IMG/VR virus record: IMGVR_UViG_3300036770_008714
Location: 1-58,393 of that record
Source of the DNA: a virus
Lineage: Duplodnaviria > Caudoviricetes
DNA: 58,393 bases
Direction: 5' to 3' (one strand)
The notes under the pieces are model-generated. The model saw only the letters and a list, made by a program, of their open reading frames with translations, had not been told where the DNA came from and did not search any database. This document shows positions 1 through 58,393 of the stretch, in pieces. How positions within the stretch are numbered: position 1 is the first letter of the stretch; the number at the start of each line of letters is the position of its first letter. The translations under genes were made by a program, and so were the position numbers.

Positions 1-1032
1 ATGCCTACGATCCGCCAGCGCAACGACCGCTTTCAAGCCCAGGTACGAATCAAGGAGGATGGCCGCATTGTCCATCAGGAGAGTGCGACCTTCGACACCC
101 GCGCCCAGGCGCAGGCTTGGGCCGCAGCGCTGGAAAAGCGCATTGCAAAGACTGGTGTGCAGGCCAGAAAGCAGGGGCAGATATCCCTGGCAGACCTGAT
201 GGATATGCACGTCAAGATGCTCAAGAAGATCGGGCGCGAGTACGAAGCTGTCGAGCACAGGTTCAAGAACATCCGGGCCTATCCGTTCACCGAAAAGCCG
301 GTGGACACCGTCACATCGGCGGACTTCATTGACTGGGCGGTGCAGCACTCGAAGGGGCGCTCCCCCGCAACACTGCTGAACCACATGATGGCCGTGCGGG
401 CGGCCTACCGGGCGGCTCCGGTGGCACACGGTATACCGCTGGACATGGCTGTGGTGTCGAACGCCCTGGATCACCTGCGCCGAATGCAGGTGGTGGCGCC
501 AAGCAAGCGCCGGGACCGCCGCGTGACGGATGCCGAGCTGGACATGATTGATGCGTGGTGGCGCAGGCTGGAGGGAACGATGATCCCCCTGCCGACGATC
601 CTGCGGTTTCTGGTGGCCCTGCCCCGGCGCCGCGAGGAAATCATGAACGCCAAGTGGGCGGACTACGACACCAAAAACCACACCCTCACGCTCAGGGACA
701 CCAAGCACCCGACCATGCCACGGGATGAGGTTGTGCCGGTGCCGCCAGCGGCTCAGGCTATCCTGGCGGGGATGCCGCGCACCGAAGGCCGGATCTTCCC
801 GTTTCTCGGTACGTCGGTCAGTGCGGCTTTCCAGCGGGCGGCCAAGCTGCTGGAGCTGGAAGACATCACCCTGCACGACCTTCGGCACGAAGGGATCAGC
901 AGGCTTTTCGAGGCTGGATTGTCCATCCCCGAGGTGTCTTTGATTTCAGGGCACACCAGCTGGGAATCGCTCAAGCGGTACACGCACATTCAGCCAAAGC
1001 ATGTGCTGGAGAAACTGGCGAAGCCGCGCTAA
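1..1032 (+). CDS. int: Tyrosine recombinase / phage integrase
   Basis: Catalytic pattern R (PRRREE), K (DTKH), HxxR (LHDLRHE), H (SGH), Y (LKRYTH); N-terminal arm-binding-like segment. Confidence 0.95.
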   Translation: MPTIRQRNDRFQAQVRIKEDGRIVHQESATFDTRAQAQAWAAALEKRIAKTGVQARKQGQISLADLMDMHVKMLKKIGREYEAVEHRFKNIRAYPFTEKPVDTVTSADFIDWAVQHSKGRSPATLLNHMMAVRAAYRAAPVAHGIPLDMAVVSNALDHLRRMQVVAPSKRRDRRVTDAELDMIDAWWRRLEGTMIPLPTILRFLVALPRRREEIMNAKWADYDTKNHTLTLRDTKHPTMPRDEVVPVPPAAQAILAGMPRTEGRIFPFLGTSVSAAFQRAAKLLELEDITLHDLRHEGISRLFEAGLSIPEVSLISGHTSWESLKRYTHIQPKHVLEKLAKPR

Positions 1033-1217
1033 GACACCAGCCTCTCCCCAGTCTCAAACGCCTCCCGCCCATCCAAGCTGTTGTGAAACCAGACATCAGG
1101 CTCTGTCGGGTCTTCATCCGGCCTGCACCAGCACTTGCTTGTGTAGTCGTGCGGGCGCAGGTCATCCACGGGTGTGACGTGGATTTCTGTGTCGGTGGAG
1201 GCGACAAGCTAGGTCAT
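1029..1217 (-). pseudogene. 62-codon phage ORF with an amber codon at position 3 (MT*LVASTDTEIHVTPVDDLRPHDYTSKCWCRP...HNSLDGREAFETGERLVS)
   Basis: Hand translation: AAGGA SD, ATG at 1217, TAG at 1209-1211, then open to TAG at 1029; His/Cys pattern resembles a small phage protein family. Confidence 0.6.
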
Positions 1218-1222
1218 GGTGC

Positions 1223-1474
1223 CTATTCCTTCGGCGCCTTCTGCACAAAGTAGGAATCGACACAGCGCAGCGGGTAGTTCTCGTAATAGCCGCCATCGCC
1301 GTTGGGCAGCGCGAGGTCATACAACACCTTGCCGGGGTCGAATGACACCCGGACCACTTTGCACGGGATGGCCGTGTCATCGGCGACCATGGTGCTGCCA
1401 TCAATGCGCGAAAGCACCGGCTGGAAATACGCGATGTCGCCTATCGCGTGTTGGGAGGTAAGTTGGTTCTGCAT
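1223..1474 (-). CDS. Hypothetical phage protein (83 aa, MQNQLTSQH...)
   Basis: ORF co-oriented with the late operon; internal ATG at 1474 chosen as start. Confidence 0.65.
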   Translation of the reverse strand: MQNQLTSQHAIGDIAYFQPVLSRIDGSTMVADDTAIPCKVVRVSFDPGKVLYDLALPNGDGGYYENYPLRCVDSYFVQKAPKE

Positions 1475-1559
1475 TTGAACGGTTCCAGAGTTGGTGTCGG
1501 CCTGGCTGGGCGAACCACTTGGCCATCCCGGCGCACCGGGGCGGGCCTTGCCGACGTGA

Positions 1560-2381
1560 TCAGGATGGGCGGGGTTCGCCTGCCAAGTCGGCCAGGGCGT
1601 CTGCTTCTGTGAGTACCGGGCGGGCAAGTTCGTCGCGCAGGCGGAAGCCCAGCAAAGGCCCGATTCCGCGCTCTGCGTTCTCACGGGCGATGCGCCGGCC
1701 GATTTCAGCGTTGTAGTTCTCAGGACTGACGCAGGCGCTGTGCCCGATGACGGTGAAGCCGTTGCGCAACACCAGAACGCAGAACGTCAGTAGTGACATG
1801 GTCGGTGGCGCCTCGAAACTGAATTCGCGGAGCACGCCATCAGGGCTTGCCTTGTTGTACGCCGCGCCTGCAGCCCCATCGAAGCCGGTGAAGTAGTGCG
1901 CGCTGGCGATTTCGGCCTGCAGCGCTGCGGGTGTCACCCGAGGGCCTTTGTCGGCCTTGGCTTGAATCTCGCGCTCCATGGAGTCGGGGCCGCTCATTGA
2001 TTCGATACCCCGCAACGCGAGACCCGTCAACGCATCGTGCTCGGCCAGCGTAGCTCCTGTCTTACCTACCCGATCGTCACTGTGCTTGGCAACAACGCGC
2101 TCCAATGAGTCAGGGCCTGGGTCCACCACGTGGAGAGTGACCTGCGATGCGAAAGGTCTGTTTACAACAGGGTCCGCAGACTCCTGGCATAAATCAGCCA
2201 GAGCACCGTACGCCAGAGCCTCGACGGTTTTGGCCGAGAGTTGAATTGTGCCCAGGTCCCGCCCACCGTTGCCATGGCTGCGTACGGTCAGAGCGTAGGA
2301 GCCATCCTCCTTGCGGGACAGGTTCACGAATGGCGGGAAATCTGCCACGAAAGGTGTGTGAGCAAAAACAGTTTTGGCCAT
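1560..2381 (-). CDS. N4 Gp49 / Sf6 gp66-family protein with N-terminal extension
   Basis: C-terminal motifs PRVT...LTFCVLVLRNGFTVIGHSACVSPENYNAEIGRRIARENA. Confidence 0.8.
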   Translation of the reverse strand: MAKTVFAHTPFVADFPPFVNLSRKEDGSYALTVRSHGNGGRDLGTIQLSAKTVEALAYGALADLCQESADPVVNRPFASQVTLHVVDPGPDSLERVVAKHSDDRVGKTGATLAEHDALTGLALRGIESMSGPDSMEREIQAKADKGPRVTPAALQAEIASAHYFTGFDGAAGAAYNKASPDGVLREFSFEAPPTMSLLTFCVLVLRNGFTVIGHSACVSPENYNAEIGRRIARENAERGIGPLLGFRLRDELARPVLTEADALADLAGEPRPS

Positions 2382-2426
2382 GGTCTTCTCAGTGTGTTGA
2401 CCCGGCAACCGGCCGGGGCGGCTCGG

Positions 2427-2948
2427 TCAAGGCGCCATCAGCGCCCGGTCTGCATCAATCTGTCCGCGCAGCAGCACTACTTCTGCGTCGCGCCGGGCAA
2501 GAGCTTCTCGGTGTTCTGCAACCACTCCTGCCCCCTCGACAATGTGGCGGTCGAAGGCTTCAAGTCGATTTGCGAGATCGCGGCGGGCAGCGTCGTCGGC
2601 TTGGGCTTGCGCGCGATAAGTGGCGGCTCTGCGGTCTGCGTCGAGGCGCAGCCGCTCAACGCGAGCAAGATCAGCGCGAGCAATGGCATCGCGCACAGGT
2701 TGCGAAGTGGTGAAGGCATCGGAGTTCTCCTGTGTGGCGGTGGCGTGGGTGGATTCCTTGCCTGCCGTTTTGGTCTCGTCGGCGCGCGCGGCTTCGGAGC
2801 GCTTGAGCGTGGCCTGTGTGGTGGTGGTGATCAGCTTCTGGTGCGCAAGCTGTTCGAAGTGCAGGCGGCCGGTCTGAACCAGCAGAAGCCCGCCAGCCGC
2901 GATTGCTGCGACCATCCAGCCATAGGCTTTGAGTTGGGCAAAGATCAT
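2427..2948 (-). CDS. Inner-membrane spanin (Rz-like)
   Basis: N-terminal TM helix, Ala-rich coiled coil, embedded lipoprotein ORF, downstream of endolysin. Confidence 0.8.
   Translation of the reverse strand: MIFAQLKAYGWMVAAIAAGGLLLVQTGRLHFEQLAHQKLITTTTQATLKRSEAARADETKTAGKESTHATATQENSDAFTTSQPVRDAIARADLARVERLRLDADRRAATYRAQAQADDAARRDLANRLEAFDRHIVEGAGVVAEHREALARRDAEVVLLRGQIDADRALMAP
2477..2719 (-). CDS. Outer-membrane spanin lipoprotein (Rz1-like), fully embedded in Rz in another frame
   Basis: AGGAG SD before ATG 2719; lipobox LALSGC; Pro-rich mature part. Confidence 0.8.
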   Translation of the reverse strand: MPSPLRNLCAMPLLALILLALSGCASTQTAEPPLIARKPKPTTLPAAISQIDLKPSTATLSRGQEWLQNTEKLLPGATQK

Positions 2949-3361
2949 TGGCGGCCTCCGGTCTGTTCCGCGTAGCTCGCCATCAGCCTCTGCGCGATGG
3001 CCTGAATTGAGTACGCTTCAAATTCATGCGACGGTCGGTTTTCACCGATGCGCTCGCAAAAGTGCTGGAATGCATGCACCGCTTCGTGCACCAGCAACCC
3101 GGCGATTTGCACACCATCGATGCCCTCACGCACACGCAGGGCCACGACCACGGCCATGCCGAGTTCTTGGTGTTCTAGGATGTGCGCCGTGGCATCAGCG
3201 TGTTCCGTCTTGATCCATGGGTCACGCTGGGATAGCGGCACCTTGAAAGCGGACATTGCCCGGTGGTAATCCGGCTCGGACAGCACCAGGGCCAGGCAAG
3301 GGCCGTCAACCAAGCTGCGGTTGAGCCACTTCACCGCCACGCCCTCCACCAGAACCACCAC
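2945..3361 (-). CDS. Hypothetical protein with HExxH motif (putative zinc metallopeptidase)
   Basis: LVHEAVH followed by HEFEAY; start uncertain. Confidence 0.6.
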   Translation of the reverse strand: MVVLVEGVAVKWLNRSLVDGPCLALVLSEPDYHRAMSAFKVPLSQRDPWIKTEHADATAHILEHQELGMAVVVALRVREGIDGVQIAGLLVHEAVHAFQHFCERIGENRPSHEFEAYSIQAIAQRLMASYAEQTGGRQ

Positions 3362-3380
3362 ATAGCTATCAGGATGGGAT

Positions 3381-3563
3381 TCATTTGCGGACCGCCTTGT
3401 AAATCAGGCCGCCAACTACCGCCAGCACCAGGGCCAACAGAGCCCAACCCCATGGGTTGATCGCTAGGAAAAGCAACGCCTCACCCCACCATGGCAGATA
3501 GAAGCCGCTGGCAAGGGCAGCACCGGGCAGCAGCGCGAAGATGAAAAAAGACAGGGCGCGCAT
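3381..3563 (-). CDS. Small hydrophobic membrane protein
   Basis: 60 aa, 2-3 hydrophobic segments, start overlaps upstream stop. Confidence 0.65.
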   Translation of the reverse strand: MRALSFFIFALLPGAALASGFYLPWWGEALLFLAINPWGWALLALVLAVVGGLIYKAVRK

Positions 3564-3772
3564 CAGATGCTCCCCTTCTCTCGCTGGATGCCAGCCTTCA
3601 CGCCCAGGCTGAAGAAGTGCTTTGCCAAGCCTTCCAGCTGGCGCTCAGACCATGGCGTGCAGCCGACTTCGGCGCACTCCTTGGCGTCGTCGGCAGAGAC
3701 TTCTAGGCCCTTGGTGGTGGCGCAACCGGTGAGCAATGCGGCGGCGGACAGGATCAGTGCAATGGTCTTCAT
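3563..3772 (-). CDS. Small lipoprotein (MKTIALILSAAALLTGC...)
   Basis: AAGGAG SD; signal peptide with lipobox LTGC; CxxxxC pair. Confidence 0.75.
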   Translation of the reverse strand: MKTIALILSAAALLTGCATTKGLEVSADDAKECAEVGCTPWSERQLEGLAKHFFSLGVKAGIQREKGSI

Positions 3773-3948
3773 GCTGGCTCCTTGGTGGTGGCTTTCTGTG
3801 TGACGTTGGCGGCGTAGTAGCCCGTGACAGTGGCGATGACCACGGCGGAATACACGCCGTCCGCGATGTGCCCGGCCGCCACAAGCCAGGTAGCCGAAGC
3901 CACCACAGCCAGGGCTATCAGGAACTTGCGGCTCAGGTAGTTCGGCAT
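3769..3948 (-). CDS. Small 2-TM membrane protein (holin- or antiholin-like)
   Basis: SRKFL...two TM segments; TGATG coupling to endolysin stop. Confidence 0.65.
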   Translation of the reverse strand: MPNYLSRKFLIALAVVASATWLVAAGHIADGVYSAVVIATVTGYYAANVTQKATTKEPA

Positions 3949-4517
3949 CACAAGTCCTTGCCGCACTTCTCTGTTTCGTCGGCCCGGCGATTTGCCAGGC
4001 CCTGGACGAACGTGAAAACCTTCTTGCCGGTGGCGGGGTCAATGCGGCTGGTGAAGCTCCAAACCATCGTGCCGTCGTCGCCCCGGCTGATGCGCTGGCA
4101 ACCGCGCTCCCACTCGCCACGGTTCCATGCAGCCATGGCGCCGCTGCCGCACGTGGCGCTGGCGCCCAGGTTCCATGCATGGCTGCTTGCCATGTCCAGC
4201 ACGCTTGGTGGTGGTAGGCGCTTGAAGCAAGGGAGCACGGCGCGCTGCACGCGCTCCAAGGCATTGGCTTCTTCGACAATGCACTTTTCTTCGGTCCAGC
4301 GCTCGCCCACGATGATCGGGGTGCTGGTGACGTGGCGCGTGATGCCGTTGCAAACGGTGGGGATGTTCCCGGCCAGCTTGTCCGGGTAGACGGTGAGAAC
4401 GCGGGCTTTGCCGCTTTCCCACTGGGTCAGGTGGTCAACCAGCATTGGCGAAAGCAGCGTGACAAACCCGCCCAGGGCCGCCACCCATATCACCTTGGGC
4501 TGGATCTTGGTGGTCAT
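3948..4517 (-). CDS. SAR endolysin, GH24 lysozyme
   Basis: N-terminal weakly hydrophobic anchor; WE...YPD...PTVCNGIT triad; C-terminal GLANRR. Confidence 0.9.
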   Translation of the reverse strand: MTTKIQPKVIWVAALGGFVTLLSPMLVDHLTQWESGKARVLTVYPDKLAGNIPTVCNGITRHVTSTPIIVGERWTEEKCIVEEANALERVQRAVLPCFKRLPPPSVLDMASSHAWNLGASATCGSGAMAAWNRGEWERGCQRISRGDDGTMVWSFTSRIDPATGKKVFTFVQGLANRRADETEKCGKDL

Positions 4518-4852
4518 AGTGGAGACCTGTCGGTGTCGCCAGAGGATTCGTATTCCTCGACGGTGATGACCCGGCGCTTCTTCGCTTTGAGCCACCCGCG
4601 CGACTCAAAGAACGGGCGCCAGAGCTTCTTCCAAAACCACTCGGTGATGAGCAGTAAGGTGTATGCCGCCGCCGCCATTGAAGCGATGGTGCCCCAGGGG
4701 ATAGAGTTCACCATGGCCCATGTTGAGTAATCCGCATTCGCTGTCGCCTGCTGCACAACTTGGCCAGCGACGTCTGCCTTGGCCGCTGCTGCAACGGTGA
4801 TCGCACTGCTCGCTTTCGCGATGGGCATGCTGATTTCGGCGGCGCGGTCCAT
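4514..4852 (-). CDS. Putative holin
   Basis: Directly upstream of endolysin; TM segment WGTIASMAAAAYTLLLI; basic tail; GAGGTGG SD before ATG 4852. Confidence 0.65.
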   Translation of the reverse strand: MDRAAEISMPIAKASSAITVAAAAKADVAGQVVQQATANADYSTWAMVNSIPWGTIASMAAAAYTLLLITEWFWKKLWRPFFESRGWLKAKKRRVITVEEYESSGDTDRSPL

Positions 4853-4908
4853 CACTGGCCACCTCGTACGGGCTGCGCGGATGGCTTGGTGATGAGATTG
4901 CAGTTCAT
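4852..4908 (-). CDS. Putative 18-aa leaderless upstream peptide MNCNLITKPSAQPVRGGQ
   Basis: ATG at the predicted +1 of late promoter L1; TGA overlaps holin ATG (TGATG). Confidence 0.5.
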   Translation of the reverse strand: MNCNLITKPSAQPVRGGQ

Positions 4909-4959
4909 GAGCCCGGATGATCCGGGCCATGAAACATGCGGTCGAACCCTACTGGGGGG
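4908..4959 (-). promoter_or_regulatory. Late promoter L1 (lysis cassette)
   Basis: CCCCCCAGTAGGGTT (4945-4959), N22, GATCAT, N8, ATG. Confidence 0.8.
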
Positions 4960-4961
4960 CG

Positions 4962-5306
4962 TCAGATGTGATCGCCGCTCGGATCAAACGGATCTAGCAG
5001 CGGCTCTGCCCATGCAGCAACGGCTTTTCGCCAGCCAGTGCTGGTGGCGTTATGGCGCTTGAGACGGCTGGTTACCGTGCCTTCGCGCGGCAGTTCGACC
5101 AGCAGGACGGTGAGCACCAGGGCGTTTGCCAGGAAGTCCAGCAGCAACCCGGCGAACAACACAGGGTAGCCGAAGCACTTGGCAGTGGTCGTTAGCAGCC
5201 CTGCGTCCTTTGCACGTTTGAGGCTCATGACGGCCAGGTACACCACCCAGAGCGCATACAGCAGCGCAATGGCACAGACAGGCGCGAGGATGATGGTTTG
5301 AGTCAT
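4962..5306 (-). CDS. Membrane-associated hypothetical phage protein (MTQTIILAPV...)
   Basis: Two hydrophobic segments; C-terminal TVTSRL...LLDPFDPSGDH. Confidence 0.7.
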   Translation of the reverse strand: MTQTIILAPVCAIALLYALWVVYLAVMSLKRAKDAGLLTTTAKCFGYPVLFAGLLLDFLANALVLTVLLVELPREGTVTSRLKRHNATSTGWRKAVAAWAEPLLDPFDPSGDHI

Positions 5307-5316
5307 GGCAGGCCCT

Positions 5317-7689
<2,373 letters not shown>

Positions 7690-7690
<1 letters not shown>

Positions 7691-7740
7691 GCCCCACAGT
7701 GTTCCGACTGCAGGGCATGGGCGCTAACCCTACTGGGGGG
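7690..7740 (-). promoter_or_regulatory. Late promoter L2 (leaderless)
   Basis: Box 7726-7740, N22, AACACT, N7, ATG 7690. Confidence 0.85.
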
Positions 7741-7743
7741 CGA

Positions 7744-9564
7744 TTACACCGATTGCGTGAGGCCTATGGTTGCGCTGCCGCTGATCTGCGCAGATGCAGA
7801 TACTGCCGTCCAGGCGCTGGCGACTTGCTGCGACATGGCGGCCAGTGCGACCTTGTTGGCATCGAGTCGCGCGTCGCCTGCGTGCATCACGGCCTCGGCG
7901 TTCTGCTTGGCGGCTTGGAATGTGATGTTCATCCCGGCTTCGTACTCCTTGATCTTCGACTCCCAGAGACGAGTGAACATGCCAGCCTTGGACTCCAGGG
8001 CGGCAGATGCCACGCGGTAGCCGTCCATCATGATGTTCGACTGCCGGGCCGCTGCGTCCACCTTCGCGGTTTGCGCCGCAACCTGCGCTTTCCAGCCATC
8101 CCACTCCAGGCCCTTTGCGGAAATCAGCGCTTGGAACTTCGCCACCTCGGCCCGCGCCTTCTCGGCCTGCGCGCCCACCTTGGAGCCATAGGCGCGCGTG
8201 AGGGCGCCGAATGCCTCGGCCTTGGTGCCTTCTGCGCTGATCGTGGCCTTGTACAAATCGGCCTTGGCAGTCTCGGCGTTGACGGTTGCCACGAATGCGC
8301 GCACCTGCTCGGCACCGGCTTGGATGCGCGTGCGCTCCAGCTCCACCAGGGTCTGGGCTGCACTCACCCGGGCCTTGTAGATTTCCACCGCAGCCATGCG
8401 GCCTTCAATCTCGGCCTTGTAGCGGTCCACCAGCGACTTGTTGATGTCGGCCTTGGTTTGCTCGGCCGACAGCAGGGCTTTGAACACCTCCACCTTGTTG
8501 AGTTCGGCCTTAATGACGGTTTCGTAGGCGTTGGCATAGGCTTGGTAGCCCGCGAGCAAGGCTTTGTAGTGCTCTACGGCGGCGTTGTGCACATCGATGG
8601 CGTTTTGCGCCACGGCCTTCGCGGCGTCGATGGCCAGCACCTCCATCTTGTAGGCGTCCTCCAGTAGAGTGCCTTCCAGGCGCAGTGCAAGGTCAGTGGC
8701 CTGTTGCATGTTGGCCTGGGCAAGCTCGGCTTGCTTGATGGCGATGTCGCGCGAAAAGCCGGACAGCTTCTCGCGGTACTCGCGGCGCGCGTCTGCCAGC
8801 TGCCCAGCCAGGGCGCCAGATGGCAGCGGGAAGCCCAGCGCCTCGGCAGCACGCAGCAAATCCTGCTCATTGGCGAGCGCCACCTTGGTTTCACGGTCCA
8901 GCGCCCGGCCCCAGATCGCGGCCTCGTCGGCTGCGGTGAGCCCGGTCCCGCCTTGGATGCGCTCGTTCAGCCGGGCCTTGAGGTTGTCCAGCAGCTGCGA
9001 GGCATACCGGGCGTTCGGCGTGAACGAGAACGGGGCGGGCTGCAGAATCGACAGCTCGGGGATGTCGTCCAGTTTGTCCAGCCATTCTTCGCGCAGGTTG
9101 ATCCCGCCGAAGGTGTGGGTCTGCAACGCCAGGAATGTCGGCAGATCGGGCAGCACTACCTCTGGGGCGTCCGGCACCGTCACCTCGCGGACCTCCGGCA
9201 GCGCGGGCGCCTGGCCGATGTTCAGCGTCGGGGCCACGCCGAAATTGAGCTCCGGCATCTCCAGGGTCATGTCGTCGATGGCGACACTGCCCAGCGATTC
9301 CGTGAACGGCGTGGGCTTGCCGGTGGGCTCCACGAACTCCACCGATGGTAGGGTCGGCGCTGTCGGCAGCTCGGGCAACGTTGGCGCGGCTATGGATTCC
9401 CACCGTGCGCTCACAGTGGGGGGCTGGTAGAAGGAATCCGTCAGCTTGGCGACGAACTCATCCACTCGGCCCAATGCCTCTTCGGCCAGTTCAATGGAGC
9501 GCTCGTATTTGTCCTCGACGATGGACGCCGGGCCGTCAAAGTTGAAACTGTCAATCGTGGCCAT
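7744..9564 (-). CDS. Virion structural protein, Pro-rich N-terminal half and long coiled-coil C-terminal half
   Basis: 606 aa in tail cluster; Ala/Glu/Lys heptad-like repeats. Confidence 0.7.
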   Translation of the reverse strand: MATIDSFNFDGPASIVEDKYERSIELAEEALGRVDEFVAKLTDSFYQPPTVSARWESIAAPTLPELPTAPTLPSVEFVEPTGKPTPFTESLGSVAIDDMTLEMPELNFGVAPTLNIGQAPALPEVREVTVPDAPEVVLPDLPTFLALQTHTFGGINLREEWLDKLDDIPELSILQPAPFSFTPNARYASQLLDNLKARLNERIQGGTGLTAADEAAIWGRALDRETKVALANEQDLLRAAEALGFPLPSGALAGQLADARREYREKLSGFSRDIAIKQAELAQANMQQATDLALRLEGTLLEDAYKMEVLAIDAAKAVAQNAIDVHNAAVEHYKALLAGYQAYANAYETVIKAELNKVEVFKALLSAEQTKADINKSLVDRYKAEIEGRMAAVEIYKARVSAAQTLVELERTRIQAGAEQVRAFVATVNAETAKADLYKATISAEGTKAEAFGALTRAYGSKVGAQAEKARAEVAKFQALISAKGLEWDGWKAQVAAQTAKVDAAARQSNIMMDGYRVASAALESKAGMFTRLWESKIKEYEAGMNITFQAAKQNAEAVMHAGDARLDANKVALAAMSQQVASAWTAVSASAQISGSATIGLTQSV

Positions 9565-9565
9565 G

Positions 9566-10003
9566 TCAGACCCTCCTTGTCTTCGAAGCGATGTTCAGGA
9601 TTTCCACGCGGTCCAGCGAGAACGCCTGTCCAGCCGGATTGCTCAGGCTGAATCCCAGGTAGTTCTCCCGGATGCCCTTGCCCACCTGGCACCGGGTCTG
9701 GCCGCTCGGGCGCAACGGGAACGAATAGGGCCACGAATGCCGGGCGCCGTGCACCGTGAAGCGCATGCACCCGCTCCCAACAGCCGACACATAGACCATT
9801 TCGATGGCCTGCTTGAGCGTGGTTTCGCGCAGCGTGGACGGCAAACGGATGTCGGCCACGATCAGCGCGCCGTCGTCGGTTTCGCCGCCAAACTCGAACA
9901 GCCCGGCCGATGAACCGGCGTGTGTTGGGGTGATGCTCTGGAATGCGTGCCCCGTGTATTCGGTCACTGCTCCCAGCAGGGTGTTGCAGACAATGGCGGT
10001 CAA
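9566..10003 (-). CDS. Putative tail protein
   Basis: 145 aa, coupled within the tail cluster. Confidence 0.65.
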   Translation of the reverse strand: MTAIVCNTLLGAVTEYTGHAFQSITPTHAGSSAGLFEFGGETDDGALIVADIRLPSTLRETTLKQAIEMVYVSAVGSGCMRFTVHGARHSWPYSFPLRPSGQTRCQVGKGIRENYLGFSLSNPAGQAFSLDRVEILNIASKTRRV

Positions 10004-12297
10004 AATGGCACTCCTTTTTCGTTGTCCACGTTGAAAGCCGGGAACACGGTTGTCACGGCACGGATGCCGGTTCCGTCGATCAGATAGGCCTTGTCCAACA
10101 CTGGAGAATCGTCAACGGTCAGCGTGGCGCGCAGGTAGGCGCCTCCAGTCACTGGGGTTTTGACGTACTCCACGGTCGGAACCCGGGTCACGATCCTTGG
10201 GGCAAGGCCGCGCACTCCGGAAACGTTGAAATCCCCTGATCGGTTTTCACCGTCCAGCAAGAAGGTGTCGGCCAGCAGAAACTCGGGTATCGCGGCGGAT
10301 TCCTGAATCGTCCAGCCCGGGAAACCCTGCGAGGTCAGTAGGTCGCCGTTTGGGTCCGCGTAGGGCGAAATCCCCGTGGCGGGCAGCAGGCTGGCGAGGT
10401 TGAAATTGCCCGAGTTGAATGGCACGTCCAGCCGGATCTCGACGGACTTGCACTTGATGACCAGTTTTGGCGTTGGAGCTGTAGGAAGCCCGCCGCCGCC
10501 CGAGTTGGTGTAGGTCGAACTGGTGTCGGGTTCACTCTGCCAGACGAACAGCTGGCTGAAACTCCGCGTGGCCTGAAACGTGCACTCCAAGTAGCACAGC
10601 AGATCAAGGGCCGGGTCGTAAACCAGCAGGTCCCGCTGTTCCCTCTGGACGGTGTACTCGAACGCCTTGGAGTCCTGGCCGTAGCGTTGCGCTGGCTCCC
10701 CGATGACGTTGTTCAGGTAATGCTCTTGAGTGTTTACCGTCCCGCTTTCCACGTAGTCATACTTGACCAGGTAGAAGCGCGAGCCATCGTTCAGCGTGAG
10801 GTATTCGTCGATGTGCAGGCTGCTGGATGGGGCCTGGCTTGACAGCAGGTGCACCTCCTTCGCCTCGGTCAATTGACCAGGCTCATGTGGGCCGGTGTGG
10901 GTGGATTCAAAGTCAAAGTACCCGTCCAGGTAGCTGTAACTGACGCTGCCCGTGCACTCAGATTCGTGCGAAGTCACCTTGGCGCGCGGCAGCAGCACCA
11001 TCTCACCGGCCACGAAGTGCGGCTGGCAGTCGTAGGTTTTCTCGATGCGGGTGAACCGCCCGCTGATGGGGCCAGCAATGGCCTCACTGCCACGGTGCGC
11101 GGGGTCGTCGCCCTCAGTGTCTGTGTACTCGTTGGTGATGACGCGCGAAGGACCGCTCTTGTAGTCAACGTGCACCCCCACATCGTCGCTGGTGACAATG
11201 GCCGACTGCGCGCCATCCCACGTGCCGGAATAGAGCCCTTCGGCGCTGATGTCGTCCTGGGGGACGGTGTGCACCACGGTAGGGCCGTTGAATGAGTCCC
11301 CTTCACGGTCGAACACCACCGCCGTCTGGTCGATGTTCTTGAAGCTCATCCGCACCACGGTGTTCGGCACGGTGATCGCGCCATTGACGGTGCTGCGGCT
11401 TGCGGTGGCGCGGTCGATGCGCTTTACCCGGAACAGAAAGCCTGCATCGGCCTCCGTGTAGGCGTTGCTGCTGACGTACTTGCGAAACAGCACCTGGGCG
11501 CCATCCTTGCGGATGTAAGGGCCTGCAATGGAAACGTCTGGATCGCCTGGGGACTGCGCGATCATCTCAACTGCAGAGTCGTAATCAAGGGCTACGGTCG
11601 GCACCGAGCCCAGCGGGGCGCCAAAGTCCTTGAACAGGGACTCCACATTCACGGCGAACGAATAAACGATGCTCCATGCCTGACTGCCACCCACGCCGTA
11701 AACCAGCGAGATGAACTTGTCGCGCGCGGCATTGACCCCTATGGGCCAGATGTAGTTGGCATAGCTGTGTCCGTACCGCGCCACCATCTCGGCACTGCGG
11801 TACATGTAGCGCATCGGCGCCGGGATGATCGACGACGGCGCCACGATGGCCCCAGTGTTGTACGGGGCCAGGGACTGATTGGCGGCTGCGTTGAAATACC
11901 CCGGCACAGTTGGGACGCTGGTGACATCCCGAATCACCCACTGCTTCAAGGCTACGTCTACCGACCCGTCGTTGACCAAGACGATGTTGTGATCCCGGAA
12001 CAGGATTCCGCTGAAAATGCCCGTGCCAGGAGCTGAGCCCACCGGCCATAGTTCCATGATGCTCTGGTTGCCGACGACGAAGATCCTGAACCGCGAGCCG
12101 TCGGGCAGTGCCCCAATGCCCGTGGGGTTCGGGGCCGCAGACAGGCGCGCGCTCGCCGTGAAGTTCTGAAAAGCCGTCTGCGCCATCGCCACCTGCGCGG
12201 CCGTGGCCATGGCGCCATACACGCGCAAGGTCGGCGGCGCCACTGCGCCGACTGGTTGCCCCGTGGGGGTAAAAACCAGCGGGTTCCAGATGGTCAT
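10000..12297 (-). CDS. Large beta-rich tail or receptor-binding protein
   Basis: Start MTIWNPLV overlaps upstream stop; Ser/Thr/Tyr/Gly-rich. Confidence 0.65.
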   Translation of the reverse strand: MTIWNPLVFTPTGQPVGAVAPPTLRVYGAMATAAQVAMAQTAFQNFTASARLSAAPNPTGIGALPDGSRFRIFVVGNQSIMELWPVGSAPGTGIFSGILFRDHNIVLVNDGSVDVALKQWVIRDVTSVPTVPGYFNAAANQSLAPYNTGAIVAPSSIIPAPMRYMYRSAEMVARYGHSYANYIWPIGVNAARDKFISLVYGVGGSQAWSIVYSFAVNVESLFKDFGAPLGSVPTVALDYDSAVEMIAQSPGDPDVSIAGPYIRKDGAQVLFRKYVSSNAYTEADAGFLFRVKRIDRATASRSTVNGAITVPNTVVRMSFKNIDQTAVVFDREGDSFNGPTVVHTVPQDDISAEGLYSGTWDGAQSAIVTSDDVGVHVDYKSGPSRVITNEYTDTEGDDPAHRGSEAIAGPISGRFTRIEKTYDCQPHFVAGEMVLLPRAKVTSHESECTGSVSYSYLDGYFDFESTHTGPHEPGQLTEAKEVHLLSSQAPSSSLHIDEYLTLNDGSRFYLVKYDYVESGTVNTQEHYLNNVIGEPAQRYGQDSKAFEYTVQREQRDLLVYDPALDLLCYLECTFQATRSFSQLFVWQSEPDTSSTYTNSGGGGLPTAPTPKLVIKCKSVEIRLDVPFNSGNFNLASLLPATGISPYADPNGDLLTSQGFPGWTIQESAAIPEFLLADTFLLDGENRSGDFNVSGVRGLAPRIVTRVPTVEYVKTPVTGGAYLRATLTVDDSPVLDKAYLIDGTGIRAVTTVFPAFNVDNEKGVPF

Positions 12298-13457
12298 TGC
12301 GGCACCGCGAGATATTGGGGGATGCCGTTCAGGACGCGGAACGTGGAGCACACCTCCGTGGCCGTGGTCTTGTACCGGTTACCGGTGAGGCTGGTGGTCT
12401 GCCCGCCGTTGAACCCGGCCACGATCTCGCCACCGGCAATGCACAGCATGGCGTTGCCCACCCCGGTGCCGTCGCCCAGCTTGATCTGATCGCCTGGGGC
12501 AGCCACGCCAGAGCCCAGCACCACGGGGCCGCGCTTGGTCGCCACGTAGGCCAGTTGGTCGAAAGTCTCACCGCCCAGCCAGATCAAGTCGTCTTCGGTG
12601 CCCACGTAGATCCCGCCGTCCATGGGCTGGATCGCAGTAATTTCAGCAGGCATGGGCCGGAAGTCGCGCCACTCCGCGAGGTGCGGGGCCATGGGGCGTG
12701 AGGCCCACAGCACTTTGCCCTGCGCCACCAGCATCCGCCCGCGCCAAAAAGCACTGATGGTGCCGATGGGCATAGGCACCGTTCCGATGGTGCGGCAGGG
12801 CAGAATCAGGTCAGTCGATGGTCCTGTGTACTGGAACTCGTCGGTGGACGTGCTGCCTGCCAGGTAGGCGCCCTCCCCGTTCGGGCCGCTGAGATAGACC
12901 TGCAACGTGTGGCCGTCCAGCATGGGCAGGCCGGACAGGTAGATGCCTCCGGTATCAATCTGCAGCGCATCAGCACTGGCGGCTGGGCTCTCGGCGCCAT
13001 CGCTGCGCCGGAACGTCAGATGGTAGGTGTAGGCCCCCGGGAACATGCTGCCACCAATCGCCCGCGCAACGCCAAGCGATGCGGGAACAGGCACTGACCA
13101 CGCCTTGCCGGTGAGGCCGTCCGTGATGCCGTTGATCAATCCATTGCTGAACGTCGTACGGCCGTCCGGTAGGTCGGTGTACCAAACGCGAGACATGCCC
13201 AGCGATTCGAAAACGATGTGGCGGTCGCCGTTCGGGTGAATGGCCGTCAGATCGCTTTCGACCGTAGACAGCATGTAGCCAGCAGACTGGTGGACGTTCT
13301 TGTGGCAGTCGGCATCGGTCTTGGCATAGCCTCCCCGGCGCAGTATCTCGCCCGTCAACCCAATGTCAACGTCGTTTGCCGCAACCAGGTCGGAACCCTT
13401 GAGCCGATGGGCTGGCACCTGGTTGTTGATGCCCGTGAAGCCTTCAAAGGTCAGCAT
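12294..13457 (-). CDS. Putative tail nozzle / head-closure protein
   Basis: N-terminal FTGINN...L..A.DVDI...G.ILRRGG motif typical of podovirus tail-hub proteins. Confidence 0.6.
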   Translation of the reverse strand: MLTFEGFTGINNQVPAHRLKGSDLVAANDVDIGLTGEILRRGGYAKTDADCHKNVHQSAGYMLSTVESDLTAIHPNGDRHIVFESLGMSRVWYTDLPDGRTTFSNGLINGITDGLTGKAWSVPVPASLGVARAIGGSMFPGAYTYHLTFRRSDGAESPAASADALQIDTGGIYLSGLPMLDGHTLQVYLSGPNGEGAYLAGSTSTDEFQYTGPSTDLILPCRTIGTVPMPIGTISAFWRGRMLVAQGKVLWASRPMAPHLAEWRDFRPMPAEITAIQPMDGGIYVGTEDDLIWLGGETFDQLAYVATKRGPVVLGSGVAAPGDQIKLGDGTGVGNAMLCIAGGEIVAGFNGGQTTSLTGNRYKTTATEVCSTFRVLNGIPQYLAVPQ

Positions 13458-14710
13458 TTAGTCCCCCGTATCGCCTTCGGCGTGCCGGTACGCAGGTGCG
13501 ACTTGCCCCAGGGGTGGATGGTCATGTTGGAGATGCGCGGCGTGCCTGCGGTGAATACGGCGGCGCCAGTGGGCTGCACGGCGAAGTCACCGGCAATCAG
13601 CCGGGGCATGCCTGCATTCAGTACCGCCCTGCCTTGAGGCTGGACGGTCACGTTCAATTGCGGCGTGCCTGCGCGGAGCAGCGAAACACCGGCCGCGCCC
13701 ACGCCGACCCCAATGGTTGGCGTGCCAGCAGACAGCAGGGCGGAACCGGCCACGCCCAGTCCGGTGTGCAGGGAAGGCGATCCAGCGGAGAAAACAGCCG
13801 CCCCGCCCACCTGCACAGACGCGGATGCGGACAGGGTCGGCGTACCAGCGGAAAGCACACTCGCACCCGTGGGAACGATGAAATCAGTCCCGCCCAAGAT
13901 GGGGTTGTACCCAATGGTCGGATAGCCCGCCTGGAACAATGACTTGCCCGCAACTGGCACCGTGCGGTGGGAGTACGGCAGCAGCGTGGGCGAACCAGCA
14001 GAGAACACGCTGGCTCCACTGGGCAGCAGGGTCTCTGGGTAGCCGAGCTGGACGACCGGCGCGCCGACCTTGAGGGCCGCAAGCCCAGTGACGCCGATAA
14101 CCTGGTTTGGCCCGCGAATGACGGATGGCGCGCCTGCGGAAAACACATTCACACCAGACACCGGCAGGAACTGATCAGGGTCTAGCCCAAACCCAGCCGC
14201 ATACCCAACCGGTGGGGTGTACACGAAAGCGGTATCACCGAAGTTGGCCGTCGCGCTCCCGGCGTAGCCAACAGCCGCGTGCAACAGCGTTCCGGTTGTT
14301 CCTGCAAGACTCGACCCAAGCAACCCGCCAATGGCATCGCCATCCAGAAGGAGCTGAACAAATTGCGTGTCAGCATCCAACAGCACGCTGATGACAGATA
14401 CCCCGGTATACCCGGACAGAGTCGCGACGCTGGCGCCGTTAGTGTAGAAAATGCCCGCGCTCACATCGAACGCCAAGGACTCGGAATCGCTGCCGGGCCA
14501 GCCTCCGGTGTTGTAGTCCTCGGTGCCAACCCCCACCATCTGTCCGACGTTGTCGGGGACAGTGATTTCCCAGTAGTACTTCCCTGACGTGGCTCCAAAG
14601 ACCGAACGGACACCGCCCGCCGTGGACGCGGCTGTCAGGTCAGAACCGCTGAGGGTGACCGTCGCGTCTTTGTCGGCAGGGTTCCACGTGGTTGGGACCA
14701 GGTCGGCCAT
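13451..14710 (-). CDS. Virion protein with N-terminal SPRY/B30.2-like domain and 11 C-terminal G-x-x-hydrophobic-x-x-(A)G-x-P repeats
   Basis: TWNPADK...GKYYWEI...ANFG...FVYTPPVGY; repeats counted by eye. Confidence 0.75.
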   Translation of the reverse strand: MADLVPTTWNPADKDATVTLSGSDLTAASTAGGVRSVFGATSGKYYWEITVPDNVGQMVGVGTEDYNTGGWPGSDSESLAFDVSAGIFYTNGASVATLSGYTGVSVISVLLDADTQFVQLLLDGDAIGGLLGSSLAGTTGTLLHAAVGYAGSATANFGDTAFVYTPPVGYAAGFGLDPDQFLPVSGVNVFSAGAPSVIRGPNQVIGVTGLAALKVGAPVVQLGYPETLLPSGASVFSAGSPTLLPYSHRTVPVAGKSLFQAGYPTIGYNPILGGTDFIVPTGASVLSAGTPTLSASASVQVGGAAVFSAGSPSLHTGLGVAGSALLSAGTPTIGVGVGAAGVSLLRAGTPQLNVTVQPQGRAVLNAGMPRLIAGDFAVQPTGAAVFTAGTPRISNMTIHPWGKSHLRTGTPKAIRGTKC

Positions 14711-14719
14711 TGCGGCCCC

Positions 14720-15121
14720 TTACACCAGCGAGAAGATCTTGTTGGCGCCGCTGTCCCATTGAACGGTGATGTCGCCGCCGTTGGTGGCCATCGGCAGGCC
14801 CGTCGCTGTGTCAACGAGGTAGAGCAGCGATGATGTGCCAGCCACGCCGGTGTCAACGAAGAGAGCAACAAACTTCGCGTTAGAGCCTGGGGCCACCAAC
14901 GCGAAAACCGGATCGGCGGAGTCAAATACACCGCCGGTGATGGACTTCGAAGTCAGTGTTACGGCGGTGCCGATCACTGTCGCTGACACATCGGACAGGA
15001 ACTCATGCGCGGCGCTGTAGGTGTAGGCATCAGACAGCAGCGCTGCCTTGATGGTGTCCGTGGAAAGGTTGACGGCGCCAAGGATTTTCTCGGCACCTTT
15101 GGGATAAAGTTTGTTGGCCAT
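14720..15121 (-). CDS. Phage structural protein (133 aa)
   Basis: AGGAG SD; DTIKAALL...GVFDSAD...TNGGDITVQW motifs of a common virion family. Confidence 0.75.
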   Translation of the reverse strand: MANKLYPKGAEKILGAVNLSTDTIKAALLSDAYTYSAAHEFLSDVSATVIGTAVTLTSKSITGGVFDSADPVFALVAPGSNAKFVALFVDTGVAGTSSLLYLVDTATGLPMATNGGDITVQWDSGANKIFSLV

Positions 15122-15144
15122 GGCCGGAACTCCTGCGAGGTGGA

Positions 15145-15195
15145 TGCCTTGCAGTGTTCCGACGATGGGTGTATTGCGCGAACCCTACTGGGGGG
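15145..15195 (-). promoter_or_regulatory. Late promoter L3 (tail genes, leadered)
   Basis: Box 15181-15195, N22, AACACT, N7, A15145; AGGAG SD then ATG 15121. Confidence 0.85.
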
Positions 15196-15226
15196 CGATG
15201 GCCCGAGCGCGAAGGGCAGAAAGAGA

Positions 15227-15280
15227 AAGCCCCCTCGGGCTACGATGGAGTTCTCACACAACCATCACCCGAAGGGGCTT
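15227..15280. promoter_or_regulatory. Inverted repeat enclosing a plus-strand -10 (TACGAT); possible minus-strand terminator
   Basis: AAGCCCCCTCGGG / CCCGAAGGGGCTT with inner GATGG/CCATC; ATG at 15283. Confidence 0.55.
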
Positions 15281-15282
15281 CT

Positions 15283-15516
15283 ATGACTCAACCAACGGAC
15301 ACATCGGCGCTCGACTTCCAAGCGGCCCTGGCAATCACTGCGCTGGCGGCCGCCCTGTGCAAGCAGCCCAACATAGACGGGCAAAAGCTACGACTCGATT
15401 TCCTAGACGCACTCGAAGGGATTGCAACCTCGCCCCAAGGCGTTGGGTCAATAGGCCGCGATATTGCGTCGTTGATGTCGTCTGTTTTAGATGCTCGCGC
15501 TGCCGGTATTGATTGA
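15283..15516 (+). CDS. Moron-like hypothetical protein (77 aa, MTQPTDT...)
   Basis: Counter-oriented ORF with own -10 and AAGGGG SD. Confidence 0.6.
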   Translation: MTQPTDTSALDFQAALAITALAAALCKQPNIDGQKLRLDFLDALEGIATSPQGVGSIGRDIASLMSSVLDARAAGID

Positions 15517-15736
15517 CAGAGTTCCTGAATGCTTCGATTTTCAGGTCCTCTGCCTTGATCGCTTGCTCCCACCTTTCCCGGTGCTCCCGGTCATTGGTGG
15601 AGCGCACACTCGCCCACGCGCTCGCCACTTGCTGAGCCATGCAGGCGAGCGCATCCTTTTGAGCCCGCATGCGCTCGCGTTTCCGCCAGGCCATGTTGGG
15701 CACTTTTCGAGAGCCAAGTGCGCTTTTTGTTGCCAT
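15335..15736 (-). CDS. Late-expressed protein partly similar to the C-terminus of the 606-aa virion protein
   Basis: ATG at predicted +1 of L4; MAQQVASAWASV vs MSQQVASAWTAV. Confidence 0.6.
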   Translation of the reverse strand: MATKSALGSRKVPNMAWRKRERMRAQKDALACMAQQVASAWASVRSTNDREHRERWEQAIKAEDLKIEAFRNSVNQYRQREHLKQTTSTTQYRGLLTQRLGARLQSLRVRLGNRVVAFARLCWAACTGRPPAQ

Positions 15737-15786
15737 GGCCGCATTGTTTACGTGAGCAACAACTTCACAGAAACCCTACTGGGGGG
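15736..15786 (-). promoter_or_regulatory. Late promoter L4 (leaderless)
   Basis: Box 15772-15786, N23, AACAAT, N6, ATG 15736. Confidence 0.8.
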
Positions 15787-16068
15787 CTACATCCCGCCAC
15801 GTAGACGCCGAACTATTTCTGCAGCCTTTTCATCACTCAGCCGCTCCGCATGTGAGTTCATGTAAAGCTCGGAAACCACAGTAAGCATCGTGTTCCGCGA
15901 AAATTCTGGCAACAAATGCCATGTTGCGACTAGTTCGTCGTGCAATATGTCTCCAAGAACGCCGGTATCAAAGGCGAACTCACCCCATTGCGGCCCCGCG
16001 TCAGTACGACGTTTCAGTCGCCCAGTAACCTCTGGGAGATTTTTCAGATAGTTTGGGTCGTTTTTCAT
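15787..16068 (-). CDS. Hypothetical protein (MKNDPNYL..., 93 aa)
   Basis: CAGGAA SD-like before ATG 16068; lower GC than flanks. Confidence 0.6.
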   Translation of the reverse strand: MKNDPNYLKNLPEVTGRLKRRTDAGPQWGEFAFDTGVLGDILHDELVATWHLLPEFSRNTMLTVVSELYMNSHAERLSDEKAAEIVRRLRGGM

Positions 16069-16247
16069 GAATGATTCCTGGCTCAACTTTACCAGTGCTG
16101 CGATCAATCTTGCGCCCCGCCACCCTTTGCGTTTACACTGGCGCTGTCCTTTCGGGGATGCGGGCTTGGCGGCCCGGAAAACACCCTGCGGCATAAAGCC
16201 GCTTCGACACCGCAGTCAGCGGCTTTTTTCATTCCTTGGCGCCCCAG

Positions 16248-16335
16248 TTTAGGCGGCCCAGGTGGGGAGCCGAAAGGCTCGCCGGTTTCTGCTCCGCAGG
16301 GTGCCCGGTCCGCCAACCCGCCTGGGCTGCCGCCT
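16248..16335 (+). ncRNA. C4-type antisense RNA (P1 c4 / P4 CI family)
   Basis: GGGGAGCCGAAAGGCTCGCCGG...CCGGTCCGCCAACCC core; loop CCGCCAA (16310-16) complementary to TTGGCGG at 16166-72 and 16338-44; CCGCAGGGTG complementary to CACCCTGCGG (16182-91). Confidence 0.8.
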
Positions 16336-16386
16336 TCTTGGCGGAAGGCAGCAGCAGTTCAACCGTCTGCACCCAAGGAGCCGACC

Positions 16387-17076
16387 ATGGCTGATTTCAA
16401 CTCCCACGCCGTTTTTGCATTCCACGATCACTCGGTCCGCGTCATCACGCGCGACGGTGAGCCTTGGTTTGTCGCCAAAGATGTGTGCGATGCCCTGTCC
16501 TATTCAAACTCGCGCGGCGCCCTCGCCGACCACTTGGACGCCGATGAAAAGGGTGTAGCCAACGCCGACACCCCTGGCGGGCAGCAGCAAATGCAGATCA
16601 TCAACGAGTCTGGCCTGTATGCCCTGGTGCTGCGCAGCCGCAAGCCCGAGGCCCGCAAGTTTGCCAAGTGGGTGACTGCGGAGGTGCTCCCTGCCATCCG
16701 GAAGACCGGCCGCTACGAAGCACCCGGCAAGGAAATGACCGTCAACGACATGGTGGATAAGATGACCCGCCTGCTGGGCACCGGCAACAGCTACCCGCCC
16801 ATCCTGTTCATGCCGCTTGTAAACGCCGTTATGCGCAAGCAGGGCTACACGTTCTTTCTGCCGCACCAGCAGGCCCAGGAGGTGACGGAACGACTGGAGC
16901 GCTTGAGTTTGGTGTTCCACCCACACAGCCAGCAGGCATCGGACGTTTTCGCCATCGGCCGGGCTCTGCGAGGGCTCAACCCCAAGACGGGCACCGCAGA
17001 CGCCAACTACCGCCAAGTCCTGCCCGCGTGCGGCAGCTCGGTGGCGCTCAAGCAGGCGGCGCTGCAGCTGGGGTAA
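16387..17076 (+). CDS. BRO-N family phage antirepressor
   Basis: GEPWFVAKDVCDAL...INESGLYALVLRSRKPEARKFAKWVTAEVLPAIRKTGRY. Confidence 0.92.
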   Translation: MADFNSHAVFAFHDHSVRVITRDGEPWFVAKDVCDALSYSNSRGALADHLDADEKGVANADTPGGQQQMQIINESGLYALVLRSRKPEARKFAKWVTAEVLPAIRKTGRYEAPGKEMTVNDMVDKMTRLLGTGNSYPPILFMPLVNAVMRKQGYTFFLPHQQAQEVTERLERLSLVFHPHSQQASDVFAIGRALRGLNPKTGTADANYRQVLPACGSSVALKQAALQLG

Positions 17077-17122
17077 CGCGGGCACCCCCGGCCCTGCTAG
17101 AGTTGGGGGCAGGAGGGAAAAT

Positions 17123-18118
17123 ATGACGGTTTGCGTAGCTGCGCTTTGCGCCGATGGGAAAACTGTGGTCGGGGCTTCTGATCGGATGGTATCTACCGCC
17201 GACAACCAGATGCGGCGCTCAAAAGTCCATCATTTGACCGATCAAGTCGTTGCGATGATCTCGGGGGATGTGGCCCTACATACCGAACTGCTTGCAGAGC
17301 TGCGTCGAATGATTGCCGGGTCGGCCGACAAGCCAGAAGACCTTACCGTCAAAAATATCGCCGATTGCTACTCACTGGCATATGTCGAGGCCAGAAGGCG
17401 TCGCGCGGAAAAGAAGTATCTTCGCCCCTTGGGGCTTGATTCTTCGTCATTCGTCCAGTCACAGAGGTACTTGGAAACGAATCTGGCCACTGAAATTGCA
17501 CGCGAAATGTTGAACTTCAGCATGCCATCGTGCTCTGCACTATTTTTTGGTATCGATTCCAGCTATGGCTATCAACGCGCCCACATCTATCTGGTAGATG
17601 GCAGCTTCGTTGAGTGCCATAACGACACCGGGTTTTGTGCAATTGGAGTTGGCAGTTATCAGGCGATGGCGAGCCTAATGTTCAACGGGCACAGATCGCA
17701 GGCGAGCTTCGACGCTGGAATCTACATGGCCCTGGCCGCAAAAAAGCGTGCAGAAGTTGCCTCTGGGGTCGGCGAAGAAACCGACCTTGTTGTGGTCTCC
17801 GTTCATGACGGCGCCGTGGTCAGTTTGCACGACCATGTAGTTGACAAGATCGAATCGATTTACAACGACGCGGAGAACCAACACACTAGGGTGAACCTAG
17901 CTGCATCGGAGAAATGCCATGAATATCTTGAATCGTTCCGCACTACACAGGTCTCTATCGAATCTGAGCCACGGGTCGAACTTTCTGGCACCCCCCCTGC
18001 TGATGAGCCGCCTGACGGACGTATCCATGCAGCCGCAGGAGCGGACGGCGCCGGGAGTACTCCAACTTCCGGTGTACAACACCCTGCTGGCGGAGATAGA
18101 ACGCAAGAAAGCCCTTGA
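17123..18118 (+). CDS. Proteasome beta-subunit-like Ntn hydrolase
   Basis: After Met removal: Thr1, ASDR, Lys33, Gly47; AIGVG at the usual GSG site; strong AGGAGG SD. Confidence 0.75.
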   Translation: MTVCVAALCADGKTVVGASDRMVSTADNQMRRSKVHHLTDQVVAMISGDVALHTELLAELRRMIAGSADKPEDLTVKNIADCYSLAYVEARRRRAEKKYLRPLGLDSSSFVQSQRYLETNLATEIAREMLNFSMPSCSALFFGIDSSYGYQRAHIYLVDGSFVECHNDTGFCAIGVGSYQAMASLMFNGHRSQASFDAGIYMALAAKKRAEVASGVGEETDLVVVSVHDGAVVSLHDHVVDKIESIYNDAENQHTRVNLAASEKCHEYLESFRTTQVSIESEPRVELSGTPPADEPPDGRIHAAAGADGAGSTPTSGVQHPAGGDRTQESP

Positions 18119-18143
18119 GTCAGCGGCCGCAAGGGATAGATAG
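17919..18143 (+). CDS. Possible 74-aa ORF overlapping the disordered tail of the Ntn hydrolase
   Basis: GGAG upstream of ATG 17919; ends 2 nt from the convergent stop at 18146. Confidence 0.3.
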   Translation: MNILNRSALHRSLSNLSHGSNFLAPPLLMSRLTDVSMQPQERTAPGVLQLPVYNTLLAEIERKKALESAAARDR

Positions 18144-18145
18144 CC

Positions 18146-18391
18146 CTACTCTCGCTTGCCCAGCCAGATCATCACAGCTATGAGGCCGATGATCCCGGCG
18201 GGGGTGGGGCCGATGACGAGGCTCAGGAGCCAGAGGGCCAGGGCAATCAGCCCGAACGTACCGAGCAGCAAGACGATGCCGATTGTTTCACTGGTTGCCG
18301 CTTTGTTGTAATCGTCCTGTTCGGCGCCCTTGAGCAAGCGCTCAGACTCATCCAAGGACATTGGGGGTTTTAGCGGGTCGAACTTCGGCAT
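18146..18391 (-). CDS. Small 2-TM membrane protein, possibly superinfection exclusion
   Basis: Two C-terminal TM helices; directly after the ejection genes. Confidence 0.6.
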   Translation of the reverse strand: MPKFDPLKPPMSLDESERLLKGAEQDDYNKAATSETIGIVLLLGTFGLIALALWLLSLVIGPTPAGIIGLIAVMIWLGKRE

Positions 18392-18406
18392 GCCCGCAAT
18401 GTAGCA

Positions 18407-20215
18407 TCAGCGCGGGCGGACCACAAACCCTCCATCCACAGGCACCACGACCCCGCCGCCAGTACGCGCAGCGTAGCCCGCTTGCATTCTGTTGCGAAAG
18501 ATTGTTTCTGGGGGGGCCTCCGCATCTCCGCCACGCGCGGCCTGACTAAGGGCGATAGCCGGGGCGGAGTCTGGGACGCGGTTTACAGTTGTGCCGGCTG
18601 TGTCGATTGCATCCCGCTGCGCACGCTGCGATAGCAGATAAGAGCGAGTCGCAGGACGCGCGCCCACGGCCGCCATTGGCAACGGATTTCCTGTTGTGAT
18701 AGCAGTCAACGTCGCTGGAATCCAGTCCAGCGGACTGGTAGCATTTGGCGCTTCTTTCAGCGACTGCGCCGCTTTAGGAAAGGCCTGGCCAAATTCGGCT
18801 GCCTTTCGCAAATCACCACTCAACGGTTTGTTCTTTGCCAAGTCCGAAGCGAGTTTGATGGCATTCACAGCGCCAGTTTGAGGATTGAGCGCGTTTTGGA
18901 CCGTCCAACTTTTGGCGATCTGCTGGCGCGCGTCGCGAAACCCTTTGAGGATTTCGGCGCCAGGCTTACCAAGCCCCTGCAAGTGGGTTTCAAGCGTGTC
19001 TTCCAACGCTGCCGCTGCCTGGCGGTACGCCTTGCCCGATTGAGCTTCCCCAGCCCGGTAGGCTTTGTCAGCCCCCTCACGCATGGTGCGAATCGCGTTT
19101 AAAGCATCACCAGCATCAAACTGCGGGCTGCGCAGTGCCGCAATCTCACTCACAACCTCTGGCACTTTCATGCCAGGAAAGCTCTTTGACTGGCTGACAA
19201 ATGGTTTGACAGCCTCGTCCAGAGCTTCGGTGAATGCCTTTGTAGGTGTGACCATCCCAGCCGCTGCGACAGGCGCATAAGCCGCCGCCGCCTGTTTGCG
19301 CAACCCCTCCAAAGTATCGACGTTCAAATCAACTTCGTCGCTGATACCCAGGGCTTTGCGCGCGAGGCTGTTGGTGACGGTTTGATTGCGCACGGAGGCC
19401 GTTTGGCTGGTCTTTGCTTTTCCGCTGAAGCCCGACAGCGCTTCGATTCGCGCACCGGGGCTCAAGTCCACGGGCGGGATTACATAGCCATCTGCAGATG
19501 CGCGCATGGCGGCATCTCGCGTTTGACGCCCGCCCGGCGCCATTACTCGCGAAGGGCTCATAGCTACAGGCGCAATCGCCCCGGCAAGCCCCGCTGCGAG
19601 TTGCGCGCCTTCGCCTCCACCGCCTTCACGCACTGCCCCAGAAGCGCCCGCGCTCGCAGCCGCACTCACCGCTTGCAATTGAGGGTCTGCAGCCAGCACT
19701 TTCCCAACGCCCTGCACCACCGGCGATGCTGCGCCCTTGGCCAACGCCTGCCCAGCCTTCACAAGCCCGCCCGTCCCAGCCAGAGCCGCCGTGGCATCCC
19801 CAACGACCCGCTCTTGAGCGTTCTCAGGCTCAGGGAATCCAGCCCTCGACATGAGGCTATCGAGCGCCTTCCCTTGGTCTTTGGCGAAGCGAAAACCCTT
19901 GCCTTCGCCCATTGCTACGTCCAACCCTTTGTTGGCGACACCGGCAACAGCATCCGCAGCCATCGCTGGGAGCGCGGCCACGCCATTGACGGCGTGGCGG
20001 GCAGTCAGCCCCACCTGGCGCCCAACCTGCTGCACCAAGGAGCGCTCTGGCGTTGCGGGCGCGGCGGCTGGGGCTTGCGCTGGAGCTGCGTCAGCCAGTG
20101 GGGCCGACTTCCACCAATCATCCCCGCTTGCAGGTGCGGCACTCTGGGCGGCCTGGGGCGCGGCTTTTGGGGCGTCGGCCAGCGGCGCAGCTTCCCACCA
20201 ATTCGCAGTGCTCAT
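18407..20215 (-). CDS. DNA ejection / internal virion protein (P22 gp16-like position)
   Basis: Ala/Gly-rich, 602 aa, duplicated WWxxAPLAD N-terminal motif, coupled to the 847-aa gene. Confidence 0.7.
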   Translation of the reverse strand: MSTANWWEAAPLADAPKAAPQAAQSAAPASGDDWWKSAPLADAAPAQAPAAAPATPERSLVQQVGRQVGLTARHAVNGVAALPAMAADAVAGVANKGLDVAMGEGKGFRFAKDQGKALDSLMSRAGFPEPENAQERVVGDATAALAGTGGLVKAGQALAKGAASPVVQGVGKVLAADPQLQAVSAAASAGASGAVREGGGGEGAQLAAGLAGAIAPVAMSPSRVMAPGGRQTRDAAMRASADGYVIPPVDLSPGARIEALSGFSGKAKTSQTASVRNQTVTNSLARKALGISDEVDLNVDTLEGLRKQAAAAYAPVAAAGMVTPTKAFTEALDEAVKPFVSQSKSFPGMKVPEVVSEIAALRSPQFDAGDALNAIRTMREGADKAYRAGEAQSGKAYRQAAAALEDTLETHLQGLGKPGAEILKGFRDARQQIAKSWTVQNALNPQTGAVNAIKLASDLAKNKPLSGDLRKAAEFGQAFPKAAQSLKEAPNATSPLDWIPATLTAITTGNPLPMAAVGARPATRSYLLSQRAQRDAIDTAGTTVNRVPDSAPAIALSQAARGGDAEAPPETIFRNRMQAGYAARTGGGVVVPVDGGFVVRPR

Positions 20216-22755
20216 GGCTTGATCCTTGTGGTTCCGTCAGGAGCGATGAAGCGCGAGCCACTGGGCAGCTCAGCAAATGCCTGCTGGCTGTCGATCTTCA
20301 TAGCTGATGCTGGAGTGACGGCAGGAGATGGCGCTGATGCAGTACCGGGAGGCTTTGTAGCCGCGCTGGTAGGCTCTTCCAAGCCCCAGTTCGCCAAATC
20401 CTTCGTATCCACGCCCGAGCGCTGCAATGCAGAGCCCAACTGGTCTCGAATGCGGCCCAGCGACTCAGCGAATGCGGGCTCCGACATGTTGAAGTTCAGT
20501 GCACCCACCGCAGCATTGATCTTGTCGCCCTCGGCGTTGGACAGGGCGCCCATGCCGCGCAATTGCTGGATCATGGGCAAGAAGGTTTGTGCCTTGAGCG
20601 TTTCCACCTCTGCAGCGAAGTCTGCGGACTGATTGCCGGGGATGAAACGGTTCAGATTCCAGCCACCGGTGGCGCCCTGTCGCCCTGGGCTAGCCAGCAA
20701 CCGGTTGATCGTGCCGATGGCTTGGCGCGAACCGTCAAAGCCTGATTCTCTGGTTTTCGCATCGTCGGCCACTTTTGAGGCCGCAGGCCCACCCGGGATG
20801 GGCTCCATGCCGCCGTCCGCCTTCCAGCGGTAGCCAGGCGGGGCCTTGCCTTCCTGTTGCGCTTTCAGCCGTGCGGCTTCGGTCGCTGCCTGGGCCGAAA
20901 TCCCAGCGCGTGTGTTGTTCCCGCGCTCCGTTACCAATGTGCGGGCCAAGTCGTTCTGCCGATTTGCGGCGCCTTCTGCAGTGGTGGCGTTGACCTGCAA
21001 TCCCGCGCGCTGGAGATCGCCCTGCTCCCGCATGGCAGCCTGGGCTAGGCCCGGCGCGCTGGCTTGAAGTGCTTGGTCAGTGCCCAGCATGGCGCGGTAG
21101 GTCAGCGATTCAGGCGATTCGCCCTTGTTGCGGTCGAACCGGCCGCCGTTGGCCGTGATCGAGGATGCGGACACCAGGGCATTGCGCAGGTCGTTGCGCT
21201 TCTGCCAGCTGTTCTCGCTGGTCAGCACGGTAGGTGCCTGCACTGGAGCCGGTGCGTTGGGCATCAAGGCCATTGCATCGGCTGCGCCACGGCGCGCAAG
21301 TCCATCAGCGGCGCCCATGCTCTGCGTGCTGACCTGCCCGCCGTTTGGATTGGCTGGCATGGCGCCCATAGCCTGCACTGCAGGAGCCGGGGCAGACATG
21401 GATGCAGCGCGGGTCAGGGCGCCAGCGGGTTGTGTTGGAGCCTGGGCGGGCGCAGCCTGTGGAGCTTCCCAGCTGCCGGTCACTCCACCGGCACCGCCGC
21501 CACCTCCAGAACTGCCGCCACCACCATTCCAGCCAGGGGGCGCGCTTGACGGGATCTGCATCAGGCGCTTCTGCAAGTCATCCTCTACCAGCCCGCCGTC
21601 CGCATACCGGCGCGGCTGGAACCCGTAGGCCGCACGGCTCTGGAACGTGGATTGAGGCATGGAGATACGCGAGTCCACCGGAGGCGGTGCTGGTGGCGTG
21701 GGCTCAGGTGGTGGCGCAGCGGGCGCGCGGGCGGTCTTGCTCCACTCGGGCCGGTTGGTGATGGACGCTGCCGACACGTCGGCATTACGCTGCTTGTTGC
21801 GGTCCAGCCAGCCCATGGCTGCCGCTGGTTGTGGTGCTGGAGTGGGTGCAGTGGGGGCCGCTGCCGGAGCCGGAGGCGCGGTAAGCGCGGCCGCTGCATT
21901 CTGGGGAGCAGGCGCTGCTCCGGGCTGCTGCTTGGCGACTCGGTCCCACTCAGGGTTGATCATGCTGACCACAGTGTTTGGCGGGCGAGTTGGTGCTGGG
22001 GGTGCAACGGGCTGCGATGGCACAACGCTGACCGTACCGTTTCCAGGCTGATAGCCGGAATCCACCTGGGTCACGCCAGGGTCGCGCGTCACCGCTGCGG
22101 CATCGCCAAAACTGTTGGGGCGGTTCGGGTCCACCATGCCGCCGTCTGCGTACATCTGGGGCATCTGCGCCATGCGGTCGGCCGGGTTGAAGCCCTGGGC
22201 GCCGTCATCGTCGTCCACCTCGGAATCAGTCTGCCCACCGTCTTCGCCGTTCACGGGCGTGTGCGTGGCGTCCTTCATGAGCTTCAGCACGGCCTCGCCA
22301 ATGGCCATCACCTGCTCAGGAGGAAGCTTCATCTCACCATCGCTCAAGCGGACAGGAACCGTGCCCATCTTCTCCAGCGCGCTCGGGCCGATTGCGGCCG
22401 TAGAGTCGGCGGGCATGATGTACGTGCCGGGCTCGGCTTGGTCGGGGATGCTGTCGCTGGTTCCAGTGCCGGGGCCGCGCACCATGCCGCCACGGGCCAG
22501 CATCTGCGGCTGCTGCTTGAAACCCATGGCTTCCATTTTCGGAATCATGGCCATCAACTGGGCTGCTCGCGGGTCTGTGGGTGGAGCGGGAGTTGGAGCC
22601 GGAGCTGGCGTCTGTTTGAAGCCCATGGCCTGCATTTGGGGGATCATTTCGCGCAGCTGGCTCAGGCCGCGTGCACCAAAACCCACGGCGCCGCCATCTG
22701 CATAATTTTCTGGAAGTTGCGCGAGGCGGCGCGCGGCTGGCATGTTGACTTGCAT
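20212..22755 (-). CDS. DNA ejection / internal virion protein with repeated (Y/L)A(D/R)GG motifs
   Basis: GPGTGTSDSIP domain, Pro/Ala linkers, GMGALSNAEG motif, C-terminal LPSGSRFIAPDG. Confidence 0.72.
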   Translation of the reverse strand: MQVNMPAARRLAQLPENYADGGAVGFGARGLSQLREMIPQMQAMGFKQTPAPAPTPAPPTDPRAAQLMAMIPKMEAMGFKQQPQMLARGGMVRGPGTGTSDSIPDQAEPGTYIMPADSTAAIGPSALEKMGTVPVRLSDGEMKLPPEQVMAIGEAVLKLMKDATHTPVNGEDGGQTDSEVDDDDGAQGFNPADRMAQMPQMYADGGMVDPNRPNSFGDAAAVTRDPGVTQVDSGYQPGNGTVSVVPSQPVAPPAPTRPPNTVVSMINPEWDRVAKQQPGAAPAPQNAAAALTAPPAPAAAPTAPTPAPQPAAAMGWLDRNKQRNADVSAASITNRPEWSKTARAPAAPPPEPTPPAPPPVDSRISMPQSTFQSRAAYGFQPRRYADGGLVEDDLQKRLMQIPSSAPPGWNGGGGSSGGGGGAGGVTGSWEAPQAAPAQAPTQPAGALTRAASMSAPAPAVQAMGAMPANPNGGQVSTQSMGAADGLARRGAADAMALMPNAPAPVQAPTVLTSENSWQKRNDLRNALVSASSITANGGRFDRNKGESPESLTYRAMLGTDQALQASAPGLAQAAMREQGDLQRAGLQVNATTAEGAANRQNDLARTLVTERGNNTRAGISAQAATEAARLKAQQEGKAPPGYRWKADGGMEPIPGGPAASKVADDAKTRESGFDGSRQAIGTINRLLASPGRQGATGGWNLNRFIPGNQSADFAAEVETLKAQTFLPMIQQLRGMGALSNAEGDKINAAVGALNFNMSEPAFAESLGRIRDQLGSALQRSGVDTKDLANWGLEEPTSAATKPPGTASAPSPAVTPASAMKIDSQQAFAELPSGSRFIAPDGTTRIKP

Positions 22756-22774
22756 GGATGGCCTTTCGGATCAA

Positions 22775-22823
22775 TGCAGGCAGTTTTCCCGCGCGCGGCT
22801 GGCGCGTCGAACCCTACTGGGGG
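22775..22823 (-). promoter_or_regulatory. Late promoter L5 (ejection genes, leadered)
   Basis: Box 22810-22823, N22, AAAACT, N6, A22775; AAAGG SD then ATG 22755. Confidence 0.8.
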
Positions 22824-22826
22824 CGC

Positions 22827-23501
22827 CTACCAGCTGGAGCGAACGAGGGGTGGCCGATTGTCGCGCTGCTTGCGTTGAACGTTGGCATCGGGACGCGCGC
22901 CAAACGAGCGCTCAAACGATGCCTCAAACTCGATGGCCTTGGACTTGTCGAATGCGTCTGCGTCCTGCTTGAGGTATGCGCAGCGATAGACCCAGTCTTT
23001 CAGGCGTTCATGAAACCGCTCTGGCAGCTCTGGCTTGGCCGTTCCGTTGGCGGCAGTGAGTTTGTTGAGTGCGCCACGATTGACGGTCAGCGCGATGGTT
23101 CCAGCGCTGGTTGGAGTGGGCCATAGGCGCACCCTTGCCGGAGAACCCCCGCTGGCCTGCTCGAAGATGTACCGGCGCGGCTCGCCCGTCCTGCTTTCCC
23201 AGTTCGAGGATTCGCAGTAGTCCATGGCCTCCACGCTGGTTTCGTCCAATGGGCGGCCTAGGTAGGAAATCCGCTTGATTCGGATGACCGAAGGGTGCAG
23301 GTTGTACGTTGACACACCGGCCGACAGCGTGACGCTGCAAACAGCCGGAGTTGCCCGGTCTTCGGTCAGGAACGCCCGTTCATTCGCCTCCTGTACCGCG
23401 TCGTTGAGGTAGCGGACGATGTCGGCATCACTCCACAATTCCCCATCAACACCGTCCCGAAGGTCGGCACGGAAGGCGGCGATGAACTCTGAGACGTTCA
23501 T
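22827..23501 (-). CDS. Head-tail adaptor protein
   Basis: WSDADIVRYLNDA...PELPERFHERL.DWVYRCAYLKQD motif; follows capsid genes. Confidence 0.75.
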   Translation of the reverse strand: MNVSEFIAAFRADLRDGVDGELWSDADIVRYLNDAVQEANERAFLTEDRATPAVCSVTLSAGVSTYNLHPSVIRIKRISYLGRPLDETSVEAMDYCESSNWESRTGEPRRYIFEQASGGSPARVRLWPTPTSAGTIALTVNRGALNKLTAANGTAKPELPERFHERLKDWVYRCAYLKQDADAFDKSKAIEFEASFERSFGARPDANVQRKQRDNRPPLVRSSW

Positions 23502-23510
23502 GGTTTTGTC

Positions 23511-23864
23511 TTACGCGTCGGGCTTGGTCATCTCTTCAAAGACAGCATCCACTTCGGTGCGCGATGCCTGGAACCCCAAACGTGCGTTGAGCTTCTTCAG
23601 GTTGGGCTTGCCGTCGTCGTTGAATGCGTCCTGATCTTCGCCATCCATCAGCGCATTGATGGCGTCAGCGATGACTTGCTTGCGGTCGAACTGCGGGGCC
23701 GAACCAGCAACAGGCGCGACCTCGTCGCCAGCCAGGGCGCCACGTGCGATGGCCTCTCGCTGGAACATCGGCTCCAGGTCCACGCCTTCGGGCGGGATGA
23801 CGCAGGTATGGCCGGTTGTCAGAGCCACATGCATAGGCTCGTCAGTGGGAGAGCGAAATTTCAT
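23511..23864 (-). CDS. Hypothetical head-associated protein
   Basis: AAGGA SD; C-terminal FNDDGKPNLKKL...RTEVD HeH/LEM-like motif. Confidence 0.65.
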   Translation of the reverse strand: MKFRSPTDEPMHVALTTGHTCVIPPEGVDLEPMFQREAIARGALAGDEVAPVAGSAPQFDRKQVIADAINALMDGEDQDAFNDDGKPNLKKLNARLGFQASRTEVDAVFEEMTKPDA

Positions 23865-23877
23865 GATTTTGTCCTTC

Positions 23878-23908
23878 AAAAAACCCGGTGGTGATCAAGC
23901 CACCGGGT
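23878..23908 (-). terminator. Rho-independent terminator
   Basis: CCCGGTGG-loop-CCACCGGG followed by TTTTTT on the minus strand. Confidence 0.7.
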
Positions 23909-23946
23909 GCAAAAGGCCGTTTCCGGCCTGACCACTGAGAAAGGGT

Positions 23947-24360
23947 TTAGCCTTGGCTGAAGGCTGCGCGGCCGTCCACGATGTACTCGACAACGAGACG
24001 ACCCACGCCAGCGGAAGGCGCCGTGCCGGTGCCATTCCAAACGACACCCACGGTGCTGGGTTCGCTGTACTTCTTGCCGGTCACCACGATTGGGATTGCG
24101 CCAACAGCGGTGATGTCTGCCGACAGGGCCGCATAGGTGTCCTTGGTGGCGGAGGCAGAGCCCACCTTGTCACCAATGGAGAACTTGTCGTCCGTGGCGG
24201 AGTTGAACAGCGTGGTGATGGCCAGATGGCCGCCAACTACGATGGCGTTGCCGGGCAGATCAACGGCAGCCATGTAGGTGTCGTCGGTCACGTCGGCATA
24301 GGTGAAGTCGGCAGTGGCCGCGATGACTTCCTGGCGGCCAGATTTCTTGGTGATGGTCAT
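23947..24360 (-). CDS. Capsid decoration / cement protein
   Basis: 137 aa beta-rich, directly after the major capsid gene; LPGNAIVVGG...G...VEY motif. Confidence 0.7.
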   Translation of the reverse strand: MTITKKSGRQEVIAATADFTYADVTDDTYMAAVDLPGNAIVVGGHLAITTLFNSATDDKFSIGDKVGSASATKDTYAALSADITAVGAIPIVVTGKKYSEPSTVGVVWNGTGTAPSAGVGRLVVEYIVDGRAAFSQG

Positions 24361-24423
24361 GATGAAATTCCTTCAACAACAGGGAATGGATGAACGGGGC
24401 CGAAGCCCCGCTCGCTTGGCTGC

Positions 24424-25527
24424 TTATTGCAGGTAGTGGTCCACGGACACCACACCGAAGTCCTCGACGGACTGGTTGTAGATGCTGTAGAACTTTGGCT
24501 TCAGGAGGCCGAACATCTTGTCGATGTTGATGCCCTGCTGGCTGCCGTACTGGAACGTCTTCTCGTCCCATTCGGCGGGGCCAAGGTCGGCCATACCCAG
24601 AGCCTGAGCGCCGCACAGCAGCGTGCGGGTGCCATTCACCAGACCACCAGAACCCCACTTCGAGCCCGATGCAGCGCCCTTGGTGGTGTAGACCAGGCGG
24701 TGTTCGTGGATTACGGCACCGTCAACGGTCACGGTTGCGCCGGTGAACCATGGAGAATCCGCGCCGGACTTCGTGGCCACCGCCACCACTGCGCGCTGGT
24801 AGTCGGGATCCTTCTTCAGGGCCGCCAGCGTGCCAGGGGCAACCAGGAGCACGTAGTACTCCTTGCCGCCTTCCATCAGAGGCTTGACGTAGTTCTCTTT
24901 CGCGTAGGCGATGAGATCCACGATCATCTTGTAGCTTGGCACGTAGCCGGTTGTGATGCTGCCGGTTGCGGAGACAGCCAGCGACGTACCGTCCCACATC
25001 AGCGAGCGCTTGGCCGAAGGTGCAGACACATCGGCGGCGAATGCCAGGTTGGGGAACGGAGAGCCAACGCGGGCCGCGCCGTTGTTTTGGAAGGCGTAGC
25101 TGATGCCAGACAGCGTCAGGAACGTCAGCTGATCGGTGCGATTGGCCAGCCAGTAAGCAAGGCGGTCCTTGCCCATCTCGCGGAAGTTGATCACCGTCTT
25201 CTGGTCAGCCAGCTTGCCCTTGTTGCGCACGCTGTGGGTGAGCTGATCAATGGTGATGATCTGCGAGTACGACTGCATCGATTCCTCGTTGCCTTCGCGC
25301 TCGTTGTCGCCGATCACGCCGTCTTGGACCAGGTCGGCCACCAGATGCATGATGACCTGCTCGCCCTTTTCGGTCTTGGTCAGCTCGGTGATGCGCTGGA
25401 TCATCGCGTTCTGGCCGGTGCCCAGGAAACGCTTGACGAACATCTGGTCGCGTGCGGCGGACCACACATCGCGAGACCAGACAAGTTTTTGCTGCGGCGT
25501 CAGGGCCGCAAAATTGGTCAGGCTCAT
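24424..25527 (-). CDS. Major capsid protein, N4-gp56 / DUF4043 family
   Basis: TNFAAL...IQRITELTKTEKG...DGVIGDNEREGNEE...LLCGAQALG...GLLKPKF...EDFGV; AAGGAG SD. Confidence 0.92.
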   Translation of the reverse strand: MSLTNFAALTPQQKLVWSRDVWSAARDQMFVKRFLGTGQNAMIQRITELTKTEKGEQVIMHLVADLVQDGVIGDNEREGNEESMQSYSQIITIDQLTHSVRNKGKLADQKTVINFREMGKDRLAYWLANRTDQLTFLTLSGISYAFQNNGAARVGSPFPNLAFAADVSAPSAKRSLMWDGTSLAVSATGSITTGYVPSYKMIVDLIAYAKENYVKPLMEGGKEYYVLLVAPGTLAALKKDPDYQRAVVAVATKSGADSPWFTGATVTVDGAVIHEHRLVYTTKGAASGSKWGSGGLVNGTRTLLCGAQALGMADLGPAEWDEKTFQYGSQQGINIDKMFGLLKPKFYSIYNQSVEDFGVVSVDHYLQ

Positions 25528-25693
25528 AGCCATGCTCCTTGATTGGTTACGGACTAAGGCGTGCGCTGCCAATGCGAGAAACATGACTACAAGGCGGTCA
25601 AGAGCGCCTGGCCGTTTAACGTCCTGCCGTGTGGACGAAATCACCCTGGAGAGGATGGCCAGCAGGCGGGTGGTCTCCCGCTGGCCCTGAGCG

Positions 25694-26725
25694 TCAGTCG
25701 CCGCGCAGGCGCTTCTTCTCAGCCGGTGTCAGCGCCTCGAATTGCTCCTCGGTCATCTGACTAACATTCACGCGTGCGGCGGTTGCCCGCTGCCCGATAC
25801 CAGCCTGCAATGCCGGTGGTTGAGCGGTTGAATCCGCTGCACCACGGGCTAGTGCTGCTGCTGGACGTGAGTCTTTCGCAGGTTCGCCATTTGCAGAAAC
25901 CCTACTGGGGGGCGCCTCGCCTTCAGGGGCGAATTTCGGGGCGATGGTGTTCGCTGCGTCTGCCAGTGCGAGGTGGGGAGGCATGCCGTTTGCAATCTTG
26001 CGGTCGCGCGCAGCCAGGATTAGTTCCAGCGTGTCTGCGCCTTCCGGAGTGTTCAACCATGGGTAGGCAGCCGACACGCTTTCGGCGGTGGTCTTCAGCA
26101 GCTGCGCGGACTGCCGGGCCGTCAGTTCCTGAGTGGCTTGGGCAGATGCCTGGTGTTGGAGGTATGCGTTGATCTGGCGGCGAATGGCCACAGCGCCCTT
26201 CGTGTCACCCTCCATGAGAGCGGCAACATAGGCTTCTTCCTGGGCCTCGACGTCGAATTCACCAGCTGGTGCTGCGGCGGCAGTTGCAGGGGCTGGTGCT
26301 TTCGCAGCTGGCGCCGGTGCAGGTGTTGGGCTTGCAGCGTCGGGCTTAGCGCCCTTCAGGCGAGCGATTTCTTCATTAGCGGCGGCCAGCGCAGCAAGAG
26401 CGTCCTTGCGCTGCTGGTTCACTTCATTGAAGCGGCCCTTTGGGATGCCAGTGGCAGCGGGGCGCCCGTGTTCGCCAGCAGCATCGTCTGCGCCGCCTTG
26501 ACCTTCGCCAGTCGCTTGATCTTCCTGTTCTACTGCGTTGGGGTCTGCATCTCCAGAGCCATCGTCGTTGGCCTCGACCAGCGATGCCAGGTTGTCTGCG
26601 GTCAGAGCAGGGTCAACCACATCGCCGCGATCCACCACAGACGTGTCTGTTCCACCGGTGTCGGTGCCATCTTCGCCAGCAGGAGCCATTACGCGGGTCA
26701 TCATCATCTTGAGCAAGGGGTTCAT
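25694..26725 (-). CDS. Capsid scaffolding protein
   Basis: Acidic N-terminus, IPKGRFNEVN, C-terminal MTEEQFEAL...KRLRGD; upstream of capsid gene. Confidence 0.8.
   Translation of the reverse strand: MNPLLKMMMTRVMAPAGEDGTDTGGTDTSVVDRGDVVDPALTADNLASLVEANDDGSGDADPNAVEQEDQATGEGQGGADDAAGEHGRPAATGIPKGRFNEVNQQRKDALAALAAANEEIARLKGAKPDAASPTPAPAPAAKAPAPATAAAAPAGEFDVEAQEEAYVAALMEGDTKGAVAIRRQINAYLQHQASAQATQELTARQSAQLLKTTAESVSAAYPWLNTPEGADTLELILAARDRKIANGMPPHLALADAANTIAPKFAPEGEAPPSRVSANGEPAKDSRPAAALARGAADSTAQPPALQAGIGQRATAARVNVSQMTEEQFEALTPAEKKRLRGD
25862..25912 (-). promoter_or_regulatory. Late promoter L6, inside the scaffold CDS and upstream of the capsid gene
   Basis: Box 25898-25912, N22, AAGACT, N7, A25862. 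Confidence 0.8.
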
Positions 26726-26756
26726 GGTTTGGTCTTTCTCAGTGGTTGGTGTTTTG

Positions 26757-26933
26757 TTACTTCTTCTCGGTCTGCAGGCTCTGCAGCTCCGCGATCTTTT
26801 CCTTGGCCTTTGCCAGGGCGGCTTTCAGGCGCTTGGGGTCCTTGCGGATCTCTTCGGCTGCAGCCAAAGCGCGCATGTCGCTCTCGGCGCGCCAGTCCTG
26901 CTCGCTCTTGTCGCTAACGGTGATTCCTTTCAT
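26757..26933 (-). CDS. Small basic protein (58 aa, MKGITVSDKSEQDWRAESDMRAL...KDPKRL), not in the ORF track
   Basis: AAGGAG SD; hand translation. Confidence 0.75.
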   Translation of the reverse strand: MKGITVSDKSEQDWRAESDMRALAAAEEIRKDPKRLKAALAKAKEKIAELQSLQTEKK

Positions 26934-26960
26934 GCCGATCTCCTTTAGTTGGTTGGAAAT

Positions 26961-27290
26961 TCAATCGCGGGTCTGCTCGCGGGCAATGGCGTGCACCACC
27001 CCGTGGAAAACGTAGGCCGCAGCGCGCTCGGAAGCGGACAACGTGGCCACAGCCACCCCGTGCTGGGCGGTTGGGTGAAGTCCTGGGTTGTTCAGGAATG
27101 CCGCCACCCGGGCGCAGGTGTGGGCCTTTTCCTTCTCCGGCAGCGACTCCCAAGGCGGCGTGGTGTAGTTGCCATAGGCGGTGTTGTGGCCAGCGACGAC
27201 TTCATGGGCAACGCGGGCGATGGCTTTCACCAGGCCGTCGTCTGCGGTGTTGGCGCCTTCTTTGGCTGTGGTTTCTTGCTGGGTGGTCAT
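26961..27290 (-). CDS. Hypothetical protein, RyR-repeat-like
   Basis: AIARVAHEV...PPWESLPEKEK. Confidence 0.6.
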   Translation of the reverse strand: MTTQQETTAKEGANTADDGLVKAIARVAHEVVAGHNTAYGNYTTPPWESLPEKEKAHTCARVAAFLNNPGLHPTAQHGVAVATLSASERAAAYVFHGVVHAIAREQTRD

Positions 27291-27311
27291 GGTCTTCTCT
27301 CTCAGTGGTGG

Positions 27312-29399
27312 TCAAACGATCACGCCATCGGCTTCTGGCGTCTCAATCCCGGCCTGAAACCCAATGTCAGGGCTGGCCGGTGTGGTTGGGTCTGTGTTCG
27401 AAGGGAATGGGTCAACAGGCGGCGCGGCCATGGCGGCTTCAGCCAGTTGCGGCACGATGGTCCCGCCGTTCTGATCCTTGAATCCCACGGATGCGGCCAA
27501 CTCGTCGGCCAGCGGCGCGGTCTGCGGGATGGTGGCCAGCACCTGGGCGGTCTGGGCGGCGCTGTAAAGCGTTTCCATGTCCGTGTTCGTGGCGTCGGAG
27601 TCGGCCTTGCGTGCCTGGGCCATGGTGAGCTGGGCGCGCGCTTCAGCTTCTGGGTCAGGCGGCGGGGCACCGGCTCCGGCCATCTGCTCCATGAGTTCGT
27701 GCTTGTCCGTCAGGTTGGAGTAGCGCAGCGCTGCCGTTGGTGGCAGCTGCACTCCAGCCTTCATCAGTTCGATGACCTGCTGGAACTGGCTGTTCTCAAA
27801 CGTCACCTGCATCGGCTGCTCGGTGATGACCACGTCGTATTCGCCCACCGTGACGTCGTACAGGTAAGAACCAGTTTCCGGGTCGAACTTGTTGATCTCC
27901 AGAATCTCTTCCTTCGGCTTGCCGGTCTTGGGGTCTGTCTCGGTGATGCGAAAGACGCGGTAGCTGTCGTAGTAGCGCTGGATCAGCTTCAGGATGCGGG
28001 CAGCCAATAGCTGGCGGGTGTATGCCAGGTTGTCCAATGGGACGGCCAACTGCTGCTGGCTTGCGAACTGCTTGGCCTGGATGGCTACGCCGCTGCTCTC
28101 GGGCCCTTGCTGGCCGCGCATTGCCTCGGGCACCGTCACGTCTTTGAGGGCCTTGGTCGCGCGGTCGATCAGCTTGTCAACGCCAGTCGGGATCTGGTTG
28201 GGCAGGATCTTCTCGGGTTTCGCGGTCCCCTTCTGGAACTCGATCACCAACCCTGTCTTGGCGCCCAATTCCTCAAGATCCTCGACGGTCATGTTTGTGA
28301 GGCTGTTTTCCTCCACGATCCAGCCGCTGTTGGCGCTGGTGTTGATGATGTGGATGTATTGGCTGACGGCCTTGTTCAGGGCCTCTTGTGGGCCAATGGC
28401 GTCATCCACCATGCCACGGGTCATGCCGCGCCGAAAGTAGGCGAAGTAAGGGACGACCGTGAAGTGGTCGTAGGGGCTGTAGCCTTCGTGCAGAGTGGTG
28501 CTGAATGTGCTGACCACCCACTTGATGCGTCGGCGCATGCGCTTGGCCTTCACCGCGCCCTTGTTCAGAGCATCGGCTACCGATTCCTCGGACATGTTGG
28601 CCATGATGATGATGTCCCCGCTCTCGGGATACACCAGGCAATCGGTCTTTTCGAACACCGCGATCTGGCGGTCGATGACGCGATAGCGCTGCATCCCGTC
28701 GCCGCCCATGGTGAAGGCGTCGTATAGGCCGACATTGCGGTCGCTGCCGAACTTGTTGCGGCGGACTTCGTCGTCCGTCTCTCCGTAGTCCTGGCCTTCG
28801 TCGCCGGATGCCGCCGCCTTGTCGCGCGCCTCCTTGCCCCACAGCTGCTCGATCTCGTCCAGCGTCAGCCAGCGTGAAACCGTGACATCACCCCACTTGT
28901 CTGGGTCGTAGCTCTTGGCGTCTGGGTCTGGGATGACGTCGCGCGGGTCCAGCCCAAAGATCGTGACATCGCCTTTCATGTTGCGGTCGAAGTCCATGCG
29001 GATGTCGTAGTAGCCGCGCTGCTCGATCAGGCCGTCGCTGTACACCTGCGTCTCCAGCCAGTGCAGCTTTGTGCTGTCGGCGATCTGCATAGCCACCTTG
29101 GACAAGATCGTTGCCGTGTTCAGGTCGCCTTGTTCACCGCGCGGTTTGAACGCGATGTCCATGCGGTTCTGGATCTGGTAGCCGATGGCGCTGTTCACGC
29201 TTGGCTTGACCTCGTTGAACTCGTAGAACGGCCGCCCCTGGGAACGCAGGATGTCCTTGTCCACATCGCTCCACTGCAGCCCGCCACCCATGTACATGCG
29301 CTGGCAGAGTTCCGCCTGCTCGGTGTACTCGATGTGCCCACGGTCCTTGCCGTACTGGTAGCGAGCCCAGTTTTCGCGCGCGCTTTGGTCGTTTGCCAT
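27312..29399 (-). CDS. Portal protein (P22-like)
   Basis: GLQWS...GRP...N.VKPSVNS..G, VIPDPDA, SGVAIQAKQ, DVTVGEYDVVI; between terminase and scaffold. Confidence 0.9.
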   Translation of the reverse strand: MANDQSARENWARYQYGKDRGHIEYTEQAELCQRMYMGGGLQWSDVDKDILRSQGRPFYEFNEVKPSVNSAIGYQIQNRMDIAFKPRGEQGDLNTATILSKVAMQIADSTKLHWLETQVYSDGLIEQRGYYDIRMDFDRNMKGDVTIFGLDPRDVIPDPDAKSYDPDKWGDVTVSRWLTLDEIEQLWGKEARDKAAASGDEGQDYGETDDEVRRNKFGSDRNVGLYDAFTMGGDGMQRYRVIDRQIAVFEKTDCLVYPESGDIIIMANMSEESVADALNKGAVKAKRMRRRIKWVVSTFSTTLHEGYSPYDHFTVVPYFAYFRRGMTRGMVDDAIGPQEALNKAVSQYIHIINTSANSGWIVEENSLTNMTVEDLEELGAKTGLVIEFQKGTAKPEKILPNQIPTGVDKLIDRATKALKDVTVPEAMRGQQGPESSGVAIQAKQFASQQQLAVPLDNLAYTRQLLAARILKLIQRYYDSYRVFRITETDPKTGKPKEEILEINKFDPETGSYLYDVTVGEYDVVITEQPMQVTFENSQFQQVIELMKAGVQLPPTAALRYSNLTDKHELMEQMAGAGAPPPDPEAEARAQLTMAQARKADSDATNTDMETLYSAAQTAQVLATIPQTAPLADELAASVGFKDQNGGTIVPQLAEAAMAAPPVDPFPSNTDPTTPASPDIGFQAGIETPEADGVIV

Positions 29400-29404
29400 G
29401 GTGT

Positions 29405-30805
29405 TCAAGCGGCCTGAGCCGATCCGTTCGATTTGTTCTTGATGCCGAGGCGGTCGCGCCAGCTCTTTGGCTTGGTGCCGGGCATGTAGATTTCGCGGAA
29501 GCCCTGTGCGAACTGCCGGAAAGCGTCTGCCCCGTTGGAGGCCCAGTCGTGCAACGGCTCCTGCTTGTAGTCGCCAAGCTTCTCGTCCCACTCGCGGCGG
29601 TAGGCCTCCATGGCCGCCACACCGTCTGCGCACTTGTCCTCATCGAAATAGCAGGCAGGCAGCACGGCCCGGGTCTGGTTGATCGAAGACACGAGGTTTT
29701 CTGTGCGTGGAACAACGGTAAATCTGTGCCCAGGCAACAAGTCCTGCAGCAGCATTCGGACGCTTTTCCCGCCAGATGCGAGTGTCTTGTTCTCAGCGTC
29801 GTGCGGCAGATAGTGCTGGGCGTAGGTGTATGGGCGACCTTGCAGCTCCTGCGCAAAAAAGCCCAAGTCTTTGCCGCTGCACTCGATGTAGTCGATGAAT
29901 CGGTGCTCCATGCCAACCCGCTGGTGAAACCAGATTGCTGTGGTGTCGTTCCAACCCAAATCCCAAAAGGTATTGACTGGCGCACCAGCAAGTAATGGGA
30001 TCTTGAGAACTCGCCCAGCAAGGCGGGCGGCCTCCATCTGCTCGGCGTAGTACGCCCCTTTGATGTTTGGCGTCTCCCACCGGCCCATCAGCAATGCACG
30101 TTGCTCTTCCGCCGACAGCAGCAGTAGGGTCTGGCGGTAGCCGCTATCAGCCAGGTGAGGGTTGTCGCTCAGACGGGCAGAAATGAACCTGCGCCCGTGT
30201 TCGTGTTCTTCGCCGGTTTCCGGGTCTTTAACGGCCACCTTGAAGCGAGTGGATGTGCCTTCGGTCGGGATGCGCCAGTATTCCTTGACCCAGCGGAAGC
30301 CTGGGCCATCCGGATTGGTGGTCGCGCGCACATAGCAGGTGATGGCTGGGTCTTTCGAGCGCAGCCGCGACAGCATGTACCGATAAGGCACATCGGTCGG
30401 GAACAGCGTCAACTCGTCCCAGCCTATGTACTGGAAGGCGCGCCCACGGTATTTGAAGCGGTCGCTGTCGTACTGCATGTGCCCGAACTCGACGCGCGCC
30501 CCGCTTGGGAAGGTCCAGATGTGGCTGGTCTTGTCGTATTCGCCACCAAACGCAGGGTAAAGGTCCTGCGAGCGGTCTATCAGGTCGCGCAAGTCTGGGA
30601 AGGTGCGCCGGAAAATGATGGCTTGATAGTTTCGGTTCTCTATGGCTTTCTGCTGCAAGCCAAGCGCATCGATCAGCAAGCAATCCGACTTGCCAGCGCC
30701 AGCCGCACCGCCGTACAAAACCTCAAGATCCACGGCCGAAAGAAGCATTGACTGCTTCGGCGCAGGCTTCCACAAAACATCGTCAGCAACAGGCGCGAGG
30801 ATCAC
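29405..30805 (-). CDS. terL: Terminase large subunit
   Basis: Walker A YGGAAGAGKS, Walker B IGWDE, ATTNP, nuclease WDLGWNDTT and HDWASNGADAFR. Confidence 0.95.
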   Translation of the reverse strand: MILAPVADDVLWKPAPKQSMLLSAVDLEVLYGGAAGAGKSDCLLIDALGLQQKAIENRNYQAIIFRRTFPDLRDLIDRSQDLYPAFGGEYDKTSHIWTFPSGARVEFGHMQYDSDRFKYRGRAFQYIGWDELTLFPTDVPYRYMLSRLRSKDPAITCYVRATTNPDGPGFRWVKEYWRIPTEGTSTRFKVAVKDPETGEEHEHGRRFISARLSDNPHLADSGYRQTLLLLSAEEQRALLMGRWETPNIKGAYYAEQMEAARLAGRVLKIPLLAGAPVNTFWDLGWNDTTAIWFHQRVGMEHRFIDYIECSGKDLGFFAQELQGRPYTYAQHYLPHDAENKTLASGGKSVRMLLQDLLPGHRFTVVPRTENLVSSINQTRAVLPACYFDEDKCADGVAAMEAYRREWDEKLGDYKQEPLHDWASNGADAFRQFAQGFREIYMPGTKPKSWRDRLGIKNKSNGSAQAA

Positions 30806-31428
30806 GATGGATCCTTCGCTGGAACAACCACCACGCGGACGTTTGGCTTGGTCTGCTCGTTGTCCTTCTCGTACATCCCCAGGATCTTGGAAGCCTGATC
30901 CAACGCCACGTTCTTGTTGGCGATCTTGTATTTTTTGACGTGTCCGACCAACACACGGTCTTCACCATGGCCCACCCACTCTTCCAGCACATCCAGGCCA
31001 ACGATGCACGCGGCGGTGTCGTCGTCCAATTCCGTGATGGCCAGCGGAGTGCCGTCCTGCGCAAACATCTTGCGGGCATCAAAGAAGGCGATTCGGGCGA
31101 TCTCCCGTTGCACGCGCTCCTTGGTCAGCTCCATGGCAGCTAAGCGTTCATCCTGGCTCGCGGCAATGACCGACTGCTTTTGCTCCAACAAGGAAGCAAT
31201 TTGAGGTTTTCGGAGGTTTTCCGCCCCTATCTTGTAGGCTGTCTTTGCGCTGTAACCCGCAGCCAGAGCGGCTTGCGTGGCATTCCCGGAGATTAGGTAT
31301 TCCGCTACAAACTTTGCCTGCTTTGGCAGTAAACCATTCACGCGCGCTGCGCCTGCGCCCTTCTTTGTGGGGGTCGCGGAAGTAGTTTTGGTGGTTTTGG
31401 CAGCTTTCGCCACCCTTTGCTTCGCCAT
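30802..31428 (-). CDS. terS: Terminase small subunit
   Basis: KQAKFVAEYLISGNATQAALAAGYSAKTA...GAENLRKPQI. Confidence 0.93.
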   Translation of the reverse strand: MAKQRVAKAAKTTKTTSATPTKKGAGAARVNGLLPKQAKFVAEYLISGNATQAALAAGYSAKTAYKIGAENLRKPQIASLLEQKQSVIAASQDERLAAMELTKERVQREIARIAFFDARKMFAQDGTPLAITELDDDTAACIVGLDVLEEWVGHGEDRVLVGHVKKYKIANKNVALDQASKILGMYEKDNEQTKPNVRVVVVPAKDPS

Positions 31429-31477
31429 GGCCCGGAGTGTTCCGGGGTTGGTAACTTCACGCGAACCCTACTGGGGG
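31428..31477 (-). promoter_or_regulatory. Late promoter L7 (leaderless terS)
   Basis: Box 31464-31477, N22, AACACT, N7, ATG 31428; no SD. Confidence 0.85.
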
Positions 31478-31564
31478 TGGCGAAATCGTGCCGCAGAGTC
31501 TTTCGGGGAATTCTCAGGATCATCTGAGTGCTGGCGCCGTGCCAGTCTTCACAAAGTAACCCAA

Positions 31565-31795
31565 ATGCTCACCATCCTGCGCTCTATTGCTGAGGGCAAA
31601 ACCCAGTGGTCTCTGGAGGAACTTGCGGCAGATTCGACCATCCTCTCCCGGCTACAGGAAGCCCAGAGCTTGGTGCTTGTTCACGGCCTGCTGGTGGAGC
31701 CGATATGCAAGGGCCGATACATGCATGGCGTTCCGCTCGGAGCTAAGGTGTCCGGGCTTACCGAGCAAGGTGCGTTGCACGCCAGGAGTGATTGA
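31565..31795 (+). CDS. Counter-oriented small hypothetical protein (moron-like)
   Basis: ORF MLTILRSIAEG...GLTEQG; wHTH-like C-terminal end. Confidence 0.45.
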   Translation: MLTILRSIAEGKTQWSLEELAADSTILSRLQEAQSLVLVHGLLVEPICKGRYMHGVPLGAKVSGLTEQGALHARSD

Positions 31796-31866
31796 CTCCG
31801 GGCCCTTCCCCCGGATGGCTTGTGGGACTTTCACCCCATGTGGTGGCCGGTGGCGTGCCCGGTGTG

Positions 31867-32196
31867 TCAAGCGGTTGCCTGGTCCCAGGTTTCCGTCAGA
31901 CGGTCACGCTCTTGAATTCCGGCAATTATTCTCTTCTGGCGCGCTTCTGGCGTTTCGTTCCGCCCATCTTCTAGCGCGACAGTATTTTCACCGCCGAATT
32001 TATGCAGAGCGGCGCGAATTTTCGTTAGGCAGTCTGAAGCTGCTTCCAAGTGAGTTGGGCCTTTGCCAATCACTTCGAAGGAAACGCCAGCCACATGAAC
32101 CCGCATACTCACTCGGCACCGCCAGCAATTGCCACTTTGCCAAAGCATTGGTGCTCCATGCGCAGAAAGTGTGCTCAATGTGGTCTCAAGATTCAT
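31867..32196 (-). CDS. Hypothetical protein
   Basis: AGGAG SD before MNLETTL. Confidence 0.65.
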   Translation of the reverse strand: MNLETTLSTLSAHGAPMLWQSGNCWRCRVSMRVHVAGVSFEVIGKGPTHLEAASDCLTKIRAALHKFGGENTVALEDGRNETPEARQKRIIAGIQERDRLTETWDQATA

Positions 32197-32235
32197 ACGA
32201 TCTCTCCTGTGAATATTTGGCGATGGCAAGGAAAC

Positions 32236-32733
32236 TCACGACACCGCCTCCAGCAACGGCAGCTGCGCCGGGTTCGTGGCGATGACCGTGCGCAGGCCGT
32301 CCACCTGGCGCTGGAGCTTTCGGACCTGCTCCAGCAGCTGCAGAGTGTGGTGCGTGGCCTCAATGACAGCCGTCTGCGCGGATGCCCCGGCCGCGAACGG
32401 CGCCACCTGCAGCCGCCATTCGTGCGGGGTGAACTCCATCACGGTGTCGCCCTTCTCCAGCTTCACATGGCCGGTTGGCATCGCGATCAGGATTACCGAC
32501 TCACTGGGCTCATGCCGCAGGCTGGGTTTGTAGATCCCCCGGGCCGGTGAAAAAATGTCCCCGCGCTCCTTCAACTCCTTGATGCAGTCGTTCACCGTGA
32601 CCACCTTCAAGCCGGTGTGGCGGACCAGCGCGGACACGTTGATCTCCATCTCTTGATCGTTCAAGGCGTGCACAGCTTCCAGCACCTGCACGCGGCTGCT
32701 GCGCTTTTCACTGAGGTTCTTGTCGGTCATCAT
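32236..32733 (-). CDS. Winged-helix protein with C-terminal coiled coil; candidate late-gene activator
   Basis: VSALVRHTGLKVVTVNDCIKELKERGDI...RGIY; at the position where lambdoids carry Q. Confidence 0.65.
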   Translation of the reverse strand: MMTDKNLSEKRSSRVQVLEAVHALNDQEMEINVSALVRHTGLKVVTVNDCIKELKERGDIFSPARGIYKPSLRHEPSESVILIAMPTGHVKLEKGDTVMEFTPHEWRLQVAPFAAGASAQTAVIEATHHTLQLLEQVRKLQRQVDGLRTVIATNPAQLPLLEAVS

Positions 32734-32782
32734 CAATCTCCCGGTAAAATCTGATTTGCTCAGGACCAGAAAGTCCGGGATC

Positions 32783-32808
32783 GCCACCCTCGGGTGGCTT
32801 TCCTTTTT
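32783..32808 (+). terminator. Plus-strand intrinsic terminator, end of a putative antisense RNA
   Basis: GCCACC-CTCG-GGTGGC followed by TTTCCTTTTT. Confidence 0.55.
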
Positions 32809-32815
32809 CAGGGGC

Positions 32816-33292
32816 TCACCTCTCCACCTCTGCCATGTCGCGCACCTCTGGCGCCTTCGACTTGGTCCGCAGTGACGTCTTCTTGATCCAGCGGTCGTAC
32901 TCCGCACGGCTCACGCATTGCCTTTGCAAATCGTGGAACTGGTAAACATCGCGGAATGCTTGCAACCCCGGGCCGCTGGTTGCCATGCGCCGTGTTTTCT
33001 CAAAGCGCAGACCTGCAGCAATAAGCTCGCGCTCGGCCCGCTCGCAGGCCTCCAACGCCTCGGGGCCGATACCGCCGCGCGCCATGGTTTCGCAGATGTT
33101 GAGCATCCCGGTGATGTCCGCCCACTCCTGCAGCGTGGCGGACCCAGTACGGAAAGCCTCCACGGCGGCCAGTTCGCGGGCGCGAAGTTGGTTCAGCAGT
33201 GCCTCGGATGTGATGGCCGCACCCTCGATAGCGTGCGTGACGGCGTTGATGGATGTGCTCCACACCTTGCGCTTGCAGTGTTTTCTCGTCAT
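32816..33292 (-). CDS. Hypothetical phage protein
   Basis: 158-aa helical ORF coupled in the operon. Confidence 0.7.
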   Translation of the reverse strand: MTRKHCKRKVWSTSINAVTHAIEGAAITSEALLNQLRARELAAVEAFRTGSATLQEWADITGMLNICETMARGGIGPEALEACERAERELIAAGLRFEKTRRMATSGPGLQAFRDVYQFHDLQRQCVSRAEYDRWIKKTSLRTKSKAPEVRDMAEVER

Positions 33293-33627
33293 TGATGCGC
33301 TCCCAGAGCAAAGACGCTGTTCGGCTGTGTCTGCCGGGCGATGGCCACGGTCGTGACGGGCTCGGGCCTGGGCTTCTTTGGCTTGTCCGGTGGACGGGTG
33401 GTCACAAGAAACGCTTGCCAGCCAGGCTTTGTTGCAAAAACTGGCGGGTTCACGGTTCTGTCTGCCGTCACCAGTCCACGAAACGCACAGCGGCGCAGGT
33501 ATTTGCCCACTGTGTCGCGCTCTATGCCAGTGGCGGCAACCACCTGATCCCGGCTCATGGGGCCGTTGGCGTCCAGTGTGTTGAGGATCGCCTTGGTGTT
33601 TTCTCCAAGGTAGTGGCGGGTTGTCAT
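33289..33627 (-). CDS. Winged-helix DNA-binding protein
   Basis: ILNTL...GPMSRDQVVAATGIERDTVGKYLRR...GLV. Confidence 0.7.
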   Translation of the reverse strand: MTTRHYLGENTKAILNTLDANGPMSRDQVVAATGIERDTVGKYLRRCAFRGLVTADRTVNPPVFATKPGWQAFLVTTRPPDKPKKPRPEPVTTVAIARQTQPNSVFALGAHQ

Positions 33628-34094
33628 GGTTGTGCTCCTGCGTGTGGGAACGGGTATTTCTCGGGCCAGACGCCCATGGCGTGGATCTGGCGCTGCGTGT
33701 CGGCCACCCATGCGGCTTCGATCAGGCGGCGGGCTTCCTTGCTGAACAGAGCCCCACTATCAAAGTAGCTGTGGCATCCGCGCTGGCCCGGCCGGTCGGC
33801 ACAGAGGGGGAACGTCTGCAGGTCGCAGGCCTTGGTGCCCATGCCTTTGCCGGTGTTGCTGTGCGCGGCCTGACTGTGGCCCCAGATGCCGCAGTGCTTG
33901 CAAGGCAGCTGTGCCACGAGGCGCAGATAGGCCTTGCTGCGGATGGGCTCGGTCTTCGGCGCAGCCACGGGCGCGGCCACCACCGACTGCGGCGCGCGGA
34001 ATGCTCCTGGCGTCACGGTAGGCGTGGCACGCACGCGGTCTGGGTCGCGTGGCTCGCGGCAATGCACGCGGAGTTTGAATCCGGTGCGTTTCAT
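33624..34094 (-). CDS. DUF968 / Ref-like HNH-fold protein
   Basis: RSKAYLRLVAQLPCKHCG...AAH...GMGTKACD...PLC...CH. Confidence 0.75.
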   Translation of the reverse strand: MKRTGFKLRVHCREPRDPDRVRATPTVTPGAFRAPQSVVAAPVAAPKTEPIRSKAYLRLVAQLPCKHCGIWGHSQAAHSNTGKGMGTKACDLQTFPLCADRPGQRGCHSYFDSGALFSKEARRLIEAAWVADTQRQIHAMGVWPEKYPFPHAGAQP

Positions 34095-34489
34095 TGGCCG
34101 CCCCCTAGCAACGTCTCAAAATAGAAGACGACAGGCTTTGGCGACAGGCTGACCAACCCATATCGGACTGCACGACGGAAGGTGCTCACGTCACGGGCCA
34201 GCACCTCGTTGCTGCGCTCGATCATTCCGCGCCAGGATTCGAGGCTCATGCTGTGCTTGTCGATGTTGCAGGGCGGGCATGCCGGATTCATGTTCTCCAG
34301 CGTGTCGCGGTGCGGATAGTCCGGTCCGCGCGGCGGCGTTGTGAATCCTGCGCGCTTGAACCAGTCGTTGCGCACAATGGGCTCGATGTGGTCTGCGTGC
34401 CACTTGTCGCCCAGTGGCTGGCCGCAGTACGCGCACCGTCCGCCGAACTTCTCGCGCAACGCGGCGCGTTGTGGTTTTGTGAGCTTCAT
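34091..34489 (-). CDS. HNH endonuclease
   Basis: GGRCAYCG...HADHIEP...NMNPACPPCNIDK. Confidence 0.9.
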   Translation of the reverse strand: MKLTKPQRAALREKFGGRCAYCGQPLGDKWHADHIEPIVRNDWFKRAGFTTPPRGPDYPHRDTLENMNPACPPCNIDKHSMSLESWRGMIERSNEVLARDVSTFRRAVRYGLVSLSPKPVVFYFETLLGGGQ

Positions 34490-34959
34490 GACTGCAGCCC
34501 CCCGATGATTTCGCCCGTGTCCGGGTCAACGTCATTGATCCCCAGTGAAGTAGCAGACCAGATCACACCCTTGTCGCTGCCGAAGGCATGGCAAAGGTCG
34601 ATGACGGCGATCATTTCCTTGATCGTCATCTGGCTGGTGCTGCGTCCGCGCTGGATGCTGATGAATCCCGTGCCGTCCATGTTGGGGACCAAGTCCTGGC
34701 CGTCGAGGTGGCCGGTAATGAAGTCCTTCCAGCCCTCCTTGGTCAACTTCTTCCCAAACCACGTCACCTGCTTGGACAAGTCGGTGAGGCAGGACCACAT
34801 CACGCGGTTCTGCTTAGCGCTACGGGTTTCGGTACGAGCTTCCAGCAGCACACGGCGGCCGGAGAACAGCATTGCCTTGATCCAGCGCCATGCGTTTGGG
34901 AGGTCGGAGGCGGCCTGTGGGATGTTCGTCAGGCGGATTGAAATGCGGTCATCAGACAT
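34486..34959 (-). CDS. ninB: NinB-family recombination protein
   Basis: TRSAKQNR.MWSCLTDLSKQV...GRSTSQMTIKEM...AFG..KGVIW. Confidence 0.88.
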   Translation of the reverse strand: MSDDRISIRLTNIPQAASDLPNAWRWIKAMLFSGRRVLLEARTETRSAKQNRVMWSCLTDLSKQVTWFGKKLTKEGWKDFITGHLDGQDLVPNMDGTGFISIQRGRSTSQMTIKEMIAVIDLCHAFGSDKGVIWSATSLGINDVDPDTGEIIGGLQS

Positions 34960-35377
34960 TGCGCGCCCCTCTGTACGGCCACGCCACCATCGCCGCGTCC
35001 CTTGTGTGCTCATTGCTGGCGCCGGACCAGCCGGTGATCTCCGCGAACCGCGCCGCGTCAACCTTCGCGCCCTTGCTCTTGGGGCTGATGCCGTGGGCGG
35101 GAATGTCCAGCTTCGCGCAGATAGCCACGATCAGCTTGCACCACGCATCCACCTCGCCCACGTTGCGGGCCATCTTCAAAGCGGCCGGCCGGGACTTGAT
35201 CGAGGTCCAGGTGTAGGACTCCAGACGCGAATCCTCAAACACCACGCGGGCCGGGCGCGTGGCCTCGATGCACTCGGCAATGTCAATTGGGGCGACCGTG
35301 GCAAGGTTCATCAGCTTGCCGTTGATGTAGCTGGCAATGCCGGTGTGGGTGCCGGGGTCTATGCCTAGAATCAGCAT
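34952..35377 (-). CDS. RuvC-like Holliday junction resolvase
   Basis: ILGIDPG, VVFED, NEHTRDAA. Confidence 0.75.
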   Translation of the reverse strand: MLILGIDPGTHTGIASYINGKLMNLATVAPIDIAECIEATRPARVVFEDSRLESYTWTSIKSRPAALKMARNVGEVDAWCKLIVAICAKLDIPAHGISPKSKGAKVDAARFAEITGWSGASNEHTRDAAMVAWPYRGARNV

Positions 35378-35595
35378 GGCGTTCTCCACTGCAGCCATGC
35401 GCCGCGTAGATAGACGGCGCTGTATGCCAGCGAAAGAGCCAGCAGCCCCCATGCCGAAGACTGCAGCGCGAACGTGATCCAGAACGGCTGACCACAAAGC
35501 CCAACAATTGGAGCCCATCGGCGCGCGCGGGTGTTGTGGCCCATTGCCATGAACATCGCGGACAGGCCGAAGAAGGCGAGGGCAAACTGAATCAT
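35371..35595 (-). CDS. Small 3-TM membrane protein (PnuC-half-like)
   Basis: RWAPIVGLCGQPFW...WGLLALS...YLRG. Confidence 0.7.
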   Translation of the reverse strand: MIQFALAFFGLSAMFMAMGHNTRARRWAPIVGLCGQPFWITFALQSSAWGLLALSLAYSAVYLRGAWLQWRTPC

Positions 35596-35778
35596 TTAGC
35601 GCCCCCCCCACACGTGGCTCTTGCAAACCGGGCAGAGCACGTACCATTGCCCGTTTCCGTGCGGGTACAGGTCCCACAGCACCTCTGAGTGCTTAAATTC
35701 CAACTCGCTCTTGCATTGGTTGCAGGTCTCGCGGTGGATCTTGTCTTGCGGCAGTTCGCCGCGTTTGATGACTTTCAT
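35596..35778 (-). CDS. Small zinc-ribbon protein
   Basis: CNQC...CPVC. Confidence 0.7.
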   Translation of the reverse strand: MKVIKRGELPQDKIHRETCNQCKSELEFKHSEVLWDLYPHGNGQWYVLCPVCKSHVWGGR

Positions 35779-36116
35779 ACGGCCACCTCTTCGCGGCTGG
35801 GCACTGGGAGCCAGGACAGGCTCTCGTCTTGGGCGTCGTCGCCTGGGTCGCGGATAGGGCGAAGAATTGCATCTTCAATGACTCGCCGCTCGACGTTTAC
35901 GATTTGCCCATCAAGCAACCCCATTGCTGGCAAATTACCACCTCCAGCAGCACGGCACACCCAAGAGGCATAACCTGTAACGAATCTAAGTCCATCAATG
36001 CACTCAATGCCAGACGCAAACCTTTCAACAACCACAAACCGACCAGCAAGTCCAGGCGTTTGCACCCCGGAATTCACAACGTATGCAAGATCCCCAGGCT
36101 TACAGTTGAGCTTCAT
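35775..36116 (-). CDS. Hypothetical phage protein
   Basis: CKPGDLAYVV...LRPIRDP motif. Confidence 0.75.
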   Translation of the reverse strand: MKLNCKPGDLAYVVNSGVQTPGLAGRFVVVERFASGIECIDGLRFVTGYASWVCRAAGGGNLPAMGLLDGQIVNVERRVIEDAILRPIRDPGDDAQDESLSWLPVPSREEVAV

Positions 36117-36119
36117 GAT

Positions 36120-36374
36120 TCACCCCTTCCTTCCTTGCGGCTCCACCTGCCACTCGGCACGCTTTGCCATTGATCTGATTTCCGCCTCTGGCAAGCCAAG
36201 CGCCACGGCTTGCCCAAGTGCCGAACGACAGCGTTCCGCCTTCTGGCTCGGGCCAAGAGGCAATCGGCGTTGAATAAACTGGATTCGTCTCGCTGCACAG
36301 TGCAAGCACCCCTCTGCAAATAGGCGTGAGTGCTCGGGTGAAGTACGGGCGTCGTTGCAGGCTTCGCATGTCAC
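36120..36374 (-). CDS. Hypothetical Cys-rich protein
   Basis: CEAC...CLHC; coupled start. Confidence 0.65.
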   Translation of the reverse strand: MTCEACNDARTSPEHSRLFAEGCLHCAARRIQFIQRRLPLGPSQKAERCRSALGQAVALGLPEAEIRSMAKRAEWQVEPQGRKG

Positions 36375-36610
36375 AAGCCCTCCATCGCACAGCTACGGCG
36401 CGCGTCTTCACGGCTATTCACATGCGGACGCAGGGCGTCTGCGGTCTGGCTGACTTCCTCGTAGGTTCCAATCCCGATCACCAAGTAGTCGTTGGTGCTA
36501 TTCGTGAGGAAAAATGTGCGGCCCTTCTTCACGGTATCCATCAACATTTCAATGTGGAAACAGTTTGATTTCTTGCTCCAAAGGAGCGCGTAGGTTTCGG
36601 GCTGCATCAA
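36371..36610 (-). CDS. Hypothetical protein
   Basis: GAGGAGG SD; coupled to dnaB stop. Confidence 0.65.
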   Translation of the reverse strand: MMQPETYALLWSKKSNCFHIEMLMDTVKKGRTFFLTNSTNDYLVIGIGTYEEVSQTADALRPHVNSREDARRSCAMEGL

Positions 36611-37980
36611 ACCTCCTCGGTGTATGAATTGGTGCGCCCCATTTGCTTCGTGGGTGGCGCGAGCGATTCGGTGGATTCGGTCCAGCGCTGGTGCGGCCCT
36701 TCGAAGTGCAGGGCAAACTCACCAACCCGGCCTTGACGGTTCTTTGGAACCGCGCAGCCGATCGTGTTGGCGAACTGGCCCACCTTGTGGCGCCACAGCA
36801 TCAGGACAACATCGGCGTCTTCTTCGATCGCGCCGGATTCCTTGAGGTCCGACAGCACAGGACGCCCTCCGGTCCGCTTCTCAACTTCGCGGTTCAGCTG
36901 GGACAGGGTCACGATCGAGATGTCCAGCTGCTTCGCCAATGCCTTGAGCCCCCGGCTGATTTCCTCGATCTGGTGGTGGCGGCTTTCCGAAGCCTTGCCG
37001 CTTGAGCACAGCTGCAGGTAGTCGATCGCCAACAGCTTGAGGTTGTGTTTGCGCTTGAGCGATCGCGCGCGCGAGACGATGTCTCCCAAGCTCAGGGCGG
37101 GTTGTTCGTCAAAGAACAGGGGCAGCGCGCGCATGGACTCGATCGCTTCGTTCACGCGGCTCCATTCGCCGCTGTCCAGCTTGCCGTTGCCGATGGCGTC
37201 CAGACGGATGCGGCCCAAGTTCGCCACAGTGCGATCGGTCAGCTCTGCACAGCACATTTCCATGCTGAACATCGCGGCGGTATGGCCCTGTTGCGCCACG
37301 TTCAGGCACAGCTGCTGGGCCAGAGATGACTTGCCCACAGAAGGACGCGCCGCGACGATGATTTGCTTTCCGCCCTTGAGCCCGCCGCCCAGCATGTGAT
37401 CCAGAGTGGGGATCTGCGTGGGGATGCCGGGTTGCACCTTGCCGTCTGCGATGTCTTGCAGGCGGTCGATGAACCCCGTCACGAACGTGTCAACGCACTT
37501 CGGCTCCGACTTGGCAGCTGGCTGGGAAACCTTCTCCAGAGTCGTTTGCGCGGTGGCGATCCGATCCTCCACGGTCATCGTTTCGTCTGCCGCGATGCCT
37601 TTGATCTCACCGGCAGCGCGCTGCAGAGACCGGGATGCGGCTTTCTCCGCGACGATCTCAGCATGCTGGCGCAGCACGCGCATACCGACATAGGCCGATG
37701 TGCAACGGTTCAACTCCACCAGGGTTTGGGCCGCATCCTCTTCGGCCCCGCGCAGCGCTTCGTACACGCTGACGAGGTCAACCGTCTTACCGGCCAAAAC
37801 CTGGGACTCGATCGCGGCATAGGCGCTGGCGAACAGGCCCACGGCGAACGAATCGCTTTTCAGCACATCGCCCACGGCGTCGTAAGCCTCAGCGCCAGCG
37901 ACAAGCAGGCCACCAATCACGCCAGCCTCAGCTTCCGGCGACCAGTGCATGAGTTCTTCTGGCAGGTCAAGCATGTTCAT
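36607..37980 (-). CDS. dnaB: Replicative DNA helicase
   Basis: AARPSVGKS, FSMEM, IDYLQL, LSQLNR, SDLKESGAIEEDAD, KNRQG. Confidence 0.96.
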   Translation of the reverse strand: MNMLDLPEELMHWSPEAEAGVIGGLLVAGAEAYDAVGDVLKSDSFAVGLFASAYAAIESQVLAGKTVDLVSVYEALRGAEEDAAQTLVELNRCTSAYVGMRVLRQHAEIVAEKAASRSLQRAAGEIKGIAADETMTVEDRIATAQTTLEKVSQPAAKSEPKCVDTFVTGFIDRLQDIADGKVQPGIPTQIPTLDHMLGGGLKGGKQIIVAARPSVGKSSLAQQLCLNVAQQGHTAAMFSMEMCCAELTDRTVANLGRIRLDAIGNGKLDSGEWSRVNEAIESMRALPLFFDEQPALSLGDIVSRARSLKRKHNLKLLAIDYLQLCSSGKASESRHHQIEEISRGLKALAKQLDISIVTLSQLNREVEKRTGGRPVLSDLKESGAIEEDADVVLMLWRHKVGQFANTIGCAVPKNRQGRVGEFALHFEGPHQRWTESTESLAPPTKQMGRTNSYTEEV

Positions 37981-38875
37981 TTGCAGCCTCCTTTTCAGCG
38001 CGGCGGGCGTCCGCCACTCGTTTTTCTTGCAGCCCTTTGGTCGTCCAGTTCGCAGGGCCTTCTGCGTTGCACGCCCACAGCCCATACCAGGACGACTTCA
38101 CGCAGTTCGCAAAGGTCTCAGGCCAGTCGATGTACTTTTTGGCCTTGCGGGCGCCGGTCGTGTGTTCTTCGCGGAATCGCAGCCAGGCGATCGCGGTCAT
38201 CTCATCGGTGATACCGGCGTCTGCGCAGTAGCGGCGAATGTGGTGGTCGTTCGGGATCGCCTTCACACCGAGCGCTTTGCAGGTGTCGAGGTAGGCGGCC
38301 AGGGTGACGGTTCGGGATTTCTGTTTTTCAGGAACGGGAGAGGTAGCGGGCTCGCCCGCGCTCTTCTCCTGCTCTTGGTCATGATCCTGTTCATGGTCAT
38401 GCTCTTGTTCTTGGCTTCCAAGGGGCTTTGAAGGGGCTTTTAAGGGGCTTTCCTTGGCTTCCTCAACAGGTAGATGAAACGCTACAGAATAGATAGCTGC
38501 AAACGCTGATTTCAAATGCGCTGGCCCAATGTTTGACCACTCACGTTCGACACCCTTCACACGGTTGTCACCGGGCTTCAGAGACTCGGCCACTTGATAT
38601 GCCGCCATGCGATGCACAAAGACGGTCTCCGAAGCCTCGTCGTAGGTGCAATACCCGGCTTCGATGAGGCTTTGAAGGGCCTTTGAAGCCCCTTCCATGC
38701 CCAGCCCGGTTTCGTGTGCCATGTACAAAACAGGGCAATGAAATACGCCGATCATGTTGGCGTGCGGGCAGGTCATCAGATACAGCGCCAGGACCTGAGC
38801 AGGGGCGTTCCCGCGCAGTGCCTTGCCTGTCTCCCCAATCCAGAACTTGGGGGAAACGACGCCGTAATCGCGCAT
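37967..38875 (-). CDS. Phage replication initiator (O-like)
   Basis: MRDYGVVSPKFW..., wHTH N-terminus, QEQEHDHEQ linker, directly upstream of dnaB. Confidence 0.8.
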   Translation of the reverse strand: MRDYGVVSPKFWIGETGKALRGNAPAQVLALYLMTCPHANMIGVFHCPVLYMAHETGLGMEGASKALQSLIEAGYCTYDEASETVFVHRMAAYQVAESLKPGDNRVKGVEREWSNIGPAHLKSAFAAIYSVAFHLPVEEAKESPLKAPSKPLGSQEQEHDHEQDHDQEQEKSAGEPATSPVPEKQKSRTVTLAAYLDTCKALGVKAIPNDHHIRRYCADAGITDEMTAIAWLRFREEHTTGARKAKKYIDWPETFANCVKSSWYGLWACNAEGPANWTTKGLQEKRVADARRAEKEAANEHA

Positions 38876-39069
38876 CAGTGGCTCGCTTCCAAGGCTGCGA
38901 ACTTGGCACCTTGGCGGGCCAGGGTCTGTGCCTTCTGTTCGTCCATGGCTCTGCGGGCGGCATCACGGTCGCCAAGGGCCATTGCGATTTCCAGGTCAAC
39001 ACCAGCCAGCTTTGCAGCCAGCTCGCGGCGCTTGTCAATCAGCTGGGCGAGTTTGTTGTCGGTGCTCAT
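38875..39069 (-). CDS. Hypothetical protein
   Basis: Coupled ORF, helical. Confidence 0.6.
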   Translation of the reverse strand: MSTDNKLAQLIDKRRELAAKLAGVDLEIAMALGDRDAARRAMDEQKAQTLARQGAKFAALEASH

Positions 39070-39224
39070 GCCGAAGTCCCCCGCTTGATCGCGTCATTGC
39101 GATCCAGAGCGCGGATAGGGCCGTCCATGGGTGCGCGGCTGGTGTTGGTCTTGCGTGGACGGACTGCGGGGATGTCGAGGTCTTTGCCGCGTGGGCGGGC
39201 CAGGGTGAATGCGTTGGCTTCCAT
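39066..39224 (-). CDS. Small hypothetical protein (52 aa, MEANAFTLARP...)
   Basis: Hand translation; GGAGG SD; overlaps neighbours at both ends. Confidence 0.55.
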   Translation of the reverse strand: MEANAFTLARPRGKDLDIPAVRPRKTNTSRAPMDGPIRALDRNDAIKRGTSA

Positions 39225-39406
39225 CACGCCACCTCCAGCACACGTTCAACGTGCATCTGAGCCTCGCGCTCGCGGTAGGCGGTATTGAAGGTGTCCCACT
39301 CAGCGGAGCCCACGCAATAGTCGTTGGCTTCGCGCAGTGGGATGTGATGCTCTGCGGCCTCGCGGGCCATGGCCTTGATGTCGGCGGGTGTCAGGGGGCG
39401 GATCAT
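39224..39406 (-). CDS. Hypothetical protein
   Basis: Coupled ORF. Confidence 0.6.
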   Translation of the reverse strand: MIRPLTPADIKAMAREAAEHHIPLREANDYCVGSAEWDTFNTAYREREAQMHVERVLEVA

Positions 39407-39777
39407 TGCGACAGGCCCTCCATCTCACGCATCATCTCGGCCATCTTTGCGCGCATGGCCTGCAGCTTCTTGCCGTTGTCGTTGCGCGCATCTGCAGCCA
39501 GGAAACGCTCAATCAGGTACATGACCGGTGCGGTGTCGCCGGTCTTCTCGATGTACTTCTCCAAGCTGTCCACGCTGAAATTGCGGCTGGAGTCTTCGGA
39601 CAACTGCACCGACAGATTGCTTGGCGCTTGGTCCAAGTCGATGGCCACGCGCTTGAGACCACGCTGGTACACGCCGGTAGCAATGCACTCGCGCAACGAA
39701 CCGTAGCGGTCTGCAAGGCCCGGTTCAAAGTTCAGTGTGAGCTGGTCTTTGGAGGCGCTGATAACGCTTGATGACAT
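39403..39777 (-). CDS. CII-like HTH regulator
   Basis: GLKRVAIDLDQAPSNLSVQLS HTH; between cro and replication genes. Confidence 0.7.
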   Translation of the reverse strand: MSSSVISASKDQLTLNFEPGLADRYGSLRECIATGVYQRGLKRVAIDLDQAPSNLSVQLSEDSSRNFSVDSLEKYIEKTGDTAPVMYLIERFLAADARNDNGKKLQAMRAKMAEMMREMEGLSQ

Positions 39778-39780
39778 GTC

Positions 39781-39823
39781 TTATCTCCGGGTATCACTGG
39801 TTATCAATGGCAGGCCAAACAAT
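39781..39823 (+). promoter_or_regulatory. PRE-like promoter with 10-bp-phased direct repeats
   Basis: TTATCTCCGG/GTATCACTGG/TTATCAATGG, then AACAAT at 39818-23, pointing toward cI. Confidence 0.55.
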
Positions 39824-39920
39824 TGGCGCCATGAACACGAATAGAAAAACGCCCAGACCCGTAGGCCTGAGCAAAGGCCGCTGCGAAGCGACTGAGGAGG
39901 GAATTGGTGCGGGCCATGGG

Positions 39921-40097
39921 CTAGGCGCCTTTGCCGAGAAGCGAAATCACCCAGCACAAGAGGGCGATGCCGAAAACCAGATCAATGGCGACTTGGCCGG
40001 GAGTGCGTGCGGGAATTCGCCCAGAGGTGAGCCAAATGATTCGGCCGATGTTTTCCAACACCAGCAGTCCGAACATGACCCAGAGAAAGGTGGTCAT
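39921..40097 (-). CDS. 58-aa 2-TM membrane protein (MTTFLWVMFGLLVLENIG...), not in the ORF track
   Basis: TAAATG junction with cro stop; GGAGG SD; hand translation. Confidence 0.65.
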   Translation of the reverse strand: MTTFLWVMFGLLVLENIGRIIWLTSGRIPARTPGQVAIDLVFGIALLCWVISLLGKGA

Positions 40098-40343
40098 TTA
40101 CACGGCCTCCTGCTGCTTTGCCTTGCGGTCAAGGTCGATCTCTCCGCGATCAACAGCAGCAAAGAAGTCCAGCAACGGCTGAATGGTCCCGATGCGCGGG
40201 TTCTCGCGGCTGCCGTAGACGAACTTCCGGATGAAGCTCAAAGCAACCCCGGTGTGATCCGCAATGGCCTCAAATCGCGAAGCCCCGGCCTCGCGAAGAC
40301 GGCGCTTCAAGTGATCTGCAATGGGTTCAATGGTGTTAGTCAT
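40098..40343 (-). CDS. cro: Cro-like repressor
   Basis: AIADHTGVALSFIRKFVYG..ENPRIGTIQPL; divergent from cI. Confidence 0.8.
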   Translation of the reverse strand: MTNTIEPIADHLKRRLREAGASRFEAIADHTGVALSFIRKFVYGSRENPRIGTIQPLLDFFAAVDRGEIDLDRKAKQQEAV

Positions 40344-40353
40344 GGCTCTTAAT

Positions 40354-40390
40354 ACCGATTTCGGTTTGAGTGTGCCATACCGTTTACGGT
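40354..40390. promoter_or_regulatory. OR operators, two ACCG-N4-CGGT palindromes
   Basis: ACCGATTTCGGT (40354-65) and ACCGTTTACGGT (40379-90). Confidence 0.85.
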
Positions 40391-40413
40391 TTGACAAGCA
40401 GAACAATGTCCGC

Positions 40414-40881
40414 ATGACCAAAAAAGAGCTGCCCGAGCCTGAGAGGCGCAACGACGCGCTGGCTTGGCACTTCAAGCGCATCGCTGGAGAGCGTGGCATT
40501 GAGACGCTGCGACTCCAGATGAAGGAAGCTGGTTACGACATTGGCGCCGGTACGCTGTGGCGCCTTTCGCGTGGCGACGAAGGGGTGAGGGCCGCCTCCA
40601 TCAAAAAACTGGCCGCTTACGCAGGGCGCGAGCCGGATGAGCTTTTGCGGATGCCCGGCCCAACAAAGAGGGGGGCCGCGTCTCCAGGCCCCACCCCACC
40701 AGGTCAGCGCTTCGACTCAGTGACAGAGGACGAGCACAACATGCTGATGCTGTTCCGGGGAATGTCAGACGATGACCGCGCCGAACTCACGGCAGAGATG
40801 GGCAAGCGGGCGGCCAAGTGGGCAGAGCTAGTGCAGAAAGTCCTGGCGCAAACCAGAACTGTCAAGAACGGCAACGATTGA
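40414..40881 (+). CDS. CI-like repressor lacking an S24 peptidase domain
   Basis: XRE-like GTLWRLSRG...IKKLAAYAG..PDELL; short helical C-terminus; likely leaderless (AACAAT-N6-ATG). Confidence 0.75.
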   Translation: MTKKELPEPERRNDALAWHFKRIAGERGIETLRLQMKEAGYDIGAGTLWRLSRGDEGVRAASIKKLAAYAGREPDELLRMPGPTKRGAASPGPTPPGQRFDSVTEDEHNMLMLFRGMSDDDRAELTAEMGKRAAKWAELVQKVLAQTRTVKNGND

Positions 40882-40932
40882 CCCGGCACAGTGCTGGGCA
40901 AGTGGGAAGACGGATAAGCCGAAAGGAGCCCC

Positions 40933-41133
40933 ATGAACTACGCCACCGAAATCGAAGCCCTGCGCATAGTCTTGGAGACTGTGATGGATGGGCACCCAGA
41001 CCCAGACCTGGCCGTGGCCCAGGTGGATGCACTGATTACAGAGATGCGCCAAAACGCCGCTGGGAGCCTTCAACTCCAGACGGCCGACCCGCTGCGCGTC
41101 GCAGTGGAGAACATCAGAGCGACGCTGGTTTGA
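40933..41133 (+). CDS. Hypothetical protein (immunity region)
   Basis: AAGGAG SD. Confidence 0.65.
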   Translation: MNYATEIEALRIVLETVMDGHPDPDLAVAQVDALITEMRQNAAGSLQLQTADPLRVAVENIRATLV

Positions 41134-41182
41134 AGCTGGTGGATGTGAGGGAATGCCGGGAAGACCGGCTGAAAGGACCAAA

Positions 41183-41488
41183 ATGAAAGTTGTTTCGGTA
41201 AACCGGGAAAAGACCGTTGGCTTCAAGCAAATCGCGTTCAACGTCGATCAGGAACTATCGCCGGAGTTCGTTTCTAAGATCTCCTACGGCAGTTTGAAAA
41301 TCACCGGCTCAGGAACGGTGCTCATCGTCCAGTTGCCAGCGGATGCAGACACTCCATTCAGCGCCGCATCCGTGAGCACGCTCAACCAGAAGCTAAGCGA
41401 TGCTCAGGACGCCATAGACGAAGCCGCCGCGAAGCGCGAAAAAATGCTGCAAGCAATAGCGAACAATGTCGGTCTACCCCTGGCCTGA
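41183..41488 (+). CDS. Hypothetical protein (immunity region)
   Basis: AAAGGA SD before MKVVSV. Confidence 0.7.
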   Translation: MKVVSVNREKTVGFKQIAFNVDQELSPEFVSKISYGSLKITGSGTVLIVQLPADADTPFSAASVSTLNQKLSDAQDAIDEAAAKREKMLQAIANNVGLPLA

Positions 41489-41836
41489 CTCACGACGCAC
41501 CAGCCAGTTTGGATGCGGATTCTGAAGTGCCGCATATGCAATCAGCACCTGTGAGAGCTTGAGCGCAGCGTCCGCGCTCAGCTTGCACGGTGAATTGCCA
41601 AGGTCGAAATCCAAGCCGTCATCTGATGCTACGGTCCGGCTAGTGTCCCGCCTCACGTATGCCGTAAGGCGATCACCATTCGACAGGTCGACGAATGCTG
41701 GCGCCAGCGAGGCCACTTGGTCCAACACAAATCGCCGAACGATGGCAGACGAGATGTGAACCGTATTCTGGCCGTCTGACACTTCGTAAGTGTCGCCGTG
41801 CGACCCTGGTAGCAAGTCAATCCGCGCTTCACTCAT
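41474..41836 (-). CDS. Hypothetical protein
   Basis: AAAGG SD before MSEARID; convergent with the previous gene. Confidence 0.5.
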   Translation of the reverse strand: MSEARIDLLPGSHGDTYEVSDGQNTVHISSAIVRRFVLDQVASLAPAFVDLSNGDRLTAYVRRDTSRTVASDDGLDFDLGNSPCKLSADAALKLSQVLIAYAALQNPHPNWLVRRESGQG

Positions 41837-41850
41837 ACCAAACCTTTCAA

Positions 41851-41875
41851 CCGCCCACTGAGGCGGTTTTTTGTT
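41851..41875 (+). terminator. Intrinsic terminator ending the cI transcript
   Basis: CCGCC-CACTGA-GGCGG followed by TTTTTTGTT. Confidence 0.7.
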
Positions 41876-41946
41876 GCCCGCCCGGATTGGGCGCAATTCC
41901 CGTTGGACTACGTATGCATGTACGTATTCGGAGTTGTATTTTACAT

Positions 41947-41986
41947 ACCGATTTCGGTTGCGCAAACATACCGTTATCGGTACAGT
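41947..41986 (+). promoter_or_regulatory. PL promoter with two OL operators
   Basis: TTGCGC-N17-TACAGT overlapped by ACCGATTTCGGT (41947-58) and ACCGTTATCGGT (41970-81). Confidence 0.85.
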
Positions 41987-42346
41987 AACACCCATCGACG
42001 CAAACAAAGCGGCGACAGGGTGCCAAGTGATCGAGCCGCGCACCGACACGCAGACCAACGCAGGTGCCGGGTGAACCGGTGTGTAGGGGATGTGAGTCCG
42101 GGGATCGTAGGCGTGGGCCTAGACGATGGAATCAACTCAGTAGGCCCCCTTGGCCTCTAAAGCCTCGATGCACATAGACGCTTTCAACGTCGCGCGCTGG
42201 GTGCCGTATCCAGCGAAATCAAAAAGATCGGGCGCTGTTCTGGGCGCGCCAAGTGCAGATGAGGTAGGCCCCGCCAAGAGCAGGAAGGGGCCAACACCAA
42301 AGCGTCTTGATGGTCAGGACGCTTCGATGTTCAACAGGAGAGAAAT

Positions 42347-42727
42347 ATGAAAGAAACCATTGACCAAGCGTTGAGCGATCTGTCCATGAAACGCGAGTTG
42401 ATAAAGAAAGAACTGCTTGAAAAGCAAGCTCAACAAGCAAATGCGCACCACCGATACATCGCCTTCGGGGAAAGCGTCTCGCTGGAACAAAGGCTTGCAC
42501 TCCAAGCTGAAATTGCGGCGCTTGAGTCGGATCGACAAAGTACAAAAGTGAGGCTGCTTGAAATGAAGCAGCAAGCCAAAGATGTGCGGATGCGCGGGTT
42601 TAAAAGTGCAATTGAAGAAAAACTGAAAGCCATCGGCATGGGTCACTTGATCGACGAGGCCTTAGCAGAAGCGCATGAAGAAATGCTCAAACAAGGCATG
42701 GGTGATGCCTACAAGCTGAGCCTTTAA
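42347..42727 (+). CDS. Coiled-coil hypothetical protein, first gene after PL
   Basis: AGGAG SD; Lys/Glu-rich. Confidence 0.75.
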   Translation: MKETIDQALSDLSMKRELIKKELLEKQAQQANAHHRYIAFGESVSLEQRLALQAEIAALESDRQSTKVRLLEMKQQAKDVRMRGFKSAIEEKLKAIGMGHLIDEALAEAHEEMLKQGMGDAYKLSL

Positions 42728-42816
42728 GCGAGGCAACCCGCCCTGGCCTGCCACGCGGGCCAAACCCAAAGCCGCTTCACAGAGGCTGCTTTGGATTTTC
42801 AAGGAAGGAGATAAAG

Positions 42817-43101
42817 ATGACAACCAAACACAGCGCCGGACCATGGGAGCAGTTCATGGCGTCCTGCGCAAACGGCGACAAAACGCCAGCGATCAAAAGC
42901 ACTCGCTCGGGTGCTTGTGTGGGCTACCCGGCAGGCTCAACGGATGAAGAAATTGCCGCGAACTGGGCAATCCAAACCCTGGCCCCGCAAATGCTGGAGG
43001 CTTGCGAGTTCATGCTGAAGCACGCATTTGAACGGAAGTGGGAAGGCGACGAACAGGCCTACGGAATGTTGAGCCGCATCGTGCGGGCTGCAAACGCGTA
43101 A
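42817..43101 (+). CDS. Hypothetical phage protein (HxxGPW family)
   Basis: KHSAGPW...AAN...LAPQMLEAC. Confidence 0.7.
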   Translation: MTTKHSAGPWEQFMASCANGDKTPAIKSTRSGACVGYPAGSTDEEIAANWAIQTLAPQMLEACEFMLKHAFERKWEGDEQAYGMLSRIVRAANA

Positions 43102-43161
43102 CCCCAACCCATACCCCACCAGCGCCTCAGAGGCGCTTTGTTTTTAACTAGGAGATAAAGC

Positions 43162-43395
43162 ATGCAAAAAACCAGTTTTCTAATCGCCGCAATTGGCGCC
43201 AATCACGCAGTGCTTGCGCAGTGTTTCGCGAACACAGAATCTGATGCGTGCAAGGCTATTGCCGCCCTGTTCTTGGACGACAAGGGCGCTCAAGCAACCG
43301 AAATTGCGTGCATAGATACGGGCGCAATGCCTGGTTTGTGGATGCCTGCTGACCCGCAATATCTGCGAGGGCAAATTGCCAACGCGAAGCAATAG
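43162..43395 (+). CDS. Hypothetical protein
   Basis: AGGAG SD. Confidence 0.6.
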   Translation: MQKTSFLIAAIGANHAVLAQCFANTESDACKAIAALFLDDKGAQATEIACIDTGAMPGLWMPADPQYLRGQIANAKQ

Positions 43396-43470
43396 CCAGC
43401 CACCCACCCCCCACCCCACAGGCTATCCAGGGGTGATTGCTTTGATGGGCGGCGAAGGGTGATGCGTAGT

Positions 43471-43607
43471 GGGCCGCGCAGGTTGCACGGTTGCTGGCCG
43501 ACATGTTGCCCAGGGTTGCTCCTGGGCGGCTAAGACGGGTGGACTATTTGATCAACAGTCCGAGAAATCCAGCGAGGTTGGGGGTTCGATTCCCCTGCGG
43601 TCCACCA
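43471..43607 (+). ncRNA. tmRNA-like / alanine-identity tRNA-like RNA (137 nt)
   Basis: Acceptor GGGCCGC/GCGGTCC with G3.U70, A73, CCA; T-arm GGGGG-TTCGATT-CCCCT; helix TTGCTGG/CCAGCGA enclosing a 71-nt insert. Confidence 0.65.
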
Positions 43608-43664
43608 CACATCATCTTGCCCGCCCATCAAAGCATTCACCAATCAACGAACAGGAGAGAGAGT

Positions 43665-43910
43665 ATGAAAGAAGGTCAGAAAGTTTGGCTGGTCAAGTAC
43701 GCGCTTACTACGGGGATCACGGAAGAAGTCGTCCGGTCAGCAAATGGGGAATTCGCATATATGGAAAACCGAAGCTGGAATTCCTACAAGTCGGGACGCG
43801 ATGTTTTCACTGACTACGGCGATGCAGTAAAAGCAGCCGAGGCGCTGCGCCAAAAGAAGCTCGGCAGCCTGCGCAAGCAATGTATGAAGCTGGAGAAGCT
43901 CAAATTCTGA
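43665..43910 (+). CDS. Hypothetical phage protein
   Basis: VWLVKYALTTGI...KKLGSLRKQ..KLE; AGGAG SD. Confidence 0.75.
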   Translation: MKEGQKVWLVKYALTTGITEEVVRSANGEFAYMENRSWNSYKSGRDVFTDYGDAVKAAEALRQKKLGSLRKQCMKLEKLKF

Positions 43911-43996
43911 GGCGACTCCACAGGCTGCGGTATCGCGGCTGGTGCGGATGGAAGCTCCGACAACCTCCTGGGTGAAAGGCCCCAGGGCCACCATTG

Positions 43997-44057
43997 AAGC
44001 CGCGCGGCGGGACGCTAATAACTTAAGAGAGACTGGGTTCAACTCCCAGGCGGCTTC
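43997..44057 (+). ncRNA. tRNA-like module lacking an anticodon arm
   Basis: AAGCCGC/GCGGCTT stem plus CTGGG-TTCAACT-CCCAG T-arm. Confidence 0.45.
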
Positions 44058-44060
44058 AAT

Positions 44061-44130
44061 GGTGGTGAAGTGCGAGAGATGCATTCGGCTGCATAAGCCG
44101 TTGCAGCCCGTTCAACTCGGGCCACCACCA
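44061..44130 (+). tRNA. Degenerate tRNA or tRNA-like gene (ambiguous CAT or GCA loop)
   Basis: GGTGGTG/CACCACC acceptor, GCCCG-TTCAACT-CGGGC T-arm, short D-arm, CGGC-TGCATAA-GCCG arm lacking U33. Confidence 0.5.
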
Positions 44131-44177
44131 ACCCACCCTAGCCGCCCTCTGAGGCGGCTTTTTCATGGAGAAACAAC

Positions 44178-44453
44178 ATGCGCAATTTTTCATGGGGCAA
44201 GGTGCTAGAGCGCTTTGAGTACGACTTTGACGGCGAGCAAGTTGAGGTTGTGAAGTATTTGCCGACCAAGTTTATCGATGGCAGCGCCGTGCGGGGTGAA
44301 TGGGAAAGCGAGCCCATGTTTCACATTGCCGCAATTCATCAATCCTTTAGTTCTTTGGACGCGGCGCTTATCGCAAGCATCGCGAACAAGCGTCTTGGGC
44401 TCAACCAGTACGCACTTGTAGCTGGTGTCTGCAGGGCGCTTGGGATCGACTAA
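44178..44453 (+). CDS. Hypothetical protein
   Basis: GGAG SD; flanked by hairpin/T-tract spacers. Confidence 0.7.
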   Translation: MRNFSWGKVLERFEYDFDGEQVEVVKYLPTKFIDGSAVRGEWESEPMFHIAAIHQSFSSLDAALIASIANKRLGLNQYALVAGVCRALGID

Positions 44454-44492
44454 CACAGCCCGCTTAGTCGGGCTTTTTTCATGGAGGCAGCA

Positions 44493-44750
44493 ATGACAGA
44501 AGCAAATGCACCAAAGGACGCAGCGAAGCGTCTTGAACCCAAGCAGCGCCTGATGGAACGCATGCGTACAAGCATTGTTGACCAGGGCAGCTACGGCATC
44601 CGGCAAACAGCCATTTGGGAAAAGGCTTATGCCCGCGCAGCTCGTTTTGTGAAGCGCGAGTTGCCAACGCAGCGCACGCTGAAAAATCTCATTAGCCAGC
44701 TAGATGCAGCGCATGCGTGGAAGCACGAACCAGACCAGGAACCTTCATGA
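44493..44750 (+). CDS. Hypothetical protein
   Basis: GGAGG SD. Confidence 0.65.
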   Translation: MTEANAPKDAAKRLEPKQRLMERMRTSIVDQGSYGIRQTAIWEKAYARAARFVKRELPTQRTLKNLISQLDAAHAWKHEPDQEPS

Positions 44751-44926
44751 ACGACCACGTACAGCCCGACATAGCCGACTGCCTGCGCGGTCACTTCAAC
44801 ATCCCGCCCGACTTTGACTTCTTTGCCCGCGAAGAAGCAAAGCGTGAGAAAGCACTGGAACGCCGGATGCGCGAGCACCCGGATAGCAGAGATCCTGACC
44901 ATCCTGGAGAAGATGATGAGCGCTGA
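44747..44926 (+). CDS. Small hypothetical protein
   Basis: Coupled start; C-terminal HPDSRDPDHPG. Confidence 0.6.
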   Translation: MNDHVQPDIADCLRGHFNIPPDFDFFAREEAKREKALERRMREHPDSRDPDHPGEDDER

Positions 44927-45284
44927 ATGCTTTTGCGACTATGACCCGGCTGAGTTCTACAGCCGACATGAAATCAAGGCCCGCAAGCCGCACAAGTGCG
45001 AAGAATGTGGTCGCGCGATCCAAGTTGGCGAGACTTACGAGAAGGCTGTCGGGAAGTGGGATGGCTCCTTGTCGGTCTTCAAGACCTGCAGCCGCTGCAC
45101 CGCACTGCGCGAACACATCAAGGCGCACGTGCCCTGCTTCTGCTGGGCGCACGGCAACCTGCTAAGCGACTGCCGCCAAGAGGTTATCCATCTACCGAAC
45201 GAAGCTTACGGCACGGGCTTGCTATTCGAGATTGGCCGTCTTGCTGTAGCCATCAAGCGCGCTCCAAGACTGGGGGCGCCATGA
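44916..45284 (+). CDS. Zinc-finger protein
   Basis: KARKPHKCEECG..I..GE.Y...KTCSRC. Confidence 0.75.
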   Translation: MSAECFCDYDPAEFYSRHEIKARKPHKCEECGRAIQVGETYEKAVGKWDGSLSVFKTCSRCTALREHIKAHVPCFCWAHGNLLSDCRQEVIHLPNEAYGTGLLFEIGRLAVAIKRAPRLGAP

Positions 45285-45511
45285 CCAGAGCACTCCAAGA
45301 CCTCCCAGCAGCACGGAAGGCAAGTGAAAGGGAGCAGGCTAAGGTGAAGGCGGAGAACCTGAAAGCAGAGCTTCTCAGCACGCTCATAACGATTGACCAG
45401 CGGTTCACGCTTTGCGCCGAAGCCGGGGCATCTGCTGCGGATGCTTATGACTCGTTCTATCAAAGCTTTGTCCGCGCAGCAATCTCAAAAGCTCAAGGAG
45501 CACAGCAATGA
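45281..45511 (+). CDS. Hypothetical protein
   Basis: Coupled; ends RAAISKAQG. Confidence 0.6.
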   Translation: MTRALQDLPAARKASEREQAKVKAENLKAELLSTLITIDQRFTLCAEAGASAADAYDSFYQSFVRAAISKAQGAQQ

Positions 45512-45894
45512 GCGCAAGGCGCGGCTACACAGTCCGATGTGTCTGCAGTTTCCCAGGCTGCAAGGAAACATCGTTCTACCACTACGACACGCAGCGAGAT
45601 CTTCGCGAGGGTACTGCAGCGGCACAGCAGCGCGCAGGAAAGTGGCTATGCGTGAGGCATACAAGCCCGGCAGAAGTGCTGGCAGAAAACAACCCGACAA
45701 CCAACCGTGTGCTGGTCAATGTGGAGTTGGAGCACGGACGATTTTGGCGCGAAGAAGGTCATGAGCGAGTTGGTAGTGGATTTGTTTTCGGCACTGGCTA
45801 CAAGGCCTATGCCAGAGATTTCCCACCTGGAACTCGACTCACCATCACGGCAAAACTTGACCTGCCATCCCGACAAGGAGAACCGCATGAGTGA
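45508..45894 (+). CDS. Hypothetical Cys-containing protein
   Basis: CSFPGC...CVRH...FPPGTRL. Confidence 0.7.
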   Translation: MSARRGYTVRCVCSFPGCKETSFYHYDTQRDLREGTAAAQQRAGKWLCVRHTSPAEVLAENNPTTNRVLVNVELEHGRFWREEGHERVGSGFVFGTGYKAYARDFPPGTRLTITAKLDLPSRQGEPHE

Positions 45895-46147
45895 TTCAAA
45901 CTGGACCTTGCGCTTTCCCCGCACCACGCGATGCGACGAGCACGCAATCTACTACTACCGCACACCGGCCCATCGCCGGTTTTTTTACGTCTTCATGCGC
46001 CGTGGATGGCTGCTAGTGCCTGTGGTGCTGGCTGTCATTGTCCTGGCCGGATGCGTTGACATGGCATCAGAAGAAAACACTGCCGCAAGCCTTCGGGATG
46101 CTGTGGCGCAAGCAAGGAGCGAATCATGGGCAATCTCGCAGAAATGA
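45887..46147 (+). CDS. Membrane-anchored protein, possible lipoprotein
   Basis: AAGGAG SD; TM segment ending VLAGC. Confidence 0.6.
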   Translation: MSDSNWTLRFPRTTRCDEHAIYYYRTPAHRRFFYVFMRRGWLLVPVVLAVIVLAGCVDMASEENTAASLRDAVAQARSESWAISQK

Positions 46148-46302
46148 GCGACAGCGCAAAGGTAGCGTTCTTGATGGATGTTGTTCGAGACGCTTGCTCC
46201 GCTCTGGCACGCAAGGGCGACATTGACTCAGCAGCTCGTTATCTCAGCTATGTGTACGAGATGCGTGGTGAACAACAGACCAAGGAGGATAGCCATGGGT
46301 GA
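46144..46302 (+). CDS. Small hypothetical protein (52 aa, MSDSAKVAFL...)
   Basis: Hand translation; overlaps both neighbours. Confidence 0.5.
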   Translation: MSDSAKVAFLMDVVRDACSALARKGDIDSAARYLSYVYEMRGEQQTKEDSHG

Positions 46303-46699
46303 AGCAAAGCCGACACCGGGGCCGTGGACGGTGCTGCCAGAAGAAAGCGACAAGGATTACTTGCGCATTCGCGGAACCTGTCTTGGTGGCCGCTACAAGA
46401 TAGCAAACGTCCACATGCCAAGGCATTGGGAGTCACACGATGTTTTTCGTGATCGTGAAAACGCCGAGTCTCAAGCCAACGCCCGCCTTATTGCAGACGC
46501 CGGAACAGTGTTCCACACCACCGGCCTCACACCAAGCCAGCTTGTGGAGCGGGTGAAGGAGCTGGAGGAACTGCTCAACGGCGTACTGATGATGGGGCGA
46601 GGCACCTCTGGCCGGATCATCGTTGAGGGCTGGCAAGAGGAAGTTCTGCGCGCCGCCCTCTCCAAGGCCCGTCCCAACACAGCAGAGGGGAAGTCATGA
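46295..46699 (+). CDS. Hypothetical phage protein (TPGPW family)
   Basis: KPTPGPW...ANARLIA. Confidence 0.75.
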   Translation: MGEAKPTPGPWTVLPEESDKDYLRIRGTCLGGRYKIANVHMPRHWESHDVFRDRENAESQANARLIADAGTVFHTTGLTPSQLVERVKELEELLNGVLMMGRGTSGRIIVEGWQEEVLRAALSKARPNTAEGKS

Positions 46700-47067
46700 A
46701 GTTCGACATTTGCAACCCATCCGACCCGTACACGATGGAAGCGCCAGACCTTGAAATCGCAGCGGTTGCGGTTTCTCTGCTTGGCGATGGCCGCTATCCA
46801 CTCACCGGACTTGGCGACGACAAAGGACAGGACGTGCCTCCGTTTCTTTTCGGCGGGCATGACGAGTGGTTCACCTCTAAGTTTGGGATGAACTTTGAAG
46901 AGACGGTAACAAAGGCCATTCGACACCGCAACCAAGAGCTAGCGACGGCCTTTGACTCAGTGACGCTGCAGTCTTCACGCAGAACAAGCCTGAACGACAT
47001 AGGCGGGCGAGCCAAAGACCTTGCAAAAGCCGTTCGTCAAAAAGCAGCAAAGGAGCCATCCCCATGA
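46696..47067 (+). CDS. Hypothetical protein
   Basis: Coupled; NPSDPYT...RTSLNDIG. Confidence 0.7.
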   Translation: MKFDICNPSDPYTMEAPDLEIAAVAVSLLGDGRYPLTGLGDDKGQDVPPFLFGGHDEWFTSKFGMNFEETVTKAIRHRNQELATAFDSVTLQSSRRTSLNDIGGRAKDLAKAVRQKAAKEPSP

Positions 47068-47180
47068 CAGAAGACACAGAAGCAGGCCCAGACGACGTGC
47101 TCTTTTGGGTAGTCCTGGCTATCGCATTCTTTGCAGCCGCTGGCTTTATTGCTGGGGTGCTGTATCCGTTTTACATGTGA
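47064..47180 (+). CDS. 38-aa single-TM peptide
   Basis: AAGGAG SD; VLFWVVLAIAFFAAAGFIAGVLY. Confidence 0.5.
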   Translation: MTEDTEAGPDDVLFWVVLAIAFFAAAGFIAGVLYPFYM

Positions 47181-47188
47181 GAAATCAA

Positions 47189-48256
47189 ATGAGCGAAACA
47201 ACTGACCTCATCGTCCTGCCGCCAAAGGAAACAGCGCTGCAGGTCTACTCCGCACCGCAGGGCCTGGACCCCTACCTCTTCAAGATCAAGGAAGAGCTTG
47301 ATGCTTTCGTGCCTGACGTGTCCACCAAGAAGGGCCGCGACGCCATCGCCTCGATTGCCTACAAGGTGGCCAAGGGCAAGACTGCGCTGGACAACATCGG
47401 CAAGGAGCTGGTAGCCGACCTCAAGGACGTGCCCAAGAAGATCGACGCCGAGCGCAAGCGGATGCGCGATCTGCTGGACCAGTGGAAGGACGAAGTGCGG
47501 GCGCCGCTGACGGCATGGGAAGAAGCCGAGGCCGAGCGCGAAGCCAAGCACAAGGCCGGGATCGAGTGGTTCCAGCTGCGCGCAAAGGAACATCACGACC
47601 TGGATTCGTCAGAACTGCGCGTCTCGCTTGCCGAGGTGGATGCTCGGGCTGTGGACGAGTCTTGGCAGGAGTTCGAAGCCGAGGCGCACCGGGCTAAAGC
47701 CAAGACAGTGGAAGCGCTGCAGACGGCGCTTGCCGCCCGCGAGAAGCTGGAAGCCGAGCAGGCCGAACTCGCCAAGCTGCGCGCCGAAGCCGCCGCCCGC
47801 GAGCAGAAGGAGCGCGAAGAACGCATTGCCCGCGAAGCAGCAGAACGCGCCCAGCGCGAAGCCGAAGCCAAGGCCCAGGCCGAGCGGGACGCAGCCGCCA
47901 AGCGCGAAGCCGACGCCGCTGCAGCCGCCGAACGCCGCGAGCTGGAGTTGAAGCTGCAGGCCGAGCGTGCCGAACGCGAAAAGACCGAAGCCCAGCAGCG
48001 CGAAGCCCAGGCCAGGGCCGACGCTGAACGCAAAGCCGCCGAGGCTGTCGCGGAAGAACAGCGCCGTGTTGCCGCCCAGGCCGCAGCCGACGCCAAAGAA
48101 GCCGAGCGCCGCGAACGCGACAAGGCCCACAAGACCGCCGTGAACCGCGCTGCACTTGATGCCTTTGTGCAAGGCGGAATGACCGAGGAATGCGCAAAGC
48201 TGGCCGTCACGTTGATTGCCAAGAAGGTCATCCCGGCTGTATCCATCGTTTACTGA
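47189..48256 (+). CDS. Phage coiled-coil protein (TolA-like annotation family)
   Basis: PDVSTKKGRDAIASIAYKVAK...PKKIDAERKR; Ala/Glu/Arg-rich. Confidence 0.8.
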   Translation: MSETTDLIVLPPKETALQVYSAPQGLDPYLFKIKEELDAFVPDVSTKKGRDAIASIAYKVAKGKTALDNIGKELVADLKDVPKKIDAERKRMRDLLDQWKDEVRAPLTAWEEAEAEREAKHKAGIEWFQLRAKEHHDLDSSELRVSLAEVDARAVDESWQEFEAEAHRAKAKTVEALQTALAAREKLEAEQAELAKLRAEAAAREQKEREERIAREAAERAQREAEAKAQAERDAAAKREADAAAAAERRELELKLQAERAEREKTEAQQREAQARADAERKAAEAVAEEQRRVAAQAAADAKEAERRERDKAHKTAVNRAALDAFVQGGMTEECAKLAVTLIAKKVIPAVSIVY

Positions 48257-48265
48257 GAGAACACC

Positions 48266-49081
48266 ATGAACGCTGTCGTTGAAGTTGAAACAGCCAGCAT
48301 GGTTCCCGCACGAAGCGCGAACCCAACTGCTGAAGTCGTCGCGCACGCCAAGACCGTGCAACAGGTCATGCAGGCCGTGATGAAGCCCAATGTGCATTAC
48401 GGGGCCATCCCCGGCGCAGGCGACAAGCCTACGCTGCTCAAGTCCGGCGCCGAGGTGCTGTGCATGACCTTCCGCATTGCCGACCGCTACGAGGTCACGG
48501 ACCTGTCTCGCGATGGCTCCATTCGCTACCGGGTCAATTGCGTAGGCGAACACCAGACCTCCGGCGCAACGCTGGGCTCTGGCCTTGGCGAGTGCTCCAG
48601 CGATGAAGAAAAGTACCGCTGGCGCAAGGCGGTGTGCGTGGAGGAATTCGAAGCCACGCCCGAGACACACCGCCGCCTGAAGTTCGGGCGCAAGCAAGGC
48701 GGGCACTACACCGTTCAACAGGTCCGCACGGAGTCAGCCGACCTCGCAAACACCGTTCTCAAGATGGCGTGCAAGCGGGCCAAGATCGCCATGGTGCTGA
48801 ACGTCACGGCGGCATCGGACATGTTCAGCCAGGACTTGGAAGACCTGGACGCGGAGCTGGTGCGCCACCTTGCCGAAGATGAGCGCCAGTCACAGGTGCA
48901 AATGGTCCGCGATGAATGGATTGCGAAAGCAAACGCGGCAAAGGACCGCGATTCGCTGGGGGCCATCATGAAAGAAGGCGTCAAGATTTTCCAATCGTCA
49001 CGCGACAAAGACGGCTATGCGGCATTTGCTGCAGCGGTCCAGACCCGTGGCACTGAACTGAAAGGCGGCAGCAATGCGTGA
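48266..49081 (+). CDS. Putative single-strand annealing recombinase
   Basis: HYGAIPG..KPTL.K.GAE...NTVLKMA.KRA...SDMFSQDLED; directly upstream of exonuclease and ssb. Confidence 0.65.
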   Translation: MNAVVEVETASMVPARSANPTAEVVAHAKTVQQVMQAVMKPNVHYGAIPGAGDKPTLLKSGAEVLCMTFRIADRYEVTDLSRDGSIRYRVNCVGEHQTSGATLGSGLGECSSDEEKYRWRKAVCVEEFEATPETHRRLKFGRKQGGHYTVQQVRTESADLANTVLKMACKRAKIAMVLNVTAASDMFSQDLEDLDAELVRHLAEDERQSQVQMVRDEWIAKANAAKDRDSLGAIMKEGVKIFQSSRDKDGYAAFAAAVQTRGTELKGGSNA

Positions 49082-49736
49082 AATCCTTATCCGGTGCTCA
49101 TCGCTGGGCAAGATCATGACCGAGCCCAAGACAAAGGCCGAAGGCATCCTGTCGGTTGGGGCCAAGACATACATTCGCGAGCTGGCCCAACAGGAAATTC
49201 TCGGGGTTGACTTCGAGTTCTCCAGCAAGGAGACGCAGAAGGGAATCGAGGTTGAGGATGAAAGCATTGCGCTTCTGAACCGGGTGCGCGGGCTGTCTCT
49301 GGTGAAGAACACCGAGCGCAAGTCCAACGGTCTGATTACCGGCGAATGCGACCTCTACGACGCCGAACGCAAGCGCGGGCACGACCTCAAGTCTTCGTGG
49401 TCAGCCAAGACCTTCCCCGGCTGGGTAGTGGACTGCGAAGACAAGCTGTATGAGTGGCAAATGCGCGGCTACATGTTGCTCTGGGACGCCGACGAGTGGG
49501 AAGTGAATTACTCCCTGGTTGACACCCCTGAGCGCTTGATTGGCTTCGAGCCGCTAGCGATGCATGTTGTCAGCCACATCCCGGAACACATGCGCCTGAC
49601 AAGCTGGACGATTCAACGGGACTTCGCCAAAGAGCGCGCCATCGCCGAGAAGGTGGAGGCTGCACGCGAGTATTACGCCAAGGTAGTGCAGGAGTTCGAC
49701 CAGATCCACCAAATCCCCGAGCTGCTCGCAGCTTAA
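49074..49736 (+). CDS. YqaJ / lambda-exonuclease-like nuclease
   Basis: IRCSSLGKIM, KGIEVE, ITGECD, DLKSSW, YEWQMRGY. Confidence 0.8.
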   Translation: MREILIRCSSLGKIMTEPKTKAEGILSVGAKTYIRELAQQEILGVDFEFSSKETQKGIEVEDESIALLNRVRGLSLVKNTERKSNGLITGECDLYDAERKRGHDLKSSWSAKTFPGWVVDCEDKLYEWQMRGYMLLWDADEWEVNYSLVDTPERLIGFEPLAMHVVSHIPEHMRLTSWTIQRDFAKERAIAEKVEAAREYYAKVVQEFDQIHQIPELLAA

Positions 49737-49782
49737 CCAACACCCGGCAGGCTGGCTGCTGGGCATTTATGAAAGGCCAATC

Positions 49783-50232
49783 ATGGCAAACGACCTCAAT
49801 CAGTGCAACTTCATCGGGCGTCTTGGGCGCGACTTGGAGCTAAGGACATTCCCATCTGGCGATCAGGTGGCCAATGGCACTTTGGCTGTCGGAAGTAAAT
49901 GGAAAGACCGCAACAGCGGCGAGGCGAGGGAGAGCACCGAATGGGTTCGACTCACGTTTCACGGGAAGTCTGCCGAGATCGCGGGCCAGTACCTACGCAA
50001 AGGCTCGCAGATTTTCGTGACGGGCGAAATGCGTACTCGAGAGTACGAGCAGGACGGAGTGAAAAAGTACAGCACCGAGATTCGCGTGAACAACTTCCAG
50101 ATGCTTGGGCAGAGACCGGAAGGCGAAGGCCGTGCTCCAGCTCCGGCTCCATCTCCCCGACAGCAGAGCCGTGCGCCAGCGCCGACGACCGATCCTGGCG
50201 GCTGGGATGACATGGACCCAATCCCATTCTGA
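49783..50232 (+). CDS. ssb: Single-stranded DNA-binding protein
   Basis: LNQCNFIGRLGRD...YLRKGSQIFVTG...acidic tail ending IPF. Confidence 0.95.
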   Translation: MANDLNQCNFIGRLGRDLELRTFPSGDQVANGTLAVGSKWKDRNSGEARESTEWVRLTFHGKSAEIAGQYLRKGSQIFVTGEMRTREYEQDGVKKYSTEIRVNNFQMLGQRPEGEGRAPAPAPSPRQQSRAPAPTTDPGGWDDMDPIPF

Positions 50233-50290
50233 CATCCCCCACCCCACCCAAAGGCCCGCAGTAGCGGGTCTTCTCATTTCAGGACCAGAT

Positions 50291-50623
50291 ATGACGAAGC
50301 CAACCCAACACCAACCCATTGACCCATCCGAACTGAGCATTTCGAACGACCCATACACCGGACGCGAGCGCACGAATGAAGGCAAGTACGCCGAAATCTT
50401 CTGCAAGGTCAAGCAGGGCCAGCGCATCGTCTGCCCGCCAGGACGAGCAGGAGCCATTGCCCACGCCTACGAAAAGTGGCTGGTGAAAAACGTGGGCGCA
50501 AAGCAGCCGGTCATCCGCACCAAGAGCGCTTGCGATGACGGCAAGGGCGGCGTGTGGTGGCTTGGCGAGAAAGAAGCCAAGAAGCCTGAAACGGTCTGGG
50601 CTGGTTTGAAGAAGGCCGCATAA
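50291..50623 (+). CDS. Hypothetical protein
   Basis: AGGA SD; GKY...F...GVWW. Confidence 0.7.
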   Translation: MTKPTQHQPIDPSELSISNDPYTGRERTNEGKYAEIFCKVKQGQRIVCPPGRAGAIAHAYEKWLVKNVGAKQPVIRTKSACDDGKGGVWWLGEKEAKKPETVWAGLKKAA

Positions 50624-50654
50624 CCGCACCCCTGGTGCACCACTAGGAGGCCGT

Positions 50655-51020
50655 ATGGCTGAAACCATAGACCATCTGAAAGCAGAACTGCAGACCGCTG
50701 GATGGCGTTTCGCTAGGAATAGCGACTACCCACGCACTAACAATTGCGATTGGTATGCGTGGATGCCAAAGCGCCCTCAAGAGTGGCCCGATTGCGAATG
50801 CAACGACAAGCCGCCCGCAGTGAGCCTGCACCCGTTCATTTTCACTATGGACGGCAGGACGCACGATTCATGCGAGTTCCAACTGACGGGCCAGATGCAC
50901 GGCAGGTGGTACACGCTCAAGATGTATTCAGTGGGGATAGATGAGGCAATGCAAGCCGCCACGGAAGCAACCGCATCACTTGGCGCGGCCTGGAAGGCTA
51001 TCGCCGCACTGGAGGAATGA
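50655..51020 (+). CDS. Hypothetical protein
   Basis: AGGAGG SD; CECNDKPP. Confidence 0.75.
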   Translation: MAETIDHLKAELQTAGWRFARNSDYPRTNNCDWYAWMPKRPQEWPDCECNDKPPAVSLHPFIFTMDGRTHDSCEFQLTGQMHGRWYTLKMYSVGIDEAMQAATEATASLGAAWKAIAALEE

Positions 51021-51511
51021 CCATGGCTGACGACACGAATACAGCAGAGCGCGCGAGCTTTGAAGCGCACTATCGTCGATGCGGGGCAACCGATGAGACG
51101 CTTTCCCGCTGGGTGGACGATGGGAGCACACCGCCAGCGATGGTTGGGAAATACATCATCCGCAGCGTGCAAGACGCTTGGCTCGCATTCCAAGCTGGCC
51201 GCGCCTCTCTCGCAGCAAGTGCGGGGAGTGAGCCGGTGGCGTGGCTGGTTTGCACGGAAGAAGGCGACCCGAGCATGGTGTTTCTGAGTCAGCACGAAGC
51301 CCAGCAGTATCTCGAAGACGATGAGCGACCGACACCCCTATACACCCACCCCTCTCCCCCAGAGGGAGCAGGGGCCGAGCAAGCACTGCGCAAGGTGCTG
51401 TCAGTGGTGCAGCGATACCTGCCACCAAATGGGCCAACTGCCCACGACGCCATGTCAGAAATCACCGCAATCGTTGACCCGTGGCCGCTTTGCCCGCTGG
51501 AGAAACCATGA
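51017..51511 (+). CDS. Mosaic early protein (EPVAW...PLYTHP motif)
   Basis: Motif common to Ea22/Eaa-like early genes. Confidence 0.7.
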   Translation: MTMADDTNTAERASFEAHYRRCGATDETLSRWVDDGSTPPAMVGKYIIRSVQDAWLAFQAGRASLAASAGSEPVAWLVCTEEGDPSMVFLSQHEAQQYLEDDERPTPLYTHPSPPEGAGAEQALRKVLSVVQRYLPPNGPTAHDAMSEITAIVDPWPLCPLEKP

Positions 51512-51759
51512 GCACCAAGACCATTCCCGCGCAGATCATCAAGACCTGCGACGGCTGCGGCGTCACGATTGACCCGCAGAACTCGCGCCAAGAGGGCAAG
51601 TTGACCCTGAACGCCAACGCCCTGGACATGTACGGACACGCATGCGCCGACGCCACGCGCAAGCTGGATCTGTGCGATTTATGCCTCTACAAGGTGTCTA
51701 AAGCGATTGACAGCGCCTTGGCCCCACCACTTCCCGCATCTGAGGCAAAGGAGCTGTGA
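51508..51759 (+). CDS. Small zinc-binding protein
   Basis: TCDGCG...DLCDLC. Confidence 0.7.
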   Translation: MSTKTIPAQIIKTCDGCGVTIDPQNSRQEGKLTLNANALDMYGHACADATRKLDLCDLCLYKVSKAIDSALAPPLPASEAKEL

Positions 51760-51968
51760 TGGCCTGTGACATTTGCGGCAAGACAGGAACGCCATTGAGC
51801 GACCTGCGCGAGATCTACCAGACCGATGAAATCAAGGTCATGTGCCCTGACTGCGAGAAGGTCGTCAACAAACAACTCCGCTCAATCCAAGACATGACAG
51901 GGCGCATGCAGCGCGCTTTGTTGAAGCTGTTTATGGGTGAGCGCAAAGCAAAGAAGGATCGCAAATGA
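51756..51968 (+). CDS. Small zinc-binding protein
   Basis: CDICG...CPDC. Confidence 0.7.
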   Translation: MMACDICGKTGTPLSDLREIYQTDEIKVMCPDCEKVVNKQLRSIQDMTGRMQRALLKLFMGERKAKKDRK

Positions 51969-53158
51969 CCACCCCCACCGTATCGGCAGAACTGCCGGAA
52001 GCGCTGCAATACGTCGGCGATCTTAAGAAGTTCTTTTTGCACAACGAGGTCAGCATGCAAAAGCTGTACGTCATCGGCAACGAACTCCGCCGCCTGCACG
52101 CCCAGGCCCAGGCACTCAGCGCAGCGCAGGCAGGGGTGCCAGCCGATGACGGGCATGAATGGCGGTGCTTCCATTGCGGTGAGGTGTTCACTGACGAAGA
52201 AAGCGCAGCGCTGCACTTTGGATCAAGCGAATACCAACAGGCGTACTGCACCATCCCTGTCGAGCATTTCCGCTGGATGGAGGCCCAGCACCGTCGCCAT
52301 CTTGAAGATGACTCGGAAGCATCGCGCACCATCCAGGGCATTCTTTGCGAACACGAAAATCTGCGCCGCCGCGCCGAAGAGATTGGGTACGAGCGCGGCC
52401 TACGCGATGCGCAAAGATTCCCTTCGGAACTAGGGCTCACCACCGCCCCCCAGCCCAGCCCATCCCCTGCGCCAGCCTGCAAGACCTGCCCAGGTATCCC
52501 ACGCCCAGGGTGCGACTACTTGGCCGAGTGCGGAAGCGTGTGCAACAAGTGCGGACAGGTGCATTCGTCGCACTTGCTGGAATGCAATCTCCCCACCACG
52601 TCGCAGCGGCGCTGGAACACGTATGAGCAAGCTATCGGTGATCCAGTGTTTCAAGTTGCCCGGTCAATCATGGGTACGGAGAACGCGGGCCAAGACGGGC
52701 AACTGGTAAAGGCTATAAACCACGTCATCGACGCTCAATGCGATGCGCCCACTGCGCCAGCCCAGCCGGGGCAGGAGGGGGAGTTGACTGACTACCAAAT
52801 CTTGGCGATCACAACGGCCTACGAGCAAGGTGTTGGCAAAGGCCGGCAGGCTCACACCTCCGGAAAGGAGATCGCCAATCCGTATTCCACGGGCTATCGC
52901 TGCGATTTAGCTTGGCAATACGGATACGAAGAAGGCAAGGAACAAGCCGCACGCATCGAAACAGACCGCGCAGCCCGTGCCGCACCACAGCCAGCAACGG
53001 CAGATGCGGTGCAGGCTGAACGCATTCATCTTGCGTGGCGAGGCTCGCTAAAGGCGTGCGGCGTGAGCGAAGCCGACCGCGACGCCATCGGCGAAGTGGT
53101 GCTGTCTATGCTGGCCGAGCGCGCCGCCCTGGCAGCACAGCGGGAGGTCAAGCCATGA
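51965..53158 (+). CDS. Mosaic multi-module early protein with zinc-finger segments
   Basis: WRCFHCGEVF...HFG; Cys cluster; NPY...AWQYGY module; Pro/Ala linkers. Confidence 0.75.
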   Translation: MTTPTVSAELPEALQYVGDLKKFFLHNEVSMQKLYVIGNELRRLHAQAQALSAAQAGVPADDGHEWRCFHCGEVFTDEESAALHFGSSEYQQAYCTIPVEHFRWMEAQHRRHLEDDSEASRTIQGILCEHENLRRRAEEIGYERGLRDAQRFPSELGLTTAPQPSPSPAPACKTCPGIPRPGCDYLAECGSVCNKCGQVHSSHLLECNLPTTSQRRWNTYEQAIGDPVFQVARSIMGTENAGQDGQLVKAINHVIDAQCDAPTAPAQPGQEGELTDYQILAITTAYEQGVGKGRQAHTSGKEIANPYSTGYRCDLAWQYGYEEGKEQAARIETDRAARAAPQPATADAVQAERIHLAWRGSLKACGVSEADRDAIGEVVLSMLAERAALAAQREVKP

Positions 53159-53442
53159 GCGTCTGGACCTACTCACGCTACGCCAGTGGGCATGGTCGCC
53201 CACTACCTGACGGCGCGCGGATCAATCCCGAGGATGAATCGGACGACTACGAACTGAGCGTGGTTGCCGAGGCATGCGCCGCAGATGACCACAGCAACTA
53301 CGACGGATGGGAAGGAGACCGCAGCGAGCGCGACATATACCTGTTCCGTGATGGCGCTCTGCACAGCCACTTTGTGGTCACCGTCGAGTACGAACCCACC
53401 TTTTCAGCGCACCGCGCCACCCATCAAGGAGACACCAAATGA
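53155..53442 (+). CDS. Acidic hypothetical protein
   Basis: GGAGG SD; DGWE...EYEPTFSA. Confidence 0.7.
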   Translation: MSVWTYSRYASGHGRPLPDGARINPEDESDDYELSVVAEACAADDHSNYDGWEGDRSERDIYLFRDGALHSHFVVTVEYEPTFSAHRATHQGDTK

Positions 53443-53597
53443 CGACCACCGAACTGCTTTCCCTGATGCGCCTGCTGTCCGCAATGGAGAGCGCAATGCT
53501 GACGGCCAAGACTCCGATGCCGGATCACCTGTGGGAAGCGGTAGAGCGGCATGTGGAGATTCTGGAGCGTGAGATTTTGGCAAGGAGCAAGGAATGA
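53439..53597 (+). CDS. Small hypothetical protein (52 aa, MTTTELLSLMRLLSAMES...)
   Basis: AAGGAG SD; coupled at both ends; hand translation. Confidence 0.65.
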   Translation: MTTTELLSLMRLLSAMESAMLTAKTPMPDHLWEAVERHVEILEREILARSKE

Positions 53598-54070
53598 CTA
53601 CACCAACAGATGCGGAGCTACGGACGCTGTGGGCTTCGCAGGATGGTTTCCATCCGGACCCGATTGTTTTCGCCCGCGCAGTCTTGGCAAAGTGGGGCCA
53701 CCCGCTGGCCGTGGCGGGCGGGGAGCCGGTGACAAAAGAGCGATACAGCGAGCCCTTGGCGCGTGTGATTAATGCTGGGTATTTGCTGTCGAACTGCGCA
53801 TTCAACTTGGCACAGCGCCCTGGTACTGAAATATCGCTAGGCACTGCGCAAACCCTTGAGGCCTGCCAAAAGGAGTGGGACGCGGCATGCGCTGCACACA
53901 AAGCTTTGCCGCCCGCCCCACCCCCGCAAGCCGTGCGGGAACCGCTGACGGATGAGCACATCAAGTCGTTGTGCGTGCAGCCTTGGGTCTTTGACACTGT
54001 GAAGCAGTGGGTTCGGATTATCGAAGCCGCCCACGGCATCACCAAAGGAGGCCAGCATGGCGCTGAGTGA
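53594..54070 (+). CDS. Hypothetical phage protein
   Basis: FARAVLAKWG...REPLTDE...IEAAHGI. Confidence 0.7.
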   Translation: MTTPTDAELRTLWASQDGFHPDPIVFARAVLAKWGHPLAVAGGEPVTKERYSEPLARVINAGYLLSNCAFNLAQRPGTEISLGTAQTLEACQKEWDAACAAHKALPPAPPPQAVREPLTDEHIKSLCVQPWVFDTVKQWVRIIEAAHGITKGGQHGAE

Positions 54071-54404
54071 AAAAGAACTAGAGGCGTTGGCTGTAAAGCA
54101 TGAGGAATTCGGCTTTGGTCAGGTTGACCCAAGCGGATTCACGATGCACGGCTTTGGACCGGATGGCCTGCGTGCATTCATCGCAGAGGTCCGCAAGGAT
54201 GACGAAGCCTTGATCCGTAAATTCGTTGATGCGATCAAACTGGATCGGCACGATTGGGAAGACTGGCCGGAAGACTCGCGCAAGGCGTTTGAAGAATTAC
54301 GCGCCCGCCTGCTCGATTCCGATCTATCAACCCTCACCGAGCGCGGAAAGACTGCATGGGCCGGTGTTGATCCGCAGAAGCTGCGGGAAGGAGGTGCACT
54401 GTGA
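54057..54404 (+). CDS. Hypothetical protein
   Basis: AGGAGG SD. Confidence 0.7.
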   Translation: MALSEKELEALAVKHEEFGFGQVDPSGFTMHGFGPDGLRAFIAEVRKDDEALIRKFVDAIKLDRHDWEDWPEDSRKAFEELRARLLDSDLSTLTERGKTAWAGVDPQKLREGGAL

Positions 54405-54559
54405 AAACCATCACCATAGAAGTCGAAGACGACGAAGTTCTGGTGGCTCTCAAGCGGCCAGAGGAATATGAGGACGTTCATCCTCAGCTTGTCGCAGAGG
54501 ATGCGATCAACCCGAACTGGCCGGAGTACCGCACTGTCTGGCCGAAGGAAGCACCATGA
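54401..54559 (+). CDS. Small acidic protein (52 aa, MKTITIEVEDDEV...)
   Basis: GGAGG SD, GTG start, coupled at both ends. Confidence 0.6.
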   Translation: MKTITIEVEDDEVLVALKRPEEYEDVHPQLVAEDAINPNWPEYRTVWPKEAP

Positions 54560-54795
54560 CCGCATTGCAATGGTTGAATAGCCTACGCCCAGCGCTACCC
54601 TTAAGCATAGAGCGCGGCGACGATAAGACCGAGCCACACAGGCCAATGAGCAATGGGGAACTCCGGCGCCATATCCAACAAGGGGCCGTGCTGGTTAACG
54701 GTGAGCGAGTGACGCCGCAAGAGGAAATCGACTTCCCGGTTTTCTCTCTGGTGTTTTTTCCGAAGTCGGCTGCGCGCCGAACAACCCTGGTGTGA
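54556..54795 (+). CDS. S4-like RNA-binding domain protein
   Basis: SNGELRRHIQQGAVLVNGERV matches the S4 core as found in TyrRS C-termini. Confidence 0.65.
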   Translation: MTALQWLNSLRPALPLSIERGDDKTEPHRPMSNGELRRHIQQGAVLVNGERVTPQEEIDFPVFSLVFFPKSAARRTTLV

Positions 54796-54819
54796 TTACA
54801 CACGAACAGAGAAAGCAAC

Positions 54820-55182
54820 ATGATCAAACTACCTGAGCCAGTGGGCTATTCCGTGCCGCAATTGCAAACCTTCAAGGGCGCCAAGTCTGTCCATTTCGGT
54901 CGAGCGCCTGGGTGCACTGCAAGCGATGCCGAACTGATCCAAATGTTGGAGGGTACTGTCGTCCGCCGTCTTGAGGTGTTTAGCGACCTCCCGCCAGTCA
55001 CCGACAAGCACGGGGTGACGCACTATGTTGAGCCCGTTTACAGCAAGCAAGCCATACGGGACGCGCTGGAAGAAGCGGCGAAGGTGGCACAAAGCGAGCC
55101 GCGCGTTTGGGATTTAAACGCACCAGACCCGCAGCATCGCATTGCCACCGCAATCCGTACCCTCAAGGAGCGAATCACATGA
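54820..55182 (+). CDS. Hypothetical protein
   Basis: KLPEP...ALEEAAKV...IATAIR. Confidence 0.65.
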   Translation: MIKLPEPVGYSVPQLQTFKGAKSVHFGRAPGCTASDAELIQMLEGTVVRRLEVFSDLPPVTDKHGVTHYVEPVYSKQAIRDALEEAAKVAQSEPRVWDLNAPDPQHRIATAIRTLKERIT

Positions 55183-55487
55183 CACAACACACTGAGCTGA
55201 TCGAGCGGCTGAACGCCTCATCAAGATGGTGGTTCGACAGAGGCGTGAAAAATAGCGTAGATGCAGACGCAATAGCCGCCCTGGAAGCGCAGGCGCGGGA
55301 GATTGAGGGGCTGCGCAAGGATGCGGCATGTTTCAGGTTTTGGGTGCGAGAAGCCGCTGTGAATCCATGCGACATGGCGAAGCTAATCATGCGATGCACA
55401 ACAGAACAGGAATACCGTGACGCGATTGAACCCCTCGCCACTGCCGCTGAAGACGCAATCCGCGCAGCAATGAAAGGCCAACCATGA
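55179..55487 (+). CDS. Hypothetical protein
   Basis: AAGGAG SD; LRKDAACFRF. Confidence 0.65.
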   Translation: MTQHTELIERLNASSRWWFDRGVKNSVDADAIAALEAQAREIEGLRKDAACFRFWVREAAVNPCDMAKLIMRCTTEQEYRDAIEPLATAAEDAIRAAMKGQP

Positions 55488-55765
55488 CCAAAGATGTGAT
55501 TGAACTTGCGCGAGAGGCAGGGATGAAGTTCGTCCCTGCGCAATTCTCTGGCGTTCTGGAAACGGAGACAGACGAATTCACGGTCGCTAGCTTTGCCGCC
55601 CTTGTGGCTGCGCGAGTGAAGGAGCGGTGTGCTCAACTTATTGCAAAGCAAGCGCTTCGGAACGGATATCCGCCGCTAGTTGCCGCAGCACAGGATTTTG
55701 CAAAGCAATGCGCCGCCGCTATCCGCGCCCTCAATACCGAAGGAGAAGGACATGACAGAGCCTGA
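55484..55765 (+). CDS. Hypothetical protein
   Basis: IELAREAG...FAALVAA..KERCA...CAAAIRA. Confidence 0.7.
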   Translation: MTKDVIELAREAGMKFVPAQFSGVLETETDEFTVASFAALVAARVKERCAQLIAKQALRNGYPPLVAAAQDFAKQCAAAIRALNTEGEGHDRA

Positions 55766-56009
55766 AGTCATCGACACCGGAGATACAGTCTTTCATGAGC
55801 GATCAGGAGAAACATGGCTTGTTGCGCAGGTCCGAGACGACAAGGTCTATTGGTGTGGCTGGCCACCTGGCAGGGCGGACTTGAGCGATTGCCAGCTCAC
55901 CAAGAAAGCCACACCAGAGGAGCGTCAGGCGCTGCTGCAAGAGTTGGCAAAGTCGAAGCACGAAGTATCTGCTTGGGCGTATGAACGGATTGCGGAGGCT
56001 AAACCATGA
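55752..56009 (+). CDS. Hypothetical protein (SH3-like)
   Basis: TGDTV.H..SGETWLVA...WCGWPPG. Confidence 0.7.
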   Translation: MTEPEVIDTGDTVFHERSGETWLVAQVRDDKVYWCGWPPGRADLSDCQLTKKATPEERQALLQELAKSKHEVSAWAYERIAEAKP

Positions 56010-56158
56010 GCAAGCGCGCCCGTGACTACCGCGAAGCCTACGAGGCCAAGCACTACCCAGAACGCTGGGAGGCTACAGACTGGCGAAAAGAGCGGGATGA
56101 AGCCGACAAGCCACCACCGGAGCCGGAAGAGCCGGAGCCGATTCACACTTTTCACTGA
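56006..56158 (+). CDS. Small charged hypothetical protein (50 aa)
   Basis: GGAGG SD; coupled; followed by a terminator-like hairpin. Confidence 0.5.
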   Translation: MSKRARDYREAYEAKHYPERWEATDWRKERDEADKPPPEPEEPEPIHTFH

Positions 56159-56191
56159 GCCCTACGGGGCTCTTTTTTATGGGAGAACGGG

Positions 56192-56959
56192 ATGAAAGAA
56201 CGCCCTATTCTGTTTAGCGGCGCCATGGTCCGCGCGCTGTTGGATGGCAGCAAGACGCAGACGCGGCGGGTCATGAATCGACAACCACCAGAAGGGTGCG
56301 GCATCCACTACATGCTGGGCGATGAATCCTGGATGCCAGAGGACAAGCGCACGCCGCTGCGCCATCACTGGGAAGCCTGGGGCGGCCCTTTGTATGAGCA
56401 GCGCCCAGATGGACACCTTTGCGGCACTCACTCCGTGCGCTGTCCATACGGTGCTCCCGGCGACCGTCTTTGGGTCCGCGAGACCTTCTTCGCCTGGGGC
56501 CGCTGGGAGACACGATTCAGCGCCAAAAAGGGCCGCGATGAGTGGCATTTCGTCGACATGACCGCTGAATCCTATAACGGCTACCTGTATGCCGCCGATG
56601 GCGTCAGAGACACGCAGGCCTTCATCAAGCGCCGATCGGACCCCAAGCCGATGTATTGGAAGCGCCCCGCGATCTTCATGCCACGAGCCGCCAGTCGTAT
56701 CACCCAGGAAATCACCGAGGTGCGAGTGGAACGCCTGCAGGACATCAGCGAAGCTGATGCGAGCGATGAAGGCGTGCGCCAGTTGCGCGATGAAAGTGGC
56801 TGCTGGGCAGGGCGCGAAGGACCGGGAAATTTAATCACCCCATGGCCGACAGCGCTTGAGGCATTCAGAGATATATGGGAATCCATCAACGGCCCCGACA
56901 GCTGGGACGAAAACCCATGGGTTTGGGCAGTCGAATTCAAGCCACCCACCACCGCCTAA
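56192..56959 (+). CDS. ASCH-like phage protein
   Basis: ERPILFS..MVRALLDG.KTQTRR...LWVRET...MPR.ASRI...VERLQDIS...NPWVW. Confidence 0.8.
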   Translation: MKERPILFSGAMVRALLDGSKTQTRRVMNRQPPEGCGIHYMLGDESWMPEDKRTPLRHHWEAWGGPLYEQRPDGHLCGTHSVRCPYGAPGDRLWVRETFFAWGRWETRFSAKKGRDEWHFVDMTAESYNGYLYAADGVRDTQAFIKRRSDPKPMYWKRPAIFMPRAASRITQEITEVRVERLQDISEADASDEGVRQLRDESGCWAGREGPGNLITPWPTALEAFRDIWESINGPDSWDENPWVWAVEFKPPTTA

Positions 56960-57015
56960 CAGGCAAACACACCACACCAGGGCTCCGAGAGGGGCCTATT
57001 TTTTTAGGACCACTC

Positions 57016-57948
57016 ATGTTCAAAAACCTCATCATCTATCGCATCGCTCCCGGCTTCATGGCAACCGTCGCGCAAGTGGAAGAAGCATTGGCCAAGGCTC
57101 CATTCATGGAGTGCGGAGCCACGCAGGAGAAGTCTATGGGCTGGACTCCGCCGCGAGGTGAGGCCCACGGCGCCATGGTGGAGAGCATTGGCGGCCAATT
57201 GATCGCCCGCTTCATGGTCGAATCCAAAGTGCTGCCCGCCAGCGTGCTGGCCCGCCGCGTGAAGGAAAAGGCCGAGCGGATCGAGCAGGAAACCGGCCGC
57301 AAGCCCGGCAAGAAGGAAAGCAAGGAGCTCAAAGACGAGGCCAAGCTCGACCTGTTGCCCATGGCCTTCACCAAGCAGGGCTCGATGTGGGTGTGGATCG
57401 ACACTGCCTCGCGCCTGCTGGTGCTGGACACCTCCAGCCAGGGCCGCGCGGACGAAGTGGTCACCCTGCTGGTTGAGGCGCTGCCCGGCCTGTCAGTGTC
57501 GCTGCTGAACACCCAGACCAGCCCGCAGGCCGCCATGGCCCACTGGCTCAAGGAAGACCACGACAACCTCTATGTTGACCACAACTTCACCGTTGGACGC
57601 GAGTGCGAGCTCAAGAGCACCAGCGAGGAAAAGGCCGTTGTTCGCTACGGGCGCCACCCGCTGGACATTGAGGAAGTCCAAGCCCACATCGACGCAGGCA
57701 AGCTGCCAACGCGCTTGGCAATGACCTGGGATGACCGGGTTTCGTTCCTGCTTACCGATGGCCTACAGGTGCGCAAGCTGCAGTTCTTGGATGCGGTATT
57801 TGAAGGCACCAAGTCTGACGACGGTGGTTTTGACACCGATGTGGCGATTGCCACCGGCGAGCTGGTCAAGCTGATCCCGGACTTGATTGAAGCGCTGGGC
57901 GGGGAAGCAGAGAGCGGCTTGGCTGGCTCTGGGGCCAGTGCGTCATGA
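57016..57948 (+). CDS. rdgC: Recombination-associated protein RdgC
   Basis: MFKNLIIYR...SMGWTPP...KVLPASV...LLPMAFT...ALGGE. Confidence 0.93.
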   Translation: MFKNLIIYRIAPGFMATVAQVEEALAKAPFMECGATQEKSMGWTPPRGEAHGAMVESIGGQLIARFMVESKVLPASVLARRVKEKAERIEQETGRKPGKKESKELKDEAKLDLLPMAFTKQGSMWVWIDTASRLLVLDTSSQGRADEVVTLLVEALPGLSVSLLNTQTSPQAAMAHWLKEDHDNLYVDHNFTVGRECELKSTSEEKAVVRYGRHPLDIEEVQAHIDAGKLPTRLAMTWDDRVSFLLTDGLQVRKLQFLDAVFEGTKSDDGGFDTDVAIATGELVKLIPDLIEALGGEAESGLAGSGASAS

Positions 57949-58148
57949 AAGCCGGAATCGCCCGCATCTACTACGGCGGCGGCCGCCGCTGGTTCACCCT
58001 GCGCGCGGCCTGCCATGCCCACGCCCGCGCCGTCATCAAAAAGCGCCTTCGCAGCCAAGACTTCGAGCGCGGCGACGAATGGCCCGCAGAACGGATCAAG
58101 CGCCTGGCGCGCCGACTGGAACGAGAACACAGGAGAAAGACACCATGA
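57945..58148 (+). CDS. Small basic hypothetical protein
   Basis: Coupled at both ends; GRRWFTLRAAC. Confidence 0.65.
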   Translation: MKAGIARIYYGGGRRWFTLRAACHAHARAVIKKRLRSQDFERGDEWPAERIKRLARRLEREHRRKTP

Positions 58149-58393
58149 CCGAAACCAAGAACATCCTCGGGGAAGACATGCTGCCCCTGAACGACATTGC
58201 CGAGCAGGTGTTCAACATCACCCCCCGGATTGCCCAGCGCAAGGCGGCGACCAACACCCTGCCCATACCGGCTTTCCGCATCAACGGCACCCGCAAGGGA
58301 CCGCTCTACGTGCTGCGCGATGACCTAGAGAAGTGGATCAAGGACCGCGCCGACCGGGCCAAGTCGCAGCATCGTAAGATGCAGGCCGTTTGA
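58145..58393 (+). CDS. PrtN-family DNA-binding protein, probable excisionase
   Basis: LPLNDIAEQVF...LPIPAFR...KGPLYV..DL..WI; last gene of the early-left operon. Confidence 0.75.
   Translation: MTETKNILGEDMLPLNDIAEQVFNITPRIAQRKAATNTLPIPAFRINGTRKGPLYVLRDDLEKWIKDRADRAKSQHRKMQAV

What the first reader, a model, noticed from the sequence alone, without database searches (positions are those of the whole stretch)
43432..43641. Mini-tmRNA-like RNA with alanine identity inside an RNase III-type precursor stem
Seen: GGGCCGC (43471-77) pairs with GCGGTCC (43597-603), giving G3.U70, followed by A and an encoded CCA. A canonical T-arm (GGGGG-TTCGATT-CCCCT) precedes it. A 13-nt D region lacks a proper stem. 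A 7-bp helix TTGCTGG/CCAGCGA replaces the anticodon arm and encloses a 71-nt insert with two hairpins (43505-30, 43541-61). The unit is clamped by a 21-bp one-mismatch inverted repeat (43432-52 / 43621-41) that extends inward. Established: G3.U70 plus A73 is the AlaRS determinant, and this geometry is that of the tmRNA tRNA-like domain, but tmRNA is about 360 nt with pseudoknots. Inference: an early phage RNA that is alanylated and acts as an SmpB or EF-Tu decoy, a minimal ribosome-rescue RNA, or bait for tRNA-targeting defences. Speculative: one insert frame reads PTCCPGLLLGG-stop (43498-43533), tag-sized but ending GG rather than AA.
Basis: partly seen in the sequence, partly recalled or inferred. 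Interest (0 to 1): 0.88.

Follow-up and report, generated by a model that had tools for sequence, protein, structure and literature searches.

The report
Clamped anticodon-less alanine-type tRNA mimic
A prophage of a Comamonadaceae-type bacterium carries, between two small early genes, a conserved RNA that keeps the acceptor end, T-arm and CCA of an alanine tRNA but has no anticodon arm, and it sits inside a stem that related phages wrap around quite different small RNAs.

Summary

It is not a tRNA, tmRNA or Y RNA by any model:
- ARAGORN finds nothing.
- The tRNA model scores 17.1 bits against a 29-bit cut-off.
- The tmRNA model scores 13.3 bits, on the T-arm only. The known "TLD-only" tmRNA of mycobacteriophage DS6A scores 43.2 bits.
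- YrlA, TROVE and SmpB are not found.

Two homologues exist.
- L009 is near-identical but has different flanking genes.
- L213 is diverged and lies beside an HNH endonuclease gene.
- Both keep the acceptor stem, G3:U70, A73, CCA and T-loop. The T-stem shows two compensatory pair changes.
- The D region and the tag-like ORF are not conserved.

The outer 21-bp repeat is not private to this RNA. It closes 32 distinct elements, of which only 2 (this one and L009) have a tRNA-like interior.

Best reading: a non-decoding, probably alanine-accepting tRNA mimic carried as one interchangeable cassette of a mosaic early operon. Its target is unknown.

Earlier notes of this scan describe similar clamp-with-variable-body RNAs in other phages.

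The parts
43432..43452 (+). 5' arm of the family-wide clamp
   Evidence: Its 18-nt core is identical in 25 distinct elements from viral, genome and metagenome contigs. Contigs of all 4 laid runs cover it, while the interior is replaced in them.
43453..43470 (+). Leader strand of the RNA's own extension helix; pairs with 43604-43620, including across ACCA
   Evidence: MFE fold. Kept in L009 and in L213, which lacks the family clamp. Contains G:U pairs, which fit an RNA helix on the + strand.
43471..43477 (+). Acceptor stem, 5' strand
   Evidence: Invariant in 3 of 3 homologues. The first 6 bp are identical to a host-family tRNA-Ala(CGC).
43478..43490 (+). D-region analogue, 13 nt
   Evidence: Read. 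Not conserved in sequence in L213, where it is 14 nt and different. A 3-bp mini-hairpin is possible in each, but the two cannot be aligned.
43491..43497 (+). 5' strand of the 7-bp helix that stands where the anticodon stem would be (partner 43569-43575)
   Evidence: 7 of 7 pairs in the window and L009, 6 of 7 in L213.
43505..43530 (+). Insert hairpin 1
   Evidence: One compensatory pair in L213. Its tip resembles the 3'-terminal hairpin of clamp members L008 and L114.
43541..43561 (+). Insert hairpin 2 (5-bp stem, 11-nt loop)
   Evidence: One C-G to U-G change in L213. The 3' part of the loop is invariant.
43549..43573 (+). 25-nt stretch invariant in all three homologues (hairpin-2 loop and 3' strand, linker, start of the helix 3' strand)
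   Evidence: Alignment A1.
43569..43575 (+). 3' strand of the 7-bp helix
43576..43579 (+). 4-nt variable-region analogue
   Evidence: A different 4 nt in L213.
43580..43596 (+). T-arm
   Evidence: Canonical loop. Two compensatory pair changes in L213. The only part matched by the tmRNA model, at 13.3 bits.
43597..43603 (+). Acceptor stem, 3' strand, with U70
   Evidence: Invariant in 3 of 3.
43604..43607 (+). Discriminator A73 and encoded CCA
   Evidence: Invariant in 3 of 3. Paired with the leader in the predicted precursor, apart from one A:C mismatch.
43608..43620 (+). Trailer strand of the extension helix
43621..43641 (+). 3' arm of the family-wide clamp
   Evidence: Most members have a T:T mismatch in the arm; the window has T:A at that place and a mismatch elsewhere.

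Best explanation
The locus encodes a non-decoding tRNA mimic: a 137-nt RNA with a complete acceptor/T-arm minihelix of alanine type (G3:U70, A73, encoded CCA). It has a short D analogue. In place of the anticodon arm there is a helix bearing two hairpins.

It is transcribed on the + strand as part of the prophage's early rightward operon. It lies inside a long leader-trailer helix. In this phage and in L009 that helix is further closed by a clamp which related phages use around unrelated small RNAs.

Inferred, not shown: the helix is cut (RNase III type), host tRNA-end enzymes finish the ends, and the product engages a host factor that reads the tRNA acceptor end. Candidates are AlaRS and then EF-Tu, or a defence or toxin enzyme acting on CCA ends. 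It cannot decode. At the DNA level it behaves as one interchangeable cassette of a highly mosaic early region.

Conservation in three contexts:
- The window and L009 carry it inside the clamp but have different flanking genes.
- L213 carries it without the clamp, next to an HNH_3/AP2 ORF.

Alignment A1 and RNAalifold:
- 52 pairs are predicted. 3 have compensatory changes, 2 of them in the T-stem. 7 have one-sided changes that keep the pair.
- The acceptor stem, G3:U70, A73, CCA and T-loop are invariant.

Other points:
- The first 6 acceptor base pairs equal a host-family tRNA-Ala(CGC).
- G3:U70 is described as the major AlaRS determinant in the abstract of PMC6451123. The abstract of PMC11392972 describes alanylation assays on acceptor/T-arm minihelices (both seen in the listing).
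- The G:U pairs fit the + strand, and 20 of 25 clamp elements fold better on the gene strand.
- Operator-like repeats at 40352-40391 and 41945-41982 and the run of same-strand small ORFs place it in an early operon.
- Cassette behaviour: in contigs of all 4 laid runs, only the intergenic borders of this region match. The genes and the RNA interior are replaced.
Against: - There is no expression or end-mapping data. The only runs were contigs, which cannot show RNA ends.
- Only 3 homologues were found, and 2 of them are near-identical, so the covariation rests on one diverged sequence.
- In the predicted precursor the ACCA is base-paired to the leader within a helix of about 29-46 bp. That should hinder RNase P and leave no free CCA unless the helix is cut and opened.
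- The core alone is no more stable than shuffles (z -0.4 to -1.8).
- In L213 the MFE of the insert differs from that of the window.
- The D region is not conserved, so a tRNA-like elbow is not assured.
Confidence: 0.5

Rival explanations
1. A tmRNA-type tRNA-like domain without the mRNA part, like the 'TLD-only' tmRNA of mycobacteriophage DS6A. It would bind SmpB (and EF-Tu if charged) and so inhibit or replace host trans-translation during infection.
For: - The geometry equals a tmRNA TLD: 7-bp acceptor with G3:U70, a 13-nt unpaired D analogue, a helix starting at position 21, a 4-nt linker, T-arm, ACCA.
- Precedent from passages read in PMC4131195: DS6A carries little more than the TLD, and a similar molecule strongly inhibits tmRNA, perhaps by titrating SmpB. 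The paper credits this to Mao et al. 2009, which I did not read.
- The T-arm and 3' end are 88% identical over 33-34 nt to a host-family tmRNA.
Against: - RF00023 matches only the T-arm at 13.3 bits, while DS6A's 83-nt TLD scores 43.2 bits over the whole model.
- The mt-tmRNA model gives no match.
- A profile of 30 Comamonadaceae tmRNA 5' ends gives no hit at 43471 even at E < 100.
- The D region is nearly invariant among those tmRNAs and, by recalled knowledge, forms part of the SmpB site. Here it differs between the window and L213.
- No SmpB gene is in the window.
- The tag-like ORF is not conserved.
Confidence: 0.15
2. A purely cis-acting processing signal ('tRNA punctuation'). The tRNA-like fold and its long stem recruit RNase P/Z and RNase III to cut the early polycistronic mRNA between genes, and the released RNA has no job of its own.
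For: - It is strictly intergenic, between 43162-43395 and 43665-43910.
- The next intergenic region holds further tRNA-like units. One matches the mascRNA model at 26.9 bits, E = 0.0016, below the 42.5-bit cut-off.
- Real tRNAs lie directly downstream of the clamp in L007 and L013.
- The same phage has a C4 antisense RNA. By recalled literature, P1/P7 C4 is matured by RNase P.
- M. smegmatis YrlA shows that a 7-bp acceptor-like stem suffices for RNase P cleavage (PMC4201824, passages).
Against: - A 25-nt stretch of the insert (43549-43573) is invariant across all three homologues while the D region and hairpin 1 vary. A cleavage signal would not need that.
- G3:U70, A73 and CCA are kept, although RNase P does not need G3:U70.
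- The ACCA is paired with the leader.
Confidence: 0.2
3. A decaying tRNA or tRNA-Ala/tmRNA fragment trapped in a recombination-prone linker, with no function.
For: - Neither the tRNA nor the tmRNA model reaches its threshold.
- It is rare: only 2 other copies were found by 4 pattern scans of viral contigs.
- The region is mosaic.
Against: - The T-stem changes are compensatory, and all identity elements are kept in a copy that has diverged elsewhere.
- It is present in three different gene contexts.
Confidence: 0.08
4. A DNA-level element: inverted repeats acting as a recombination or transposition site (MITE-like or attC-like), with any RNA fold incidental.
For: - The arms are conserved and the interiors are swapped among phages.
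- A 21-nt identity to the 5' arm occurs in a multi-copy element of Giesbergeria and Simplicispira genomes.
Against: - G:U pairs and the strand asymmetry of folding favour RNA.
- The 3'-terminal hairpin of the clamp family covaries: 81.3% of cells paired against 69.6% in shuffles, 0 of 500 shuffles as high.
- No recombinase or other protein is consistently linked; the best cluster is in 6 of 17 loci.
- The integrase lies about 43 kb away, at 1-1029.
Confidence: 0.04

Closest known systems
TLD-only tmRNA of mycobacteriophage DS6A (JN698994, 28478-28560; Hudson, Lau and Williams 2014, PMC4131195)
   Same: Both are phage-borne. Both have a 7-bp acceptor with G3:U70 and A73, an unpaired D analogue of about 13 nt, a helix instead of an anticodon arm, a T-arm and no tag reading frame.
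   Different: DS6A is recognisably homologous to tmRNA, at 43.2 bits with RF00023. The window element is not (13.3 bits, T-arm only). The window element has a 71-nt two-hairpin insert, an encoded CCA, a 29-46 bp leader-trailer helix and a non-conserved D region.
tRNA-Ala(CGC) of Comamonadaceae and acceptor/T-arm minihelices
   Same: The first 6 acceptor base pairs, G3:U70, A73 and CCA are the same. The 3' 35-36 nt are 86% identical to tRNA-Ala(CGC) genes of the sampled host family.
   Different: There is no D-arm and no anticodon arm. The tRNA model gives 17.1 bits against a 29-bit cut-off, and only by using an alternative 5' strand. ARAGORN does not call it.
YrlA / bacterial and phage Y RNAs (RF02553; Chen et al. 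2014, PMC4201824)
   Same: Both are small RNAs whose two ends form a conserved closing stem around a tRNA-like module. Some are phage-encoded and can be cut by RNase P.
   Different: In YrlA the closing stem stands at the anticodon side and there is no free CCA end (recalled). Here the stem prolongs the acceptor stem. There is no YrlA model match and no TROVE/Ro60 gene in the window.
mascRNA/MEN-beta tRNA-like 3'-end processing modules (RF01684)
   Same: An anticodon-defective tRNA-like fold embedded in a longer transcript. The neighbouring unit at 43997-44056 matches this model weakly.
   Different: That family is eukaryotic, and the match is sub-threshold and by shape only. The finding itself does not match it.

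Membership tests
tmRNA (RF00023), including TLD-only forms | Acceptor stem with G3:U70, discriminator A73, 3' CCA | tested here: met
   Invariant in 3 of 3 homologues.
tmRNA (RF00023), including TLD-only forms | Conserved D-loop analogue sequence at the 5' end | tested here: not met
   The length fits (13 nt). An nhmmer profile of 30 host-family tmRNA 5' ends gives no hit at 43471 at E < 100. The region differs between the window and L213.
tmRNA (RF00023), including TLD-only forms | Covariance-model score comparable to accepted members | tested here: not met
   13.3 bits on the T-arm only, against a gathering score of 47. The DS6A TLD-only form scores 43.2 bits. mt-tmRNA RF02544 gives no match.
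tmRNA (RF00023), including TLD-only forms | mRNA-like domain with a conserved tag reading frame and pseudoknots | tested here: not met
ARAGORN finds no tmRNA. No pseudoknot-forming segments were seen in the 71-nt insert (which cannot predict pseudoknots).
tmRNA (RF00023), including TLD-only forms | Alanylation and SmpB binding | not testable with these tools
   Needs biochemistry. No phage SmpB gene was found.
tRNA (RF00005) | Cloverleaf with D-arm and a 7-nt anticodon loop; model score at least 29 bits | tested here: not met
   17.1 bits for 43524-43604. ARAGORN finds 0 genes. tRNA-Sec scores 17.8 bits against a cut-off of 47.
YrlA / Y RNA (RF02553) | Model match and a neighbouring Ro60 (TROVE) gene | tested here: not met
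   No match at E <= 10. No TROVE match at E <= 1.
Uncatalogued clamp-closed RNA cassettes of Comamonadaceae-type phages (defined here) | Conserved pair of 18-21 nt arms closing the element | tested here: met
   Both arms are present. The same arms close 32 distinct elements.
Uncatalogued clamp-closed RNA cassettes of Comamonadaceae-type phages (defined here) | Covarying 5-bp hairpin stacked directly on the 3' arm | tested here: not met
   The hairpin is present and covaries in the 16 members tested. In the window and L009 the clamp instead continues into the RNA's own helix.

The most novel reading that the evidence does not exclude
The phage makes an alanine-charged mini tRNA-like domain that is convergent with tmRNA rather than homologous to it. 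With EF-Tu and host SmpB, this RNA enters or blocks stalled ribosomes. Alternatively it soaks up a defence enzyme that attacks tRNA CCA ends. On this reading, the clamp family as a whole is a phage 'expression cassette' system that delivers many different decoy RNAs from one early transcript.
Probability: 0.12. Interest if true: 0.85.

Novelty: new variant of a known kind. Interest (0 to 1): 0.6.

Why it matters
Phage tRNA mimics that cannot decode are poorly understood. A conserved mimic that keeps exactly the alanine identity set and an encoded CCA is a concrete, testable candidate for interference with charging, with ribosome rescue, or with defences that target tRNA ends.

The finding also exposes a family of stem-clamped RNA cassettes that is absent from Rfam 15. 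Its interiors are swapped among phages of wastewater, groundwater and biofilm samples. Together with the conserved intergenic borders, this shows how an early "accessory" operon is built from interchangeable modules.

Tried and rejected
Searches that found nothing or little:
- BLAST of the element and of 12 kb around it against 50,697 phage records gave no match.
- The exact 28-mer of the 3' end had 0 hits in viral contigs. L009 differs by one base there.
- Neighbour-gene searches: the upstream 77-aa protein has no relative. The downstream 81-aa protein has one relative (L004, 71% identity) with no such RNA upstream.
- BLAST of the element against 401 genomes of the family of Acidovorax facilis: 91 genomes matched, but only with short partial matches (19-66 nt), chiefly to the T-arm/3' end, and those checked by ARAGORN lie in tRNA-Ala(CGC), tmRNA, tRNA-Trp, tRNA-Arg and tRNA-Leu genes. 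No homologue was found in those searched.
- No Rfam family matches the clamp elements, at gathering score on 9 loci or at E <= 1 on 7 loci.
- No protein family travels with the clamp. The best cluster is in 6 of 17 loci.

Hypotheses rejected:
- A resemblance of the D region to one tmRNA (L145) looked suggestive by eye. The profile test did not support it.
- attP/att remnant: the integrase is at 1-1029 and the record is a provirus, so the att sites are at its ends.
- Retron ncRNA: no conserved neighbouring protein. No specific reverse-transcriptase search was run.
- Tag peptide.

Sequencing runs:
- All runs are contigs, so nothing can be said about transcription, RNA ends or abundance. Parts without cover are not evidence.
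- One X3 contig joins the window at 43582. Just before that it carries letters that share part of the invariant insert motif, so it may be a fourth variant. I could not fetch it.
- Habitat labels of runs with small word shares that I did not lay (X4-X7, X9-X16, X18-X20) are not used.
- I did not test covariation of the clamp arms themselves, because my searches fixed one arm exactly.
- Supplementary files of the papers were not opened.

Full report
1. What is there.

The window is a 58,393-bp provirus record of IMG/VR with about 60% G+C. An integrase gene lies at its left end (1-1029). The replicative helicase is nearest to those of Ralstonia and Burkholderia phages, at about 38% identity.

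From about 42.1 kb rightward, a run of small + strand ORFs follows two pairs of operator-like 15-mers at 40352/40377 and 41945/41968. The finding lies in the 269-nt gap between ORFs 43162-43395 and 43665-43910.

The unconstrained fold of 43425-43650 gives the same architecture, with z = -7.0 and 0 of 200 shuffles as stable.

From outside inward, the architecture is:
- a clamp, 43432-52 with 43621-41;
- a further leader-trailer helix, 43453-70 with 43604-20, which also pairs the ACCA apart from one A:C mismatch;
- a 7-bp acceptor stem with G3:U70;
- a 13-nt D analogue;
- a 7-bp helix enclosing 71 nt with two hairpins;
- four nucleotides;
- a canonical T-arm.

2. What it is not.

- ARAGORN calls nothing in the window.
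- At gathering scores, Rfam 15 finds only a C4 antisense RNA at 16246-16337.
- At E <= 10, the best hit on the finding is tRNA-Sec at 17.8 bits.
- Scored singly, the tRNA model gives 17.1 bits against a cut-off of 29, using an alternative 5' strand at 43524.
- The tmRNA model matches only the T-arm, at 13.3 bits.
- The mt-tmRNA and YrlA models give nothing.
- No TROVE or SmpB gene is present.

As a yardstick, the literature names a phage "TLD-only" tmRNA in mycobacteriophage DS6A (PMC4131195, passages read; repeated in PMC11915505). In the DS6A record, the tmRNA model finds it at 28478-28560 with 43.2 bits over the whole model. A true TLD-only tmRNA is therefore recognisable, and this element is not.

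The D region looked similar by eye to one Comamonadaceae tmRNA. However, a profile of 30 tmRNA 5' ends from that family gives no hit at 43471. The 3'-end profile does hit 43580-43607 as the best place in the window, E = 0.015. Any alanine-type 3' end would give that result.

3. Relatives of the tRNA-like RNA.

Four pattern scans of viral contigs found two relatives.

- L009 (10651-10868, minus strand) differs by a few substitutions and a 3-nt insertion. It lies between different genes.
- L213 (1702-1870, minus strand) is clearly diverged and lacks the family clamp. It has its own leader-trailer helix of about 22 bp.
- In L213 the RNA lies between a 188-aa ORF and an ORF with an HNH_3 domain (53.9 bits) plus a sub-threshold AP2 domain.

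In the three-way alignment (A1):
- The acceptor stem, G3:U70, A73, CCA, the T-loop and a 25-nt stretch of the insert (43549-43573) are invariant.
- RNAalifold predicts 52 pairs. Three have changes on both sides that keep the pair: T-stem 49:65 and 50:64, and one pair in hairpin 1.
- Seven have one-sided changes that keep the pair (for example G:U to G:C), and seven are broken in one sequence.
- The D region is not conserved, and the helix 43491-97/43569-75 has one mismatch in L213.
- The frame that reads as a possible tag in the window has other residues and no stop in L213.

That is not what is seen. The evidence is thin, because it rests on one diverged copy.

4. Origin of the acceptor end.

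Against 401 genomes of the family that holds Acidovorax facilis, the element matches only in short pieces, chiefly its T-arm/3' end:
- 86% over 35-36 nt to tRNA-Ala(CGC);
- 88% over 33-34 nt to tmRNA;
- 96% over 24 nt to the T-arm of tRNA-Trp.

The acceptor stem equals that of a tRNA-Ala(CGC) except for pair 7:66, which differs on both sides. AlaRS identity rests mainly on G3:U70 (abstract of PMC6451123). Acceptor/T-arm minihelices are used as alanylation substrates (abstract of PMC11392972). Both were seen in the listing. Chargeability with alanine is therefore plausible, provided a free CCA end is made.

5. The outer stem is a shared clamp.

Contigs of four public runs were laid on 43000-44600: biofilm, wastewater, a wastewater RNA library and groundwater. 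They match only the intergenic borders (43114-57, 43404-52, 43618-60, 43915-93, 44120-70, 44454-95). The genes and the interior 43453-43617 are replaced by other letters. For example, one contig has 135 letters between 43452 and 43619 where the window has 166.

Fetching loci by an 18-mer of the 5' arm and by a 17-mer of the 3' arm gave 34 unique sequences with both arms. Two of these are reverse readings of perfect-arm copies, which leaves 32 distinct elements of 92-225 nt.

- Only the window and L009 have a tRNA-like interior.
- Named hosts are Acidovorax facilis (L022) and Azohydromonas sediminis (L047, cut by a contig end).
- Most other genome hits to the 18-mer are chance or coding matches, for example in what looks like the ATP synthase a-subunit gene (by eye).
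- L014 has two clamp elements about 320 nt apart.
- L007 and L013 have real tRNA genes just downstream (tRNA-Arg-TCT and an odd tRNA-Lys-CTT).

Many members share a 5-bp hairpin stacked on the 3' arm. On 16 of the 21 distinct 3' segments:
- 81.3% of cells pair, against 69.6% in shuffles (0 of 500 as high);
- 9 cells carry double changes, against 3.0 expected (0 of 500);
- slid controls give at most 55% paired.

20 of 25 elements fold better on the gene strand. No Rfam family matches them, and no protein gene is consistently adjacent. The clamp is thus a feature of an uncatalogued RNA family, and the tRNA mimic is one of its cargoes. L213 shows that the mimic also exists outside the clamp.

6. 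Mechanism.

Shown:
- a conserved, strand-specific fold with an alanine-type acceptor/T-arm minihelix and no decoding part;
- an intergenic place in an early operon;
- cassette-like exchange.

Inferred:
- excision from the transcript by cuts in the long helix;
- end maturation by tRNA enzymes;
- charging by AlaRS;
- action in trans on a factor that reads tRNA acceptor ends.

The weak point is that the ACCA is paired in a long helix, which should impede RNase P unless the helix is first cut and opened.

The tmRNA-type reading (SmpB titration, as proposed for DS6A-like molecules) remains possible by analogy of shape. It has no support from homology or from D-region conservation. A purely cis-acting processing signal is the main alternative. 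The invariant 25-nt insert segment argues for something more than a cleavage signal.

7. Novelty.

Phage tRNA-like RNAs and a TLD-only phage tmRNA are in print, so the kind is known. This variant combines an alanine-type acceptor end, a two-hairpin insert and a long sealing helix inside a shared clamp. I found no description of this variant or of the clamp family in Rfam 15 or in four full-text searches. These searched for terms, not sequences, and cannot exclude a description under another name.

Earlier AI notes of this scan describe comparable clamp-with-variable-body RNAs in other, unrelated phages. They are leads, not evidence.

Noticed in passing
window 43911-44177: The next intergenic region holds further tRNA-like units. 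One, at 43997-44056, matches the mascRNA model (26.9 bits, E = 0.0016, below the cut-off) and is sealed by a perfect 16-bp inverted repeat (43988-44003 / 44050-44065). An intrinsic terminator follows at 44140-44159. In the records of L009 and L015 only the borders of this region (43915-91 and 44122-74) are kept, and the middle is replaced.
   Followed up: partly
window 43000-44600: Only the intergenic borders, including the terminator-like hairpins at 43121-37 and 44140-59, are shared with contigs of four metagenome runs. The genes between them differ. The early operon is thus an array of interchangeable cassettes joined by conserved linkers.
   Followed up: partly
window 16246-16337: C4 antisense RNA (RF01695, 57.7 bits), the immunity RNA type of P1/P7-like phages.
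   Followed up: no
L023, L032, L039, L049, L051, L053, L058, L064 (Giesbergeria and Simplicispira genomes): A multi-copy element, probably an insertion sequence, contains a 21-nt stretch identical to the 5' arm of the clamp and its first inner bases. No 3' arm follows it.
   Followed up: no
L213 926-1423 and 1876-2442 (minus strand): The clamp-less homologue of the RNA is flanked by an HNH_3 plus AP2-like ORF and by a 188-aa ORF whose C-terminus looks HNH-like by eye but has no Pfam match.
   Followed up: partly
window 40352-40391 and 41945-41982: Two pairs of 15-nt operator-like repeats bracket the 40.3-42.0 kb segment, which is probably the immunity/early promoter region.
   Followed up: no
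L013 4109-4191; L004 about 2930-2975: An atypical 83-nt tRNA-Lys(CTT) call (tRNA model 35.3 bits) lies just downstream of a clamp element in L013. By eye, a similar T-arm/3' end lies upstream of the L004 homologue of the 81-aa gene.
   Followed up: no
window 56875-57945: A full-length RdgC-family protein (347.8 bits) at the right end of the early operon.
   Followed up: no

Follow-up and report, generated by a model that had tools for sequence, protein, structure and literature searches.

Results

Two folded RNA cassettes among the early genes of a temperate phage

The DNA analysed here (in the following: the window) comes from a prophage of an Acidovorax-type bacterium. It comprises 58,393 bp with a G+C content of 60.6% and is listed in IMG/VR as a complete provirus record. 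The features needed below are listed with their positions in the window.

Left edge of the window: fragment of an integrase gene
About 1.5 to 31 kb: structural and lysis genes
About 38.7 to 50 kb, plus strand: block of small genes, mostly of unknown function
43400..43457, plus strand: 5' frame S1 of cassette A, with a C-rich tract, the motif CCACAGGCT and the 5' arm of the closing stem (43432-43457)
43453..43617, plus strand: cargo V1 of cassette A, which includes a tRNA-Ala-like module (43470-43607)
43616..43664, plus strand: 3' frame S2 of cassette A, which combines the 3' arm of the closing stem (43616-43641) with the ribosome-binding region of the gene that follows
43665..43910, plus strand: gene for an 81-aa protein (phrog_22725), exchangeable, between cassettes A and B
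43915..43991, plus strand: frame domain S3 of cassette B, hairpins 43923-43940, 43945-43959 and 43967-43986, then CCAC; includes unit (a)
43988..44065, plus strand: long stem P_b, a perfect 16-bp repeat with unit (b) as its tip
Tip of P_b: unit (b), a 3-bp hairpin, 17 unpaired A/U-rich bases and a T-arm (44033-44049)
44061..44130, plus strand: unit (c), closing stem GGTGGTG/CACCACC, central hairpin 44087-44108 and T-arm 44106-44122
44122..44170, plus strand: 3' frame S4 of cassette B, with a C-rich tail, a terminator (44140-44159) with T run and the ribosome-binding site of the next gene

The plus-strand block between about 38.7 and 50 kb is likely to represent the early region of the phage. 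Both RNA cassettes are located inside this block, and since they are flanked by phage genes on either side, they are not the scar of an attachment site. The early operon of this temperate phage carries two non-coding, strongly folded RNA cassettes on its coding strand. None of the four open frames that overlap the cassettes on either strand matched any PHROG family, and a fifth query, a TTG frame at 43491-43907, obtained its PHROG match through the part belonging to the 81-aa gene alone. A sigma-70-like promoter adjoining the cassettes was not found; terminators and ribosome-binding sites surround them on the plus strand.

ARAGORN identified no tRNA or tmRNA gene in the whole 58,393-bp window, and the only Rfam family in the window that reached its gathering score was a C4 antisense RNA (RF01695, 57.7 bits) at 16246-16337 on the plus strand. 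This RNA is located directly upstream of the gene for the anti-repressor Ant (16387-17073, plus strand), an order which corresponds to the P1/P7-type immunity arrangement. Beside the anti-repressor gene, a 331-aa protein is encoded (17123-18115, plus strand), the first 80 residues of which weakly match the proteasome-subunit family PF00227 (E 1e-5). Units of GGGGCTTT(G/T)AAG in inverted arrangement are repeated at 38410-38704, just upstream of the first early plus-strand gene and about 300 nt from a DnaB-like helicase gene on the opposite strand; this stretch may be an operator or origin region.

The stretches 43098-43160, 44122-44177 and 44456-44495 share a common punctuation composed of a C/A-rich tract, a GC hairpin terminator, TTTTTCATGGAG and a start codon. 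The TTTTTCATGGAG punctuation was also present in the loci L183, L184, L185, L189-L193, L196, L200 and L204, and its terminator part, the only widespread part of S4, recurs at 88-96% identity behind ordinary genes in further genomes of this bacterial family.

Long stems close both cassettes

Cassette A (43432-43641), which was absent from an earlier note on this DNA, is closed by a repeat of 26 nt (43432-43457 / 43616-43641) that is 88% complementary and encloses 158 nt, and its predicted fold has a z-score of -5.3. Cassette B had been described in that note as an array of three abutting tRNA-like units, (a), (b) and (c), around a perfect 16-bp inverted repeat. The repeat (43988-44003 / 44050-44065) is indeed present, and the 78-nt hairpin closed by it has a predicted free energy of -42.6 kcal/mol (z -7.6); for the whole cassette B element, we obtained z-scores of -4.4 on the plus strand and -4.6 on the minus strand. 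As likewise stated before, the repeat overlaps the CCACCA of unit (a) and the GGTGG of unit (c), the first five bases of unit (c) being common to P_b, and the respective stems are mutually exclusive. Forcing the stem of unit (c) yielded -112.7 kcal/mol compared to -118.5 kcal/mol for the free fold, which corresponds to a cost of 5.8 kcal/mol.

The frames are conserved and the cargo differs between relatives

For a comparison we used three full relative loci, i.e. L161 (Acidovorax facilis DSM 649), L205 and L206, a number of independent full-length relatives that is too small for covariation statistics, and added contigs of four public sequencing runs. Four frame segments were 94-100% identical between the window and these loci.

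S1 (43407-43452): 46/46 identical positions in L161, 46/46 in L205 and 45/46 in L206
S2 (43618-43664): 43/45 in L161, 44/46 in L205 and 45/46 in L206
S3 (43915-43991): 77/77 in L161 and in L205, 55/57 in L206
S4 (44124-44170): 45/48 in L161, 45/48 in L205 and 43/45 in L206

In L206, the first hairpin of S3 is shortened by a 9-nt deletion, and the sequence 5' of this hairpin also differs. The sequences located between the frame segments, V1, V2 and V3, were at or below the shuffle baseline of 0.60 with the exception of V1 in L206; 161 of 168 positions of V1 were identical in this relative, and its global identity was 0.54 in L161 and 0.57 in L205. Each cassette consists of a near-identical frame and of cargo that is exchanged between phages like a gene cassette. 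The frame of cassette A is the closing stem of 21-26 bp, and that of cassette B comprises the 77-nt 5' domain, the long stem, the second stem, the C-rich tail and the terminator.

The stems persist around the different cargos. The S1/S2 stem closes four different cargos, and in three cargo variants of cassette B the long stem departs from an identical CCAC/GTGG start, although the sequences are different: it has 16 bp in the window, forms a plain hairpin of 17 bp in L161 and L205, and consists of 8 + 6 bp around a large insert in L206. The stem of unit (c) is kept in L206, where it is lengthened to 9 bp, together with the CTGCA/TGCAG central hairpin. The overlap of mutually exclusive stems was found again in one relative, L206. 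In L161, the ribosome-binding part of S2 occurs as a second copy before another small gene. The 81-aa gene between the cassettes is replaced by other genes in L161, L205 and L206; a homologue of its product, 71% identical, is encoded in L004, and neither RNA cassette was matched near that homologue.

Unit (a) had been regarded as the first tRNA-like unit of the array. Its fold on its own was no better than that of shuffled sequences (z -0.12), and rather than a tRNA remnant it is a part of frame domain S3, which is 100% kept in two relatives. Of the proposed array, units (b) and (c) stand as modules of an acceptor and a T-arm and unit (a) does not, and the description as three decayed tRNAs in tandem is too simple. 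The T-arm consensus is absent at both corresponding positions, (b) and (c), of L206 and also from L161 and L205, so that tRNA-likeness is not needed by the frame and could be incidental; the comparison therefore does not bear out the earlier proposal of selection for tRNA mimicry in cassette B. Taken together, we assign (a) to the frame and (b) and (c) to the cargo; there is constraint on the stems, and only in this variant do (b) and (c) resemble tRNA.

Parts of the region 43400-44200 were present in 20 of the 22 listed public runs, which belong to 13 studies. In the four runs compared by contigs, S3 and S4 were covered in all four and S1 and S2 in X2, X3 and X16, with S3 showing the deepest contig cover; a single run contributed 61 contigs. 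Contig records with measured inserts had 135, 137 or 169 other letters between the frame segments, and other contigs showed, just 5' of S4, a different 4-bp hairpin with a 7-nt loop beside GGCCACCA. Contigs from RNA libraries, in which DNA can be present, were obtained twice each in X16 and X18.

The frame is rare among sequenced genomes

Searches for the frame were positive for 1 of 67 genomes at the genus level, 1 of 401 at the family level and 1 of 401 at the order level, and two further IMG/VR contigs carry it; Acidovorax facilis is the sole named genome with the same frame. A distant blastn search with 43300-44500 against cultured phages (INPHARED) gave no match, the downstream 91-aa protein as an anchor led to no related locus, a 20-mer of unit (b) had no match in viral contigs, and two frame patterns (a 21-mer and a 22-mer) had none in metagenome contigs. 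Several candidates were rejected. Two TTCAACT T-loops at a distance of 50-80 nt occurred at 76 loci of viral contigs, with a BLAST likeness confined to the size of the T-loop. An 18-mer matched genome contigs 17 times, which is about the calculated chance number, only the match in Acidovorax facilis being real. Weak matches of 30-36 nt to 43978-44015 in three genomes of the family were unlike the cassette; these read like ordinary coding DNA and were therefore taken as chance. Rfam searches with L161, L206 and L207 returned no match at E ≤ 1.

The cargo resembles tRNA parts that lack an anticodon arm

T-arm hairpins were defined by the consensus GTTCRANYC with a stem of at least 4 bp. The window contains three of them on the plus strand, all within 43579-44122 (544 nt), and one on the minus strand at 29140, compared to a mean of 0.475 per 58 kb on both strands in the shuffled window (n = 200). 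The third one in the region belongs to cassette A. In all three cases, the 7 nt located directly 3' of the T-arm pair perfectly with an upstream strand, and each module accordingly shows an acceptor of 7 bp adjoining a 5-bp T stem with a TTCRANY loop. An anticodon arm with a 5-bp stem, a 7-nt loop and U33 is present in none of them; its position is taken by 17 unpaired bases in (b), by an 8-nt loop in (c) and by about 93 nt of other hairpins in cassette A. Since no module has an anticodon arm, none of them decodes, and the earlier view that acceptor and T-arm geometry is kept in modules that do not decode is supported. In this phage, the cargo is built from tRNA parts, namely a tRNA-Ala-like module with CCA in cassette A and the modules (b) and (c) in cassette B.

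The tRNA-Ala-like module is the clearest tRNA-derived module of the region. It combines the acceptor GGGCCGC/GCGGTCC, including G3-U70, with a T-arm (43579-43597), the discriminator A73 and an encoded CCA, and it has about 93-102 nt of unrelated hairpins in place of the D and anticodon arms. Over the 35-36 nt at its 3' end, it shares 86% identity with the tRNA-Ala(CGC) genes of four host-family genomes, and the differences are paired in such a way that acceptor and T stems both stay intact, which may simply reflect another source tRNA. The 3' end of the host tmRNA is less similar to cassette A than tRNA-Ala(CGC). In the predicted fold, the ACCA of the module is base-paired within a long helix.

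Unit (b) has, as described earlier, a stem, here of 8 bp, and the T-arm CTGGG-TTCAACT-CCCAG (44033-44049) without an anticodon arm. It aligned with the full mascRNA model of Rfam at 26.9 bits (E 0.0055), which is below the gathering score of 42.5. Unit (c) had been called a full cloverleaf. Its 7-bp stem GGTGGTG/CACCACC (44061-67 / 44123-29), which adjoins the T-arm GCCCG-TTCAACT-CGGGC, was recovered, and the cloverleaf was not: it is 6.6 kcal/mol worse than the minimum free energy structure (-27.5 vs -34.1 kcal/mol), the pair probabilities are 0.25 for its T-arm and 0.08 for its D stem, the variable region is absent and the loop has 8 nt on a stem of 5-7 bp. A reading frame at 44081-44151 (plus strand), which runs through (c) into the terminator and ends in PTLAAL and a stop codon, bears a faint likeness to a tmRNA tag; we take it as a coincidence, and ARAGORN gives no support for such a tag.

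At E ≤ 10, Rfam listed six weak rows for the cassette region. The only one of the tRNA clan was tRNA-Sec on unit (b) with 15.5 bits (gathering score 47), beta_tmRNA matched 15 nt of a T-arm with 11.9 bits, and a tRNA-clan match to unit (c) was absent among the matches listed.

T-arm-bearing elements and exchanged cargo in related phages

We assembled a wider set of 80 IMG/VR loci with a nearby phrog_1376 gene and L004, i.e. 81 loci with 809,541 nt. In BLAST searches, these loci showed no likeness to either cassette. They contained 16 T-arm hairpins on the gene (plus) strand and 3 on the other strand, compared to about 6.6 expected on both strands if the shuffle rate of the window is applied to the 81 loci. 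ARAGORN called one tRNA among the 81 loci, an 81-nt tRNA-Ile (GAT) at 3505-3585 of L125, which is located about 140 nt downstream of the Proteo-phage-1 region of that locus. In 6 of 11 distinct plus-strand elements, an acceptor-like stem of at least 8 bp lies directly 3' of the T stem, and the middles comprise 65-123 nt; by our own reckoning, the corresponding middle of a real tRNA has 41-55 nt. The predicted folds of these elements combine an acceptor and a T-arm with an enlarged middle and, in many cases, a D-arm. Two elements, L081 3260-3385 and L108 459-561, are tRNA-shaped, with a 7-8-bp acceptor, a canonical-looking D-arm, a T-arm and a long hairpin that replaces the anticodon arm; ARAGORN called neither of them.

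In 4 of 10 scanned loci, the Rfam motif Proteo-phage-1 (52-72 bits) was located 45-96 nt upstream of the T-arm-bearing element. According to BLAST, Proteo-phage-1 and a conserved 3' extension with flanks occur in 15 of the 81 loci. A longer non-coding RNA is conserved there, and Proteo-phage-1 forms only its 5' end, as seen at L121 3505-3830, L094 2403-2740, L134 3626-3900, L149 3080-3380 and 11 further loci. The two stems of this longer RNA, ATCGGAG / CCCCGAT and GATGCAGTG / CACTGCATC, enclose unrelated cargo in different phages. The first cargo between the flanks is of at least eight unrelated kinds and contains a T-loop in 4 loci (by regular expression in 4 of 8 delimited cargos), and the second stem encloses more variable sequence, followed by a C-rich tail. 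The frame-plus-cargo logic of these loci is analogous to that of cassette B.

Both systems share the place in the early region, the conserved flanks, two cargo-bearing stems and the C-rich tail, and the short motif (T)CCACAG(G)CT is common to Proteo-phage-1 and the cassettes. However, the window frame has no BLAST likeness to Proteo-phage-1, the window gave no RF03044 match even at E ≤ 10 (gathering score 42 bits), and the cargo-swapping extension lies outside the 82-nt Rfam model. The term Proteo-phage-1 was found in none of the searchable paper texts, nor was a published function.

Discussion

Comparison with described RNAs

T4 RNA C is shaped like a tRNA. Together with RNA D, it belongs to the small stable RNAs of the phage tRNA region, whose roles are given as unknown in the parts of the literature consulted (PMC3014915, PMC9697503). 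The predicted RNAs described here resemble them in being phage-encoded and non-decoding and in sitting with or resembling tRNAs; the acceptor and T-arm are kept and the decoding arm is replaced here too. The T4 RNAs are encoded within clusters of tRNA genes in lytic phages, whereas our cassettes belong to a temperate phage without a tRNA gene, and their modules sit inside conserved long-stem frames in an early operon and are exchanged between relatives. mascRNA/menRNA (RF01684) likewise has an acceptor and a T-arm and no working anticodon arm, but is by its Rfam name a part of the MALAT1 and MEN-beta transcripts, so that the likeness is one of shape only. In a large computational survey, putative tRNA-like structures in phages are mentioned in general terms only, as far as its available text goes (PMC10690425), and in the literature searched we found no account of conserved frames of long stems that hold exchangeable tRNA-like cargo.

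YrlA RNAs are reported to be encoded beside the gene for Ro60 and bound by this protein, and the available sections of the respective work describe them as modular, with a stem formed by distant strands and a tRNA-like domain with a T-arm; YrlA-like RNAs are also reported from phages, and for the tRNA-like Y RNA of M. smegmatis, RNase P cleavage and the addition of CCA are described (Chen et al. 2014, PMC4201824). The stem from distant strands and the tRNA-like T-arm domain are common to YrlA and the cassettes.

Origin and role of the cassettes

We favour, with about even confidence, the explanation that the cassettes are non-decoding, tRNA-derived cargo RNAs, which are mounted on long stems within the early transcript and probably cut by RNase III and RNase P. 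The cassettes would be co-transcribed with the early genes, and RNase III would cut the long duplexes, i.e. P_b and also the S1/S2 stem, which adds up to about 45 bp when the leader-trailer helix is included. The acceptor/T-arm modules thereby freed could then enter RNase P cleavage and 3' trimming, which would yield small stable tRNA-like RNAs and segment the messenger as a side effect. The bacterial Y RNA described above provides a precedent for such processing. P_b would have to be cut or opened first, and only then could unit (c) fold.

A possible, if doubtful, alternative is that the elements act only in cis as punctuation by which the early polycistronic messenger is segmented and stabilised, providing RNase III and RNase P cut sites and end-protecting hairpins, with functionless cargo that drifts or recombines freely. 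The elements are indeed intergenic and co-oriented, S2 and S4 are fused to ribosome-binding sites, the cargo varies freely among phages, and the five or six differences between V1 of the window and V1 of L206 are a mixture of helix-improving and helix-breaking changes that are not clearly compensatory. However, 130-200 nt of stable cargo are not required by a cut site, and at most other gene junctions of the operon a simple terminator and a ribosome-binding site suffice. Moreover, many cargos of the relatives are devoid of a tRNA-like part (T-loop in 4 of 8 cargos, none in L161 and L205), so that recognition by RNase P cannot be the common requirement.

We consider it rather improbable that the modules are functionless remnants of captured or decaying tRNA genes, accumulated in recombination-prone intergenic linkers. 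This origin would agree with the resemblance of the tRNA-Ala-like 3' end to a host-family tRNA, with the poor cloverleaf of (c) and with unit (c) of L206, whose missing T-arm could be due to decay. Yet in all three modules the 5' acceptor strand is present and perfectly paired across inserts of 29-102 nt, and stable hairpins, not scattered mutations, have taken the place of the D and anticodon parts. The design of a stem, a T-arm and an enlarged middle recurs in at least six distinct elements of related phages, nearly all of them on the gene strand. Moreover, searches of the Acidovorax facilis genome with (b) and (c) gave nothing significant (best E 0.22), and no tRNA or tmRNA was present at the four matched loci that were scanned. 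The earlier note had named intact tRNA homologues, with random, non-compensatory decay and no expression in this phage, as the finding that would speak against mimicry; the homologues elsewhere are not intact tRNAs.

An element acting at the DNA level, in which the inverted repeats terminate a small mobile element or mark a site of recombination or replication, appears very improbable. Perfect or near-perfect inverted repeats around short variable interiors and exchange break-points exactly at the stem tops would be compatible with it, but the T-arm consensus, the likeness to tRNA-Ala, the plus-strand terminator and the strand bias of 16 to 3 T-arms in the relatives point to RNA. The frame segments are, in addition, single-copy in the window and confined to one locus of the 6.4-Mb Acidovorax facilis genome; a miniature inverted-repeat mobile element is rejected for this lack of dispersed copies.

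Membership in a described family, i.e. standard or two-piece tmRNA or YrlA, is largely refuted and hardly credible: cassette A does carry alanine identity elements (G3-U70, A73) and CCA, and the order of a T-like hairpin, a stem-loop and a D-like hairpin in cassette B recalls YrlA as portrayed in the accessible part of PMC4201824, but neither ARAGORN, which did find the tmRNA of the host, nor Rfam with its six weak rows detected a tmRNA here, cassette A differs from the host tmRNA 3' end, and a TROVE (PF05731) gene was found in neither the phage record nor the Acidovorax facilis genome, with control genomes positive as expected.

Returning to the cargo RNAs that we favour, their targets can be guessed at: once released, they might bind or occupy factors that read the top half of a tRNA, such as defence toxins directed at the acceptor end or the enzymes of tRNA processing and charging. 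Both phage tRNAs that escape tRNA-cutting defences and toxins of the acceptor end are in print, as far as the accessible text of these sources goes (PMC11555353, PMC11559606, PMC10435456), and a decoy role is conceivable on this basis. A bolder reading, which we regard as unlikely, is that the frames form a display platform for exchangeable RNA payloads, the tRNA top-half mimics among them sequestering host factors that recognise the acceptor end. Phages would then swap payloads by recombination in the near-identical arms of the stems, and the targets would be defence toxins that modify or extend the CCA end, AlaRS or processing enzymes, one of the mimics having alanine identity and CCA. The kept overlap between P_b and the stem of (c) would make the release of the second mimic depend on the first cut.

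Implications

Phage tRNA-like RNAs without an anticodon (T4 RNA C and D) are an old finding with no assigned role to date. Our analysis adds that temperate phages devoid of tRNA genes also have such modules, that the modules are mounted on conserved long-stem frames, and that these frames act as slots for RNA content, which the phages exchange much like accessory genes. The Rfam motif Proteo-phage-1 gains a wider context, and one carrier of the frame, Acidovorax facilis DSM 649, is a culture-collection strain. If the cargo is functional, it would constitute a class of exchangeable RNA payloads that take part in phage-host conflict or in the takeover of the translation apparatus, and if the frames are indeed display platforms, they would represent the RNA counterpart of the islands of accessory and counter-defence genes in phage early regions.
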